DNA of 61,037 bases, filler included. It is 12 parts of 12 records of this genome, joined end to end, with 100 filler letters (N's around TTAATTAATTAA, not from the genome) between each part and the next. Parts side by side here need not be neighbours in the genome. Positions count along the whole stretch, not along the records: positions 49,893 to 53,323 come from SRR7504441_10139; 11 more parts are not named here. One strand, given 5' to 3'. The translations under genes and the position numbers were made by a program. This document shows positions 1 to 61,037 of the stretch, piece after piece. Every line of letters begins with the position of its first letter. Within the stretch, counting starts at the first letter, position 1. The notes below the pieces were generated by a model. It was not told the origin of the DNA. It ran no database searches and saw nothing but the letters and a program-made list of their open reading frames with translations.

Positions 1-153
1 GGACTGCGAGCAGCTTGTGCAGCATGTCCTTGTTGCACTAGGCCTCCCCGGTAAGCACCTTTGTGGGTATACGTAGTGGGTAGCTAGTGCAGCAAAATTA
101 ACGGCACAGCGAGGCCACACACCGGCAGGTTGCCGCCGGAGATAAGCAGCAAT

Positions 154-1269
154 ATGGCCCGCAGAGCGTGGTTGTTGCCTGTGCTGCTCGAGCTGGCGAG
201 AGCCGAGTCGCTGCCACCCGCCTGCCCGGCTTCAGCGGCCGGTGGCCCCAGCACACGCCTCAGCAGCGGGTTCGAAATGCCACTGGTCGGGCTGGGCACA
301 TGGAAATCGACGCCTGGGGAGGTCGGCCACGCCGTGGGCGCTGCCCTGCGCGTGGGCTATCGTCATATTGATTGCGCCGCCATCTACGGCAACGAGAAGG
401 AGATTGGATTGGTGCTGAAGGAGATGGTAGGGGATGGCGAGGGCCAGATCCGGCGGAGTGAGCTGTTCATCACGAGCAAGCTCTGGAACTCTGAGCACGA
501 GCCGCGTCACGTGCGTCCGGCTCTCGAACAAACGCTGGCTGACCTGCAGCTGGACTATCTGGACCTCTACCTCGTTCACTGGCCGCAGGCGTTCGCGCAC
601 GTAGATGGCAGCACAACAGGCCGACCGACGCACCCCAACGGCTCGATGATTTACAATTTCGAGACAGCACCGGAAGCAACATGGCAGGCGATGGAGGCGC
701 TCGTGACTGCCGGGCTCGTTCGCTCGATCGGGCTTTCAAATTACAATGAGGAGCAGATCCGCGCTCTGCTACCAAAGGCGTCTGTGGCTCCGGCAGTGCT
801 CCAGGTAGAGTCACACCCGTTTCTTGGACAAGCGGGTCTCCTGGGATTCTTGCGCGACAACGGAATCGCAATGACCGCGTATTCTCCACTCGCGTCTGGT
901 GGGCGCACCCGACCCGACGCCGATGGGCAGCACACTGGCTTCTCGATCGTGCCCCACCGACAGGCGGCCCTTCACCCTGTGCTGGTCCAGATTGCCGAGG
1001 CGCACGGCAGCAGCCCGGCCACGGTCGCGATCCGGTGGCAGGTCCAGCGTGGCGTGGTGGTGGTCCCAAAGTCGGTGAACGTGCGGCGGCTGCGTCAGAA
1101 TTTCGAAGGCGTCCTTTCCATCACCTTGAGCGAGGCAGAGATGGGGCAGCTCGATGCGCTGAATGAGGGCTTGCGGCTAGGATGGGGCGGGCCGAAGGCG
1201 GATGGCGAGGCGCCGCGGGATGCGGTTCACCCCCTGTACCCGTTTAAGGAGGCTGAGTGGCTGCAGTGA
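154..1269 (+). CDS. Aldo-keto reductase (AKR1/AKR4-like) with hydrophobic N-terminal extension
   Basis: Motifs MPLVGLGTW, GYRHIDCAAIYGNE, LFITSKLWN, LDYLDLYLVHWP, RSIGLSNY, QVESHP, VVPKS. First ATG at 154; N-terminus resembles a signal peptide; no intron needed. Confidence 0.93.
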   Translation: MARRAWLLPVLLELARAESLPPACPASAAGGPSTRLSSGFEMPLVGLGTWKSTPGEVGHAVGAALRVGYRHIDCAAIYGNEKEIGLVLKEMVGDGEGQIRRSELFITSKLWNSEHEPRHVRPALEQTLADLQLDYLDLYLVHWPQAFAHVDGSTTGRPTHPNGSMIYNFETAPEATWQAMEALVTAGLVRSIGLSNYNEEQIRALLPKASVAPAVLQVESHPFLGQAGLLGFLRDNGIAMTAYSPLASGGRTRPDADGQHTGFSIVPHRQAALHPVLVQIAEAHGSSPATVAIRWQVQRGVVVVPKSVNVRRLRQNFEGVLSITLSEAEMGQLDALNEGLRLGWGGPKADGEAPRDAVHPLYPFKEAEWLQ

Positions 1270-1630
1270 TGTTCTGCTTAGTCCTAGTGCTATCCTAGTG
1301 CATGCACTTGCATGTGCCTAGCTGGCGTGTGTTAGCCGTGTGTGTTGTGTCAATTGAAACTATTATAGGGTTCTGTACCCCCGCCTGGGGGTTGAACCTA
1401 GATACACTCACTGTTGGCGCCCCCAGTACAAATTAACTAGGAGTTAATTTTAAGTTAATTTGACAATCATCTCATTTACAATCATCTCATTGGCATTCAA
1501 GTATACATGTACGGAATTAATTAATAACTAGAACTGAAAATGATTCATGCGCCTCCGCCACGCAGAGGCTATTCTTAATTAAGGCTAAAGTTTCTATCAT
1601 GCCGTAGCTGCTCGGCAATGGAGGAATTGA

Positions 1631-3765
1631 TCACATCAGATTGCAATAAGACTGTTGTACAGAGACAGGACCGAGAGGAATGTCAGACAAGAGGGCTGCA
1701 TTCTCCTCTGTCTTACTCGATTTGAACTTAGCGAGTGCGTCTGCATTTTCAGCAAACACAACTTGCAAAACCCCCTGGTCGAGAACTTTCTCCTTGAGAG
1801 CCTAAACCCAAACCCTGAGTACACATGCGGATGCTCCTTGGGTGCCACCGGGTCATTTTGGGCCCGCCTGATTACATCAGCACTCTTTTGCGCAAGCACG
1901 AGCATGAGCCACGACTCATAACCCTTCTGAGAGAGACCCATGAAGTATACCAGTACCCAGCATAGAAATATGCACCGACCAACGATCCCTGCCACAACAC
2001 TTCATGCAATCCGGCTGGCCGACTTTACCTTTGTTGACATCGAACACGATGTCTATTGCTGTGTTGCGTCCATAGCGGTTCGCCTCTTCCCCGATCGCAT
2101 CCAAGTAGGCCTGCAAACACCGATAAATCGAGGCTCTAAACAGGGGCAGTCCGATATGGCTTGCCTGAGCAGACTGTCGGCGTTTTTCCAGTGGTGCATA
2201 CGGCTGGCCCTGGAGCAAGCCACTGAAAAACCAGTCCATAGGTACAGCGCCCTGCAACAACGCTCAACGCCCAACAGCAGGCGGTAGCTCTACCCAGTCA
2301 TACCACGCAGGAGCACGATGCATTGTGTCAAAATCAACCATGAGCAGTTTGCCTGAAGAAGCCGCTCAGTTGGAGCACGGCGCCAGCTCAAACCGGGCTG
2401 TTCCTCCCGGTGAATAAACTGCTTAACGTGGCAGTCGCCATGGACAACCACAATCCGATCCATCAAACCATCTCCGTCTCCCAGGTCCAACGCTTCAGCA
2501 GCCACTTTAGAGGCCGTTCTGAACCACTGTTGCGCTTCGGCCTGGGCCTCTTTCGATAATCCAGCGAATGGGCCGTCCGGTTTGGGCATGTGCCCCCATT
2601 TGTGCATTTGGATAGTGTCATAAAAAATCATCTCAGCGTACTTTTCGCTCCTGGTCTGCTCAACAAACCCAGCCCTGACCTCCTCCGGCAGCTGTGCGAG
2701 CTCCTCATCGGGGGATGGCGCCACCGCAGCAAACCAGCTACTTTCGTGTGCGTGCTGCCCCACACATGGGCTCACACAGCCAGCAGGCGCAGGCACCAGC
2801 AACCCAAGCAGCCTCCCGTAGCTCTGGCAATCTTGCACGTCATCATACCTGAGTGGCTGGGTCAGCACAGTAGGCCGTTTGCACACATGTGGCCGGGTTG
2901 GACCATGCTTCCTCCCGCAAACTCGGTGATCAGCATCCCTGGGAACTCTGGGTTGCCAGCTAGATAGATCTTCCCACAAAAGTTTCTGTCTGCTGGGTCT
3001 TGCCCGAATGCTTTCATCGCTGCACACACGGCCAGTCGGCACATGTCTAAGCGTATCAATACCAGCGCCGGATATGGCAGCTGAGTGCGGTGCGCACTCC
3101 TTGTAAAGCACGTGGGTTGCAGTGTCTGCCTCGAGCCTGCTCAATGCCTCCTCGACTACAGATACTTTGCACACTCGCTGGCCGCTCGCTCCGCCAGCCA
3201 GGTCGTTGATGGCCAGGTCCTCAATCGCGAGACCGGACCACCCGGTCACAAACTGGATGCACGCGCGCTTCTCGTGGTCGCGCCACTCGTCGGGCATTCG
3301 GCGGCACTTGAAAGTGATATCAGGGCTGCACCCGCAATCAGATGGGCGGGCACCAGGCGCCCGAGCACCTGTCTGCGGGAATATACCACCCGAGGTCACC
3401 TGCGCGCACCCCCCGGTGAGCGGATCGGCCCAGGCTGCAGCCCGACCATTGGGCAGTATGCGGCCATGTATGCCGGTGGGATGCTTCAGGGCGTCACCAT
3501 CCAAGGTTACATAGTCGCCTGGCTTCTGCACCCCTCCTGCCAGGCGTTTAACTGGAGCACCGCCGCGGCTCGAACCTCGGTAGATGTCGAACCAAGAGCC
3601 GGTGATGCCAGAGTTGGCCCGGACTTCGAACCGGTCCAGAATCTTGGAGCGATCATCCGGATCCTCAGTGTACGTGTACCAGAAGCCAGTCATATCACCG
3701 GATTGCTCTGGCGGCTCGGTGCTCTCCTTCTGCAGGCTGGCGGTGCTCCCCACCGTGTTCCCCAT
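1631..3765 (-). CDS. Choline/ethanolamine kinase- or APH-like phosphotransferase, multi-exon
   Basis: Catalytic loop VVVHGDCH. Removing intron 2353-2393 gives KLLMVDFD...APAWYDW. Removing intron 1802-1848 gives a C-terminus ending CNLM-stop (1631-1633). Starts MGNTVGS. Middle exons only partly resolved. Confidence 0.7.
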
Positions 3766-3848
3766 GGATGATGCTGGCAGGTGCACCTCCCGACGTTTCC
3801 AACCCCGACTAACGGAATAACGGAAATGCTGTCTGCTGCTTGGTCTGG

Positions 3849-5235
3849 ATGACGACTGCTCGGGTGGTCGGGATGGCTTCTCTGCTGCTGGGCCTGGCCC
3901 AGGCAGTCCCCCCCCACTACCCTCCCGCTGCTGGCTGGGAGAGCGCATCGCCGGAGTCTCAGGGCATGTCTTCCGCCGGTCTGAATGCGGCCGTGGCCTG
4001 GATGGATTCGCTCGCCTCGCCCGACGCGCTGCTGGTGGTGCGGGGCGGCTACCTGGTCTCCGAGACCTACTGGGGCCATACAACGGCAGACAGCTTACAC
4101 GATCTCGCATCTGGGACCAAGAGCGTTGGGTCCATGGCACTGGCACACGCGGTGGAGGCAGGGCACTTTCAGTTGGAGACTGAGCTGCACACTTACTTCC
4201 CCTCGCTGCTGAGCCGCGACCGAGTGATTGGAGCGGTGCCACTTCAGCTCAAGCACTTGGTCTCAATGGCAGGCGGTGCGAACGTGACCTACTGGTCGCC
4301 AGGCAACGGCCTGACCCGGGAATGGACCGCGGGGCTGAGGCAAGGGCCACCTGGGGAAGTGGCGTCATGCACAGAGCACGGGCTGGCCAGGCCGCCTGGG
4401 TCTTCGTTCGTGTACAGCTTTGCAAATCCGGCCATTGCGGAGGGCTTGCTGAGGGCCACAACCAACTCGTCAGCCGCTGAGTACCTCGAGACACATCTGT
4501 TTCCACAGCTCGGGATCACGCAGTGGCGATGGCTGGGCGATCGCGAGGGCAACAGCCAGCCGGACGGCGGGAGCTTTCACACAGCGCAGAACTATGCCAA
4601 GCTGGCGTATCTGATGCTCACAGAGGGCCGCTGGAACGTGAGAGGGACTGAGGTCCAGCTGCTGAACAGAGCATGGGTCGAGGCGGTCAAGAACCCGACT
4701 CCAACCGACTACGGCCCTTGCCCCATCTATAGGTAGCGGCGTTGCCGGTTTGTACTGACTAGCACACTGCTGCAGCCACTTCTTCTGGCGGAAGGATTTA
4801 AATTTTGGGAATATGGGGCGCAAGGTGCCCTCTGATACCTTCTATGCCTACGGGGGCGGAGGTCAATTCGCTGTGGTCGTACCCAGCCTGGACCTGGTGG
4901 TGGTCACGCTGTACGGAGGCCGACCCGTCGTGTTCGAGCCCCCGCCAGACATTGCCCAGTACAGGGACACTCGATATTTCCCGCGAGCATCGGATGATCA
5001 CCTGATCATGGGCGGCCTGTGCGATGGCGGATTCAACAGCTGGGGCTGTTGGAACTTCACCTGGGCGACAGACTCCCAGAACGGCCGCACGAAAGCCGGT
5101 AAGATCAACCCTGGGATGCCTAGTTGCCTCTGCACCGCGCAAGACACCGCGCCTAACGATCTGCTGGCTGGTATCATGCAACGAGTCGTTGCTTCGATTC
5201 AAAACACGACGGCCGTGAACATGCCACACAACTAG
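3849..5235 (+). CDS. Secreted beta-lactamase-family (class C-like) serine hydrolase
   Basis: Signal peptide; SPESQGM, LASGTKS (SxxK), FVYS, AYGGGGQFAVVVPSLDLVVV. The GT-AG intron 4733-4775 joins ORFs 3840-4736 and 4813-5235 in frame. Confidence 0.88.
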
Positions 5236-5434
5236 CTGTGTGCAGCTAGCATGAGTGTGCATACAAGTAAGCTAAAAAAGATTATAATAAACTTTATTAT
5301 AAAAACTTCACAACCAAATTGAGATCCAGCGGTCCAGAGTGATATGGGCAGATTTGATTCATCGGCATTCATCGGCACCTGCTTTAATTTTAGGTGCAAA
5401 GTAGAAGATCAACACCATCGCCCTGGCGGCAAAC

Positions 5435-6742
5435 CTAACGGCAGAAGAGACTGCAACATGACAGGCACTTGCAGATGGCTTTACAGTCGCACTTAGTCCC
5501 ATCATCATCATCACCATCGTCGTCATTGCTTTTGATATCATCATCAGGCACCTCGACACCCCACTTCCTCAAGACCTTTTTAGGGTCTGTCTCTCCTGAC
5601 ACGCTCTCCTCCGCGTTGTAGCTGACTACCTCCTCGTTTCCCTTGAAGACCATCAGCACCGGGGGCGAATCATCGGTCAGTCCACCAAGCCCGAACCGCT
5701 CGGCTAGCGCATGCTTAGCGGGATCGTCAAATTTCATCGCAAGCCAGGGCATGTTTGCGTAGCACCCATCAAACCATCCGGCATCCTTGTCGCTCGATAC
5801 AAAGATGATCTCCGCGCCATCGCGCAGCCCATTGTTATAGAGCTTTACCAATTCGTCGGTTGACCATTGGCAGAGCTGGCCGTCTGACGCGAAATACAAA
5901 CAGAAGACGCTTTTGCTCGACCGTTCGAATTCTTCGTCCAGCTGCTGCTTGCTGATCTCAAAGCAGCTCCGACCGTTGGACATCTGGTGCTTCTTAGCGC
6001 CGTTACTCTTCCTGTGTGATAGCAGCGTCTCGGGCAGCAGATCACTAGTCCACACACCCGCAGGCCACACCTCCATCACTTCGTAATCCTGGACAGGGTT
6101 GCCGTCGTCGGCCTCATCCACTGTCACCATGTCCCCTACTGCCACAGTCGGTCCGCCAAACTGCAGCCGCTGCCGCTGCTTGCCCGCAGCGTCGGTCACA
6201 CTCACAGTGAGCCCATTGACCACATAGCGCCGCTCCTGGCGGTCGATGCTGCCATCGGTGTTGAATTGCCACGAGGTGCGCGGATCTACCGTCAGGTCCG
6301 GGAACGTGACAGGGCCCGGCACCCCGAAGCTGACGGTGAGCGGCCGGCCTGCTTCCTTGAGTCGCTGACTCACCTCCTCCTTGCTCGCGCAAGTCACGTC
6401 CACGCTGCCGGCCGGGCCAGTGACCGTGCGCAGCCGCAGGCCCGGCCTGATAGGATCGTGCCCCTCTTGCCGGAGCACCTCGACCCCACGGCCGCAGGCC
6501 CTTTGGCGGAGCCATATTCCGAGCTTGCCCTCCTCGGGCCAGGTGTGCTCGAGGAAGCCCCAGTCCATCGGCAGACACACGATCCGCTTCCCAGCCAGCG
6601 CCAGCTCGCCCTCCTTGGCCGGCTCGGACTCTGCTGCGGCCTCGGACTCAGCCGGCTGATCCTCGGCTGCTGGCTTCTCGGGCTCGGCCGCAGGTGCCGC
6701 AGCCTGCTCCTCCAGAACCACTTCAGTCGGTGATGCCGCCAT
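5435..6742 (-). CDS. PDZ-like plus nucleoredoxin/tryparedoxin-like thioredoxin-fold protein with Cys-rich tail
   Basis: CLYFAS...ELVKLY...EIIFVSSDKD...MPWLAMKFDD matches the nucleoredoxin fold. N-terminal GKLGIWL...RPLTVSF resembles PDZ. Tail is CDCKAICKCLSCCSLFCR. Confidence 0.7.
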   Translation of the reverse strand: MAASPTEVVLEEQAAAPAAEPEKPAAEDQPAESEAAAESEPAKEGELALAGKRIVCLPMDWGFLEHTWPEEGKLGIWLRQRACGRGVEVLRQEGHDPIRPGLRLRTVTGPAGSVDVTCASKEEVSQRLKEAGRPLTVSFGVPGPVTFPDLTVDPRTSWQFNTDGSIDRQERRYVVNGLTVSVTDAAGKQRQRLQFGGPTVAVGDMVTVDEADDGNPVQDYEVMEVWPAGVWTSDLLPETLLSHRKSNGAKKHQMSNGRSCFEISKQQLDEEFERSSKSVFCLYFASDGQLCQWSTDELVKLYNNGLRDGAEIIFVSSDKDAGWFDGCYANMPWLAMKFDDPAKHALAERFGLGGLTDDSPPVLMVFKGNEEVVSYNAEESVSGETDPKKVLRKWGVEVPDDDIKSNDDDGDDDDGTKCDCKAICKCLSCCSLFCR

Positions 6743-6806
6743 TGGCTCAGCAGCGCAACGAAGCTTTCAGATTTCAGTTGCAGGTGTGACCAAGCTCGAG
6801 GCGTGA

Positions 6807-8250
6807 ATGGTCACGGCGGCCGTCCACGGAGCCAGGAAGGCGAATGCCAGGAGAGCGGCTGCTGCCGCCCACGCAGCCAGGAGGGCGGCCAGAGCAGCTG
6901 CCGCCGTCGGTGCCCAATCCGAGCAGCCCGATGATGCTGGAAGCCCTTACGAATGCCCATCAGTGGTGGCCAGGCTGGGGCAGATCCCGGGAGTGCGGCT
7001 AGTCCCCCCCAGCATACACGATGTGGAGCAGCCCGCGTCCGAGCTCGACCCTCCAGCTCGAAGATGCTACTGCTTCGCCTATACGTTCCTGGGGCAAGTG
7101 CCAATCCTGTACGTAGCGGGCGACGAGGACGGCGAGAGGGCTAGGGTGGTGGTCGCTCAGGCGTTAGGGGTCCGCCGAGGCGACATCAAGTACGCCTCGG
7201 AGAAGGACTGCAAGAGCTGGTTCAAGTGCAGCATCTCCAAGCTCACAGTGCTGCAGCCTGGCGAGGTGCCTGTGCTGCTCGCCCCCGATCTAGCCAACGC
7301 CGGTGTGTTGAGTTTCAACCCTCTGCTCGGGCTGGCTTCACACGGGTTCACCGTCGAGCTGGCTGCAGCTGACCTGCACGCGGTGAGCGGTGGCATCTGG
7401 GCCCGTCCGTTGGCGGCCGAACTGCTGCTCTCTAAGCAAGTGCAGCGCCATTCCAACTTGATGCCGCCTTTCGTGGTTGAAGTGCGCTGTGCGGTCTGTG
7501 ATAACCAGGCGTACTCGGCAGGAACCGGCAGAAACACTCGCCAGCCGTTCAGGTGCGGCACGTGTAGAGGCGTTGGAGGGGCTAAACGGGACCTGTTTTT
7601 CAATGTGACCCGTTGCGTGAACGCTGTAGCAGCTGCTGAACTGGCAGGGAAGTCGCTGAGCTGGAGGACCATGAGCACATGTGCTAGCCTGCTACAGCGC
7701 GCCGTGCGCTGTGGCAACGCCTCCTGCACCGTCATGCTGCTGAGCGTCCTGTCCGAGAAGGCCGTCCTGGAGGTGAGCGCTTGTCTGTGGTGCCGAGTAA
7801 CTCGCGTCAGATGGGAGAAGCGTACGTTGGAGTGCTAGAAAGCGGGATGAGGAGTCGTCTGCCAGGGCTTCTGTGCACCTTGTTGTCGCGCGCATCACCG
7901 AGCCACGTCAGCTCCATGTTCCAGCGAAGGTGGACTAGGCGCTCGTGGGTGCTGCTGACAAGGTTGGATGCAGCTGCAGGTTGGATAGCTCATATCAAGG
8001 CCTGGTAGACGACACAGTGAAAGAGCAACTCCAGCACCTGGCTGCGCTGAGTCGAGAGGCCGCAGTAGGCCAGGCCACATTGAAGCACAAGCTTTATGCA
8101 TTCGTTATTGCAACGCGAGGGCTCTTTCAAGGCGGATTTATGCACCATTTCATCACAACACTGACGGACTGGACGTATGACCAAACCCAATCGGAGTGCT
8201 TGCACAATTCATTCCAACTGTTAGAACTGGCGGATGCGCTTTCATTATAG
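6807..8250 (+). CDS. Hypothetical multi-exon protein with YbaK/PrdX-like domain and CxxC...CxxC motif
   Basis: AQALGVRRGDIKYASE...VPVLLAPDL...LSFNPL...TVELAAADL resembles YbaK/ProX editing domains; CAVC...CGTC follows. 3' exons inferred from ORF pieces 7781-8250. Confidence 0.45.
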
Positions 8251-8354
8251 TGCCATGATTGTACAGTCAGTGGCCGAGTGGCCATCGATTGCCGAGCGTC
8301 TCGTATAAGTCGATCCCCTCCTCGAGAGACGGAGCCCGCTCAGAGGGCACCAGC

Positions 8355-8454
8355 NNNNNNNNNNNNNNNNNNNNNNNNNNNNNNNNNNNNNNNNNNNNTT
8401 AATTAATTAANNNNNNNNNNNNNNNNNNNNNNNNNNNNNNNNNNNNNNNNNNNN
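8355..8454. other. Artificial contig spacer (first of 11; others start at 14744, 19158, 24641, 31850, 35234, 38820, 43624, 49793, 53324, 56787)
   Basis: Identical 44N + TTAATTAATTAA + 44N blocks that put stops in all six frames. Confidence 0.98.
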
Positions 8455-8679
8455 AGCACCTCTCGTCATTCCAAAAGCCGCTCGGTTGGAATCGGGAGAG
8501 TGGTCGTAGTTACAAGAACTTTGGGTTCGTTATTCCCCCAGTTGGCATAATTAAGTTGTCTATACATTAGATTGTCCGGTATATATATATTTGAGTTACT
8601 AGAATGTCTAGAACTAGCCTATTCTCAAGATCTAAATCGACAATATTAATAATCGACAATAACTACTGAACTTGAATCT

Positions 8680-10678
8680 CTAACAATCTTCCTTTCGTGT
8701 TGCCTCCAAGTCAACCTTGTCATAATACGGCGCCAAGGCTTCTGTCTGAACCGCCAAGTCGACCCCCAACAGCTCTGCCATTAGGTTGCCAATTTGTGAG
8801 TTCTCAAGGCTACCGCGAATCCGCTCAGATCCGGGCCCAAACGAGTATAGGTTTACATCCACTCCGGTGTGCCCCCATGTTGTCCAGCCAATGTTGGTCC
8901 GGCGGGACAGGCACGCGCCCACAGCCTTCTGGGTGGCATAGCCACCGGCCGCGCAGGCTCGCTCGATGAGCGCTCGCTCGTCTGGCTCGAGAGTAATGCC
9001 TGAATGCGCTAGCACACGGGCAGCGACCGCGTCGACTAGAGCGGCCCGTGCAGCCGAGCTGGATGCCATCTGAGTCCAGTCGGCTTGGATGTCAAGCGCG
9101 GCTTGCTTGGCCATGTAATAGGCACTCTTGCTCACATTGTTGAGCACTTGAGGATACCAAGCGTACTCGTACCCAAACTTTCCATCAGACCCGCTCAGGA
9201 AACTCTCAGTCCTCAACGGAGCCTCGACTCCGGCCGCAGAAGCTTCAGCGTTATATAGCCGGCCTCGTCCGAGCGTGACCCCGCCAGTCTCGTGATCGGA
9301 GGTGGACACCACCTGCCATCAGCCCTGAGCCAAGGCTCCGTTGAGGACTTGCCAGTGTGTTGCCATCTGCCTTGGCGAAATCAACCATCGCTCCGATTGT
9401 CTCATCGTACGCCAGAATCTCGTGCAGATGCGCAGCTATGTCGTTCGGGTGGGCTGCCTTATCAATCTTTGAACCTTCGACAAACAGGAAAAAGCCGTTT
9501 TGATTGTCTTTGTTCAGGAGTTCGACAGCCTGCACTCGGTGAGCAGCAAACTGCCTGAGTGCACCTTTGAGGCCATCTGGGCGAGGCTCGGCTGAACGGT
9601 TGGGTCCCGATCGATCTCCCAGTCCATGTGATGGTTGTCAAAAAGCCCTAGCACCGGCAGCTGCTCCTGGGCTTGCATGCACGTCACATCCTCGCAGTAC
9701 ACGTGGCCGTGCTGCTGCCTCATTTTCTCTTGCAGAGATTGAGTAGAGTAGTAGTCTCGCCCACCTCCGAGCATCACATCCGGTCCGAGTTCGGCCTGCT
9801 GGGCCGCGATCTCCTTGTTGCGGTTCCGGCAGAACGCATGTGCTGTGAATGCGGCCGGTGAGGCGTCGGTTACACTCGAAGTCACGGCCACGCCCTGCCC
9901 TCAGCTCGGCTGGTCCAGCGACAGGACCCACCGTGCGCATCCCTTTGGCATGCGCCGCTTCCAGCAGAGTGGCGCACGGGGCTCCCTGGCCGGGCCAGTC
10001 CCGCGAGCCCGGCCAGATCACACCTTGTTGTCCATTGCCACCTGCAGGTTAATCGTTTTGAGTCCACACGAGATGGCGGTGGCCCCTGGCCCAGGCTCAG
10101 CTGCGCCCAGCCCAACTGCGTGCACCGGCAGCTGAGTCGGTGACGAACGAGCTGCTGCTGTAGGTCCGCGAGTGCCCTGCAGCCCGGTCGGCCCGGATCC
10201 AGTCAGGGGGCACCGGCATGGATGCGGTCCAGGTTGAGAGATTGCATTGCCGCCCCGCGATTTCCAGCCACGCTCAGCTGGTCCTGGTTTTTGAATACTC
10301 GGGCAAACGTGAGCGAGGCCGGTCCGAAGCTGTCGCGAGGTCAGGGCGGCCAGGCTGCGGGCTCACCCGTCGGAGATCATAAAGATGATGTTCTTGGGCC
10401 GAGCGGAGGATGTACTCGCGTCACAGCTACCCGCCTCCTGACTCTTCATCGCAAAGTGGACCACCTGACTGGGGCTGCTGCCCGGGCTGGCGCTGGATTA
10501 CCAGCCCCAGAAGGACCGCGCAGGTGAGCCCGAGGGCCACCGCGGCCACCCAGGCCAGCTTGGAGTATCGGGTCATCCGGGCCTCCCACACAGTCCACCA
10601 CGGATCCCGCACCCGGTTGAGCCCATCCTCGGTATCCAACGGCTCGTGCTCGACGTCGTCCAGCTCGAGCTTCACCAT
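8680..10678 (-). CDS. Type II membrane-anchored alkaline phosphatase (PhoA/Pho8 family), 8 exons
   Basis: Removing introns 10465-10501, 10330-10366, 10177-10213, 10086-10125, 9986-10023, 9895-9931, 9530-9564 and 9313-9352 restores KNIIFMISDGFGP, VTDSAAGATA, TDASPAAF, FVEGSKIDKAAHPND, TSDHETGG and GHTGVDV (these eight introns give 9 coding segments). N-terminal TM helix present. Confidence 0.95.
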
Positions 10679-11015
10679 GGCGCCAACCGTGCTGCCAGCA
10701 AATAATCAGCAACCGAAGAACGGCCGATGCGTGTGCCTCTCGAGGTCTCGTTCCGCGCTCTAGCGAGATTAGCTCGTCATCGCGAGAGTTGGGCTGCTAC
10801 GTCAAGCCATGGAATTAATGGTGGTTCGTGGTTTAATTAATGTAGCATTCGATGCTAATTCGATGCATTTCCGCGCACGCAGTCGATTCACGATCGATCG
10901 ATCGCGACTTCCAGCAGCTTCCAATCATTTCGAATTGCGTCGATCTCAGTACTTGTACACTGATATGAGCAGTACACCTCGATCATTGGCCCGGTGCCCT
11001 CTTTGGCTCACGCTT

Positions 11016-13142
11016 TCATATATGTGAGGGGAACTGAGTAGTTGAGAAGCGCAGACTCTCAAAGATAACCGCGTGATTACTCAGAAGCAGACACACCACC
11101 AGTGCAGAAAGCATCAACCACGTAGACGGCAGCTGGTCCATCAGCATCTCAAACTGACTCGGTTCGGGCTCGCACAGCCCAGCCGGCTCGGGCAAGTGCT
11201 CAAGCTGCACTTGGTGGGCCGCGGCAGCGATCTCGCGCCTCAACTCCTCCAGCTCCATCTGAATGCTCTCAGTGCACGGCCGGCTCTCCATCGTCTCCTC
11301 CACCTGCTCCCTTAGAAGGTCCAGCTCAGGGTCAACTGTGTGCGCCAACTGCCCGCGAAGCTCGTCCAGCTCGCGCTGTACGCTCTCGCTGCACGGTCGG
11401 GCCTCAATCGCATCGGCTAGCCGGGTCTGGGCCGCTTGCAGCTCGAGCCGCAGCCCGTCCGTTTGGACCGCGCCTTGTACCAACTCGGCACGAAGCTCGT
11501 CCACTTCGGCTTGCAGCCGGGCGTGCTGTGACGCATCCTGCTGGAGTGCCACAAGCTGCTGTTGTAGGCCTCGGATCTGGGCAGCCAGGCTGTCCGCCAC
11601 ACACTCCCCGTTGCTCTCGACCACTTGGATCAGCTCCTTGCGCAGCGTGTCGAGCTCCCGCTGGCTCCTGCTGTCCTGGCCTGCCAGCTGCTGCTTGAAC
11701 GAGGCCAGATCCTCCGCCAATGGCCCAATCGAGTGCGGCTCGAGGCTAGTCTCATCAGACTTGTAGGATATGAGCCGCATCTGCTCCACGGCGGCCGCCT
11801 GCCACTGCTGCATCGCACCCACCTCCCCAGCCAGCCGCTGCACTTGCTCGCTGCTCTGCAGGCTCAGCTGAGCCAGCTGGCCCTCCAGCCTGCTCACTTC
11901 CTCATTCCTCTGCCGGATCAGCCCAGCCACCGCCGCGCTGGGCTCCCCGCCAGCCTCGACCACAGGCTCACGCGCCGCCAGCTCGGCCAGCCGCCGCTCC
12001 AGGCGTCTCACATGACCCTCAGTCTCTGCGAGTTTGGTCTGCGTCTCTATGCTCACCTGCGACTGCTTGCCCACGCGCTCAATCGCCCGTTCGATCTGCG
12101 CCATGGCCGCCCGCCGCCAGTCCTCGTCCTCGCTGGTCATCCGCCCCGGCTCGTGCACCGACGCCACCAGCTGCTGCAGAGCGTCCATCCTCCAACGAGC
12201 CGCCTCATCTTCGAGCTTGGCCCTCAGCCCGGCCAGACCGGCCTGCTCCTCGGCCTGCACCCGCTCAACCGACTCGACCGCCTCCTCCGCCGCACGGAGC
12301 CGAGTCTCGCTCCGAGCGGCTGACTGTATGGCCAGGCTCGAGTCACATTCGAATATCCGGAGAGACGCTATGTGCTCGGCTTGGCTGGCCAACGCCGTGT
12401 CAAAAGTCTCGGCTAGCGCGGCCTGCTCGGCTAGCCCAGCCTGCAGCTCGGCCATCTGTTCGCGCGTGTGGATCCACCACTCCTGCACCCGCCGCCACCG
12501 GCTCCAGTCGTTCTCTCCCTCCTCCTCGGGTTGTGGGCTCGCACCTGCAGAGCCAGGGTCCACCTTACTACCCTGCTCGCGCGGCCTGGGCGTGAACTCC
12601 GGGCTGAGCCGCGGGTCGCGCAGCTGGGCGGCCGGTCGCTTGAGCGCGGCCAGCTCGGCCGCCATTCCGGCGAGCTTGCCCTGGATCTCTGCGACCTCCA
12701 GCCCGAGCTCGGTAAGCAGCTCCGGTGGCAGCCCAACGGCCGGCCTGGCGGTGACGGGCGGACTGGGTGGGCTGGGCGGGGACGCCGGCAGTGAGAGGCC
12801 CGAGGCGAGCAGCGCGCGAGAGGACTCGGCGTGCATGGACTGGACCGAGTGTTCTAAGTAGTACTTGACCACCCGCAGCTCAGCCCCGAGCTCGCCGGCC
12901 TGCCCAGCAAGCTGGTCCACCGCCGTCCGGAGTGAGCCGAGCTCGCCGTCAATCCGAGAGCGGTGGGCCCGGGCCTCCCGCCGGACCACACCGCGGAGCG
13001 ACTCGAGCTCGCGCTCGCACGCCTGGAGCCTCTCCCCAGCCGCCGCCTTGGCCTCGGTCCGCAGCTCGTCGCGCAGCTCGGCCAGCAGCTCCGCACGGAG
13101 CGAGCGGCCCGGCGAGCCGCCGAGCGGCGCGTATGGGTCCAT
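11016..13142 (-). CDS. Long coiled-coil protein with C-terminal TM helix (tail-anchored, golgin-like)
   Basis: 708-aa ORF rich in E/Q/L/A heptads; hydrophobic WLMLSALVVCLLL near the C-terminus. Confidence 0.7.
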   Translation of the reverse strand: MDPYAPLGGSPGRSLRAELLAELRDELRTEAKAAAGERLQACERELESLRGVVRREARAHRSRIDGELGSLRTAVDQLAGQAGELGAELRVVKYYLEHSVQSMHAESSRALLASGLSLPASPPSPPSPPVTARPAVGLPPELLTELGLEVAEIQGKLAGMAAELAALKRPAAQLRDPRLSPEFTPRPREQGSKVDPGSAGASPQPEEEGENDWSRWRRVQEWWIHTREQMAELQAGLAEQAALAETFDTALASQAEHIASLRIFECDSSLAIQSAARSETRLRAAEEAVESVERVQAEEQAGLAGLRAKLEDEAARWRMDALQQLVASVHEPGRMTSEDEDWRRAAMAQIERAIERVGKQSQVSIETQTKLAETEGHVRRLERRLAELAAREPVVEAGGEPSAAVAGLIRQRNEEVSRLEGQLAQLSLQSSEQVQRLAGEVGAMQQWQAAAVEQMRLISYKSDETSLEPHSIGPLAEDLASFKQQLAGQDSRSQRELDTLRKELIQVVESNGECVADSLAAQIRGLQQQLVALQQDASQHARLQAEVDELRAELVQGAVQTDGLRLELQAAQTRLADAIEARPCSESVQRELDELRGQLAHTVDPELDLLREQVEETMESRPCTESIQMELEELRREIAAAAHQVQLEHLPEPAGLCEPEPSQFEMLMDQLPSTWLMLSALVVCLLLSNHAVIFESLRFSTTQFPSHI

Positions 13143-13271
13143 GTACCACGGCCGCTAGTATCCGGCTGCCGGGTGCATCGCGCTTGTCATCAACCAAAAC
13201 GAAACGACAACGGACAGATTGGATTGAATCATGGCGCAGATTCTCTGAAGGGAGAGCTTTGCGACTGACTG

Positions 13272-13875
13272 ATGGAGCAAGACAGTACCAATTTGGCCCG
13301 CCGGCTGGTCGAGGGGAGCGCGCGGACCTGGGCCGGCGCGTGCGAGCTAGAGTCGCTGACCGGGCTGCCCCCGCGGGTGCTCCAACGGGCGCTGGCCCGA
13401 GGTGCCCACCGGCTGGCTCAAACGCGATCGGCCGGGCAGCCAACGATCGTCTCCGGCAACAGGCGGCGGAGCATTTTAGCAAGGGCCGGGTGCGCGCCGG
13501 CCTGGGCTGGGCCGAGCCGGCCGGGCAGGTGCGGAACGCTCTCCGGGAGGCCAAGCAATGGGAGCGGGAGCAACAGGCCGGCAACAGGCCGGACCGGTCA
13601 GCCCTCCGCCCGGCGGTTATGACCATGCCGCAGGTCGACGCTGGTCGACGGCGATCTTGCCGCGGCGCCGGAGACCTGGCCTGGCCGTGACGGTGGACGG
13701 GAGGCTCGTGACCGGTGCGGCGGTGACCGGCGGCCCGGCCGAGCTCGTGCCAGGTTCCGGCGGGCACTCAAGCAAGCTGCAGAGGCTGAGGCCGCGCTAT
13801 CGGCGGCTCGAGAGCAGCGGGGCGCGGCGGAGGTGCTGGCGGCAGCTTCTGCTGGTTAGGGTCGGGGCAGCGTGA
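13272..13875 (+). CDS. Hypothetical multi-exon protein (3' end unresolved)
   Basis: ATG at 13272. Introns 13402-13439 and 13490-13528 give the continuous reading ...ARANDRLRQQAAEHFSKGRVRNALREAKQWEREQQ. Confidence 0.4.
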
Positions 13876-14475
13876 GGTGGCGAGGCTGCGGCCATTGGCT
13901 GAGGCTCGAAGTGTGCTTGGGTGTGCGAGCGACGGCGGGCTGGGCCCAGTCTTGCTGCATACCGCGCTGTTAGGTGCGGGGCTGCTGGGGACTAGCCGAG
14001 CCAGGGGGGTGGACAGTCCAAAAGGTGCAGAAGGCGGTGCAGGCTAATCGGAAGCTTCGCAAGGTGCGGAGATAAACTCAGCACCAGGGCCGTGATGGAG
14101 TGTGGCCGCAGGAGCTCAAACGGAAGGTTGGGGCCCCACCGAGCCTGGAGGCGCTCCCTGCTCCCCAGGTATACCAGGCTGCGGCGGGGGTGGATTGGGA
14201 CGGCAGGGACCAGAGGCGTTGAAGGCGGTGGCAGCCACCGGCCACAAGCGGCCAAGGAATGTGGCTTGAGCATATTAGCGAGATCATAGCAGCATAGAAA
14301 TGATACTAGAGAAAGATCGATCTTAGCAAGAACCGCACGTAGCTTGATGCACGGTCTTAGGTAATGACATTGTGTGTATTGTTGTGCTACTGTAGCTACG
14401 AAAGATAATCGCAGTATGTTTATTACGCAGCATGTCCAGCTCCTTCTGTTCCTTCTCTCGGGCGACCTTTTCCTT

Positions 14476-14714
14476 CTGTTTCTTCTCCCGGGCAATCCGC
14501 TCTACGTCGGCCTCATGGCCGTAGCATGGCCGCCTTGAACATTGTCCGAGCGCGAGCCACACCCTCCCGTGTGTGATGATGCAACAGCCGACCCAACTGA
14601 CAGTCAGGTTGGGCTTCAGTTGGGTCGGCGGTTGCATCATCACACATGGGGGCGTGTGGCTCGACCGCGGCCATGCAGGGCGACCTAGAGCGGATCGCCC
14701 GGGAGAAGAAACAG
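14476..14714. repeat. Long imperfect inverted repeat (foldback hairpin)
   Basis: 14553-14600 pairs with 14616-14663 (44/48 Watson-Crick) around a 15-nt loop. 14476-14513 pairs with 14677-14714 (35/38). Confidence 0.9.
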
Positions 14715-14844
14715 CCGATCGGGCTGACCGTGCAGCGGGACGGNNNNNNNNNNNNNNNNNNNNNNNNNNNNNNNNNNNNNNNNNNNNTTAATTAATTAAN
14801 NNNNNNNNNNNNNNNNNNNNNNNNNNNNNNNNNNNNNNNNNNNG

Positions 14845-14991
14845 GAGCCAGAGCCGGAGCCAGAGCCGGAGCCCGAGTCGGAGCCAGAGCCTGTGGTGGA
14901 GAAGCCAAAGCCGCGGCCAAAGAAACGGCAGAGGGAGGACGACACAGATGCTGGAGATCAAGACACCGACACTGCTTGTGTGGTGATGTAG
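14845..14991 (+). CDS. 3' fragment of a protein with EP repeats, a polybasic patch and a CaaX end
   Basis: Reads EPEPEPEPESEPEPVVEKPKPRPKKRQREDDTDAGDQDTDTACVVM-stop; 5' end cut by the contig edge. Confidence 0.6.
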   Translation, partial: EPEPEPEPEPESEPEPVVEKPKPRPKKRQREDDTDAGDQDTDTACVVM

Positions 14992-15402
14992 GCTGCACGC
15001 GATGCAACAGGATGCTAGCTCGACTTAGATTAGGGCAATCGTCTCTACACTTTCTCCCACTGGATTGCTACAATATTTCTACATTTTGGTAGTAATGCCA
15101 AATGCACGGCACTATGCGTGTACATCATATGATACAAAAACTACTTTCATGAATAAATATATTCTCATCCGGACGGTATAACACGTTAATACAATGTTGA
15201 AACACGAGACAATTGCACGAGACTTCATGAATAACTCTCGAATTCTCCGAATGTACGGTATGTGGTTCATGCCGACTTTCTATAATAAATGTACTCACAC
15301 GAGCCAGTGGCTCCTCCAAGGACGTCCGGCGGTGTGCTGAATTCGTGGGTGCCTTTCGTATGACTAGTGTACGACTTCAGTTATTAACGTAAGCCCTGAG
15401 GA

Positions 15403-16386
15403 TTAGTGGTAAACTGTCCTCCGGTCCGTGAGGAATCTCCGCTCGCCCCAGTGTGTCTCGGATCTCCAGTTGTTCATTCGGTCCTCAAACCTGCGCTCAG
15501 CTCTATGAAGCGGCTCGCCAGGAGGGTTCCGCCACCAGGGCCCTCCTGGCCGCCGCTCCCACACAGTGATGTGGTCCTCGACCCCGTTGATGTGGTCTCC
15601 ATACGGGGCCCAGACTGCGCCGGCCTCCGAGTGATTCATCGATTCGGTCACCACCTTCCGTCCGCTGACCATGGCGCCGTCCCACACGGCCGGCCTGTCG
15701 TCTGGCCTGCGTGCGGGGGTTGGGATCTCGTTCAAATTGTTGTGCGCCATCTCTATCAGCACGTCCTTGAGCTCCTCCACCCCAAGCATCTCCTTCCCGG
15801 AGCTCAGCACCAGACACCTCGCCCCGATCTGGTCAGCCACCGCCCAGCACTCGGCCTCCGTGCACGGGCGCGGTCGGTCGGTGGTTCGCACGTGCCGCTG
15901 GAGGCTCTCGTCGTACTCCCAGCCCTGCCCAACCCCGCCCAGCCCGCGGCTCCACAGGTCGTGCTTGCACCCGACCAGCACAATCTCCGCGAACCCGGCC
16001 CCGAGCACCGCCCGGACCTCAGCCGCCCACCCGGTCCCTGGGCCGTCTCCGGACGCCCGGTGCAGCGTGGCCCGGTCGGTCATGTCGAACGCAATCAGGA
16101 CCGCGTTCGCGCCGGCGTACACCAGCTCGCGCAGCGGTCCGCTCTGCGGAGAGCCCACCGTGTCACGCAGCTCGATCTCGCGCGGCTCGGGCTTGAGCGC
16201 GGCCTGGGCGAGTCCGCGCCACTGGTTGGGCAGCCAGAGCTGGTTGAGCCGCAGGGTGTCCAGAGTGGCCTCGTACTCGGGCATACAGAACTTGGGGCTC
16301 GGCTTGCGCTCGCGGAGGGCCGAGACTAAGCTCGACTTGCCGCAGCGGGCATCGCCCACCACCGCAACTACCAGTGTGCCCGTCAT
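15403..16386 (-). CDS. Atypical Rho-family small GTPase with C-terminal extension
   Basis: G1 VVGDARCGKS, G2 YEAT, G3 DTVG, LRELVYAGANAVLIAFD, G4 LVGCKHD, G5-like SSGK; ATG at 16386. Confidence 0.82.
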   Translation of the reverse strand: MTGTLVVAVVGDARCGKSSLVSALRERKPSPKFCMPEYEATLDTLRLNQLWLPNQWRGLAQAALKPEPREIELRDTVGSPQSGPLRELVYAGANAVLIAFDMTDRATLHRASGDGPGTGWAAEVRAVLGAGFAEIVLVGCKHDLWSRGLGGVGQGWEYDESLQRHVRTTDRPRPCTEAECWAVADQIGARCLVLSSGKEMLGVEELKDVLIEMAHNNLNEIPTPARRPDDRPAVWDGAMVSGRKVVTESMNHSEAGAVWAPYGDHINGVEDHITVWERRPGGPWWRNPPGEPLHRAERRFEDRMNNWRSETHWGERRFLTDRRTVYH

Positions 16387-16449
16387 CTGCTGCCCAAGTG
16401 GCTGCTGCACGCGGTGCGCGTAACGGACGGTTGGTGACAGCCTCAGGCC

Positions 16450-18358
16450 ATGGATGCGGTGCAGGCACAGGCGGAAGAGCAGAGCGCGGCCGAGATGAAC
16501 CCGGGCCTGTTGGCGTTCGCCCATATGGAGCGGGCGCTGCTGCAGGATCCGGACGGCCAGAGCGACCGGCACGCCCAGTTCTGGGCATCCTACTGCCAGG
16601 CCGAGGCGCCCCCTGCGCCCCGGGCCGGCCTGAGCGGCGGGCAGTGCGAGGTGCAGCCGCACCAGGCCCGGCGGGTGGTCCAGGCGCTGATTCGACGGAT
16701 CCAGTCGAACGGGTCGCACACCCGACCCGAGCTGCTCCAGCAGGGGCCCACCGGCCTGCGCGCAATGGAGCTGCTCATGCGGCTCATATCGCGTGCGCCC
16801 CCCGCCCGGCAGCAGCCCGCTCACTGGGGCGGGGCAGAGCCTGCCGGGCCCAACCGGCACCAGCAGCTGTTCAGCCAGGCGGTGGCCTCCGAGCCGATCG
16901 CGGTGCGTCGGCTGGGGCTTCACGCCTACCTCGTGGCCGGGAGCGAGTGGGAGCGTCGACTGGTGCTCGAGACCGGGTACCAGCTGGCGGCCCAGGTGCC
17001 CGGGCTGGGTAGTCCGCACAGCTTCTTCGCAGTCACCGCCTTCGCCGATCTTCCCGGCTCACGACTCAGAAAGAGCGAGACCCTGCAGGCGCTCAACGAG
17101 TACACAGCGGCCCGAGGCGACCCGTCGAGCCCAGTGACAGACATCCCGTCGATGCTGGTCCCGGGCCAGTCCACCGGCGGCACCAGCCTCACCCGGGCCC
17201 AGCGGCGAGCGGCGAGCACTCCGACCACACAGACCACACAGAGGGTAGGCTCGTCCGACCGCTGGAGCGGCCTTCTCGACCAACTGGACGCAATCCCGCC
17301 CACCGTGAGCTCCTCCCCGATCAAGGCGCTCGCCGGCTACTTTGTGCAAGCCGTCAAGCGCCAGCCGGGCGAGCGGGCCGGCCGGTGCGAGCGGGCCATG
17401 TCTGAAGCCGGTTGGTCGTGGGAGCTCAATGCACCAAATCCATCCGCTGAACCGGGCAAGCTCAAAGCGGGGGTGCTCCGAATGGCCAGGCTGGCGATCG
17501 AGGATTTCCCGGATCAGGAGAACGAGCACCGGCACAGGCAGGAGCTGCAGCCGATGGTTGGCGTCAGGTCTGAGTACGGCTCTGACCAAGATCCTCGGGT
17601 GGTCTCACTGCAGGAGGAGCAGATGCAGTGCCAGGCGCTGATCTACACCCTGATCGACATCCAGAACTGCGTCATCCGGGTGCGCCCGCCCGGTTTGTAC
17701 GCTGAGCCTAGATGCAGATGGATGAGCACAAGACGACTCTCCGACAGATTGAGAGGGAGAGGGCGGAGGTCAGCCGGAGGATCGGGCAGCTGCACGAGCA
17801 GATCCGATCGGACGCCAAGGACGCCGTCGAGTTTGGTGCACACTCGGCCAAGCAGCAGGACCGCAAGATGCCGTTCTCAGAGCTTGAGCTGCGCTACCAC
17901 CGGCCAACCGCCTCGGAGACCACAGGAGGGCACAGAGAACAGGCGAAGGCGATTGCAGATGCGGTGGTGGCGCGCACCCAGCAGACTCTGGAGCGCGAGA
18001 ATGCGTTGCTCAAGCAGCAGCTGGCGAGGCTCGATGGGCTCACAGCCGCACAGGCCGACCACCTGGTGACCCGGTCGGTGGGCCTGGCTGAGCCAACGGA
18101 CAGGCGGACAGCCGGTTCTGCGAGCAGCAACTCGAGATATGCGTGCACAGCCTGAGGGTGTGTGGGATCGAGCATGTGCGAGGGAGCGCGGTGCTCGATC
18201 AGCGCGGGCTGATGCAGAAGGACGCGGTCGAGAGAGCGGTGCTGCTGGCGGTCGACCAGGTGGTGGAGACGGTGGCCCAACTCAAGCTGGTCAACCGCGG
18301 CTTTCACAAGGGGTTTCAGTTTCCTCGCCGATGCTTGGAAACTGGGACCTCTTGTTAG
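16450..18358 (+). CDS. Hypothetical coiled-coil protein, multi-exon
   Basis: The ORF from 16450 joins the 17712 and 18143 frames through short GT-AG introns (e.g. 17680-17717); coiled-coil C-terminal half. Confidence 0.55.
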
Positions 18359-18743
18359 AGACACACCATAAGATAGAACTAACTACTCGTTGAAGTTACG
18401 ATGATCTCGTATTCAAATCTTGATTTACATGAATTCATTGTCTCAGGCACTAGGCAGAGCTATGCGTACTACACTCGCAAAGCTATGAGTGTGCACTCAC
18501 TCGAACAAGATTGATCACAATCCTCATATGGACGTTCCAAATCTAATGATGTCATCATGCATGCAGCCAATCTCCTACAACTGCACACCTCGCTCCAACA
18601 AAATCTGGGGCAATCCTCGTGTGCAAATGAATGCATGCAGCCAGTCTCCTATAGTTGCATACTCACTCGAACAACAATGATCATATACATGTAGACTTGA
18701 CAGTCAGCTGCGAGATTGGACAACAGCCGCCGAAAACAATTAG

Positions 18744-19157
18744 CTATACAAGCTTGAGCTCCTTGTTGTCGTCATCGCCGCAGCACTTGGCATCCTCGTA
18801 CAACTTCTTGACGTGCATGCACTGGGTAACAGTTCGTCCAGCGATTGTTTGGGCCTCACTCAACTGACGTTGCAGGTCATTGATGGTAGCCTGATTCTCC
18901 GCAAACGCCAAAGCTGTTGACTGATTGATTTTTTGCAGCTCATTGATGGTAGCCTGATTCTTCGCAAACGCCAAAGCTATTTGCTTTTTTGCCTCCAGGT
19001 CAACAAGCGCTCGGGAACTGTGAATGTGCGCCAGATCCCACGAGTCCATGGAGCCATACTTATCGACTACCTCCTGAGGACATGTGCAGCCGTAGCTGTT
19101 GGCGCCCAGCACTGGTTCCACTCCTGCAGGACAGCACTTGTCGACCGCGGCCTCGAG
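18744..19157 (-). CDS. 3' fragment of hypothetical protein with an internal 21-aa duplication
   Basis: ALAFA(K/E)NQATIN(E/D)LQ occurs twice (63-nt period around 18875-18980); cut by the contig edge. Confidence 0.45.
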   Translation of the reverse strand, partial: LEAAVDKCCPAGVEPVLGANSYGCTCPQEVVDKYGSMDSWDLAHIHSSRALVDLEAKKQIALAFAKNQATINELQKINQSTALAFAENQATINDLQRQLSEAQTIAGRTVTQCMHVKKLYEDAKCCGDDDNKELKLV

Positions 19158-19801
19158 NNNNNNNNNNNNNNNNNNNNNNNNNNNNNNNNNNNNNNNNNNN
19201 NTTAATTAATTAANNNNNNNNNNNNNNNNNNNNNNNNNNNNNNNNNNNNNNNNNNNNACTTTCAAGCCAACCGGTGGACACTGCGAGTGCACTTACCCTC
19301 GGATGCAGCTGGGCCCATTGAGCTCAACTGCGGCGGTGTCCGGGTCCCCACCAGCATTGAGTATCCAAAGCGCGACGCCCCGGCAGCGTTCCAGCCGTTG
19401 ATGGACGACGTGCCGCCTCTCGCTCCTGCGGGCGTGCTGACGGGGCTGGTTGATTTCGGTGCACGCGAGAATGGCAAGGCCTTGATATCTTGCCAGCTTC
19501 GAGCTCAAACTTAATTAAGGAGACACCGCGCTCCCAGCGCATGTATGTCATGCAAAGCTTTGAAAAATCTGGCTGCAATAATTGTTGACGTGTACAAGTC
19601 ATGTACGAGAATTATAATTGAAACAATTACACAATCATGAATGTGATGATTGCATACTTAATTGTTACTAATTGTTACAGTACACACCGTCGGATTTATA
19701 CACGCGTAAACCCGCTTGAATTTACTTCCACATTTTCCAGCCCATCTAGTACAAAATATGCTTCGCATGTAAAGTTCTCACGGACCTTCATAGTTAACCT
19801 C

Positions 19802-21169
19802 TCAGATAGTTGCTTCAATAGAAGTCTCAAGCGTCCGGATCTCCGGCGTCTTTGGTCTCGGGCTTGTACTCGGCTCATCTAGTGCAAACCCATACTGCGC
19901 TATCAGCTGGTCGGCGTCCATATCTTTGGTCCCCTGAAGTTCCGGGCTCTGCATGCCGCGAGGCTCGCTCGGCGACAGCCCATACTGTGCTATCAGTTGC
20001 TCAGCGTCCATGATCTCCATCTCGTCTGAGCACTCGGACTTCGCTCGGATCCGCGGCGAGAGATTAGCTATAGCTGTAGCTATAGCCGGCTCGTCCGGGT
20101 ACAGCTTAGGGCTTGTGGGCGTCTTCATTCGTCCCAGATCAAGCGGCGAGATCGAGGCTGGCTTAGGCGAGACCGATCGGTTGGGACTAAGAGGATCGTC
20201 GAAAAAGCTCACGTCGTCACTCTCAATGCTGTAGCACGAGCTGGGCGAGGCCAGGTCAGCTCGGTTCGGGCTGTAGGAGCTGAGAGGGCTAGTCGATCGA
20301 TTCGGGCTGTGCGGGCTAAGAGCCATCGAGACCCCAAACTCGTCAGCCGCGGCCTGCAGGTGGGCATCGAGCTGGCTTGGGCTGTTTGGGCTCAGATCGG
20401 CCTGACCGGAGGATCGGTCCTGGCTTGGAGCGATGGAGACGCCAAACTCGTCAGCTGCAGCGCACAGAAACCCGTCCAGCTGGCTCGGGCTCTTGGAGCT
20501 CGGGTCGGCCTCCTCTGGGGGCTCGCTCGCCCGCGGGACAGCCAAACCAAACTCCCGCTCGGCCATCTGCACTATGTCGTACCCCCCCTCTGCCCCATCG
20601 GACCCATCCACCGCCGGGGCCGGCTCCCACTCCCCCGGTGTCTCGCCATCGCCCGCCGGCTCGCCCTGGCTGCCCTTGAGTTGCCGGAGTTCAGCCTCCA
20701 GCCGGCCGCATCTGAACCGGAGCTCGTTCAGCTCACTCCTTGCCTCAAACAACTGCCGCTCCAGCTCGCGCTCGCGGGCCGGCCGGTCCGGGTGGGCCTT
20801 GAGCCGGCCCAGCTCGGCCCGGAGCGCGCTGAGTTCCTGTCGCTCGATCTGCAGGTCGGCGGCGTCCGCCTCCTCCAGCCGTCCCTGGAGCCCTGCGTTC
20901 AGGGCCTGGGCAGCCTCGAGCTCAGTCCGCAGCCGCTTGGTGTCCGCCAGCCAGGAGAAGGCCACCGCGGCCGGGGGCTGGTTGGTCGGTGGCCTGTCGG
21001 CGAGGACTCGCCAGGTGGTCAGGGCAGCCACCAGCCGGCGCAGTTGGTCGGCCGCGAGGTGATGCGAGACGAGCCGGAGACCTGCCGCCTGGCGAGTCCG
21101 GTCTAGCTGGGCTTGGAGCCGTTGCTCCGGGTCGGACCGGCCGTCCACTGGGCCAGCCACACCTGTCAT
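19802..21169 (-). CDS. Coiled-coil / low-complexity protein with repeated SPSQLD-AAADEFG and MDAxQLIAQYG motifs
   Basis: Long ORF with ATG at 21169; internal peptide repeats visible. Confidence 0.6.
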   Translation of the reverse strand: MTGVAGPVDGRSDPEQRLQAQLDRTRQAAGLRLVSHHLAADQLRRLVAALTTWRVLADRPPTNQPPAAVAFSWLADTKRLRTELEAAQALNAGLQGRLEEADAADLQIERQELSALRAELGRLKAHPDRPARERELERQLFEARSELNELRFRCGRLEAELRQLKGSQGEPAGDGETPGEWEPAPAVDGSDGAEGGYDIVQMAEREFGLAVPRASEPPEEADPSSKSPSQLDGFLCAAADEFGVSIAPSQDRSSGQADLSPNSPSQLDAHLQAAADEFGVSMALSPHSPNRSTSPLSSYSPNRADLASPSSCYSIESDDVSFFDDPLSPNRSVSPKPASISPLDLGRMKTPTSPKLYPDEPAIATAIANLSPRIRAKSECSDEMEIMDAEQLIAQYGLSPSEPRGMQSPELQGTKDMDADQLIAQYGFALDEPSTSPRPKTPEIRTLETSIEATI

Positions 21170-21291
21170 AGCTCTTGCATGAGTCCCACCCTTTGCACAA
21201 ACAGACAGCCCCAGCGGACGGCCCAATAAACTCTCAAAAAAACAAGGCTCTTGGAGGCCGCCCGTTGCGTCATCAAGGATCTCACACTTGC

Positions 21292-22293
21292 ATGGATGAT
21301 GGGCCAGAGCCCAAGCAGCGGCTGCGCCAGTTGCAGCCCCCGCGCCAGTTGCAGCCCCCGGCACGCCGGGGGGGCGCGGTCTGGTCCCCCGTGCCCAGCG
21401 GCTGGCAGCGTGTGCCCTCCGCCTCGCCTGTCCCCGCCGAACTGAAGCGGTGCCCCGAGGACGTAGGGTACCTCTTCCACGCGCTCGGCAAGGCGCGAGA
21501 GCGGATCGACGCGGCGGTGCGGGAAGCCTTCGAGGACTGGGAGCAGCTGTCGGGCGCAGTCGGTCACCCGCCGGCCATGAGCACCCCGGACGAGCACTGG
21601 CCAGCTGAGCACGCCACCAACTACGGGTGCAACAAGATCCGGCTGAGCGCCCCGGCCGAGCTCAAGCAGCAGCTGGCGCTAGCCAAGGCCATGTGCCAGC
21701 AGCTGAACGGGTCAATCGACTTGGACGTTGCCTCTGACCCGGAACTAGAGCAGATGGAGGCATCTCTCAAGCAGGCGCGCGCCCAGCTAGCCGACGAGAA
21801 GTCCCGGAGGCTGCAGCCCGACGCCGGATGGGTGGCCTCGTGCAATCAGACCTCCGACCAGTGGCAACGGCGTGAGGACAACCCAGGGGCGACGTCGCCC
21901 GGCAGGGAGCGGCCGTCGGCTGACGAGCTGGTGACGATTGCGGATGAGTTTGGGGTGGCGCTGTCGGCCGCACGGGAAATGACAGAGCATTACGTGAGTT
22001 TGTGCAACCGACTTGCCAAGATGTTCGAGACAGTTAAGACGGTCCAGCCGTTGGTGGATGAGCTGCGCGAGACTCAGCAGCGGCTGGCTCTGCTGCAGGG
22101 CGTAGCCACTGATAGCCATCTGCAGTCACTGCCTGAGGATAGTCTGAGCCAGCTAGCATCGGATGTCGGGAAGCGGTGCGATCAGATCCAGGCGATCCAG
22201 GCCCGGCGGCAGTGCCAGGCCGAGATGAGTGCGCTGCCAGCACAGCGACCAGGAATCGAGGACGATATCCCTGTGGTCCATCGCTCCCTGTGA
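21292..22293 (+). CDS. Coiled-coil protein ending just before a decayed RING-HC domain
   Basis: ORF MDDGPEPKQR... ends at TGA 22291-22293. Confidence 0.6.
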   Translation: MDDGPEPKQRLRQLQPPRQLQPPARRGGAVWSPVPSGWQRVPSASPVPAELKRCPEDVGYLFHALGKARERIDAAVREAFEDWEQLSGAVGHPPAMSTPDEHWPAEHATNYGCNKIRLSAPAELKQQLALAKAMCQQLNGSIDLDVASDPELEQMEASLKQARAQLADEKSRRLQPDAGWVASCNQTSDQWQRREDNPGATSPGRERPSADELVTIADEFGVALSAAREMTEHYVSLCNRLAKMFETVKTVQPLVDELRETQQRLALLQGVATDSHLQSLPEDSLSQLASDVGKRCDQIQAIQARRQCQAEMSALPAQRPGIEDDIPVVHRSL

Positions 22294-22420
22294 ATCATTT
22301 GCGAGGACAAGAAGAGGATGATTCGGGTGGTGCCGTGCGGGCACACGGTGCTGTGCGAGGCGTGCGCGCCCATGATGCCGGGACACGGTCGAGGCACGGC
22401 AGGTGGCCTGCGTGGCTGAT
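22291..22420 (+). pseudogene. Relic RING-HC (C3HC4) coding sequence
   Basis: In frame: *IICEDKKRMIRVVPCGHTVLCEACA, with TGA at the first Cys position. The final C-R-D-T-V-E-A-R-Q-V lies in the +1 frame. Confidence 0.6.
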
Positions 22421-22600
22421 CTGGAGGCGTCTAAGGACTTGGACAGAGAAGACCCCGAAGTTAGGGAAGCCGCCTGCTTGTAAATAGAGCAATCCTGTAT
22501 ATTAAACCCTCCCAATGTATCAAGTTGATCGCTCTATCATGTTATACGCAATCATGCTCATGTACAATATAATTATACTCGTACTGATTGATGGACATTT

Positions 22601-23458
22601 TCATTTTAGAAATGCAGACACGTTAGCAAGCACAGCCACATACACGAGCAGGCAGAATATCCCCTTGAGCATGCACATAAAGCAGAACATATTCCCGCCG
22701 CCAATCGCCGTCCCGGTCCAAACGCAAAAATGATCGTAATCCCTCACCTGTCTTCGCTTCGGCACCAGGCACACGCTGGCCCTCCTTACCAGCACCTGTC
22801 CCTCTTCGCAATACCCCACACAGCCCATGTCATTCGGAATCCAGCTGTTTGTCCGTTGCACTTTCCGCCAGTCCTCGCCCTGCGGCTCGGCCCAGTACGG
22901 CACTATCCCAGGGTCACTGCCCCCGGAGAGTCACCCAGGGCAAACGCCGGCCGCGCGCCTGCAGGAGGTGGCGAGGAAGCAGCCGCTCACTAACCCTACC
23001 GCCACCACTGCGCTAACCGTGAACAGCCGGCGACCCAGGGCGCGCACCGGCGGAGAGTATCCACCAGCCGCTCAGCCCGGCCACGGCCATAGAAAACATT
23101 AAGCTGGCCAGTGATATGATCAAGGCCAGAGTGAAGATAGTCCTGCCCCAACCGTCGCCCCACGCCGGCCGGGCCCGACACACATAGGCCAGCAGGGGCC
23201 GATCATCGCGCTGAACCCGCCCGCCGGCCCGGGCTCCTCGCGCAGCACATAGAACTTTCCAACCCGCCGGCTGTAGCAGGGCGGCGACAGCCGCTCGCAC
23301 CAGCACTGCCCCCGGTCGGGCGCGGCAGCCAGTGCGCGCACCGTGCTCCGCGTCGGCCGGACTGGGTAGTCGTAGCTGAGCGGCCCGGCCTCCGGCTCCC
23401 CGATCAGCACGTCGACCTCCTCGTCAGCACCCACACTGCCCGCTTCGGCGGTGCTCAT
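22601..23458 (-). CDS. DHHC-family protein S-acyltransferase, DHFC variant, 5 exons
   Basis: Removing introns 23143-23183, 23008-23047, 22917-22958 (GC-AG) and 22748-22789 gives GPCWPM-TM-TM-SDPGIVP...VRDYDHFCVWTGTAIGGGN-TM. Confidence 0.85.
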
Positions 23459-23477
23459 TGCAGCCAGTTTTTGAGCG

Positions 23478-24627
23478 ATGCTGGCGCGGTTGAGCCGAGC
23501 ACTTGTGGTGGCGCCGCCGCTCTTGGCGGGCCAGTGGGTGGGCGAGAGCCGGTGCGCCGGGGCCGAGCCGCACAGCCTGCACCCCAACCTGATCCTGCTC
23601 CAGTCCCGGGCCATCCAGGCGGCTCCTGGCCGGGCGGCCGGCCCGAGCCAGCGCCAGGTCCTTCTGACCGGCATGCGCGACAAGGAGACACCAAACCATC
23701 GGTTCATCGAGTGCGCCGACAGGCTGTTCCGGCTGCTCGGTCCGCTGGTGCAGGGCCCGGCCGGCTCACCTGGCGGCTGCAGCCGAGGAGGCGTTGGCCG
23801 AGGTGCCGTCGGTCAAACCGGTCGCCGTCCGCTCTCAGTGCGGGGTGTCCCCGGGGCTCAGCTCGCCTGACCACACCCAGATCTGCGCGGTACGGCGCTG
23901 GCCGTGCCCGCCTAGCCCCGGGGCAGGTGGCGGTGCTGCGGTCGGGGGATGCGCTGCTGCACGGTGCGCAGACAGCGGGCGGCGGTCTCACGGGGCGCAG
24001 GTTTCCACCAGATCGCGCCCCGCATCACCAAGGGGAACCTGCTGATTCAACGGGATGAGACCGACCCGCAGAAGCGGCCTCGGATGCTGATCTGCCAGCT
24101 ACCTAATGAAATGAGCGAAAAGCATGTACGACACGAGCCGGGCGCTCTTGGATTGTGAGGGGTAGGTACTGCTGCTGGATCCGATGCTAGCCACAGGCGG
24201 CTCGGCCAAGCTAGCCATCCGGACGCTGATGGACAAAGGAGTGGCCGAGGGCAATGTGCCGAGCCTGGCGGGTTAGCGTGTGAGTGGCGTTCGGCAGATT
24301 ATTTTTGTGAATATGGTGTGCACACCCGAGGGTCTAGCTGCTCTAGCCAAGGCGCACCCGGGCGTCAAAATCCTGACTTGTGCGATGGACCAAGGGCTGA
24401 CTAGCGGCAAGTACATCCGGCCGGGTCTTGGAGACTTCGGTGATCGGTATTACAACACAGTCGAGATCGAGACTCCAACGTTCATGATGAGTGAGTTTGA
24501 TGTGCCGTCGTCGTCAGTGCAGCACACCCCAGACTGGAGGGAGAAGTACAGTGCTGAAGAGGGACGCGGACGAGGTGACACGCCCTCAGGCTTTGCTGTG
24601 TTAATTTGCGTGCTAGGTGGTTGGTAG
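23478..24627 (+). CDS. UPRT: Uracil phosphoribosyltransferase (eukaryotic FUR1 type), at least 7 exons
   Basis: Removing introns 23619-23657, 23740-23782, 23890-23926, 23964-24000, 24126-24165 and 24256-24297 restores MRDKET...ADRLFRLLAEEAL, VLRSG, LLIQRDE, VLLLDPMLATGGS and YIRPGLGDFGDRY. Confidence 0.93.
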
Positions 24628-25027
24628 TCTTCAGTACGTANNNNNNNNNNNNNNNNNNNNNNNNNNNNNNNNNNNNNNNNNNNNTTAATTAATTAANNNN
24701 NNNNNNNNNNNNNNNNNNNNNNNNNNNNNNNNNNNNNNNNGAGCCTACATGGACGCCCAGACAAATTGGCTCCAGAACGCCGCCGCCGGAGCCAGCCCAG
24801 CCCCGCCCTACCCCGCCCCTACCCCGGCGCGGTACATCGTTTGGACACCTATTGGACACCCACGACACTATCAGTTGGACAACCCGTTGGACATCCACGA
24901 CTCAAGTACAATGCCATTACAACTAAGTCTACTTGAAGATGTGGATTAGATGTGGATACTCTCACAAACGTGTACAGTACACTCGCACTGGACATGTACA
25001 CCAAGCTTGGAACAGTTAATTACAGTT

Positions 25028-28000
25028 TTAGCCAGACTCCGGTGGGTCGCGAACGTAGAAAAGCACGTAGGCCCCGGCGCTGACCACCTTCTCTGGAGCC
25101 ACTTTGGACACGGTGCTGTCGTTGAAGTGGTACCACCCGTCTTCGCCACTTCTGCTTGTGCTCTCATGCTCTGCTCCACTCTCGTCCTCGGCAGCAGGTG
25201 CCTCCTCCTCGGCAGCCGGTGCCTCGCAATGCTCACCACCCCCACGCCACTCCGCACCTGCCTGAGTCTCCTCCTCGGCAGCTGGGGCCTCGTCCTCGGC
25301 AGCAGGGACCTCGTCCTCGGCGGCCGCAGCAAGGATCGCTGTCGTATGTATTGTGTTGCTCGGGCGAGCATACGCGGTGTAGTGCCCGCCCGAGAGCGAG
25401 CCCGAGTGGTTGATCACCCCATACAGGCTGTACGAGCCGTCCGTCCCAGGCAGCCGGAGCCCGCTCAGAGGGAACTCGATCACCGACGAGATCTTGCCCC
25501 GCCGGCTCGTTGTCTGGTAGAACCGCTTCAGGTGCACGATCAGCACCGGCGGCAGATCGCCAAACCCGATCCGCTTGTCGACTGACTGGGCCGCGTTGCA
25601 GGTCGGGCAGAAGAAGGCGTCCTCCCCGCTCAGCCGCTCCGGCTTGACAAACTCGTCGATGCACTCCTCGAGCGTTAGCGACCTCTGGTCGAGTGCCTTG
25701 CCCTCCGCCACCGACGAGTGCACGGCTGGCTCCTCGAGCAGTGGGCTCTCCTCCTTGGACGGCCAGACCGCCTCCAGCCAGCCGCTCTTGGCCGCCGGCA
25801 GCTCGACTGGCTGGTCGTCCTCCAGCACCTGCACGCGCTCGCCGCTGCCCCGCGTGGCTATCCGCAGCCCAAACCCACTGCCAGCCGGAAGCGTCTGCCA
25901 AGCAATCGCCGCGCGCACCCGTGCGTAGAGCTCGAGTCCGCACACCGGCTGGTCGCGCGGCACGCTCACCAGCCCCGGCTCGGCCACAGCGGGTGGCAGC
26001 TTGTCTATCCTGCGGGGCAGCTTGGACACCACGGCCAGGTCCGGGCTCTGGCCTATCTGGATGGTGCCCGGGTCGATCCCGTCGGCCACCAGCTTCTTGC
26101 GCAGCTGCTTGGCCTTCTTGAACGCCTCAGTCCGCTGGAACAGGAACGCCTCGTACTGCGGCTCGTCCAGCCCGGCTGGCGGCTTGAGCTTGGAGGCGAT
26201 CATGCAGTCGACGTACGCCGGCTTGTGCTTCTCGAGCTGCTCCAGTCCATTGGCCCGCCGGAGCAGCACCTTGACGTTGCCCGGCTGGTGCTCGAGCGAG
26301 CCGGTCGCATCGTGCACCACTTGCTCCCATTCCTTCTGCTGCGCGAAGCACTGCGCCCGGTTGGACAGGCACGAGGCCGCCAGCCCCGACTGCTTGGCCC
26401 CAGCCAGCCGGTCGAGCGCCGCCGTGTAGCTCTCGATCGCCTGTGGGAACCTGCCCGCCTTGTAGTGCTGGTTGCCCTCCGCTTTGAGCTCGACTGCCGC
26501 CAGGTTGGCCTCCTCATCCACACTTGCCGCCGGCTCGCCCGCCGGCTCGCCCGCCGGCTCAGCCGCCGGCTCGGGTTGCGTTTTGCTGGCGACATAGTGC
26601 GCAAGTCGGAAGACGAGCGGCCTGCCGAGCAGCAGGTCGAGCACAGGGTCGTGCCCGCGCCGCTGAGCCAGCTCGATGCAGCTGTCGCCGTGGTTGTCCT
26701 TGAGCTCGACCGACGCCTTCAAGGCAAGCAGCTGCTGCACCGCGTCTGCGTGCCCCTCCTTGGCCGCCAGATGCAGCGCGGTCTCGCCGGCCTTGTCCTG
26801 CGTGTCCAACAGGCAGCCGGCGCTGCTCAGCAGGGCCAGCAGCTCCGGCTTGGCCAGCCCGGCTGCCTGGTGCAGCCCGGTCTGGCCGGTGGCCTCCCGC
26901 TTGCTGTTTGGGTCGGCCTTGGCCGCCAGCAGCTGCTCCACGCACTGCAAGTGCCTGTCCCTCGCCTTGAGGTAACAGTTCCCAAGCATTAGGTTGATCG
27001 GCCCCTGCCCGTCCTGCGCCTGCTCGAACTGGCCCTGCTCGATCGCCAGCTTGAGCATGCTCGGCTCGCCGTTCTCAACTGACTTCCAGAACCCAATCCC
27101 CTTGTCTGCCTGCCCGGCCGGCATCATCTCGACCGCCTCGCCAGCCGGCCCGTCGTCCCCGCCAAACATGTCAGCCAGGTCTTGCCAATCTGCCCCAGTC
27201 ATCTCCATCCCTGACTGGGCCGTCACGCTGTCGTCGCTCGCATACCCGCTCGCCTGCTCCGGTGCTGTCGCTTGCAGCGCGGCATCAGGCATCCCGCCCA
27301 CAGCCGGCTGGTCCTCCGGAGGGCTATCCGGGACCTCGCCGCTGAGCAGCTGCATCACGGCCTGCTCCTCGTTCCCTCGGTTGCTGTCGAGTGCCTTCCG
27401 GGCCTGCGCCTGCGAGCACCCGACGAACTCCATCAGCTGCTCAGACTGAGACCTCTCCCGGGTGCCGCCCTCGGCCGCAGGCCAGCCCGGCTCCTCGGCT
27501 GCAGGCCCCGACGGCCCCGGGAGCGCAATCACCGGCGGCAGGTCGACCTCGACTGGCTCTAGAGCGGCCAGCTGCTCCGGATCGGCCGGCGACTGGCCCC
27601 TTGGAGTGCTCTCTACTGGCGGCTGCATGTTGCCTTCTAGCAGCAGCATGACCGCCGAGTCGACTGACCCGTTGCACTGCTTGATCGCCTGCCTTGCCGT
27701 GTCCACCGAGACGCACATGGCCTCGGCTAGCTGGAGCGCCGAGGCCTCCACCTCCTCATCATTCGGCTGCTGGGCGCTCTGGGCCTTCTCCACAAACCGC
27801 GACCACAGACCGGCCTGCTCGGGCTCCTTGGGCTCTTCGTCGCCGGGCTCGAGCTCGTCAGCCGCGGGCTGGGCGGCCGGCGGGCTCTGCGGGGGCTCGG
27901 CTGGCCGGTCCGGCTCGGCTTGTGCGGCGCAGCTGAACTGGCACGCGTCTTGGCCCTCTACCAGGCACACGGCATACAGCCGGGCGCTCGCGCAGCTGTC

Positions 28001-29561
28001 CAGCCCGTCGGCCCGGACGAGCACCCGGGTTATCCTGTGCTCGCTCGCCACACACACCTGTCGGCCAGTCGGTCGGGCCGGGCGCGCAGCTTACCTTCCA
28101 GAGCTCCGCAGCTGGCGGCCGGTCGAGCATTCGGCGCATCTGATCGATCAACTCGGGCACTGCGCTCCAAGGAGCCAAACGGACTCCGAGCAGCGCCGGG
28201 AGCGAGAGCGTGCCGCCCGGCCAGGGCAGCACGGTCAGCTGCCGGCCAATGAGCAGCGGGACGGGAGGCAGCGCACCTCAAAGGTCTGGGCAAAGCTGTT
28301 GGGTAGCGGGAGGCTGAGCAGCATGGACGGGTCGGCCTTGTCGAAGTTGGACTGGCAGGCCGGGCAGCTGAGCTTGCTCACCAGCTGTCCGCGGAAGAGG
28401 GCCGAGACCATCGAATGCGAGTTGCCCTTGGTGTCCCAGCTGCACAGATCCTCGTGCATCCCGTCCAGCAGGCACCCGAGCAGCTCCTGTGCGTCGTGCT
28501 GATGACTGCCCTCAAATTGCTTCGAGCGCAGCCCCAGCTGCTGCTTCAGATCCCCCGGGCTGATGGCGCCGTGCCCTGCCCCAGAGGCTAGCACCCGCCC
28601 CGGGGCACCGCGCACCGCCGTTCCAGAGCTGGCAGCTGAGCTGGGCATAGGCCTCGACCAGTTTGCCGCCGGTGCCGAGCGGGTTTGTCCGGTTGATGGC
28701 GGGGGCGTGGCTCTGGTCGAGCATGCTCTGGGTGAGCTCTGCTGTGTTGCTCAGACACTGCAGCACCGAGTTCATGTAGCACGTGTTGCCCTGCCGCACG
28801 CTCAGACAGCCCCCCGGCCAGCGCACCAGGTTGTAAAGCCCGCACAGTCCGGGGCCGGCCGCCTGCCCGCTCGGGCTGTGCCGGTCGTGCTGACGAGCTG
28901 AGTGCGGCTCTAAACCGCTGAGAGCGCTCGTGTTGCCCACGAGCAGCTTGGTCACTTGGTCCGGCCAGCGCCCGTGCCGGTCCATAGCCTCCAGCGTCAC
29001 CTTGACCGGCTCCAGCCCGATCTCGCCCAGCGGCCGCTCGAGCAGCTCCTCGCCAGCCAGTGGTGGCTCCCCCGCCTCCCCGAGCAGCCGGATCCGCGAC
29101 CCGCCAGGGGACTCGTTGAAGTGGAGCGCCAGCGCCTGGAGCAGCTGCCCGACCTCGGTCCGGCGGCTCACCATCAGCAGCGCCTCGTCGATCTCCTGCA
29201 CCTGGTCCGAGCCCGGTATCTTGTCCAGCTTGACCGCCCATATAAACAACGGCGACAGCTCGGGTGCGCCCTCCAGCACCCTCCGCCGGATCGGAGTGGC
29301 CGCGGTCCCGAGCTCGGCCCAGCACTCGGCCGAGACCCAGGCGTAGTCGGCCGGGTAGTCCAGCCCGGGCCGGAGCCGGCGGGTCTCCCAGCCGGCCAGC
29401 AGGTCCTGGTAGATGTCTTGGTCCTCCGGCACCAGCAGCCCGGCCTGATCCAGCCCGGGCGGCCCCGACAGCGGATCGGCCCGGTCGGCCCGCCAGGCGA
29501 GCCAGGCCTTGTGCCACTCGGCCGGCACCAGGTACACCAGCTCGTCCAGCGACTCCTCCAT
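25028..29561 (-). CDS. USP4/11/15-like deubiquitinase: DUSP + UBL-like + split catalytic domain with UBA-like, ankyrin and TPR insertion
   Basis: YLVPAEWHKAW (DUSP). GLYNLGNTCYMNSVLQCL after removing intron 28791-28826. QHDAQELL, LPPVLIVHLKRF, INHSGSLSGGHYTAY and WYHFNDSTV present. Other introns: 28576-28615, 28239-28276, 28058-28094. Confidence 0.9.
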
Positions 29562-29689
29562 CTCCACAGCTACTGGCAGCGCCGCACCCGGTGCAACTTC
29601 AGCTGCAGTTCCGCCGCTCGTCGGATTCGGCGGCCCGGTGCGACGGGACCCCGCGGCGGACGCCCTTCTAGCGAGCGGGCGCTCAGCGG

Positions 29690-30803
29690 ATGGGGCAGTG
29701 CTCGCAGCGTCCGCGCTGCGAGGACTGCGCGGTGCGGGTGCTCCGGCCGTGTTTCTCCAAGCTGTACCAGCGCAACGAGTGGGATCCCATCGACCAAGAT
29801 GAGGACATAGACCGCAGCCCCACCGCCCCCACCCCGCCGCTCGGCCCAGTGATCTGCGAATCGATCGAGCTGACCCCGCCGGCTGACCTACACGCCGAGA
29901 GCGCCGCGGTCCCGCTCACTGTCCTGCCCGCGGGCGACCCGCCCCGGCGGCCGGCGACCGACGGAGCCGACCGGCTGGAGGGCGCGTTGGACGGCAGCCC
30001 GCCCGTGTCGCCTGTGAGCGGCGGGGAGGTGCCGGCCTACATGTACGAGATCAAGGAGACGGTGTCCGGCCGGCGGGGCGGGCTCAGGCCGCGGGCAGAT
30101 GCGCCGGAACGTGCGGGCGGTGCACCAGCAGCTGCGGAGCATGGACGGATGGAAGCTGGCGAGCAAGCGGGCCGGGGCCGAGATATACGTGCGCGAACTG
30201 CGTGGGGTCTCGCACTCTAAGACAATCTGCCGGGTGTCGGCCTGCTGGTGCGCCGCTTGGCGGGCCCTCGGAGCCGGTCGCAGTGACAGGATTGTGCAAA
30301 TAATAAGGACAGCCAAGCTCTCCAAACAGAGCTCGGACCATCAGCTGCTCGAGCGGCTGTCTAAGGACATGCATGTCTACTGGTGCCTGGGCTGCTCGGC
30401 CGGGCTGACTGGCTCGCAGGATGGGCGTCAAGGTGCCAATCATCAAAGACCGAGACTTTGTGATTGCAGAGTGGAACCATCGGCAGCCCAACGGCAAGCA
30501 CCTGACCGCATTCGTGTCGGTGAGCCACCCGCAGTGCGGCCAGCAGAAGCGGTGCCCCGCGGCCTGAGCTGGTCTGAGCTGGAGGCCAGATATATCAGAG
30601 GCGACATCCTGATGGGCGGCTGGCTCGTGGAGCCCGAGCCGAGCAACAAGCAGTGCACCGTCACCTACGTGACCGGAGTGGACCCCAACGGCGCGCTCCC
30701 CTCGTTTCTTAAAAAGTCGGGAGCCACAGCGAGCGCCGAGCCGGCCGTGGAGCTCAAGCTGCTGGCCGAGGCAGATCTAGCTCAGGATCTAGCCGTCACC
30801 TAA
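29690..30803 (+). CDS. START-domain lipid-transfer protein, 5 exons
   Basis: Removing introns 30062-30098, 30248-30283, 30383-30419 and 30552-30589 gives VYWMGVKVPIIKDRDFV...SVSHPQC...YIRGDILMGGWLVEP...VTYVTGVDPNGALP. Confidence 0.88.
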
Positions 30804-31184
30804 TGGCACCGGGCCTGATCCCCGTATCCGCGATCATATCGATCGCGGTCCGTAACTCCGTGCGTAATTGGCCCTCAATGCCAATTGTACTCTATGTACG
30901 ATCCTGTACTGTAGACTAATCCTGTATGTAGACTAGCCGGCCTGTATGAAGTAGTTGTACGTAGTGTGAGATCTAGATTTATCCGCCCTGTTAACGACAT
31001 TTTAGTAATCGACAGACTCAGAGTCGGTCTCCTCCGACTCGGCCTACATCAGCTACACAGCTAGCTAGCTACACAGTAGGCGACCCCCACAACGAATAAA
31101 GTAAGCCAGCCGTGACTGGCCGCCGGGTGACGGTGGCGGGGAAGCCGCCCCCGTGGCTGAATCAGTGCGTCAGTGGCTCGGCCG

Positions 31185-31849
31185 ATGGGCTGCACCTCAA
31201 CCAAGGCGGGTCGGCGGGAGGCGGCGGCCGGCCGGGCGCGCCAGCTGGGTCTGCTGCCCAACGAGCTGGTCTGGCAGCACCCGCTCAACCGCCCGCAGCC
31301 CACCGCCAGCCACAACCTGCACAGCGGACCCACCGGTCTCACGGAGCCCGCGGTGCGCGCGCTGATCGCCTCGGCTAGCGGCGCGCCGGCCGTCGGATAC
31401 GAGGCGCTGCCGGCCGATGCCGGGCTGCCAGACCTGCAGCGGCTGGCGGCCGCTGGGAAGGTGGACGACTGGCTGTCGGTGCTCGGGTGCCCCACGCCGG
31501 CGCTGTCCCCGCTGCCGACCTACAGCGCGATGCGGCTGCCGCTGGCGGTGGCGCTGCGCGTGGAGGCGATGGCCGGGCCGGAGCGGCCGGTGGCCCGCGG
31601 GACGCTAGGGGCGGCTGGCCTGCTCAGCTTCCACCCGTCGCTGTATTATGTGCTGTCGGGCCGGATTCCGACAATGCACTACAGCGGGCACCCTGTCGAT
31701 CGGCTGTATGGGCTGGCCAAGCTGTTTGGAGCGATCAGCGTAGATAGCCCGGAGGATCTGGCCAGCCGCGGGCCGTTCCCGTCCTTCCCACCGATCGATC
31801 GGGCCGGGGTGCTCTCCAACGGCCTCCGATGCAAGGCGAGCCGAGCCCT
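31185..31849 (+). CDS. Hypothetical protein, 3' truncated
   Basis: ATG at 31185 (MGCTSTK, possible N-acylation); frame stays open to the contig end. Confidence 0.4.
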
Positions 31850-31949
31850 NNNNNNNNNNNNNNNNNNNNNNNNNNNNNNNNNNNNNNNNNNNNTTAATTA
31901 ATTAANNNNNNNNNNNNNNNNNNNNNNNNNNNNNNNNNNNNNNNNNNNN

Positions 31950-33483
31950 CCTGGAGCTGCTGCACGAGCATGGTTGTGACGGTAGCGCCTGACGTGGTGC
32001 TGAGCACCTGAAGCACCTGGTATGCCTCGCTCCGTTCGAGGCCGTCGAGTGTCAGCGTCAGAGCCCCGTCGCTGCGACGCCCGAACCAACCCCTACCTTT
32101 GGTGCGGCGCCCGAACAGCCCGCTAAAGGTGTTCTCCAGCTCGGACTGGACCCTTTCAGAATAACTCCTTTGCGACTGCTTCTGGAAGTGGACAACGACC
32201 AAGAGCACGATCACCACAAGCCCGGCAATCTGGAGAAGAGGAGAGAGCCAGTAGTCCTTTGCCGTGCAGGGGTCGAGGTAGATCTCTTCGGCGCCGCACT
32301 TCCCTTGGCCGATCCCAAAGTATGTGGCCTCTGAGTTGTCGTTCCAGCCCGCGCAGTACGGAACGGTAATCACGTATCGATCTGTGGTCTTCACGCTAGC
32401 GGATCCCCTTGGCCTCCAGAGCTCGCCGCTACTCGGGGCCGGATTGAGATCTAGGTCCCAGCACAGCTGCTGCTTAAACGCGTGGGCATCATAGAACATC
32501 TTGGTGATGTCTTTGAGGTTGTTGGTCACCGGCCAGTTGTCGATCTTCCCGTTGAACTCGCTGGCGTGCTGGAACATCGATACCGCCGACTCGAGCTTGC
32601 TCACCTCCCACGACCCGAGTGGTTGGTTGAACTTTATGGCGAAGCGGAACATGTCGTCCATCTTGGTCACGGAGCTCACGTTCCAGCGGTCGATGTTTGG
32701 GTTGCAGGTGTGTCCGCCCCACGTCCACGACCCGGTCCAAGACCCAGAAGCACTCAGGATCCCGCCGCCGTAGGTGTTTGTACCTCCAAACAGGTTAGAC
32801 ATGTCGGTGATCTGCCCAGTGTCCCACCCCGCGATTGGCCCGTACTTTTCGACAGCCGCCGCGGTCGTCTTCGGGTCGCACCACTCGACGGCCGCCTTCT
32901 GCAGCACCGTGTACCTGCCGTCGATCTTGTTCACGATCCCGACCTCCGCGCAGGTCTTCTGAGCTTCGACAAGGGCTGGCTTCAGATCGATCCCGGATTC
33001 TTCCGGGATTCGGGCTGTCTCATTCTTGATACGGACTTCCAGCGGCTCGCACACGCCGTCGTCACCCGCGTCACCCGCGCTCCAGAAGCCACCCGCGTCA
33101 CCCGCGCTCCAGATGCACACGCCATCGCCACCCGCGCACCTCCCGGTGCAGGCAGTCTCGTTCGCGAAGTCGCCGCACTTCTCGGTCCCCGAGGGCACTA
33201 TTGCACTTGCCGAGGGCACTACCGCACTTGCCAACGCCTCGCCGTCGCAGGCAGTATTCGTCGTCTCACACAAACCCTGGGCGGCTTCCGCCGCGGGGCC
33301 CTGCTCAGCCGAGTCTTCTCCCACGGCGGGCCAGGCTTTGTCGTTCCAGGTGCAGCTTTTGCCGCCCGCGCATCCTTGTTCCGGGCATGCTCCCTTGCTC
33401 GTGTAGGATTCGCAGGCGTCGAACCCGCGCGCTGCGGGGACGAGCAGGCACGAGAGGAGGGCCACCGCCGCCAGAAGCTTCAT
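31950..33483 (-). CDS. Signal-peptide + Cys-rich + DUF285 (BspA-like) repeat + TM surface protein, 3' truncated
   Basis: MKLLAAVALL signal peptide; repeats WDTGQITDMSNLF, WNVSSVTKMDDMF..A..FNQPLGSW, MFQHASEFN; TM LLQIAGLVVIVLLVVV. Confidence 0.85.
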
Positions 33484-33579
33484 TGCAGTCAGCGCCCAAG
33501 CCCCAACCGCCCGGTTAGGGGGTGGGATTTACAATCTTTTTTGCGAATACGATTTGATCCAAGGTGTGCGTTGGGGGCA

Positions 33580-35104
33580 ATGGGGGCCTGCCGCTCAGCG
33601 CCAAACGTGCCGGGCTCCCCGACCACCGGGCTCGCGGGCCAGCTGCCCCCGCCGCCCGGCAAGCGCGGCAAGCCGGAGTGGCCCGCAGTGCAGCTCTCGG
33701 GGCACCTGCGGCGGCTGATGGCCGGCCAGCTGCCCTCGGGCGGCAAGATCTCAACCCAGCCCCAGCTCCAAAGCTTCTGCGCCGGGATGCTGGCCGAGGT
33801 GCCTCCCGCCTGGCGTTCGGGCTCACGCCGGCGGGGGCAGCTCGAGATCGGCTGGGCCAAACCGCCGGCGGTGCAGAGCGCCATACTCAGCCCGAGCAGG
33901 GTAGGCCCGCTGCCCGGCTGGGACCTGGACCAAGCGGTGCGGCTGCCCCCCCCCGGGCCGGCCGACAACCCCGGTTAGGCCGCCTTCTTCGTGCACGAGT
34001 TCCGTATCAGCCCGCAGCTGGCGGCCGAAGACTTGGAGGGGCAAGAGTCCGATGACGAGACCCACCTGCCGGTGCCCCGATCTCGCGAGATGGCTGACCG
34101 GCCGGCAGCTCGGGCACGGATGGCTCCGGCGGGGGACATACTCCGGCTGGCTGAGGGACGCGGCGGGCAGTCTGCGCCGGCTGGACGTGCCGATCAGGTT
34201 CTCTCGGAGTAAGAAGGCAGGGCTGCTGAGACAAGTCAAGCCTTCCAAGGCCGCGGACCAGGCCGGCCCATTCGAGCTGACCGGGATGCTGGACGATCGG
34301 GCCGGGGTGCTCCACCTGGTCCAGCAGTACGAGCCTCGAGAGCCGGAAGACGAGCAGGAGGGCGAGTTGGACGAGCCGACGAGTCCGTGCTCCGTGGCGC
34401 CCGAGCCAGACACAGCTCCAATGTCCATAGAGTACTTTGGCGAAGGCTGTTTCATCACCACTCCCGGCGACAAGGCCTCGGTGCACGCGGCGGTGCTGGT
34501 CGGCACGTGGGAGTGCAGGAATGATGACTCTTGCCGGCTATGGGAGACCAGGGGGCTCGAGAAACGCGGGACATTCGCGCTGCGCAAGGCCTCGTTCCAG
34601 GCGCGGCACGAGTGCCAGGGCCGGTTCTACTTCGGGCTGAGTGGCCTGGAGGAATCGACGGAGCTCCAGAATGATTCGCTCCAGCATCTGCTCGAAAGGT
34701 GGGAGCCTCCGCTCTCGATGCTCCCACGAGACCCCGGCGCCCCGTACAGGCTGGTACATGAGGAGCTGCAAAGGCTCCGGGTGATGCAGACACCAAATGT
34801 AGTCCGGACTCCGATCACGCTCGAGTGTCCGCTGAGTCCGCCAGCTGCAGATCTTGGGCTCACGGCTGCCGACATGACCCGGGATCACGGCAACCCTGTC
34901 TTCCGCGGGAGCCCTGTCAAACCTACCATCCTGTCGCTTCCCATGAAAAAGACCAAGCCTATCGTCCTGTCGCCTCCTGCCAAATCCCGCTCTCCAAAGT
35001 TCGGTCAGAAAGAAATTGAAACTGAGCACCTTAGGATCCGGATGGGGTCAGTTCAGCCCGAACCACATTACCTATCCGATTCGTCACCGGACATTTCAGT
35101 GTAA
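33580..35104 (+). CDS. Hypothetical multi-exon protein
   Basis: ATG at 33580. Short GT-AG introns near 33937-33978 and 34072-34108 link three ORF frames. Confidence 0.5.
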
Positions 35105-35385
35105 GTACCAAGATCCACCAGTTCTACTCTAGACTCGAGGTCTACAATATATGCATGTAATCTGCGTATGAATACAGGTCTATTTGATCTTTGATTAAAA
35201 ATCGCTGCCGCGGCCGTACTGCTTGCTATACAGNNNNNNNNNNNNNNNNNNNNNNNNNNNNNNNNNNNNNNNNNNNNTTAATTAATTAANNNNNNNNNNN
35301 NNNNNNNNNNNNNNNNNNNNNNNNNNNNNNNNNCGATTTTCGAGCTCAGGTTGGACCCATCAACGGTGCCGTTCTATTGGAAGTA

Positions 35386-38300
35386 CTAAGTGATGCGTTC
35401 GATTGTTTCTATGACACCATGTAACATGGTCGAATCGTTTGCCTCTCGGCCATCATTACACGTATTCGGTGCAAATGACAATATTTGACGATAGCAATCC
35501 TTCCAAAGTTCCGTCAAGTGATTGTGCGAGCTCGAGCTTTGAGTCAATTTTATTCCGTCCCGCACGAGCTCACACGCCATATGCAGAGTCTGAGCTGGCA
35601 ATGGGCTGCCTGTCTTGTTGCCACGGAGCTCTTGAGCGGCTGCGAGCACATGTTGCAGACCCGAAAGCAGATACTTGACGCTTTGCCCTTTGATGGCTCC
35701 CAGAGCCATGCGATGACACGATAAAGCCAGCCCGAGCAGTGCAGCCGTGCGCAGAAGGCTCGACTCCTCAGAGTTCTCCGAGAAGACAACCAGTGCTCTC
35801 TCAAACCCGCATGTGGCCAAATTGAACCGGGACTTGCTGAGCTTGCCACTTTCAGCCGGCTCGACAAACAGTCGAGCAAGTTCGAGCTGGGCTTGGCCAG
35901 AGACTATACCCCTACTGAGGTTCCGAGATTTGCACAGCTCTAACGCCCGGTTGCATAGCTCGCTTGCTGCGCTGTGCCAATCAGTGCCAATCGATGGTGG
36001 CGATATGTGCAACCTGATAGCAGCTCGGACGAGCATCAGGGCATTCAGTTCAGAGAGGTAATCACTCAGTCGCTGATCACAGCAAGCTTGAGTGGCCATG
36101 TTCATGGCTGATTGAGCGCCCATAATGGCAGCATCGCCTAAGATGGCGACTTGCTGTGGAGCCGGCTGCCTAATCTGCTCGGCGTTAAGAATTCCTTCGC
36201 ACTCGATTTCAAAGCCCGGGCCAGATACAATCCGATCAGCGGCCCATGAGCGCAAAGCGGCTCGAGCCATCACAATCATTGCTCGGTCACACCTCATGGC
36301 AGCCTGCTCAAACCCTTGGCTACTGGCAGCTAGCATCTCTTCTGCCAGTCGGACAGATGGAGCTTGAGGCGCACTGACTGCCAAGCAGCCGGCGGAGGCA
36401 TAGGCCAGGCAGAGCTTGCGCTTGAGGAACAGGCCGACATGGCTGGACCAACTGTGGTCTGGGATTAATAGATCAGCGTACAAGGGGATCGCTGTTTGAA
36501 TGGCTGCAAGCTCAGACTGCACTGCTGCCTGGCCGAGAGATAGGCCAAGCCTTGCAACTAGCTCGGTTGCCGCTTCAGTTTGAACCCTCTCAGAATTGCA
36601 ACTGTGAGATAGACAGTCAGCTTGCAGGTGTTTCCACAGCTGTGAACTAATCTGTGAATGCTCCTGGCTGCGCACACCAATAAGAAGGAGAGCAGATGCA
36701 TGGTCACCCAACAGATGCAAACTGACTGCTAAGCGATAGAAGCTGGTTTGAAGACCCTGTTGAGCAAGTTGGATCATCCTCTCGACCTTTAACGCCTCCT
36801 GCGGCTGCCAGGCCGACACCTGACGCACAACATCGAGGAGCAGGAGGGCTGCTTGCGCAATTCGTGATATGCCCTCAGAGCTTGGGCTTGCCGGTGGTTT
36901 GTCATAGGTGCTGCAAGGGAGTCTCGGGATCATGACTCTTGTAGTCACAAGAGAAACAGGACTCGGGGGCAGCCTGTGCTCTTGGGGCTCGGTCAATTGA
37001 AACGCCGCTCTACTCCAATAGACCAATGCCTCGTCGTTTTGCGCTGGCCAGCATGTCTCATCGTTCAACAGCAGTGCAGTGGCCGTTTGGATCTGAACTG
37101 CCAGCCGGAGACAGGCCAGTTTTTCGCCTGCGCGCTCCTCAGCATGAGCCACTCCCAGCTTGGCTTGACAGGTTGACAGGAGCTCTTGTGCTGACCTGGC
37201 ACCCTGGATCCTATCTTGAGGCCCCTCTGCATGTGAAGCTCTTGCAAGCAAATGAGCGGCGGACTGATAGCAGAGCATAGCAACAGGGAATTGTAGCTGG
37301 CGGCCAGGGACCTGTATCGGCTGGAGACTCGTATCTGCGGCCTTTGAGTGCACTGCTCCTAGTGCAGAGAGTTTAAGCTGACATCCTGTTGCGGTACTTG
37401 ACTGGGTCAGCCAGTGCGTCACACCCTCCGTCATGACCGCTTTCCTGAGCCATGTGAACACAGCCAAGGTCTTGGAGAGCGCAGACTCGACTTCTCTTCT
37501 AAATGCAGGCCGTTTGTAAAGTTCGTACGTCTTGTGGTGCTCATACCGCTGCACCACACCATTCTTGTGGACGCAGATAGCGAAGCCTGGACATCCCGCA
37601 AGAAGGTTCTCTAGCCAGATTTCTATCAGCTTTCCATGGGATGCGGCGCTATCCACATCCTGCAGGTGGAGCGAAATGACACCCTCAGCATCCGAGTGCG
37701 AGGTGTAGAGGTTGCCGCCAAGCAGTATGGACATGTCTTGTACCCTCCATATGCCAGCTTGCCTAAACAGGCTTCCTGCAGACTCACCCGTCAGCAGCAT
37801 TAGACTATCCTCGTGGCTGTATTGACCATCTTCACAGCTGTTTCCGGCCCCTTCCTCAGAGCTCTCCGATGATACTGACTGCGAGATGAATTCCTCAAAC
37901 AGTGGCCCAGACTCAGGGCCCGCATTGTGCCAGTACCACCGATCCGACAGCAGCCTGGCTTTTTCCATCGTAGCAGCCGCTGCTGCACGAGCTTGGGCTG
38001 CCTCGGTCTCGGCCTGCACAGCCGCGGCCTCTGCAAGATCGGCTTCGGCTGCCAGCCTTCTGGCCAGCTCCGCTGCCTTCTCAGCTGCCAGCCGCGCCTG
38101 CTTTGCCACCTTGTCCATCTCCCTCGCCACAGCGTCCATCGACTCAGACCGGGTCCAGGCCACATCACTGGCCTCCTGCGCCTGCTGTACCGCAGCCACC
38201 GTAATCGACTGCGAGCTCCACTCCTCCTCCTCCTCCTCCTCCAACGGCCGGGGCTCCTCGGCCTCCTGCGGCGCGAATGGGGCCTCGTCGATCACGACCA

Positions 38301-38685
38301 TCCCGCCCACCCGGTGCACCGCCATAGGCTTGGCTTCCCGGCCGCCGGTGGCCATTGCTTTAAATATCTTCTTCACGGCGCTCGCGGTGACCACGACCTC
38401 AACCTCGCTTCCCCTCGCGGCCAGTGCCAAAGGGATCAGCGCGCTGCTCGCAAACTCGGCTAGCTCGGCCTCGGCGCTGACCGGAGCGCTCCTCGGCGCG
38501 CGGTCGGCGGTCTGGCGGGACAGGTCGTGCCCAGTGGAGAGTGGGACGTGCCGGGCCTGAGAGCGGACGTCCAGCACGCACTCGCGGTAGCCGAGGTCGT
38601 CAAGCAGCAGCTGCTTCCGGAACTGATAGTCCTCCCCCAGGTTGAGGTAGGCCACCGGCGACAGATGGAACAGCGACGACTCCAT
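35386..38685 (-). CDS. EDRF1: Erythroid differentiation-related factor 1 (EDRF1)-like protein
   Basis: VKKIFK...MAVHRVG...IDE and WRVQDMSILLG...SLHLQDV...WLENLLA...AICVHKNGVVQRYE match the conserved EDRF1 N-terminal blocks; helical C-terminal region. Confidence 0.78.
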   Translation of the reverse strand: MESSLFHLSPVAYLNLGEDYQFRKQLLLDDLGYRECVLDVRSQARHVPLSTGHDLSRQTADRAPRSAPVSAEAELAEFASSALIPLALAARGSEVEVVVTASAVKKIFKAMATGGREAKPMAVHRVGGMVVIDEAPFAPQEAEEPRPLEEEEEEEWSSQSITVAAVQQAQEASDVAWTRSESMDAVAREMDKVAKQARLAAEKAAELARRLAAEADLAEAAAVQAETEAAQARAAAAATMEKARLLSDRWYWHNAGPESGPLFEEFISQSVSSESSEEGAGNSCEDGQYSHEDSLMLLTGESAGSLFRQAGIWRVQDMSILLGGNLYTSHSDAEGVISLHLQDVDSAASHGKLIEIWLENLLAGCPGFAICVHKNGVVQRYEHHKTYELYKRPAFRREVESALSKTLAVFTWLRKAVMTEGVTHWLTQSSTATGCQLKLSALGAVHSKAADTSLQPIQVPGRQLQFPVAMLCYQSAAHLLARASHAEGPQDRIQGARSAQELLSTCQAKLGVAHAEERAGEKLACLRLAVQIQTATALLLNDETCWPAQNDEALVYWSRAAFQLTEPQEHRLPPSPVSLVTTRVMIPRLPCSTYDKPPASPSSEGISRIAQAALLLLDVVRQVSAWQPQEALKVERMIQLAQQGLQTSFYRLAVSLHLLGDHASALLLIGVRSQEHSQISSQLWKHLQADCLSHSCNSERVQTEAATELVARLGLSLGQAAVQSELAAIQTAIPLYADLLIPDHSWSSHVGLFLKRKLCLAYASAGCLAVSAPQAPSVRLAEEMLAASSQGFEQAAMRCDRAMIVMARAALRSWAADRIVSGPGFEIECEGILNAEQIRQPAPQQVAILGDAAIMGAQSAMNMATQACCDQRLSDYLSELNALMLVRAAIRLHISPPSIGTDWHSAASELCNRALELCKSRNLSRGIVSGQAQLELARLFVEPAESGKLSKSRFNLATCGFERALVVFSENSEESSLLRTAALLGLALSCHRMALGAIKGQSVKYLLSGLQHVLAAAQELRGNKTGSPLPAQTLHMACELVRDGIKLTQSSSSHNHLTELWKDCYRQILSFAPNTCNDGREANDSTMLHGVIETIERIT

Positions 38686-38919
38686 CGACTGTCAGTGAGA
38701 CGCTCCGGGCGCCCACCGCCGCCCAGCCAAAGGGTGCCGAGGGCCGGGGCGGGTGCGGGCCGAGCACTGGGGGTTCAGGTGACCGCGTGATCGCCAAGAA
38801 GCCACGTGATCGCAAGAGCNNNNNNNNNNNNNNNNNNNNNNNNNNNNNNNNNNNNNNNNNNNNTTAATTAATTAANNNNNNNNNNNNNNNNNNNNNNNNN
38901 NNNNNNNNNNNNNNNNNNN

Positions 38920-40571
38920 CCCGCTCTGGGAGCAGCTGCTCCGCCTTGCTGCCACCGCCCAGCTGCCCGTGGTCGCCCCTCCCCCACATGTAAACCGACC
39001 CGCTCTCGGTCACAGCACCGCTGTGGTGCCTGTCCACCGCTCAGCTAGCCAGTAGACAAGACCAGCACCGGCCCAAGCACATGAGCGTCACTCGTTCCTC
39101 CTCGATAGCCCATGTCACCCTCATCGGAGTCGGCTGCAGTTGGCTGTGCCCGAGCCCAAGCCGCCCACCCTCCCCATTGCCCCACATATAGAGCAGCCCC
39201 TCACTTGTGAGCACCCCGGAGCTCTCCTCGCCCAGCTGCAGCTCAGCCACACACTTGCCTGCCCCAGAGTCAGCCAGGCCTCTGCCTGCTCACCCAGCAG
39301 CTCGCCCCCAACTCGCTTGGGCTGTAGCTGATCCTCCAGAGACCCAGGCCCGAGCCCGAGCTGCCCGAGCCCGCCGGCGCCCCACATCATAACCACCCCG
39401 CCCTCCAGCACGCAGCCCGAGTGCCGCCCGCCTAGCTGCAGCGCCTCCACTCTTGGCCCGTCTGAGAGCGCCTCCACAGGCCGCGGGAGCGCACTTGCCT
39501 CAATACCGGGAATGCCGAGCTGGCCTGAGCAGTTACTCCCCCAGAGCAGCACTTGGTTGGTGGATTTACACAGCACGCCATAGTGCTCCAGCCCCAAACT
39601 CACCGACCGTACTGTATCCGGCAGCCCGTTCTGCTCTGTCAAGGCTGGCGAGGCATGCTCCGTCTGCGAAACGCCCCAGGTGCCCTGGTTAATCGCGCCC
39701 CAGGTCCACAGCCTGCCGTCGTCGGACACCGCGGCGCCGGAGCCGTAGTCCAGGCACAGCTGGACCACAGCCACCCCCTCCAGACCGGTCACCTGCCCGT
39801 CAGCCTCATGCCAGTGCGTACAGGCTGCGACCTGCGTGGGCGCGCCGCGGCTTTCGGAATCAACGTGCCCGAGCTGCCCGCCCGCGCCGGACCCCCAGGT
39901 CCACACCTGCATCTCAGGGCTGAGCCGCCCACAACCGTGGGGCGGTCGCCTGGCCGTCGTCTGTCAGCGCCCCAGTGCAGCCGTCTCCCGCACACACGCA
40001 CGACACTCGGAGCTTGTTCCCGAGGAACTCGCCGTCTGCCGGCGTCGGGAGCAGGCTCCGTTGCTGGCTCCGACCCAGCCCGAGCTCCCCGTCCCGGTTG
40101 CTGCCCCAGCCGAGCATCGAGCTGCCAGAGAACAGCTCGCAGTCGAGCGTGGTGCCAGCCTGGATCCGCAGGTCCGCCAATTGGGCCGTGTCGGCAAGCT
40201 CCCGTCCGTTGAGGAACAACTGCCCCCGGCTCGCGCCCGCCCCGCAGCGCAGCACCCGGAGACAGGGCGCCCGGTCGAGCCCATAGCTGCTCCTCAAGGT
40301 GTGCTTGACATCGCCTGCCCCGGCCGCTCGCAGCACGCCGGCGCTCCGGGCAGCAACCGATGGCGTCGGTGCTTTGGACCACCAGCCCAATCAACTGACC
40401 GACCGGCCGGGGCTTTGCCTCCCCATCACGCACCAGCCTCTCGCGAAGCTGAACCGCGAGCGCCAGTGGCATGTGCGGGTCCGGGTCGGTGGGGAGCCCG
40501 CCCAGGTCGTACAGGCCCGGGTCGTCGTACTGACTGGTCGGATCCGGCTCGCTCTCTGCGCAGACTCCCAT
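38920..40571 (-). CDS. Ubiquitin-like domain + RCC1-repeat protein, multi-exon, 3' truncated
   Basis: QLFLNGRELAD...LADLRIQAGTTL (UBL). Repeats WGSNRDGELGLG, WGSGAGGQLG, WGAGGLGQLGLG, WGNGEGGRLGLG. Introns include 39907-39949, 39793-39831, 39259-39293 and 39030-39068. Confidence 0.85.
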
Positions 40572-40645
40572 ATGACAAGACGGGGATGCCCTCTCAAAGT
40601 AGACCGAGGAGCTGCCGAGGAGAGCACTGTGGCCGGACACCGGTG

Positions 40646-42596
40646 ATGGCAGCCGTTACTTTCGGCGCTTCCGCTGCACTGCTTCCCGACTCGGACTGGA
40701 CAGCGGAGCAGCTGTTCCACCGCCAGGCGGATATAGATGACCGTCCCCGTCGGCCCGGAGGCCTTCCCGTGGGATGGCGACCGGGCAAATCAGGTTTTCG
40801 AGCTGGCGGTTCCGACGGGGGTGCTGCGGGTGACGCAAGCGGGCGGCAAGCACCCGGTGCCCGAAGGCAGCACCGACATAGGCTTCACCAGCGGACTGGT
40901 GGTCTGGGATTCAGCAGTGCAGCTGGCCGCGCACCTCCTGGCCAGTCCGCAGAGGCTCGCAGGCAAGGTGGTGGTCGAGCTGGGAGCCGGGCCCGGGCTG
41001 GTGGGGCTCTGCTGCGCCGCCTGCGGTGCCGAGGTCTGGATCACTGACTACGACCCGCCGGTGAGCTGTCCGAGGGCGCCAACTCAGCCCACGGCAGGTG
41101 CTGCGGCTGCTGGAGCACAACTTGGAGCGGAATAGGGCGGTGCTGCAAGGTTCGGCTCGAGTGCTGAAGTTCGACTGGAACCTTGCACTCGCCATCCCGC
41201 GTGCGCGCCCGGCGGTGCGGTGCCAGCCGGGGACAGGCCGGACCGCGATAGACCTTGTGGTGGCAACCGACGTGCTGGCGTCCGAGGTGAACGCTCGGCT
41301 GGTGGCTAAAGTGTTGGGCGAGATCTGCACCGCAGAGACTCGAGTGCTGCTGTGCAACGAGGTGTGCTCGCGCTCTGGCCGAGGGCTGAGACCTAGGCAG
41401 AATCTGTGGAGCTACCACGACGAGCTGATCGAGTCGGTGCAGCAGCAAGGGTTTGTCGTCGGTGAGCCTGCAGGGCACCGGCCTGAGCCTGGTGAGGGGC
41501 GACTGCTAGAGCTGTGGCTTCGCCCGTCAGGGCTGGTTGGGCCGACGGCCATTGGGACGGACTGGGTGTCGGCGCTGGCTGAGCGGGCCGCGGGTGACGG
41601 ACACGAGTTGTCGCTGAGTACTAAGTCGGTCGATACGAACTACCGAACAGAGGTCCTGTTTGCTGGACGGCGGTATAAAGGGCCGCCCAGGATGAGTGCG
41701 GGAGCTGCCGAGATGGCGGCCTCGCGACTGGTGATGGAGGGCGCGGCTAATCGAGTGCCTGACGACTATATGTACACGGAGTGGAATCGGTGGATGATCC
41801 CCAAGGCAGTACATAGATACACACTGCTGCTGCTCCACGGTCTGGACGACAGCGCCGGGTACTGGAGCGACTCGGAGCTGGAGGCGCTCTTCGGGCGATG
41901 CCAAGTCCCTGCGGCGCATATTAAAATCGTGCTGGCCAAGTGCGTGGCCCTGGGCATGGCTCGGCTGAGAGGTTGGGCAGTGCGCCGTTTAGAGGGAGTG
42001 CTGGGGCAGCTTGGTTTGAGTACAAGACCGATCGGAGCGGACAAGACCAGGAGGACCAGATTAATGTGGATCAGTTAGTCCAGATCCGCGCCGAAATTCA
42101 CTCGATGATTGACTCTGAGGTGTCTTTCGGGCGGTGGTATGGTGCGAGCTGACTTAGGCGGCTCTGCTGGGAGGCGACACGCGCCGCATTCTGATTGGAG
42201 GCAGTTCCCAAGGTGGCTCGGGCCCCGGAACGGCTGAACAGCTGTGCAGGGGGCTGTGTGGCTCTGGACGCAGCATTCACCTACCCAAAGCAGCTGGGAG
42301 GGGTTGCGTGCCTGAGAGGGTTGCTGCTAGGAGCGACACCGGTCGATGAGCTGCCGACGATACCTGTGTTGGTAGTCTCTGGCGGGTCTGACGAGGCGCC
42401 TAACCACGTGTCGCTTGCCATAACCACGTGTCATCAGGTGTTCTTGTTGTCTTTAGTGAAGCGGACGCTCTTGAGAATTGCTGAGCATCAGGGGCTTCAA
42501 CATCAGGTGATAAAGCGGATGACACACGAGAGTCAGTGCGTGGGCGAGCTAGAGAAGCTTGTCGTCTTTATGGCGGATTGCTGGAACCTAATCTGA
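40646..42596 (+). CDS. Fusion: METTL21-like (family 16) methyltransferase + dsRBD-like + APT1-like carboxylesterase, about 9 exons
   Basis: GLVVWDSA, VVELGAGPGLVG, ITDY, FDW, DLVVATDV; then LLLHGL, AWFEY, ILIGGSSQGG (after removing intron 42213-42249), GGSDE, MTH. Introns: 40727-40760, 41061-41097, 41201-41236, 41362-41400, 41940-41980, 42120-42157, 42396-42437. Confidence 0.78.
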
Positions 42597-42642
42597 ACGA
42601 TGAATTATCTAAAGAGGTCTTCTGTAAAAGCCTAATTCGGTG

Positions 42643-43473
42643 CTAATTCGGTTTACTCGCCGAGAAGAACACAATAGGACTACGCGGTAAGTCTTGTGCT
42701 ACATCCTCCGAATGCGCCCAAGCGGCATCGGCATCGCTAACCACAAGATCATAAAACTCCAAATCAACAAACCCCGCTTCAGTTAGAGCAGCCTCTATCG
42801 CCGTTTTGGACCAAATAGAATTCGGGAATGTTACCCTCGTTGAACGGCCTTCGCCAAAGAGTGTGAGCTGGAGCTGCATTCCCTCGCTAAACTCGAGAGG
42901 ATGCGAAGGCCCCACAAGCGAATAGCCCAGGGCCTGTGACTCGGCTTGTGCACCGTCAAACCACGAAGAGCTAATAGACACAAAGCGCCCACCAGGCCTC
43001 AACGCAGTGTAGGCTACGCAGCACATCTGGACGAGCACAGCTCGCTCCTGAGCGTAGGGCAGCAAGAATTGAGCTGTCACCACATCAACCGCTTCCTCGA
43101 CCTCAAATGATTGCGTCACGCCAGATGTGACATAAGACAGCCCCCCGAGAGGCGTCTCCTGCTCCTCGGCTTCGGCCATCGCAATCATCTCCGGAGAAAT
43201 GTCTACCCCTCGCACCCAACGCGCTCCGCGCATCCGCATCTGCCGGGAGTAGTACCCGCTGCCACAGGCAAGATCCAGAACACTGAGGCCAGCCACGTCG
43301 CCAAGCGCGCGCCAGAAGGTAGGCTCCTCGCACTTGGATTTAAACGGGTTGGTCTTGATGGCAGCGTAATCAAAAGCGATGTCATCATAGAGCTGTGCAG
43401 GCGCTGACTCAACGACCGGCACCTGAGCAGCGGTGTCGGGTGGTGCCAGCAGGTGCTCGTTGCCTTCGGCCAT
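42643..43473 (-). CDS. Class I SAM-dependent methyltransferase
   Basis: YDDIAFDY, LGDVAGLSVLDLACGSG, GVDISPEMI, FLLPYA, LRPGGRF; intronless. Confidence 0.88.
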   Translation of the reverse strand: MAEGNEHLLAPPDTAAQVPVVESAPAQLYDDIAFDYAAIKTNPFKSKCEEPTFWRALGDVAGLSVLDLACGSGYYSRQMRMRGARWVRGVDISPEMIAMAEAEEQETPLGGLSYVTSGVTQSFEVEEAVDVVTAQFLLPYAQERAVLVQMCCVAYTALRPGGRFVSISSSWFDGAQAESQALGYSLVGPSHPLEFSEGMQLQLTLFGEGRSTRVTFPNSIWSKTAIEAALTEAGFVDLEFYDLVVSDADAAWAHSEDVAQDLPRSPIVFFSASKPN

Positions 43474-43723
43474 CCGCACGCCACCTCCACCCTGTCAGCC
43501 GAGCAGTGCTGGGCGACTCGGAGCCGGTAGGTCCCTACTGGCGGTACAGACCGACTCATCACCCCGGCTTTGATTTTTTTTTATTGATGATTGAAATTTA
43601 TTGATACTACTATGCGAAGCTAANNNNNNNNNNNNNNNNNNNNNNNNNNNNNNNNNNNNNNNNNNNNTTAATTAATTAANNNNNNNNNNNNNNNNNNNNN
43701 NNNNNNNNNNNNNNNNNNNNNNN

Positions 43724-43870
43724 GCGGCCGCACAGGGATTGGCACGAGCACAGTACAGCCTAGGCATGTGCTATCTGGACGGCACTGGGGTGGCGAAGGA
43801 GGCTGCAATCGAGTGGCTTAGGAAGGCGGCCGCACAGGGACATGCACCAGCACGCAAAGCACTCATTTGA
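43724..43870 (+). CDS. 3' fragment of a Sel1-repeat protein
   Basis: AAAQGLARAQYSLGMCYLDGTGVAKEAAIEWLRKAAAQGHAPA-stop. Confidence 0.8.
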   Translation, partial: AAAQGLARAQYSLGMCYLDGTGVAKEAAIEWLRKAAAQGHAPARKALI

Positions 43871-44015
43871 ATGATTGCAATTCACTTCACTTCGATCTAC
43901 GGTACATGATGTAGTCATGATTGACATTAATTTTGATATCTAGTCTTTAAATCCTCATGATCATGATAGTACTGACTATACGTACGTATATACTCGTAAT
44001 TAGAGTTTACAAGAA

Positions 44016-45925
44016 TCATAAAATCCCCTTGATCAACTCGTACGTTCCCCAGCACATGGCCGCACTCGGCGCAGCAAACATCATGCGGGGAAGAGTGCCT
44101 CTCCAAAAGCTGCGCGGTCCCTCCTCACGCAACATCGTGCACACTGTGTCGGCAAGTCCAAGGTACTTGGTGCCGGCGTCGGTCGAGCCACAGTATTTGA
44201 GTGTCTGCTGGGTCTGCAGTCTGGTCTTGACACAGTCGAGTGGCTGTGTTACTGCAGATGCAAGGACGCCACTAAGTCCAGCTGAAACAAAGTTCCAGCC
44301 CAGGCTAGTCATCCCCCGATCCACCAAGTTGATCTTGAAGGACTCGTTGGCGGCCACAAGCACAGCATAGAAAGGACATTCCATGAGCAAGGTTGAAGGC
44401 AAGCTTCGCACGAATGCAAATGGACCCTCGGCCTTGACCACGCTCCTGACGCAGCCAAGTACGCTGCTGTAGCATCCGAGCTGCATCCGTTGTTTGATCA
44501 CGTCGACTGGCACAATGATGCTATCATGGACCACTGTAGCCATGGCGCCACACGCTGCAGCCCGAACTGGCTCGTGATGACCCGGTGTAAGCAGCGCACT
44601 CTTTGTGAACTCGTAGGTTGCAAAAAGTCCTGAATTACAGTATGAGCATTTAAGGCTATGGGAGGCGAATACCGATATGAGCCGGGATGCAACCAGCGCC
44701 AATCACCCCGCAGCCTCTAAACATCCCGCTAACACCGTCCTTTTGAATAATGGATGCCACAGTCTCTCTGAAGCTGAGTCGTGCGGAACTGGCACTGACA
44801 GGTGCGGCTTGCATCTGTGTCTTGATTGTGTCTACAGGGTACATAGCAACGTGCTCCATAATTCCAGCGCAACTTCCAGCAATAGCATGCTTCCAAAACT
44901 CGCAGTTTGCCTCTCGTTCCTGCAGCACCAAGGGTAAGGCTTTCCTATCTACTGCTATACAATTAATTGAGCACCTCCCAAGCGAGTTCTTGCCAGCTGC
45001 CCTCTGGTTCTTCCTGCCTCTCGAGAGAGAACTGCTGGAGGGCTTGCTTAACCACCTCGTACGTCCCCCAGCAGATCCCAGCCGATGGCCCGGCCTGCAG
45101 CACACGTGGCAGCGTCCCCCTGAAGAATCCTCTCGCACCCTCCTGCTGCCAGATGTTACGCACAATCGACAAGACACTGGTGGCATCATGCTCGACAGAG
45201 CACTTCTGGTGCTCCCAGATCCCAGCAGTCTGCACCCTAGTCCGAATCGTGTCCAGAGGCAGGGTCACGAGCGCTGCGGCCGAACCCGAAACAGCGCTGC
45301 TTAAGTAGAATGCGGCTGCTGGGGACTCCGGACCGAGCCCGAGCCCGAGTTTGATCGCCTCGTTCACCGCCACCAGCGCTCCAGTGTACGGCCCGTTTAG
45401 CACAAGCGTGATTGGCAGGCTGCGGTAGAGTGCCCCAGGGCCTTCCTGGCGGACTATCTGCCGGAAGCAGTGCAGCGGGCCGTCGTACGCTCCCAGCTGC
45501 AGCCGCTGCTTCACCACATCGGTGGGCGTGAGCAGCACGTCGTGCACCACGCTGCCCGCCACGCCGCACAGCGCGGTGCCCAGCGGGCTGTTCTGGCCTG
45601 GGGCGACCAGATAGTGCCGGCAGACCTCGTAGGTACCGAACAGCCCAATGTGAGCCGGGATCACACCGAGGGCGATCGCGCTGGCTCCACGGTAGAAACC
45701 GGCCTTGCCGTGGCTGCCCTGCACGATGTCGGCCGCCACAGCGGAGAGCCTGGGCTGGCTGCTGGTGGCCTGCATCCGGGTTTTGATGGTGTCCAGCGGG
45801 AACATCGCCAGGTGCTCCGCGAACCCAGCCAAGCTCCCGGCCACTGCGTGACGCGCGAAGGGAACGTCCCCGGCACGCTCCTCCCAGGAGAACAGGTCAG
45901 GCGTCTCCTCCATCCCTGCGCCCAT
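44016..45925 (-). CDS. Mitoferrin (Mrs3/4-like) mitochondrial carrier; two tandem units fused by splicing (about 603 aa)
   Basis: Two sets of three P-x-D-x-x-K/R signatures (PLDTIKT/PTDVVKQ/PLDTIRT and PVDTIKT/PVDVIKQ/PLDCVKT) with mitoferrin EH..M(F/Y)P, PAH and HD motifs. Introns 44920-44974 and 44630-44672. Confidence 0.85.
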
Positions 45926-46027
45926 GAAGACCGCTGTTCAGCGCTCGACGACCCGAGGGCTCCCCACATCCCTCGGATTGGAGTGAACCCCGTTCTAACG
46001 GAAGCCCGGCCGGGCTCACTGGCGAGC

Positions 46028-47818
46028 ATGGCGAGCTCTCTCTTTCTCGGCGTGGCGTTGATGGTGGCGACCGCGGCGGCCGCAGGGCTGCCCGCGTCGG
46101 TGGACGTGCTGGTGTACTCGGCCAACCCGGCTGGGATCGGGGCGTTCATCGGGGCGGCCGAGCAGGGGGCCAGCGCGCTCCTGGTAGAGCCGCTTACAAT
46201 GGTGGGCGGGATGGGCGCGGCGGGCGGTGTCGGGCTGATGAACCAGGGCTGCGGGGACAACCGGAATGGAGACGGAGCCCGAGGCTGTACCGGGCTCAGC
46301 CGGGAGTGGGGGCTGCGGAACGGCCGGCTGCTCGGATTCGAACAGGAGACAGTGGTGCTTTTCCCGGAGCCGGAGGTGATGGCTGCCAGTTGGACCCAGA
46401 TGATCAGCAGTCGCGGACTAGACCGGCAAGTCCGTCTGGGCTGCCGGGTGACCGGAGTGCGCCGCGAAGCGGCCTGCGTCACCGGGGTCAGTGTGCTGTG
46501 TGACGGGGCAGTGGAGCCGGTGTTTGTGGCAGCCAAGGTGGTGGTTGACGCTTCGTACGATGGCGATATCATGGTGGCGGCGGGCGTGGAGCACGTGAGT
46601 GGCAGGGAGGCATCGGCCGAGTTCAACGAATCTCTCGCCGGGTTCATGCCAGCGCCACTCCGGGTATCTCAGGTTAATGCCACATTCGACAACGGCACCA
46701 AACTCAAAGGCGTGAGCACACAGCCGGTGCTCGCCGCGGGCTCGGCAGACGACCGGCTGATGGCCTACCAGTACTTTGCGTGCGTCACGCAGAACAAGTC
46801 GGTTGCACGGGCATTTGAGCCGCCAGATGGCTACGACCCAGCAGACTTCTTGCTGCTCCAGCGAGAGATCGACTGGCTAGTGGCCTCCAAAACCCACCCG
46901 CGCGGGCCTGATCTGCGCTATTTCTCGGAGTATCAGTATTACAGCGCCAACAAGGGCGGGCGGCTGTTGCCTGGCGATAAGGTCTTACTCTGCTGCGGAA
47001 TGGGTTTGAGCAACTGTGATCAGCCGGAGCTGAACGCAGGTTACTCTTCAGCCAACCACTCAGAGCGAGCCCGAATCCAGGCCCGGCACAAGTACTACCT
47101 GCTAGGGAGCCTGTACTACATGGCGCACGATCCTAAGGTGCCGTCTTGGACGAGGGAACAGTTCAGCAGCTGGGGGCTCTGTGCTGACCAGTACGAACAG
47201 TACGACAATTGGCCGCCGCAGATATACAATCGGATCTCGAATCGGATGCGCGGCGAGTATGTGACTACCCAGAATAACATTGCGCAGCCCCGGGTCAAGC
47301 CGGACGGCATCTCCATGATGGCCTGGACATTTGACCAACACTTCATGAGCAGGCTGGCAGTGCAGGACGCGCACAACCCGCAAAGGCTAGTGGCAGCCAA
47401 CGAAGGTTTGCTCCGGCACGAAGTTGTGCCGCCGCACCGGGCCTGCTCGCATCCGGAGGCCAAGTGTGGAGATCAGGCCGAAGGCCAACCTGGCCAGCCC
47501 AGCGACATGTGCCAGCACAATTGGTATGATGTCCCGTTTCGGGTGATGCTACCGAAGCGTACCCAGGTGATGAATCTTTTGGTCCCGGTGGCTCACTCCT
47601 CCAGCTCTCTGGCCTATTCGAGTCTTAGGATTGAAGGAGGGTTTTGCGACATGGGGACCGCCGCTGGTGTGGCGGCTGGCTTGGCGATCAAGCGATTGAG
47701 GAATATGCCCGATGGCGATTCGTGCCTCTCGATCCACAATACAAATGTGACGCAAGTCCAAAGCATTCTAATAGATGACTATAAGCAACGTGTCCATGGA
47801 CCGCCGGACTGGAAGTAA
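46028..47818 (+). CDS. Secreted FAD-dependent oxidoreductase (PF12831-like, xanthan-lyase-associated type)
   Basis: Signal peptide; DVLVY..NPAG, VGGMGAAG, VVDASYDGD, GREASAEFNESLAG, WGLCAD, WPPQIY, YDVPFRVMLP, SSLRIE; intronless. Confidence 0.85.
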   Translation: MASSLFLGVALMVATAAAAGLPASVDVLVYSANPAGIGAFIGAAEQGASALLVEPLTMVGGMGAAGGVGLMNQGCGDNRNGDGARGCTGLSREWGLRNGRLLGFEQETVVLFPEPEVMAASWTQMISSRGLDRQVRLGCRVTGVRREAACVTGVSVLCDGAVEPVFVAAKVVVDASYDGDIMVAAGVEHVSGREASAEFNESLAGFMPAPLRVSQVNATFDNGTKLKGVSTQPVLAAGSADDRLMAYQYFACVTQNKSVARAFEPPDGYDPADFLLLQREIDWLVASKTHPRGPDLRYFSEYQYYSANKGGRLLPGDKVLLCCGMGLSNCDQPELNAGYSSANHSERARIQARHKYYLLGSLYYMAHDPKVPSWTREQFSSWGLCADQYEQYDNWPPQIYNRISNRMRGEYVTTQNNIAQPRVKPDGISMMAWTFDQHFMSRLAVQDAHNPQRLVAANEGLLRHEVVPPHRACSHPEAKCGDQAEGQPGQPSDMCQHNWYDVPFRVMLPKRTQVMNLLVPVAHSSSSLAYSSLRIEGGFCDMGTAAGVAAGLAIKRLRNMPDGDSCLSIHNTNVTQVQSILIDDYKQRVHGPPDWK

Positions 47819-48053
47819 TCAAGAATGTATATACATACCACAATGTGGGAATTTTATTACGTAAACATATGCATTTGTTCAAATTCATGACATCGTGTAA
47901 TCATGTCGTTTTACCATTGTTTGTACGCAATTTTTGTACGTCAGTGTGCCTATAAATTGACACCCGGCGTGCGTAAGGCACACGATTGCAAGGTTGCAAT
48001 TGTCCACACCAAAAGCTTGTTCAAGCTACGTGACAGTGCAGTTCAACAGCATT

Positions 48054-49792
48054 CTATCCTTGGCTGTGCCGACCACCAGAGGCCGCCATCCTACTCATGT
48101 ATTGCTTCTGGTACTCAGCGGCCTTCTTAGCGGTCGCGTCATCAGCGCCCACGTTGAAGTCTTCCAGCTGCTTGAATGCCTCCCGCTTGTCAATCAGCGG
48201 CCGGAGAGCCGGTGGGTACTGGCCGACGCAGTACCACGAGCCGGGCGCATCGCAGACGCGGTTGTTCGGGTCGGCAGCCCACCGCTTGGATGTCATGTCT
48301 ACAGACTTCACCTTGAATATTCGGACCTTGCCGTACTTGGAAATGAACACCTCCTCGAACCTGTTGGAGTCGGCATTCACGCCCGGCCGCTGCCGGTGGC
48401 TGTGCAGCACGTACAGCAGCGAGGCAGCCATCATCGGGGTCGGGTTGCCAGCCTGATCAAACCCAAACATCGAGCAGGTCGGGTCGCCGGGGCAAATGTC
48501 GTTGAACACCGAGTTGCCAATCCGAGCCATGTGCGGTGACTTGGCCAGATCGTCGCCACCACCGCCTGTCCAGATCAGCACGTAGTCCGCCAAGTGCCTC
48601 ACAATCCTGTGAGCGTCCTTGAGCGGCGAGGTGAGCGCCCGGCCGAGCGTGGCGATGTGCTCGTGGTTCCAGGTATTCCCATCGGCGATCGTAGTCCGGT
48701 TGGCGATCCCAGTGATCTGGTATCCGTAATCCCACCAGGACATCACTCGAGCGTCGGCCGGTGTGTTGTCGCGCAGCCACCAGTACGCCTCACGATAGTC
48801 GTCCACCATCACGTAGCTCCCGTCCCGGAGCGGGGCGCGGAACATGATCTGAGGGTTGGACATCTGGTTGGCCATGTCGTGCGACCGCGCGTAGAAGTCA
48901 AGGCTGTAGCTGTAGCTGTGCCACATGATCAGCACAGCGACCACGATCTTCACGCCGCGGCCGGCATGAGCGTCCCAGATCCCGGTCATGGTGTTCTGGA
49001 GCATGCTGGCCATCTCGCCAATTGCAGTCTTGGTGCCAGTTCGAGCCGGCCTGCGTGGCGGCGGGAAGAGGCTGTCGAGGACAAACTGGAGGAAGCGTGC
49101 GATCAGGATCCCGGAGAGCGCGGAGGCCACTGGGCCGGCCAGCAGCACCAGCCGCATCATCTTAGCCGAGAAGAAGTAGGCAGAGAACGCGTAGCAGTAC
49201 AAGAAGTAAATTGCCTCGCTGCGTGGCCCGAGGATTGAGACCGCGAGTCCTACGGGAGCCGTGTAGTAGGCGTAGTGAAGGAAGTTCCAGTAGGCCCGGG
49301 CGTCGGCCGGCTGGTGCTCGGCCACGGAATCGACCAGCGGGTTGCCTGTCCGGGTGTGCTTTACAAACAGGCCACGGACACGCGACGAGAGCGGCCCAAA
49401 GTACCCTGTAGGGAAGAGAACAGCCACTATCACGGCAGCCACCGCGCCGATGGCCAGGAAGTATTTGACCCGGTGCGCGAGCACGGTCTGGAAGTTCCAG
49501 TTGTGCTGCTTGCGTTGGTACTCGACTAGAGCGAGAACCTGGATCGCAAGGAACACAGCCATTGGCATCAGCTGTTCCAAAGACTTGACGGGTGCCCAGC
49601 CGACCACCGGCACGTGTGTGGCGCCGATGGTGCCGATGACGTAGAACAGCGAGTAGGCCTTGTGCAGCGTGGTGTTGAAGTCGGCCCGGAAGGCGTACAT
49701 GGCCGCCAGCACAGCTGCGTGCATCCCGACCAGGTTGATCACGAAGACGTATCCGCCCCACACCGCCGCCATGTAAACATGCGCCAGCCCGG
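48054..49792 (-). CDS. STT3: Oligosaccharyltransferase catalytic subunit STT3, 5' truncated
   Basis: WGGYVF, SVAEHQP, DDYREAYWWLR, MSWWDYGYQITG, DGNTWN, DLAKSPHMARI. Confidence 0.97.
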
Positions 49793-49979
49793 NNNNNNNN
49801 NNNNNNNNNNNNNNNNNNNNNNNNNNNNNNNNNNNNTTAATTAATTAANNNNNNNNNNNNNNNNNNNNNNNNNNNNNNNNNNNNNNNNNNNNATGGAATA
49901 CCCGGCAAAGGCTACTCACTATAAAAAATTAATAGTGCTATGAAGGGCATCACTTGGCAAGATTGCAGCGGCTGGCAGT

Positions 49980-52900
49980 TCAAGGGGGGCAAGGCATTAT
50001 TACGCCAAGTTCAGAAGAGAAGGTCTGAAGTGGCTCGTCTGGAGTCTCAAGAAAAGAAGGAGCAGGCGAGGGCTGGTGAGGAAGCGGCCAAAGCTGCGCC
50101 AAGGCAGAAAGCTGTTGGACAGTGTCCGCGATCCAACCTCCCTGTTGTGCCCAACCTGCTAGCTCTGAACTCGAATACGATTGCAGAATATCGACGTTAA
50201 TTCTGTTCATCATCGGCATGCCCTCTTTGTCAGTGGGATTTGGAGTCAGTGGGTCTTCGATCTCTGGTACCGTATAGCGTGAAAAGTGCTGCACCTGTAA
50301 CTTGACCTCGCCGGTCTCAGGGTCGTAGCACTCAGGGAAACAGATATGAGCAACACCTGTCATCAGACTAGGCAGGACCTCCAAGCTATATGACCAGCCA
50401 ACCCATGCGCCTTGCTGGTTGAATCGCATCCAGGTATTATCCTCCTCCCTAAACCAACAAAGGAGCGAACACGCTTCCCAGTCGTGTGCAAATCCAGTTG
50501 ACGCTGGCGACACCAAGCGGTGGCTATGCCGCGAAAAGTGCGTGACCACATCACGCCTTGGCGGGAGCTCTGTGCAGTGCTTATGTTCAAAGCAGTCGCA
50601 CCAGCCCTTCACGTCTACAGTCTGCCTTTCAAAGATCTTTAGCTTGGCTAAAGCGATTTCCATCTCCGTGTCAGGCAGCAACACTGGTGGTCCGAATACC
50701 CGAGCCAGTTGGTACTGCTTGGCCAGGCACTCGACCTCGCTCGCCAAGTACACTGCCTCTGGCAAGCTGGACGAGTACGTCAGTACACCATCATTGGCAA
50801 TCAAGCAGGCCTGCACCCCAGCGCCAGCCAGCGCCTCGACGATTGAGTCTGACAGCTCCTCGCTGCCAGTTGTAGCATATTTAGCACATGGAATCTGCTT
50901 GCCACCAGCCACTACAACCCTATAGTCGAAAAATGGGATGCCGCTGCGCTGAGCTGAGAGGGCCGTGGCAAATGCGGAGCGAGAGTGCACTACCGCCTTG
51001 GCGTCTGGGAACTTTAGGTAGACATCACGGTGCAGGCGCCATTCACTTGAGGGTATCAGCTTGCCATAGTACCCACTCTCTTGCTGGTCAAGGTCCATGA
51101 ACACAACCTGATGAGGCTGCATTGTGCTGCAGGCCACACCAGCCGGGGTCACCAGAAAGCCCCCTGGGACACGACAAGAAACGCTGCCCCGATGCATACC
51201 TTCGGCAAGCACCTGCTGTGCTGTAGCAGTCACCTCGAGTCTGGCCACAAGGTGGCCCTTCCAGAGTGCAGTTCCATGTGTGTCCACCCAAAGCGCCATA
51301 CGCACAGGGTCTGATTTATCGTGGATTCCCCTCGTGTCAAACTCTTCTGTAGAGTTGTTGCAGGCTGCTGCACTCCATGACAGGCTGGCAGCTGCTGTAG
51401 TGGTTGTAGAGCAAAACAAAATCATGTGGCGAGCAACTGGCAAAGGCTTTGCGCTGTGCCTCGAAAAATGTGTTACTAAACAGGAAGATTGACTCTGCTG
51501 TACAGTCAAAGCTGTCAGATTTGCAGGATCCTTGGTGGCAGGGTGTGGTGCCTGCGTCGAGAGGTCCCTCTCTGCATCTGGTTCATTCAAGTATGCAACA
51601 GCAGGCACGCCTAACAATTGTAGTTTTGAATCCCGGGTGCTCTGAAGCATACTACTTGAAGAGAGGACCTTGCTCCATACTCCAAGTGTAGTGCTTTCTT
51701 GAATGCTATCCCCTGCCCAAACTACTGCATGAGGGCTGATGACACATGCTGGCCCGATTGTGGCATGCCCAAATACCAACCCTAGTTTCTTTTCATATTT
51801 GTGCCCCATCAGAAAACAACCATCAACAACAGCTTCCTTGCCAATGCTGAGCCGTTCTGGCTCATGGATGAAGGGAGTATGAAATAAAGCATCCATAGAA
51901 ATATGAGCTCCGAGCAGATTCTGAAACAATGATACAATGCGTGTTCCTTGGAGCTGCATATTTACCATTAGAGATATCCGAGAAGCATAAACCTGCCGCG
52001 AAAGGTACTCTGAATAAGAAAATGGCCGCTCCTGCTCTGAAATGCTGGAGCGCCAAACAATCCATTTGTAGACAACCCAGACCAGGGCAAATGCGATGTA
52101 GAACACAGCTGCCATAGCGGCCACAAGAATGACTGCTGCGTTTCTGGACACGGGGCCTGTATGAGAAAACATCAAAAGAGTACCATACCCATCGAAATAG
52201 TCTGTAGTTCCGTAAAACAGATAGATACCGAGCTCATAAGCTGGCAACAATGGTGTCATAAAGCAGATCAGCATCAGGATCCGTGAACAGATCTGTACCA
52301 CTGCAATTTCCCAACCCAGCGACTCAGGAGAAGCTGAGAGCTGTGAGTCCTTCAAGACCAACGATCCAAAGACAACAGTGTCATCTTGTAATGAATCCGA
52401 CACCCACGTCAGAGCTCCGATCTGCACGCATGATCCAATGTCGATATCACCTGGTCCCACTATGGTAAACAGACCCAGGGCGCTGAAATTGCCAACTTGA
52501 ATGCAGGAACGTGTCTCGTAGCCAGGTTTGTTCTTAGCGGACGCGACTGTCAAGAACCTGCATACTGAAACCGCCACTTGGTCGCCAATCGAGATCATAT
52601 CAGCTTCAGAGGGCACAATAGTTGAGCTTGCGTCAATAAAGCTGCACTGCTTGCCAACTTGCATACCAAAGATACGAGCGAGGCCCACTACAAATGCTGA
52701 CTCCCCCAACCACCCGACAAACAAGAAAGCTGATAGAGAATAGAGGTAATCCACAAGCCATGCTCGCAAACGACGAATGGTAGTGTCTTCATGCTCCCCT
52801 ACATTAAGCTTTCCCAAGACGATCCATTTGAGCAGTATACATTGTAAACAATTCATAGTTGCACTCAGCCAGTAACCGACTACCCAGCGCAGCAGAGGTC

Positions 52901-53323
52901 CGAAGCGAAACGCCCAGGTCTGAGGGTCAGCCAAGATGGCCAGAACAAGCGCAAATGGCATGAACTGCGTGTAGAGGATGGGTCCAAACAGACACACCTT
53001 GCCCAGCGCTTCCAACTTCCACGCTTCAGATTCGTATTCACTGTTTTCTAGCTGTGATACTTTGTGTGCAGGGTTGCCACAATAACCGCCTCCTGGAACA
53101 GTCTGACTCCCCTCGAGCAAGACTGACAGAGGTTCTAGCACAACCATCTGTTCGAGCTTGCACCCAGGCTGGACTGCACTCTGCTGTCTCACTGAACATC
53201 CTGCCCCAATCTTCACCGGGTACAGGCGCAGCTTCTCAGTCTCAAACATGCGCGTGAGTATTCGGCCCTTGATGCTGGCCCCTGGACCAATAGAAACCAA
53301 GTCAAGCTCGCGTGGAAAGGAGG
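49980..53323 (-). CDS. Pls/PosA-like NRPS terminal (membrane-bound, hexapeptide-repeat) domain fused to a degenerate class II aldolase domain, 5' truncated
   Basis: Three LbH-like soluble units (DLVSIG..VKIG..GNPA; DMISIG..IQVG; ERLSIG..ATIG..GVPA) separated by TM pairs ending KWIV. Then FLVTPAG...PSSEWRLH..VY...AVVH...ACLIAN typical of the FucA/adducin fold. Confidence 0.8.
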
Positions 53324-53458
53324 NNNNNNNNNNNNNNNNNNNNNNNNNNNNNNNNNNNNNNNNNNNNTTAATTAATTAANNNNNNNNNNNNNNNNNNNNN
53401 NNNNNNNNNNNNNNNNNNNNNNNTTATTTGCTGTTTCACTGTACTCCTGAGTAATTAT

Positions 53459-53513
53459 GTCCCCCCCCCCAAGAAATATTCATACGGAATACATAATTTT
53501 TTTTGGGGGGGAC
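53459..53513. repeat. Short inverted repeat with homopolymer arms
   Basis: GT-C10-AAGAAATATT ... AATTTTTTTT-G7-AC. Confidence 0.55.
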
Positions 53514-53637
53514 TTGATCAGTATCGGGTTGCTACTATTGCGCTATTTTGCGTGCCTCGTTAGTGCCTCATCGGCTAGCAAATAGATGAATTACACCAGC
53601 GCTAGCGAGTTCAGCCGGATCTTCTTAAGTGCAGCCC

Positions 53638-54685
53638 TCAGCACACCTGGGCCTCGGTGGCGGCCGCTGGTTGCTCCGATTGCTCCGATTGCCCGGCCTT
53701 GGCGCGCTCAGCAGCTTGACTGAACTCTCGGACTGCCTTCTGCAGCAGCCCCAACTCGGGGGGGCCCTGGAAGAACAGGAAGCCCCGGGCCTTCAACCTG
53801 CGCCCGATCCGCTCACAGGGCCACCGCACGCGGCCGCACTGGGCGATCTGGTCTGCGGATCCGGCCGGGCAGCCGACTGGCACATTGTGCTTTGCTCCGG
53901 CCTCGAGCACTTTATTGATCGCCTCTTGGACCTTCGGAGTGCCCACCTGCGCCGCCAGTGACTGGCATAGTGTGGCAGCGGCTCACGTTCCGCTTGCTGC
54001 CGGTCAGACTGAAGGAGAGGTCGCTAGTCCCAATAAAGATCAAATCGATCCCTGGCACAGCGGCGATCTGATCGACAATCTCCACCGCCGAGCCCTGCCC
54101 GCGCTAAGAGGCTGTGGCCACGGGAGTCACCTCCTCGATGATAACGGCGCAGAGCATGTTTTCGTTGGCCCACTCGTAATAGTTGGACTCGTCCAGCCCC
54201 CAGGCCAGCTGGGCCAGCGACGGCCCGCACCCCCGGGCCCCAGCCGGAGGGTAACGGCAGGCGCTGGCCGCTCGCTCGGCCCGCTCCAGCGTGGAGCAGA
54301 ACGGGAAGATCACCTGGCCGGCCGTCCGCGTGCGGGGACGGCCAGGGGTCACTCCGAGGGCCCCGATGTCCATCACGCGCTTGGCCATCCATAGCTCTTG
54401 CCAGGGCACCCGGACCAGCGGGACGGCCCGCATCCCGCGAGTGGCCAGGATGATGTCCCGGGTCTGGGCTAGCGTGATCGGGCTGTGCTCGCCCTCGATC
54501 CAGAGCGCGTCGAACCCGCTGGCCATCACCACCGCCGATTCGAGGGAGGCCGTGTTAAGAGTCCCGGCCACCACCACCTGCCCGGCACGGAGCGCCCGCT
54601 TCACTGGGTTCTCGGCGTGCACCGGCCGGCTCGGGTCCAGCTCGGGTCCGGCTCGGGGCCGCTTGGCGGCGGGCTCGGCGGACAT
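53638..54685 (-). CDS. HpcH/HpaI-family aldolase, 5 exons
   Basis: WIEGEHSP, PLVRVP, MDIGALGVIFP, RYPPAGARG, VIIEE, DLIFIGTSDLS. Introns 54314-54352, 54095-54130, 53947-53986, 53798-53839. Confidence 0.92.
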
Positions 54686-54764
54686 GCGTCTCTGTCTTTG
54701 TGGTGTTGGGGGCCTCTCTGGTTTGCCGTTAGTAACGGACCAGGATTTTCATCCATTCAGAATA

Positions 54765-56660
54765 ATGTCCTCAGCAGAGGGGGGTGCGGTCTTCACAGTG
54801 CCCACCTCAGGGGAGGAAGAGGACCCCACCACCGCCGCTGCCCGCCGCCGCGAGCGGTTCGCCCCCTGGCGCCACCAGCCCGCGGGCCCCGCCCAACCGG
54901 AGCCTGCCAAGTCGGACAAGATCGCAGCGGCCATGAAGACCCTGGAGGACCGGGTGGCAGGGCTGCGGGTCGGCGGCACCCGGGCGGACCTGGCCGACAA
55001 GCTCGGCGAGATCCGGCAGCGGGCGGCCTCGTTGGCAGGCCGGGCGCCCACGTGCGGCCGCCCAGGCCGCTGGGCCCGACCGGACGGGACAGGGAGCCGG
55101 CGCTGGAGCCGGTGCCGGGCCTTTCGCGGCCAGTGCAGCAGAGCGTTAGCAAGCTGAAGGTCCGGGCTGCTATATATCCGGGCCGAGCGGGCCGGCAGGT
55201 GGGCATGGACACACTGCTGGACCAATGGAGCAGCGCCGGGAGCGTCGACGCGGCTCGGTGCGCCGGTGGCCGGGCGTGTGCGACGGGCGCCAGGGGCGAG
55301 TCGCTTGTTGCGGACCTGAAGAATTGTATCAATCACGTCAAGTCGGAACAGGATAGGCTCACCTCCGAGTTTGAGCGGAAATATGACGACTTGCAGGCCG
55401 CTGCCGGGTGGGTGGGCAGTGAGCCGACGGCAGGACCAGAGAAATAAGGCGAATGATGAATGGGCGGCGCAGAGGAAGAAAATCAATGACGAGCACAAGG
55501 AGCGCGTAGACAGGATGAAGCAGGAGGAGCAGGCCGCCCGTGCCCGCCGGCAGCAGGCCAGGTGCGCTGTGCCTAGTGTGGCGCACCGACTGGGTGCAGG
55601 GAGCAGGCTCAGGCCGAGGCGGCCGAGGATGAGCGGGAGTGGAGCCAGAAGTGGAGTCAGTGGCAGAGGGAGTCGGAGCAGCGACAAGAAGAGCTCGACC
55701 GGTCGTTTGGTCGGCAACGGCTGGCTCACTAGCTGGGGCAGTGAGAAGCAACAGGCCGAGCGGCTGCACGCCGACAGGCTGGACAGGAACAAGGCGTTTG
55801 AAGAGCAGCGGTGGGTGCGACAGCGACTGCGTGTTGAGCGATTGGCAGCCGGGAGGCGGCGAGGATTGCAGAACTGCGCGAGAAGGAATCCAAGGAGCGA
55901 CATGAGAAGTGGAAGCAGGCGCGCGAGGATCGCGAGAAGGCGAGAGGGGCGGCATGAGCGGTGCTTACTGGACGGAGCAGGCGCAGAAGTTGGCGAGGGA
56001 GGAGGAGAAGGCGTTCTGGGCAGCGCAGGACCGGGCGAGGAGAGAGAAGTTCGAGGAGGAACTTGATGACTTGGCCCAGCAGGAGGAGGCGAGCCGCCCG
56101 GCCGAGGCTGGTGGCTGAGTCCTTGATGCAGGAGGCGCGCCAGAGGGCACACGAGGCGCAGAGGGCGTTTGAAGAGGCTCAGCGACTGGAGAACGAGGCA
56201 GATGGTGTGAGGAAGAACGCGGAGTCAGCTAGACAGAAGGCGTTCATGGAGACCCGGAACATGGATTTCATCAGCTCGTGCGCTCGGAAGGCGATGGAGC
56301 AGGCGCTCAGGGGCCGGGCGGGCCGGCTGACTGGGCACAGGAGCGCATTCAGAAGCTGGAGAACCCGTGGAGTCCAATAGAGAAAATGCCGCCCGAGCAG
56401 CAGATCCGGTGCTGTTCCGACTGCACGGCTGAGCTGGGGGCAGCGCGGCGGAGATCCCCAGGCTGACCAAGAACGAGCTGTACCGTGCGTATCCGTTCCA
56501 CCAGCAGCGAGCCTCGGCGTTCAAGAAGCTGGCGAAGACTTGGCACCCTGACAAGTTCATGCAGCGGTTTGGGCAGCGAGTGGCCGCGCAGGACAAGGAG
56601 GGGGTGATCTGCGCAGTCAAGGAGGCGTTTCAAGTGGTGCAAGAGCTCTGTCAAGATTAA
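54765..56660 (+). CDS. Coiled-coil protein with C-terminal J-domain-like (WHPDKF; NFKBIL1-like) region, multi-exon
   Basis: C-terminus reads AFKKLAKTWHPDKFMQRFG...VKEAFQVVQELCQD-stop. Short introns include 55562-55599 and 55702-55741; other junctions approximate. Confidence 0.62.
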
Positions 56661-56886
56661 TGCTGATGAGGAAATGCACGTTTGTCCTTATCTAATCTTG
56701 CGCTAGCAATCAAAGTTCTATCAAAGTTAAACGTACGTGCGGGACCATTGAATTAAGTAGAGAGTTGAAATCGTTTATTGATAACTNNNNNNNNNNNNNN
56801 NNNNNNNNNNNNNNNNNNNNNNNNNNNNNNTTAATTAATTAANNNNNNNNNNNNNNNNNNNNNNNNNNNNNNNNNNNNNNNNNNNN

Positions 56887-59800
56887 TACGCTGGAATGTC
56901 GTTCTATCCTGACAACGAGGGAGCAACCACTGTGCACGTACGTCAGGACGAGTGCTTCGATCGACCAGTTGGCTCGGGGAGCAATATGAAGAGCGGGAAC
57001 CAGTTTGGGGTGGCTGTTGCTTCACGGGTGCGTCGAGCCATTTCCTCGCTCTGGTAATTATATTCGTTGCAGGCTTCAGGACTTCCTCCTAAACTAGATG
57101 GGTTGCTGGTGGATGCAATAGATGGTGTGGATATGAAGTATGTGACTTCGCCTGACGAGGTCATTGGTGCGATTAAGGCCGAGCGACCAATGACAATGTC
57201 GTTCTCAAGCGCTCATAGCGTACTTCTTGCTGGAAGTACTGACAGCGATCCAAAGGTTAGGACAGAGGCTGCCAAGCTCCTCGGGCTGATTCCCGTCCCA
57301 AGCTTGTTGTCTTTAGTCAATCGATTGCGAAGCTGTGCGTTCATTCAGCATTTCTTTTCAGATACAGATCAAAGTGTGCGCATGACAGCAGTTCAGGCTC
57401 TAGCTAAGCAGATGCCAGCGCTTAAATGGTGGGTCACACGAGCAGGCAGTGTGCACACTGCAACTCGACTCGTCCTGAGTGAACTAGCTTGCCTTTGGCA
57501 GCGAGATCAAACACAGGAGGTGAAGATGGCTGTCGCTCAGGCTTTCTCTGCGCTACCACTACCCGCACTGCAGCGGGCGCTGGACCAGCTGGATCCTGAT
57601 CTCATATTGCAGATAACAAGCAGCACAGGCACTTCATTGGTGGAACGCCCTCCTTTGACATCTGATCTTGCTCAAAGGCTTGGCAAAATGACCTTTTGGG
57701 CTGGCGACACGATCGGTATTCAGACTGAAAACTTCCGTACAAGGACACGAAAACCTGGAGTGCCTTTGAGATGTGATCTACTGAGGACCTCCATTGCACT
57801 CGTGCTTGGGAGCGATATGCAGATCTCGATCCTTGGCACGAGCGGCAAGGCAATTGCTGTAGCTTCCCAGAGCCACCCAGGGCAGCTGTTGATTCCACTG
57901 AGTTCGCTGGACCAGCAGGGCTGGAGCGCTCTGGTGCAGCGCCTAGATTTGTCCCACGTGCCAGTTCAGCCAGATTCCCCTGCACAAAGCTTCCTATTGA
58001 ACATGCATCTGCTTTCTCAACTAGCCCCTGAATGGGAGCTGGCGCACCTCAAGGTACAATTTAGGGGGCTTGAGCCAACCAAAGTGGAGCCAGGCCAGAT
58101 TATCATGGGCCTTCAGCCACCAGACGGGAGTAGAAATTTACCTGATGTCCATGTTAGCTGGATGACTGATAGCATTGTCAACGGTTTGATCGCGGACTCG
58201 GACACAAAGCTCACCGTCATGGTGCGTGTCTCCGTTTATAATGGAGACCTCAAGGCGATAGTTTGGGATATTCATTCGTGTGATGCCACTTTGCTGCATC
58301 TCAGTACTGGGCTTTGCCTGCTGACTGGAGTCCAGCGACATAGGATTGCTTGCAACGAAAGCTGTACAACTACTTACGACGCAATCTTGCAACCTTCTGA
58401 CCTACAAACGCGGGCAAAGAGAACAGCAATGTCCGAAGCTGCTTCAACAGACCTTCCGCCTTCTCGAGCTGAGTTGGCGTGGAAGCTATTCGCTGCCTAC
58501 GACACTGATCTCTCTGGGTTGATCTCTTTAGATGAATTCTGCCAATTGCTCAAGTCATATGACAATCGTCTAAAACCTGAGGAGATTCGTCAAGTCTTTG
58601 CTGCCCAGGCGCCTGATGGATGGATGTCGTTTCTGTCGTTCTGCAATTGGGTCTCCATCACCTTTGGTAGTCTGGACGATGAAGCGTTCGCGCGAGGGCT
58701 GCGAGAGTTACTCTCTGTTGACGGGCTGCAGGATGACGTCACGAATGATTCTATCTGGGGCTTCAGAGTGAAGGCCACAGCTGTGAGCCTAACTGTAGCG
58801 GGCCGAGATATGCTTGCGAGCATATGCCCAGTACAATACGCCGAGTTCACGAATTTGGCTGTTGAGGGGTGGACAACACGGCACGACCGAAATCTAGTGC
58901 GAATCGTCGAAGAGTGTGCGTTACGGAATGAATGGAAGCCGGGAGCAAAGATAGATCTCGCGAAATTTGAACCCAATGAGAAGGAGATCCAAGTGCTTAG
59001 CCGTGACGATGAGCCTGCTAAGAAGACAGTATCAAGGATGATAGCCCGACTGGCTGTCCTGCAACGGCTCAATGACATGATTAATGCTGCAGTGATGCCG
59101 GCTGTCGATCTGGGCAATCTTCAGTCGACAATGCCAGGTCGGCTGCTGTCGTCGTGTCGAGACCTTGTGTTTGCGAGTGCCAAGCGACCTCTGTGGGACA
59201 AGGTAATGCGTGAAACTTTCACCGACAGAAATCAGCAGCTCGTGCTGTCCCGTGGTGTTGCAATGAATCTTGAGGCCAAGAAGGCCGTGGATCATGATGG
59301 CACCAAGAGTCTGTTTGGACAAGGCTGCCAGGCCATCAGCAAGTGGGACGTCGCTGTGCTCCGGTCACGCGGACGATGCTTCACGGCGGTTTTCAAGGGC
59401 GAATCAGCCGAGGACGCTGGTGGCGTGTACCGAGAGGCACTCGACAACATGGTCACCGAACTCAGTGGCCCGACCGTTCCGATGCTGATCCAATGTCCAA
59501 ATGGCGTAGCTGGCATCGGTGAGCACCGCGACACCTGGATTGTCTCGCCAGCGTTGCACACTGCGGTCCATTTCAAGATGCTGAGGTTCGTCGGACAGCT
59601 GATGGGTGTTGCCCTGCGAACAAGGCACCCCCCCAGCATTCTAATACTATAGTACCTAACTGGTGGCATCTGCAGCCTCCCAATCAAGCTAACACTTGCC
59701 CCCGTGGTTTGGAAAAAGCTGGTGGGCCAAGAAGTGAGTTTGAGTGATCTTCGAGATTTTGATCTATCCGCATGCCAGGCACATGCAGCAGTGCTTGCGA

Positions 59801-60840
59801 CGGTGTTAGAATTTGCGTGTGGCAGGCGATCGAGCAGTTACAGAATCTGGACGCCCTGGGTGTGACAGAAGACATTTTCGAAGATGTATTTGAGGACTTC
59901 TTCGTGACGCATAACTCAGCAGGCGAGGAGGTACTTAATCGAGGTTCGAGGGTCAGGTTGGACTGAGTGACAGGTGGAGCTGTGCCCTGGTGGTAGCTCC
60001 AAGCCACTGACGTATCATAACTGTCCGGAATTTGCGCGGCTAGTGGGCGAAACACGACTGCACGAGGCAGATCGACAGGTTGCTGCGATCCGCCAAGGGC
60101 TGGCTACTGCGGTTCCTGTGGATTTGCTTCAGCTGTGGTCATGGGACAATTTGGAGCTGGTAGCCCGCTTCGGTGCCTCAACGCGTCTCATTAGTCTGAC
60201 GTGCAGGCTGTCACTGGCAGTCGCAGAATGGATATTGACATGCTCAAGAAGCACACGCGGTACAACGGTAGGCCGCAGCACTCCTTGCCTGCGTCTCACC
60301 AGCCTGGCCCGCAGGCTGCAACCAGGATGATCCTCACGTCAAGCTCTTCTGGCAAGCCCTTGAATCATTCGAAGAGGAGGTGCTCCTGAAGTCCGCCAGC
60401 GCTGATCGTAGTGTAGGACAAGTCGCTCTTCCTCCGGTTTGTCTGGGGCCGCTCACGATTACCCAATTCGGCGGCTGGGTTTGGCGACGGATTCAAATTG
60501 TGTGGCATGAGCCGTGGCGGCAACCCTGACATGCTACTTCCGGTGCCATAACTGCCCCAGCATGGGGCAAATGGCGGGGCAGATGGCCCATACTTGCTTT
60601 TTTCAACTGGATCTGCCGACCTACTCTTCGCTCAACATTGCTCAAGAGAAGGTCAGATCGGGGTTTCCGCGTGCTCTGGCTAAGGTTTGCATGATCTAGA
60701 TTCTTTATGCTGTGCGCAACTGTCGGGCAATGGATGGAGACGACAACTACTCTGGAGGTCGCCACAACCGAGACATGGGTTTTGACATTGACGAGCCTGC
60801 GCCGCCGGCGGCGGCGGCCGTAGCGGTGGGCCAAATCTAA
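56887..60840 (+). CDS. HECT E3 ubiquitin ligase with PDZ-like, HEAT-like and EF-hand regions, 5' truncated
   Basis: FKGESAEDAGGVYRE, FVGQLMGVALRT, VELCPGG, KLFWQAL, FLRFVWGRSRLP, AHTCFFQLDLPTY. Introns 57028-57072, 59625-59675, 59779-59825, 59931-59973, 60160-60206, 60268-60314, 60380-60416, 60543-60582, 60652-60699. Confidence 0.92.
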
Positions 60841-61037
60841 TATGCACGAGATTTTAGCTAGGTTCTGGCAAATCAGTTATGTGACTCAAGCTGCACTACG
60901 TAGTCAATCTAATCTGATTACATATATTCGTATCCAATATTTCAGTTGCCAGCGCAATAAATCAGTCGGAACGAGTCGTATCGGTATGACGATATCGGTG
61001 ACCTCTACATGCTTACATGTACTCGCATGTCGCGCCA

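Follow-up and report, generated by a model that had tools for sequence, protein, structure and literature searches.

Introduction

Nup98 and PIDD cleave themselves at the tripeptide HFS, in which the phenylalanine is buried and the serine acts as the nucleophile (excerpt of PMC3210808). In S. pombe, an S-to-A exchange abolishes cleavage (excerpt of PMC4483485). ZU5, GPS and the Nup96/98 domain belong to one autopeptidase superfamily, with releasing peptidases in large bacterial proteins (excerpt of PMC3482391), and in bacteria ZU5 domains are described as serving for release within large multidomain proteins (excerpts of PMC3210808 and PMC3482391). The architecture of the Pls/PosA enzymes, which are of the epsilon-poly-L-lysine synthetase type, has also been described (excerpt of PMC8117764).

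Here we describe a putative membrane synthetase of the Pls/PosA type with three HFS motifs, encoded in a window of 61,037 nucleotides. Unlike Nup98 and Nup145N, the protein has neither FG/GLFG repeats nor a Nup96 partner; upstream of the S59-like site lie a synthetase part and an aldolase-like domain, and the motif occurs three times in this membrane-synthetase host, twice without any domain. The [HS]-F|S sequence, which in the ZU5/FIIND proteins PIDD1, UNC5CL, NLRP1 and CARD8 is cut at the C-terminal edge of a small beta-sandwich, is present, but it is followed by neither a UPA nor a death-fold domain. Whereas PIDD has one ZU5 domain per site, two of the three sites here have none. A literature search found no paper that combined autoproteolysis, nonribosomal peptide synthetases and Nup98.

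Gene and domain architecture

The window consisted of 12 unrelated contigs separated by N44-TTAATTAATTAA-N44 spacers. One 3.4-kb contig (49893..53323, with spacers at 49793-49892 and 53324-53423) was occupied solely by the gene studied here, the 5' end of which is missing. Its ORF (49980..53323, minus strand; stop codon 49980-49982) was open through the contig end at 53323 and comprised 1114 codons in total; translation of 49980-53300 on the minus strand gave 1106 stop-free residues (P0001). The contig is best explained as carrying the 3' portion of an expressed gene from a marine eukaryotic microbe or protist, encoding a membrane synthetase of the Pls/PosA type that is extended at its C-terminus in an unusual way. 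After the Pls/PosA terminal domain come a linker, a degenerate domain of the class II aldolase/adducin fold, a small beta-rich module of approximately 80 residues and a tail of approximately 100 residues, which together make up the extension.

The terminal domain (residues 1-575; 51576..53323, minus strand) matched TIGR02353 over profile positions 131-686 of 695 (E = 2e-22; 79 bits against a cut-off of 423 bits). As in Pls/PosA enzymes, hexapeptide-repeat domains alternate with hydrophobic membrane segments, and hydrophobic peaks were seen at residues 102-126, 189-211, 327-362 and 382-417. From its sequence, the synthetase part would be a distant member or relative of the Pls/PosA family. The contig breaks off within the terminal domain; approximately the first 130 profile positions fall outside it, as would any adenylation or carrier domains. 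Relatives of the synthetase part included P0003 (35% identity), P0009-P0011 and P0015; P0009 carries an acyl-AMP-ligase-type domain. In contrast to the protein described here, both the bacterial enzymes and the eukaryote-like relatives stop soon after the terminal domain. The synthetase relatives end or diverge within linker 1 (residues 576-607; 51480..51575, minus strand), which had no family match.

Repeated HFSR motif at the domain junctions

The preliminary description had reported three HFS motifs bracketing the domains of a Pls-like protein, and translation bore this out: all three were found base-exact at domain junctions of a single minus-strand ORF. Site 1 (LVTHFSRHS, residues 608-616; 51453..51479, minus strand; HFS from residue 611, codons 51470-51462) lies approximately 40 residues downstream of the end of the Pls/PosA homology. 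Site 2 (VVTHFSRHS, residues 918-926; 50523..50549, minus strand; HFS from residue 921, codons 50540-50532) comes right after a PPRRD sequence and starts where stand-alone aldolase relatives end, as 3 of the 12 relatives fetched (P0004, P0006 and P0008) stop within 0-2 residues of this point. Site 3 (VQHFSRYT, within ECYDPETGEVKLQVQHFSRYT ending at 50271; 50271..50294, minus strand; HFS from residue 1005, codons 50288-50280) is located approximately 80 residues beyond site 2. The consensus across the three sites is V-[TQ]-H-F-S-R-[HY]-[ST].

The HFSR repeat is non-random. From the composition, HFSR was expected 0.0045 times per protein; it was the sole 4-mer found three times in the ORF protein, and VTHFSRHS was the sole repeated word of at least five residues. 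An exact 8-mer repeat of any kind appeared in 1 of 5000 shuffles, and any 4-mer occurring three times in 422 of 5000. The two VTHFSRHS copies differed at 5 of 24 bases, and all five differences were synonymous (P = 0.000225 for five random changes). That the DNA differences within the octapeptide were synonymous only points to selection on the peptide and not on a DNA element; a short linear motif would thus have been kept by selection at all three junctions. No further HFS-type motif in such a context was found in long ORFs elsewhere in the window. The possibility that the sites mark a repeated domain was rejected, as local alignments among the three site contexts gave 8-9-mers only; sites 1 and 2 share no more than this with site 3. 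A relic of a spliced leader was likewise discarded, since a dinoflagellate spliced-leader 16-mer had no match in the window with up to two mismatches.

Selection on a peptide does not itself imply cleavage. The motif might instead be a repeated docking, regulatory (e.g. phosphorylated Ser) or strand-forming element in an extension that remains a single polypeptide, and naturally uncleaved Nup98-Nup96 orthologues exist (excerpt of PMC4483485). Against an uncut element speaks the location of the motif exactly at three domain boundaries, as would be expected of a processing site.

The surroundings of the motif also bear on a second alternative, namely that it is the recognition site of a separate cellular protease, which would make three linker cuts in the style of protist polyproteins with no self-cleaving fold involved. 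The likeness among the three sites is limited to the short linear motif, and sites 1 and 2 lie in low-confidence, apparently unstructured linkers according to the structure predictions. Variant RNA contigs marked linker 2 (residues 617-675; 51276..51452, minus strand) as fast-evolving. Five of the seven differences listed within residues 617-661 changed the amino acid, among them M626L. The linker has a Ser/Thr/Ala-rich hydrophobic stretch at residues 626-648, a mean Kyte-Doolittle hydropathy of 0.97 and a pLDDT below 50 in the model built with the aldolase alignment. An internal translation start at M626 was rejected, as the variant has Leu at this position.

Aldolase-like domain

The domain between sites 1 and 2 (residues 676-917; 50550..51275, minus strand) ends in the PPRRD tail and belongs to the class II aldolase/adducin family (PF00596; E = 2.6e-37; 128.9 bits against a gathering score of 22.2). 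Its fold was predicted confidently (pLDDT > 90 in the model built with an alignment). In contrast to other members of PF00596, it is fused to a synthetase and placed between identical octapeptides. Compared with 14 homologues, it had lost the GxSGN loop and showed H105R, H123D and H168D (alignment numbering) at nearly invariant columns. We take the roles of the three metal-binding histidines and of the G-x-S-G-N phosphate loop from FucA; two of the three histidines presumed to bind zinc are thus absent, as is the phosphate loop, and the domain is probably not catalytic. Release of an active enzyme is therefore unlikely and there is no obvious benefit in freeing the domain, which weakens the picture of an enzyme-releasing polyprotein.

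The head domain of adducin is a non-catalytic member of this family that lacks the catalytic metal site. The aldolase-like domain likewise appears to lack this site, and its resemblance to a non-catalytic, adducin-type scaffold would fit a regulatory or oligomerizing appendage, as expected if the motif is not cut.

The nearest aldolase relatives included ORFs with two aldolases in tandem (P0002, P0007 and P0014). Multi-unit precursors hence occur among the relatives, in line with a separate protease; however, these tandem ORFs have no HFS in their linkers. Protist polyproteins consist of like units joined by a conserved short linker, and classical polyproteins contain repeated mature units, whereas the present modules differ from one another and one of them is probably without activity. 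We know of no protease with specificity for an HFSR motif.

The preliminary description had made its proposal depend in part on conservation of HFS in homologues. P0002, P0005, P0007, P0012 and P0014 run past the aldolase tail, and P0009 and P0015 past the synthetase domain, without HFS at these places. None of the 150 relatives listed combined the synthetase with the aldolase-like domain or the HFS motif, and no homologue with HFSR-marked junctions was present in the collections searched. With residues 600-1106, a word-index search among proteins of near length gave no hit at E = 0.001 among 7991 scored candidates. The last 522 residues gave three pattern matches in viral contigs, none of them a relative.

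S59-like hairpin at site 3

Site 3 is contained in a terminal hairpin, YDPETGEVKLQVQHFSRYT (residues 992-1010; 50271..50327, minus strand), that resembles the chain ends of NUP145 and Nup98. H-F-S ends the hairpin YDPETGEVKLQVQHFSRY (residues 992-1009) in register with the end of the PF04096 profile, and the arrangement is YDPETG-x5-VQHF|SRY. The hairpin overlaps a small Trp-rich and beta-rich module (residues 927-1002; 50295..50522, minus strand) with predicted strands, for which no homologue was found in these searches, and is followed by the C-terminal tail (residues 1011-1106; 49983..50270, minus strand), which had no family match and two helices predicted with low confidence.

The likeness of site 3 to the Nup98/Nup145 cleavage site, noted in the preliminary description, was recovered with PF04096, PDB chain ends and the ESM Atlas, each time below threshold and over no more than the terminal hairpin. 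PF04096 was the sole Pfam match in the last 186 residues and aligned over profile positions 129-147 of 148 only (E = 0.18 with the whole protein and 0.014 with a 90-aa piece; 12.4-16 bits against a cut-off of 28.4). With phmmer against the PDB, the 33-residue hairpin matched the C-terminal ends of NUP145 (5hb6_A, E = 0.21) and Nup98 (2q5x_A, E = 1.8); the end of the NUP145 autoproteolytic domain was the top match once designer Kelch proteins were set aside. In the ESM Atlas, S59 clusters ranked first (0.83-0.84), followed by ZU5, FIIND and UNC5B (0.76-0.77), scores that at below 0.9 are leads only. None of these clusters appeared among the Atlas matches of a control segment around site 1. Neither S59 nor ZU5 gave a signal at sites 1 and 2 (Pfam, and for site 1 also the ESM Atlas), and ZU5 (PF00791) and FIIND (PF13553) had no Pfam match at E up to 10.

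As in the S59 domain of Nup98/Nup145N, H-F-S is followed by a basic residue and Tyr in a hairpin with a Y-x-PETG turn. In contrast to that domain, the score was below the cut-off, and approximately 80 residues lie upstream instead of approximately 130. The approximately 80 residues between sites 2 and 3 cannot accommodate a canonical S59 domain of approximately 148 positions. Since ECYDPETGE also fits the consensus of a Kelch blade, the resemblance to S59 is partly that of a common hairpin. A Kelch repeat was itself rejected: ECYDPET matches designer Kelch proteins, but there was only one such unit and no Kelch match in Pfam.

Searches with residues 915-1030 found nothing with E up to 10 among 33 shorter-protein and 54 near-length candidates, and the last 192 residues gave 17 pattern matches in metagenomes, none of them a relative. 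A degenerate DNA pattern for QVQHFSRYT hit four loci in metagenome contigs, which were dismissed as all were stop-laden and out of frame, seemingly in one bacterial gene.

The supporting fold that the preliminary description had called for around the motifs did not emerge. A single-sequence AlphaFold model of the last 206 residues had a pLDDT of 39.5, and Foldseek with this model gave no PDB match at E <= 0.001, the top match being an SH3 domain (E = 0.24). A second model, built with the aldolase alignment, was confident for the aldolase domain only and below 50-66 around the motifs; strands of the beta-rich module were predicted at approximately residues 947-970 (pLDDT 55-66). When the beta module was modelled in complex with the segment around site 1, the score was 0.00, which speaks neither for nor against an interaction.

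Putative processing of the synthetase

We infer cleavage, its mechanism and any released products from the placement of the motif and from the hairpin at site 3. V-[TQ]-H-F-S-R-[HY]-[ST] would be a processing motif at the three junctions, and at site 3 it would close a beta-hairpin aligning with the final part of the S59 autopeptidase profile of Nup98/Nup145. The predicted scissile bond is F1006|S1007; its cleavage would follow the Nup98/ZU5 superfamily, with the serine undergoing an N-to-O acyl shift, and the tail would then either be freed or stay bound non-covalently. Sites 1 and 2 offer the same residues at the would-be scissile bond with no S59-like fold upstream. If they are cut, this may be done by the site-3 module or by a separate protease. 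We favour this reading as a whole, a processing motif with self-cleavage at site 3, but only tentatively, as one possibility.

That the motif stays uncut is also possible but somewhat more doubtful. Neither the models nor Foldseek gave evidence of an autopeptidase fold, as an uncut element would have it, yet autoproteolytic families were the best match, if a weak one, of H-F-S and its hairpin in each of three independent look-ups. Cutting of all three linkers by a separate protease appears unlikely, and would leave the S59-like hairpin at site 3 unexplained. A more specific version of self-cleavage, which we consider quite improbable, is that a minimal HFS module of approximately 80 residues, a cut-down relative of Nup98/ZU5, cuts itself at site 3 and then lets each of the two identical VTHF|SRHS strands take the position of its terminal strand. 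It would thereby trim a membrane NRPS-like synthetase at three junctions, shedding the adducin-like pseudo-aldolase or parking it non-covalently. In that case HFS-type autoprocessing would be seen for the first time in an NRPS-like enzyme, as would the use of one such module for several sites.

Cleavage at the HFS sites would mean that self-processing of the Nup98/ZU5 type also occurs in a marine protist's biosynthetic membrane enzyme, with a self-cleaving module much smaller than those known. It would help to understand how such synthetases are regulated, and the module could serve as a compact self-cleaving tag. If uncut, the protein would still present an unexplained, selected linear motif at the domain junctions of an orphan architecture.

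Transcripts and contig integrity

The gene was represented in polyA RNA libraries. Metatranscriptome contigs with at least 99% identity bridged site 2 (X2 record 8 and X3 record 11) and site 3 (X1 record 1). A chimeric contig or a non-coding read-through joining unrelated pieces is very improbable, given that a single frame is open for 1114 codons across two family domains, independent polyA RNA contigs span sites 2 and 3, the copies of the octapeptide differ only synonymously, and GC3 shows no jump at the first junction (synthetase part 0.50, linker 0.49). In favour of such an artefact, 51503-51962 was without cover in four runs, and X3 record 15 reaches past the HFS codons of site 1 by 27 bases on the upstream side, fewer than the 31 bases of our bridging rule; the present contig is thus the sole source for the join between synthetase and extension. 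Uncovered stretches of the contig are in themselves uninformative.

The motif persisted in variant and diverged transcripts. Site 1 was unchanged in X3 record 15, which is approximately 95% identical. A diverged transcript, X1 record 2, kept 35 of 38 bases over EVKLQVQHFSRY and retained the motif of site 3, and past this segment it diverged, by hand translation, into a related in-frame peptide.

Contig and open reading frame

The 61-kb window consisted of 12 contigs of 3–7 kb with N44-TTAATTAATTAA-N44 spacers between them (e.g. 8355–8454, 49793–49892 and 53324–53423), and not of one genome stretch. Open reading frames (ORFs) that adjoin in the window are therefore not genomic neighbours and give no genomic context. 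Contig 49893–53323 was nearly filled by a single minus-strand ORF, open at the contig 5' end and with its stop codon at 49980–49982; the 1106-residue translation is referred to as P0001. The other contigs encoded eukaryotic proteins (EDRF1_N, ankyrin plus UCH, STT3, HEAT, DUF285). Long intron-free ORFs on them encoded ankyrin plus UCH, EDRF1_N, STT3, DUF285 and FAD oxidoreductase proteins (25028–28057, 35386–38685, 48054–49772 and 31894–33483, all on the minus strand, and 45470–47818 on the plus strand). The GC content varied between contigs from 0.50 to 0.70; given this range, the contigs may be transcript-like or of mixed origin.

Domain architecture of P0001

Residues 1–553 resembled positions 131–686 of 695 of the Pls/PosA terminal domain TIGR02353 (E 2e-22), although the score of 79 bits was far below the equivalog cut-off of 423 bits. 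The hydrophobic segments of this part (102–126, 189–211, 327–362 and 382–417) fit the layout of Pls, in which, as outlined in PMC8117764, acetyltransferase-like domains alternate with membrane helices. Its nearest relatives, P0003 (35% identity), P0009–P0011 and P0015, ended or diverged at about query residue 570. P0009 carried an acyl-AMP-ligase-type domain upstream, the counterpart of which in P0001 lies beyond the contig. Approximately 60 residues separated the first HFS motif from the aldolase core, including a Ser/Thr/Ala-rich hydrophobic stretch (residues 626–648; 51357–51425, minus strand). Judging from sequence, this stretch appears to resemble extensions at the N-termini of stand-alone aldolase relatives (P0008 and P0023, for example), and it may be what is left of the presequence of a formerly independent gene.

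Residues 676–917 (50550–51275, minus strand) formed a class II aldolase/adducin domain (PF00596, E 2.6e-37), predicted with a pLDDT >90 in the model built with 60 homologues. Stand-alone relatives (46–52% identity) shared a conserved terminal tail, F-[EQ]-R-x-H-A-x-x-PPRRD, and P0004, P0006 and P0008 (three of the 12 fetched) ended 0–2 residues past it. In P0001, the second HFS motif begins at the residue directly after PPRRD. In an alignment with 14 homologues, the nearly invariant G-x-S-G-N loop was deleted from P0001 and three nearly invariant histidines were replaced (H105R, H123D and H168D, first-row numbering). By comparison with L-fuculose-phosphate aldolase, two of these histidines are presumably zinc ligands and the loop presumably binds phosphate. 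The deletion and replacements suggest that the domain is probably an adducin-type scaffold or pseudoenzyme rather than an enzyme, which weakens the idea of a polyprotein liberating an aldolase. Among the closest aldolase relatives, P0002, P0007 and P0014 had two tandem aldolase units joined by short linkers without HFS, and P0004 had three repeats of ~100 residues upstream of its aldolase unit.

Repetition and conservation of the HFS motif

HFS occurred at residues 611, 921 and 1005 of the translation: site 1 (LVTHFSRHS, 51479–51453), site 2 (VVTHFSRHS, 50549–50523) and site 3 (ECYDPETGEVKLQVQHFSRYT, ending at 50271), all on the minus strand and exactly where the preliminary description had placed them. 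HFSR, expected 0.0045 times per protein from composition, was the only 4-mer occurring three times, and VTHFSRHS was the only repeated word of at least five residues. Of 5000 shuffles, one contained an exact 8-mer repeat and 422 contained a 4-mer occurring three times. The two octapeptide copies differed at five of 24 bases, all five synonymously (P = 0.000225 for five random changes all being synonymous), indicating that the peptide is conserved rather than the DNA and that no recent DNA duplication produced the two copies. The repetition of the motif is real and under selection.

Similarity of site 3 to the Nup98 autopeptidase family

Site 2 was followed by ~80 Trp-rich residues with predicted strands, then by site 3 and a 96-residue C-terminal tail without a family match in Pfam. 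The preliminary description had likened site 3 to the cleavage site of Nup98, whose sequence it quoted. A weak, local likeness to the S59 (Nup98/Nup145 autopeptidase) family was found, but below threshold. In the last 186 residues, and likewise in the 90-residue piece lying between sites 2 and 3, PF04096, the S59 profile, was the sole Pfam family; its positions 129–147 of 148 aligned with residues 992–1010. The E values were 0.18, 0.026 and 0.014 for the whole protein, the 186-residue piece and the 90-residue piece, respectively, at 12.4–16 bits against a cut-off of 28.4 bits.

A PDB search with a 33-residue hairpin query gave 25 distinct sequences at E ≤10: 20 designer Kelch 'SAKe' proteins, inflated by their six ECYDPET repeats, two Keap1 Kelch domains, one 'AFFinger' and two nucleoporin chains. 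Since most matches were Kelch proteins, the YDPETG turn is a common hairpin. Among these matches the HFS part was covered only by the nucleoporin chains, at their C-terminal ends (NUP145 autoproteolytic domain 5hb6_A, E 0.21, residues 121–141 of 144; Nup98 2q5x_A, E 1.8, residues 134–153 of 155). PECYDPETGE (50301–50330, minus strand) also fits the Kelch-blade consensus of 'SAKe' propellers and Keap1, and the turn is thus not Nup98-specific.

In the ESM Atlas, where scores <0.9 are leads only, residues 919–1106 placed three S59 clusters on top (0.84, 0.83 and 0.83), followed by ZU5, FIIND and UNC5B (0.76–0.77). A control with residues 540–700, which contain site 1, retrieved no S59/ZU5-type family (top 0.75, a hypothetical protein), so the Atlas signal needs more than the octapeptide. 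On these comparisons, the likeness of site 3 to S59 is genuine but sub-threshold.

Proposed processing at the motif

We tentatively favour processing at the motif, in which site 3 would be a self-cleaving F|S bond resembling those of the Nup98/ZU5 superfamily. Any cut at sites 1 and 2 would then be made by the site 3 module or another protease. According to Zhang et al. (PMC3482391), ZU5, GPS and the Nup96/98 domain constitute one autopeptidase superfamily, and the ZU5 domains of large bacterial toxins and surface proteins serve as releasing peptidases; these bacterial peptidases are the nearest functional precedent for the proposed processing of P0001. If the proposal is true, P0001 would be a new host protein for a known kind of self-processing, in a new variant.

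The S59 profile has ~130 residues before the cleavage site, whereas P0001 has ~80 before site 3, and Pfam gave no ZU5 or FIIND match at E up to 10. By profile score and size P0001 falls short, and it is not an established member of S59 or ZU5. When the contexts of the three sites were aligned locally with one another, they had only 8–9-mers in common, so sites 1 and 2 are without a domain of their own. HFS-type cleavage depends, as stated in PMC3210808, on a Phe buried between the two sheets of a beta-sandwich, a burial that strains the backbone; a bare linker would not offer such a setting. Recognition of the motif by a separate protease seems unlikely. A motif that is not cleaved and has a docking, regulatory or structural role is a somewhat doubtful alternative.

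Both structure predictions were unreliable around the motifs, and Foldseek with the first predicted model returned no PDB match at E 0.001 or better. A complex prediction of the beta module with the site 1 segment gave no verdict and carries no weight either way. No relatives of residues 915–1030 were found, hence this part could not be aligned. Among the best 150 of 4520 whole-protein matches there was no Pls-like plus aldolase fusion and no HFSR, and HFS occurred in one (P0075, inside the aldolase core); relatives extending past the equivalent junctions had no HFS there. In the collections searched this architecture stands alone, and in the literature searched there was no paper joining 'autoproteolytic', 'nonribosomal peptide synthetase' and 'Nup98'. 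The preliminary description had held that motifs not conserved in homologues would speak against cleavage; as no homologue has these junctions, this standard is not properly applicable.

RNA cover and variants

Seawater polyA metatranscriptomes of several studies contained parts of the contig. In the four runs compared, RNA contigs of ≥99% identity bridged site 3 (run X1, record 1, 50214–50460) and site 2 (run X2, record 8, 50408–50767; run X3, record 11, 50473–50697). A variant of ~95% identity (X3 record 15, 51350–51497) extended to site 1 with only 27 bases upstream, below the 31 bases of our bridging rule, and site 1 was not counted as bridged. As 51503–51962 also had no cover in the four runs, the join of synthetase and extension rests on this contig and its uninterrupted frame. 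Between that gap and the bridged sites 2 and 3, we consider an assembly artefact very improbable.

In X3 record 15 the site 1 motif was unchanged. Five of the seven listed differences in residues 617–661 altered the residue, which indicates that this linker is weakly constrained; they included M626L, so M626 is not a conserved start. X1 record 2, a 152-base contig, had 35 of 38 bases in common with 50272–50309 (minus strand), encoding EVKLQVQHFSRY, and then diverged; its 30-base loose end encoded, by hand translation, a related but different peptide in frame. Although single and of low depth, this contig points to a diverged relative, perhaps a paralogue or orthologue, that has kept the motif better than its other parts.
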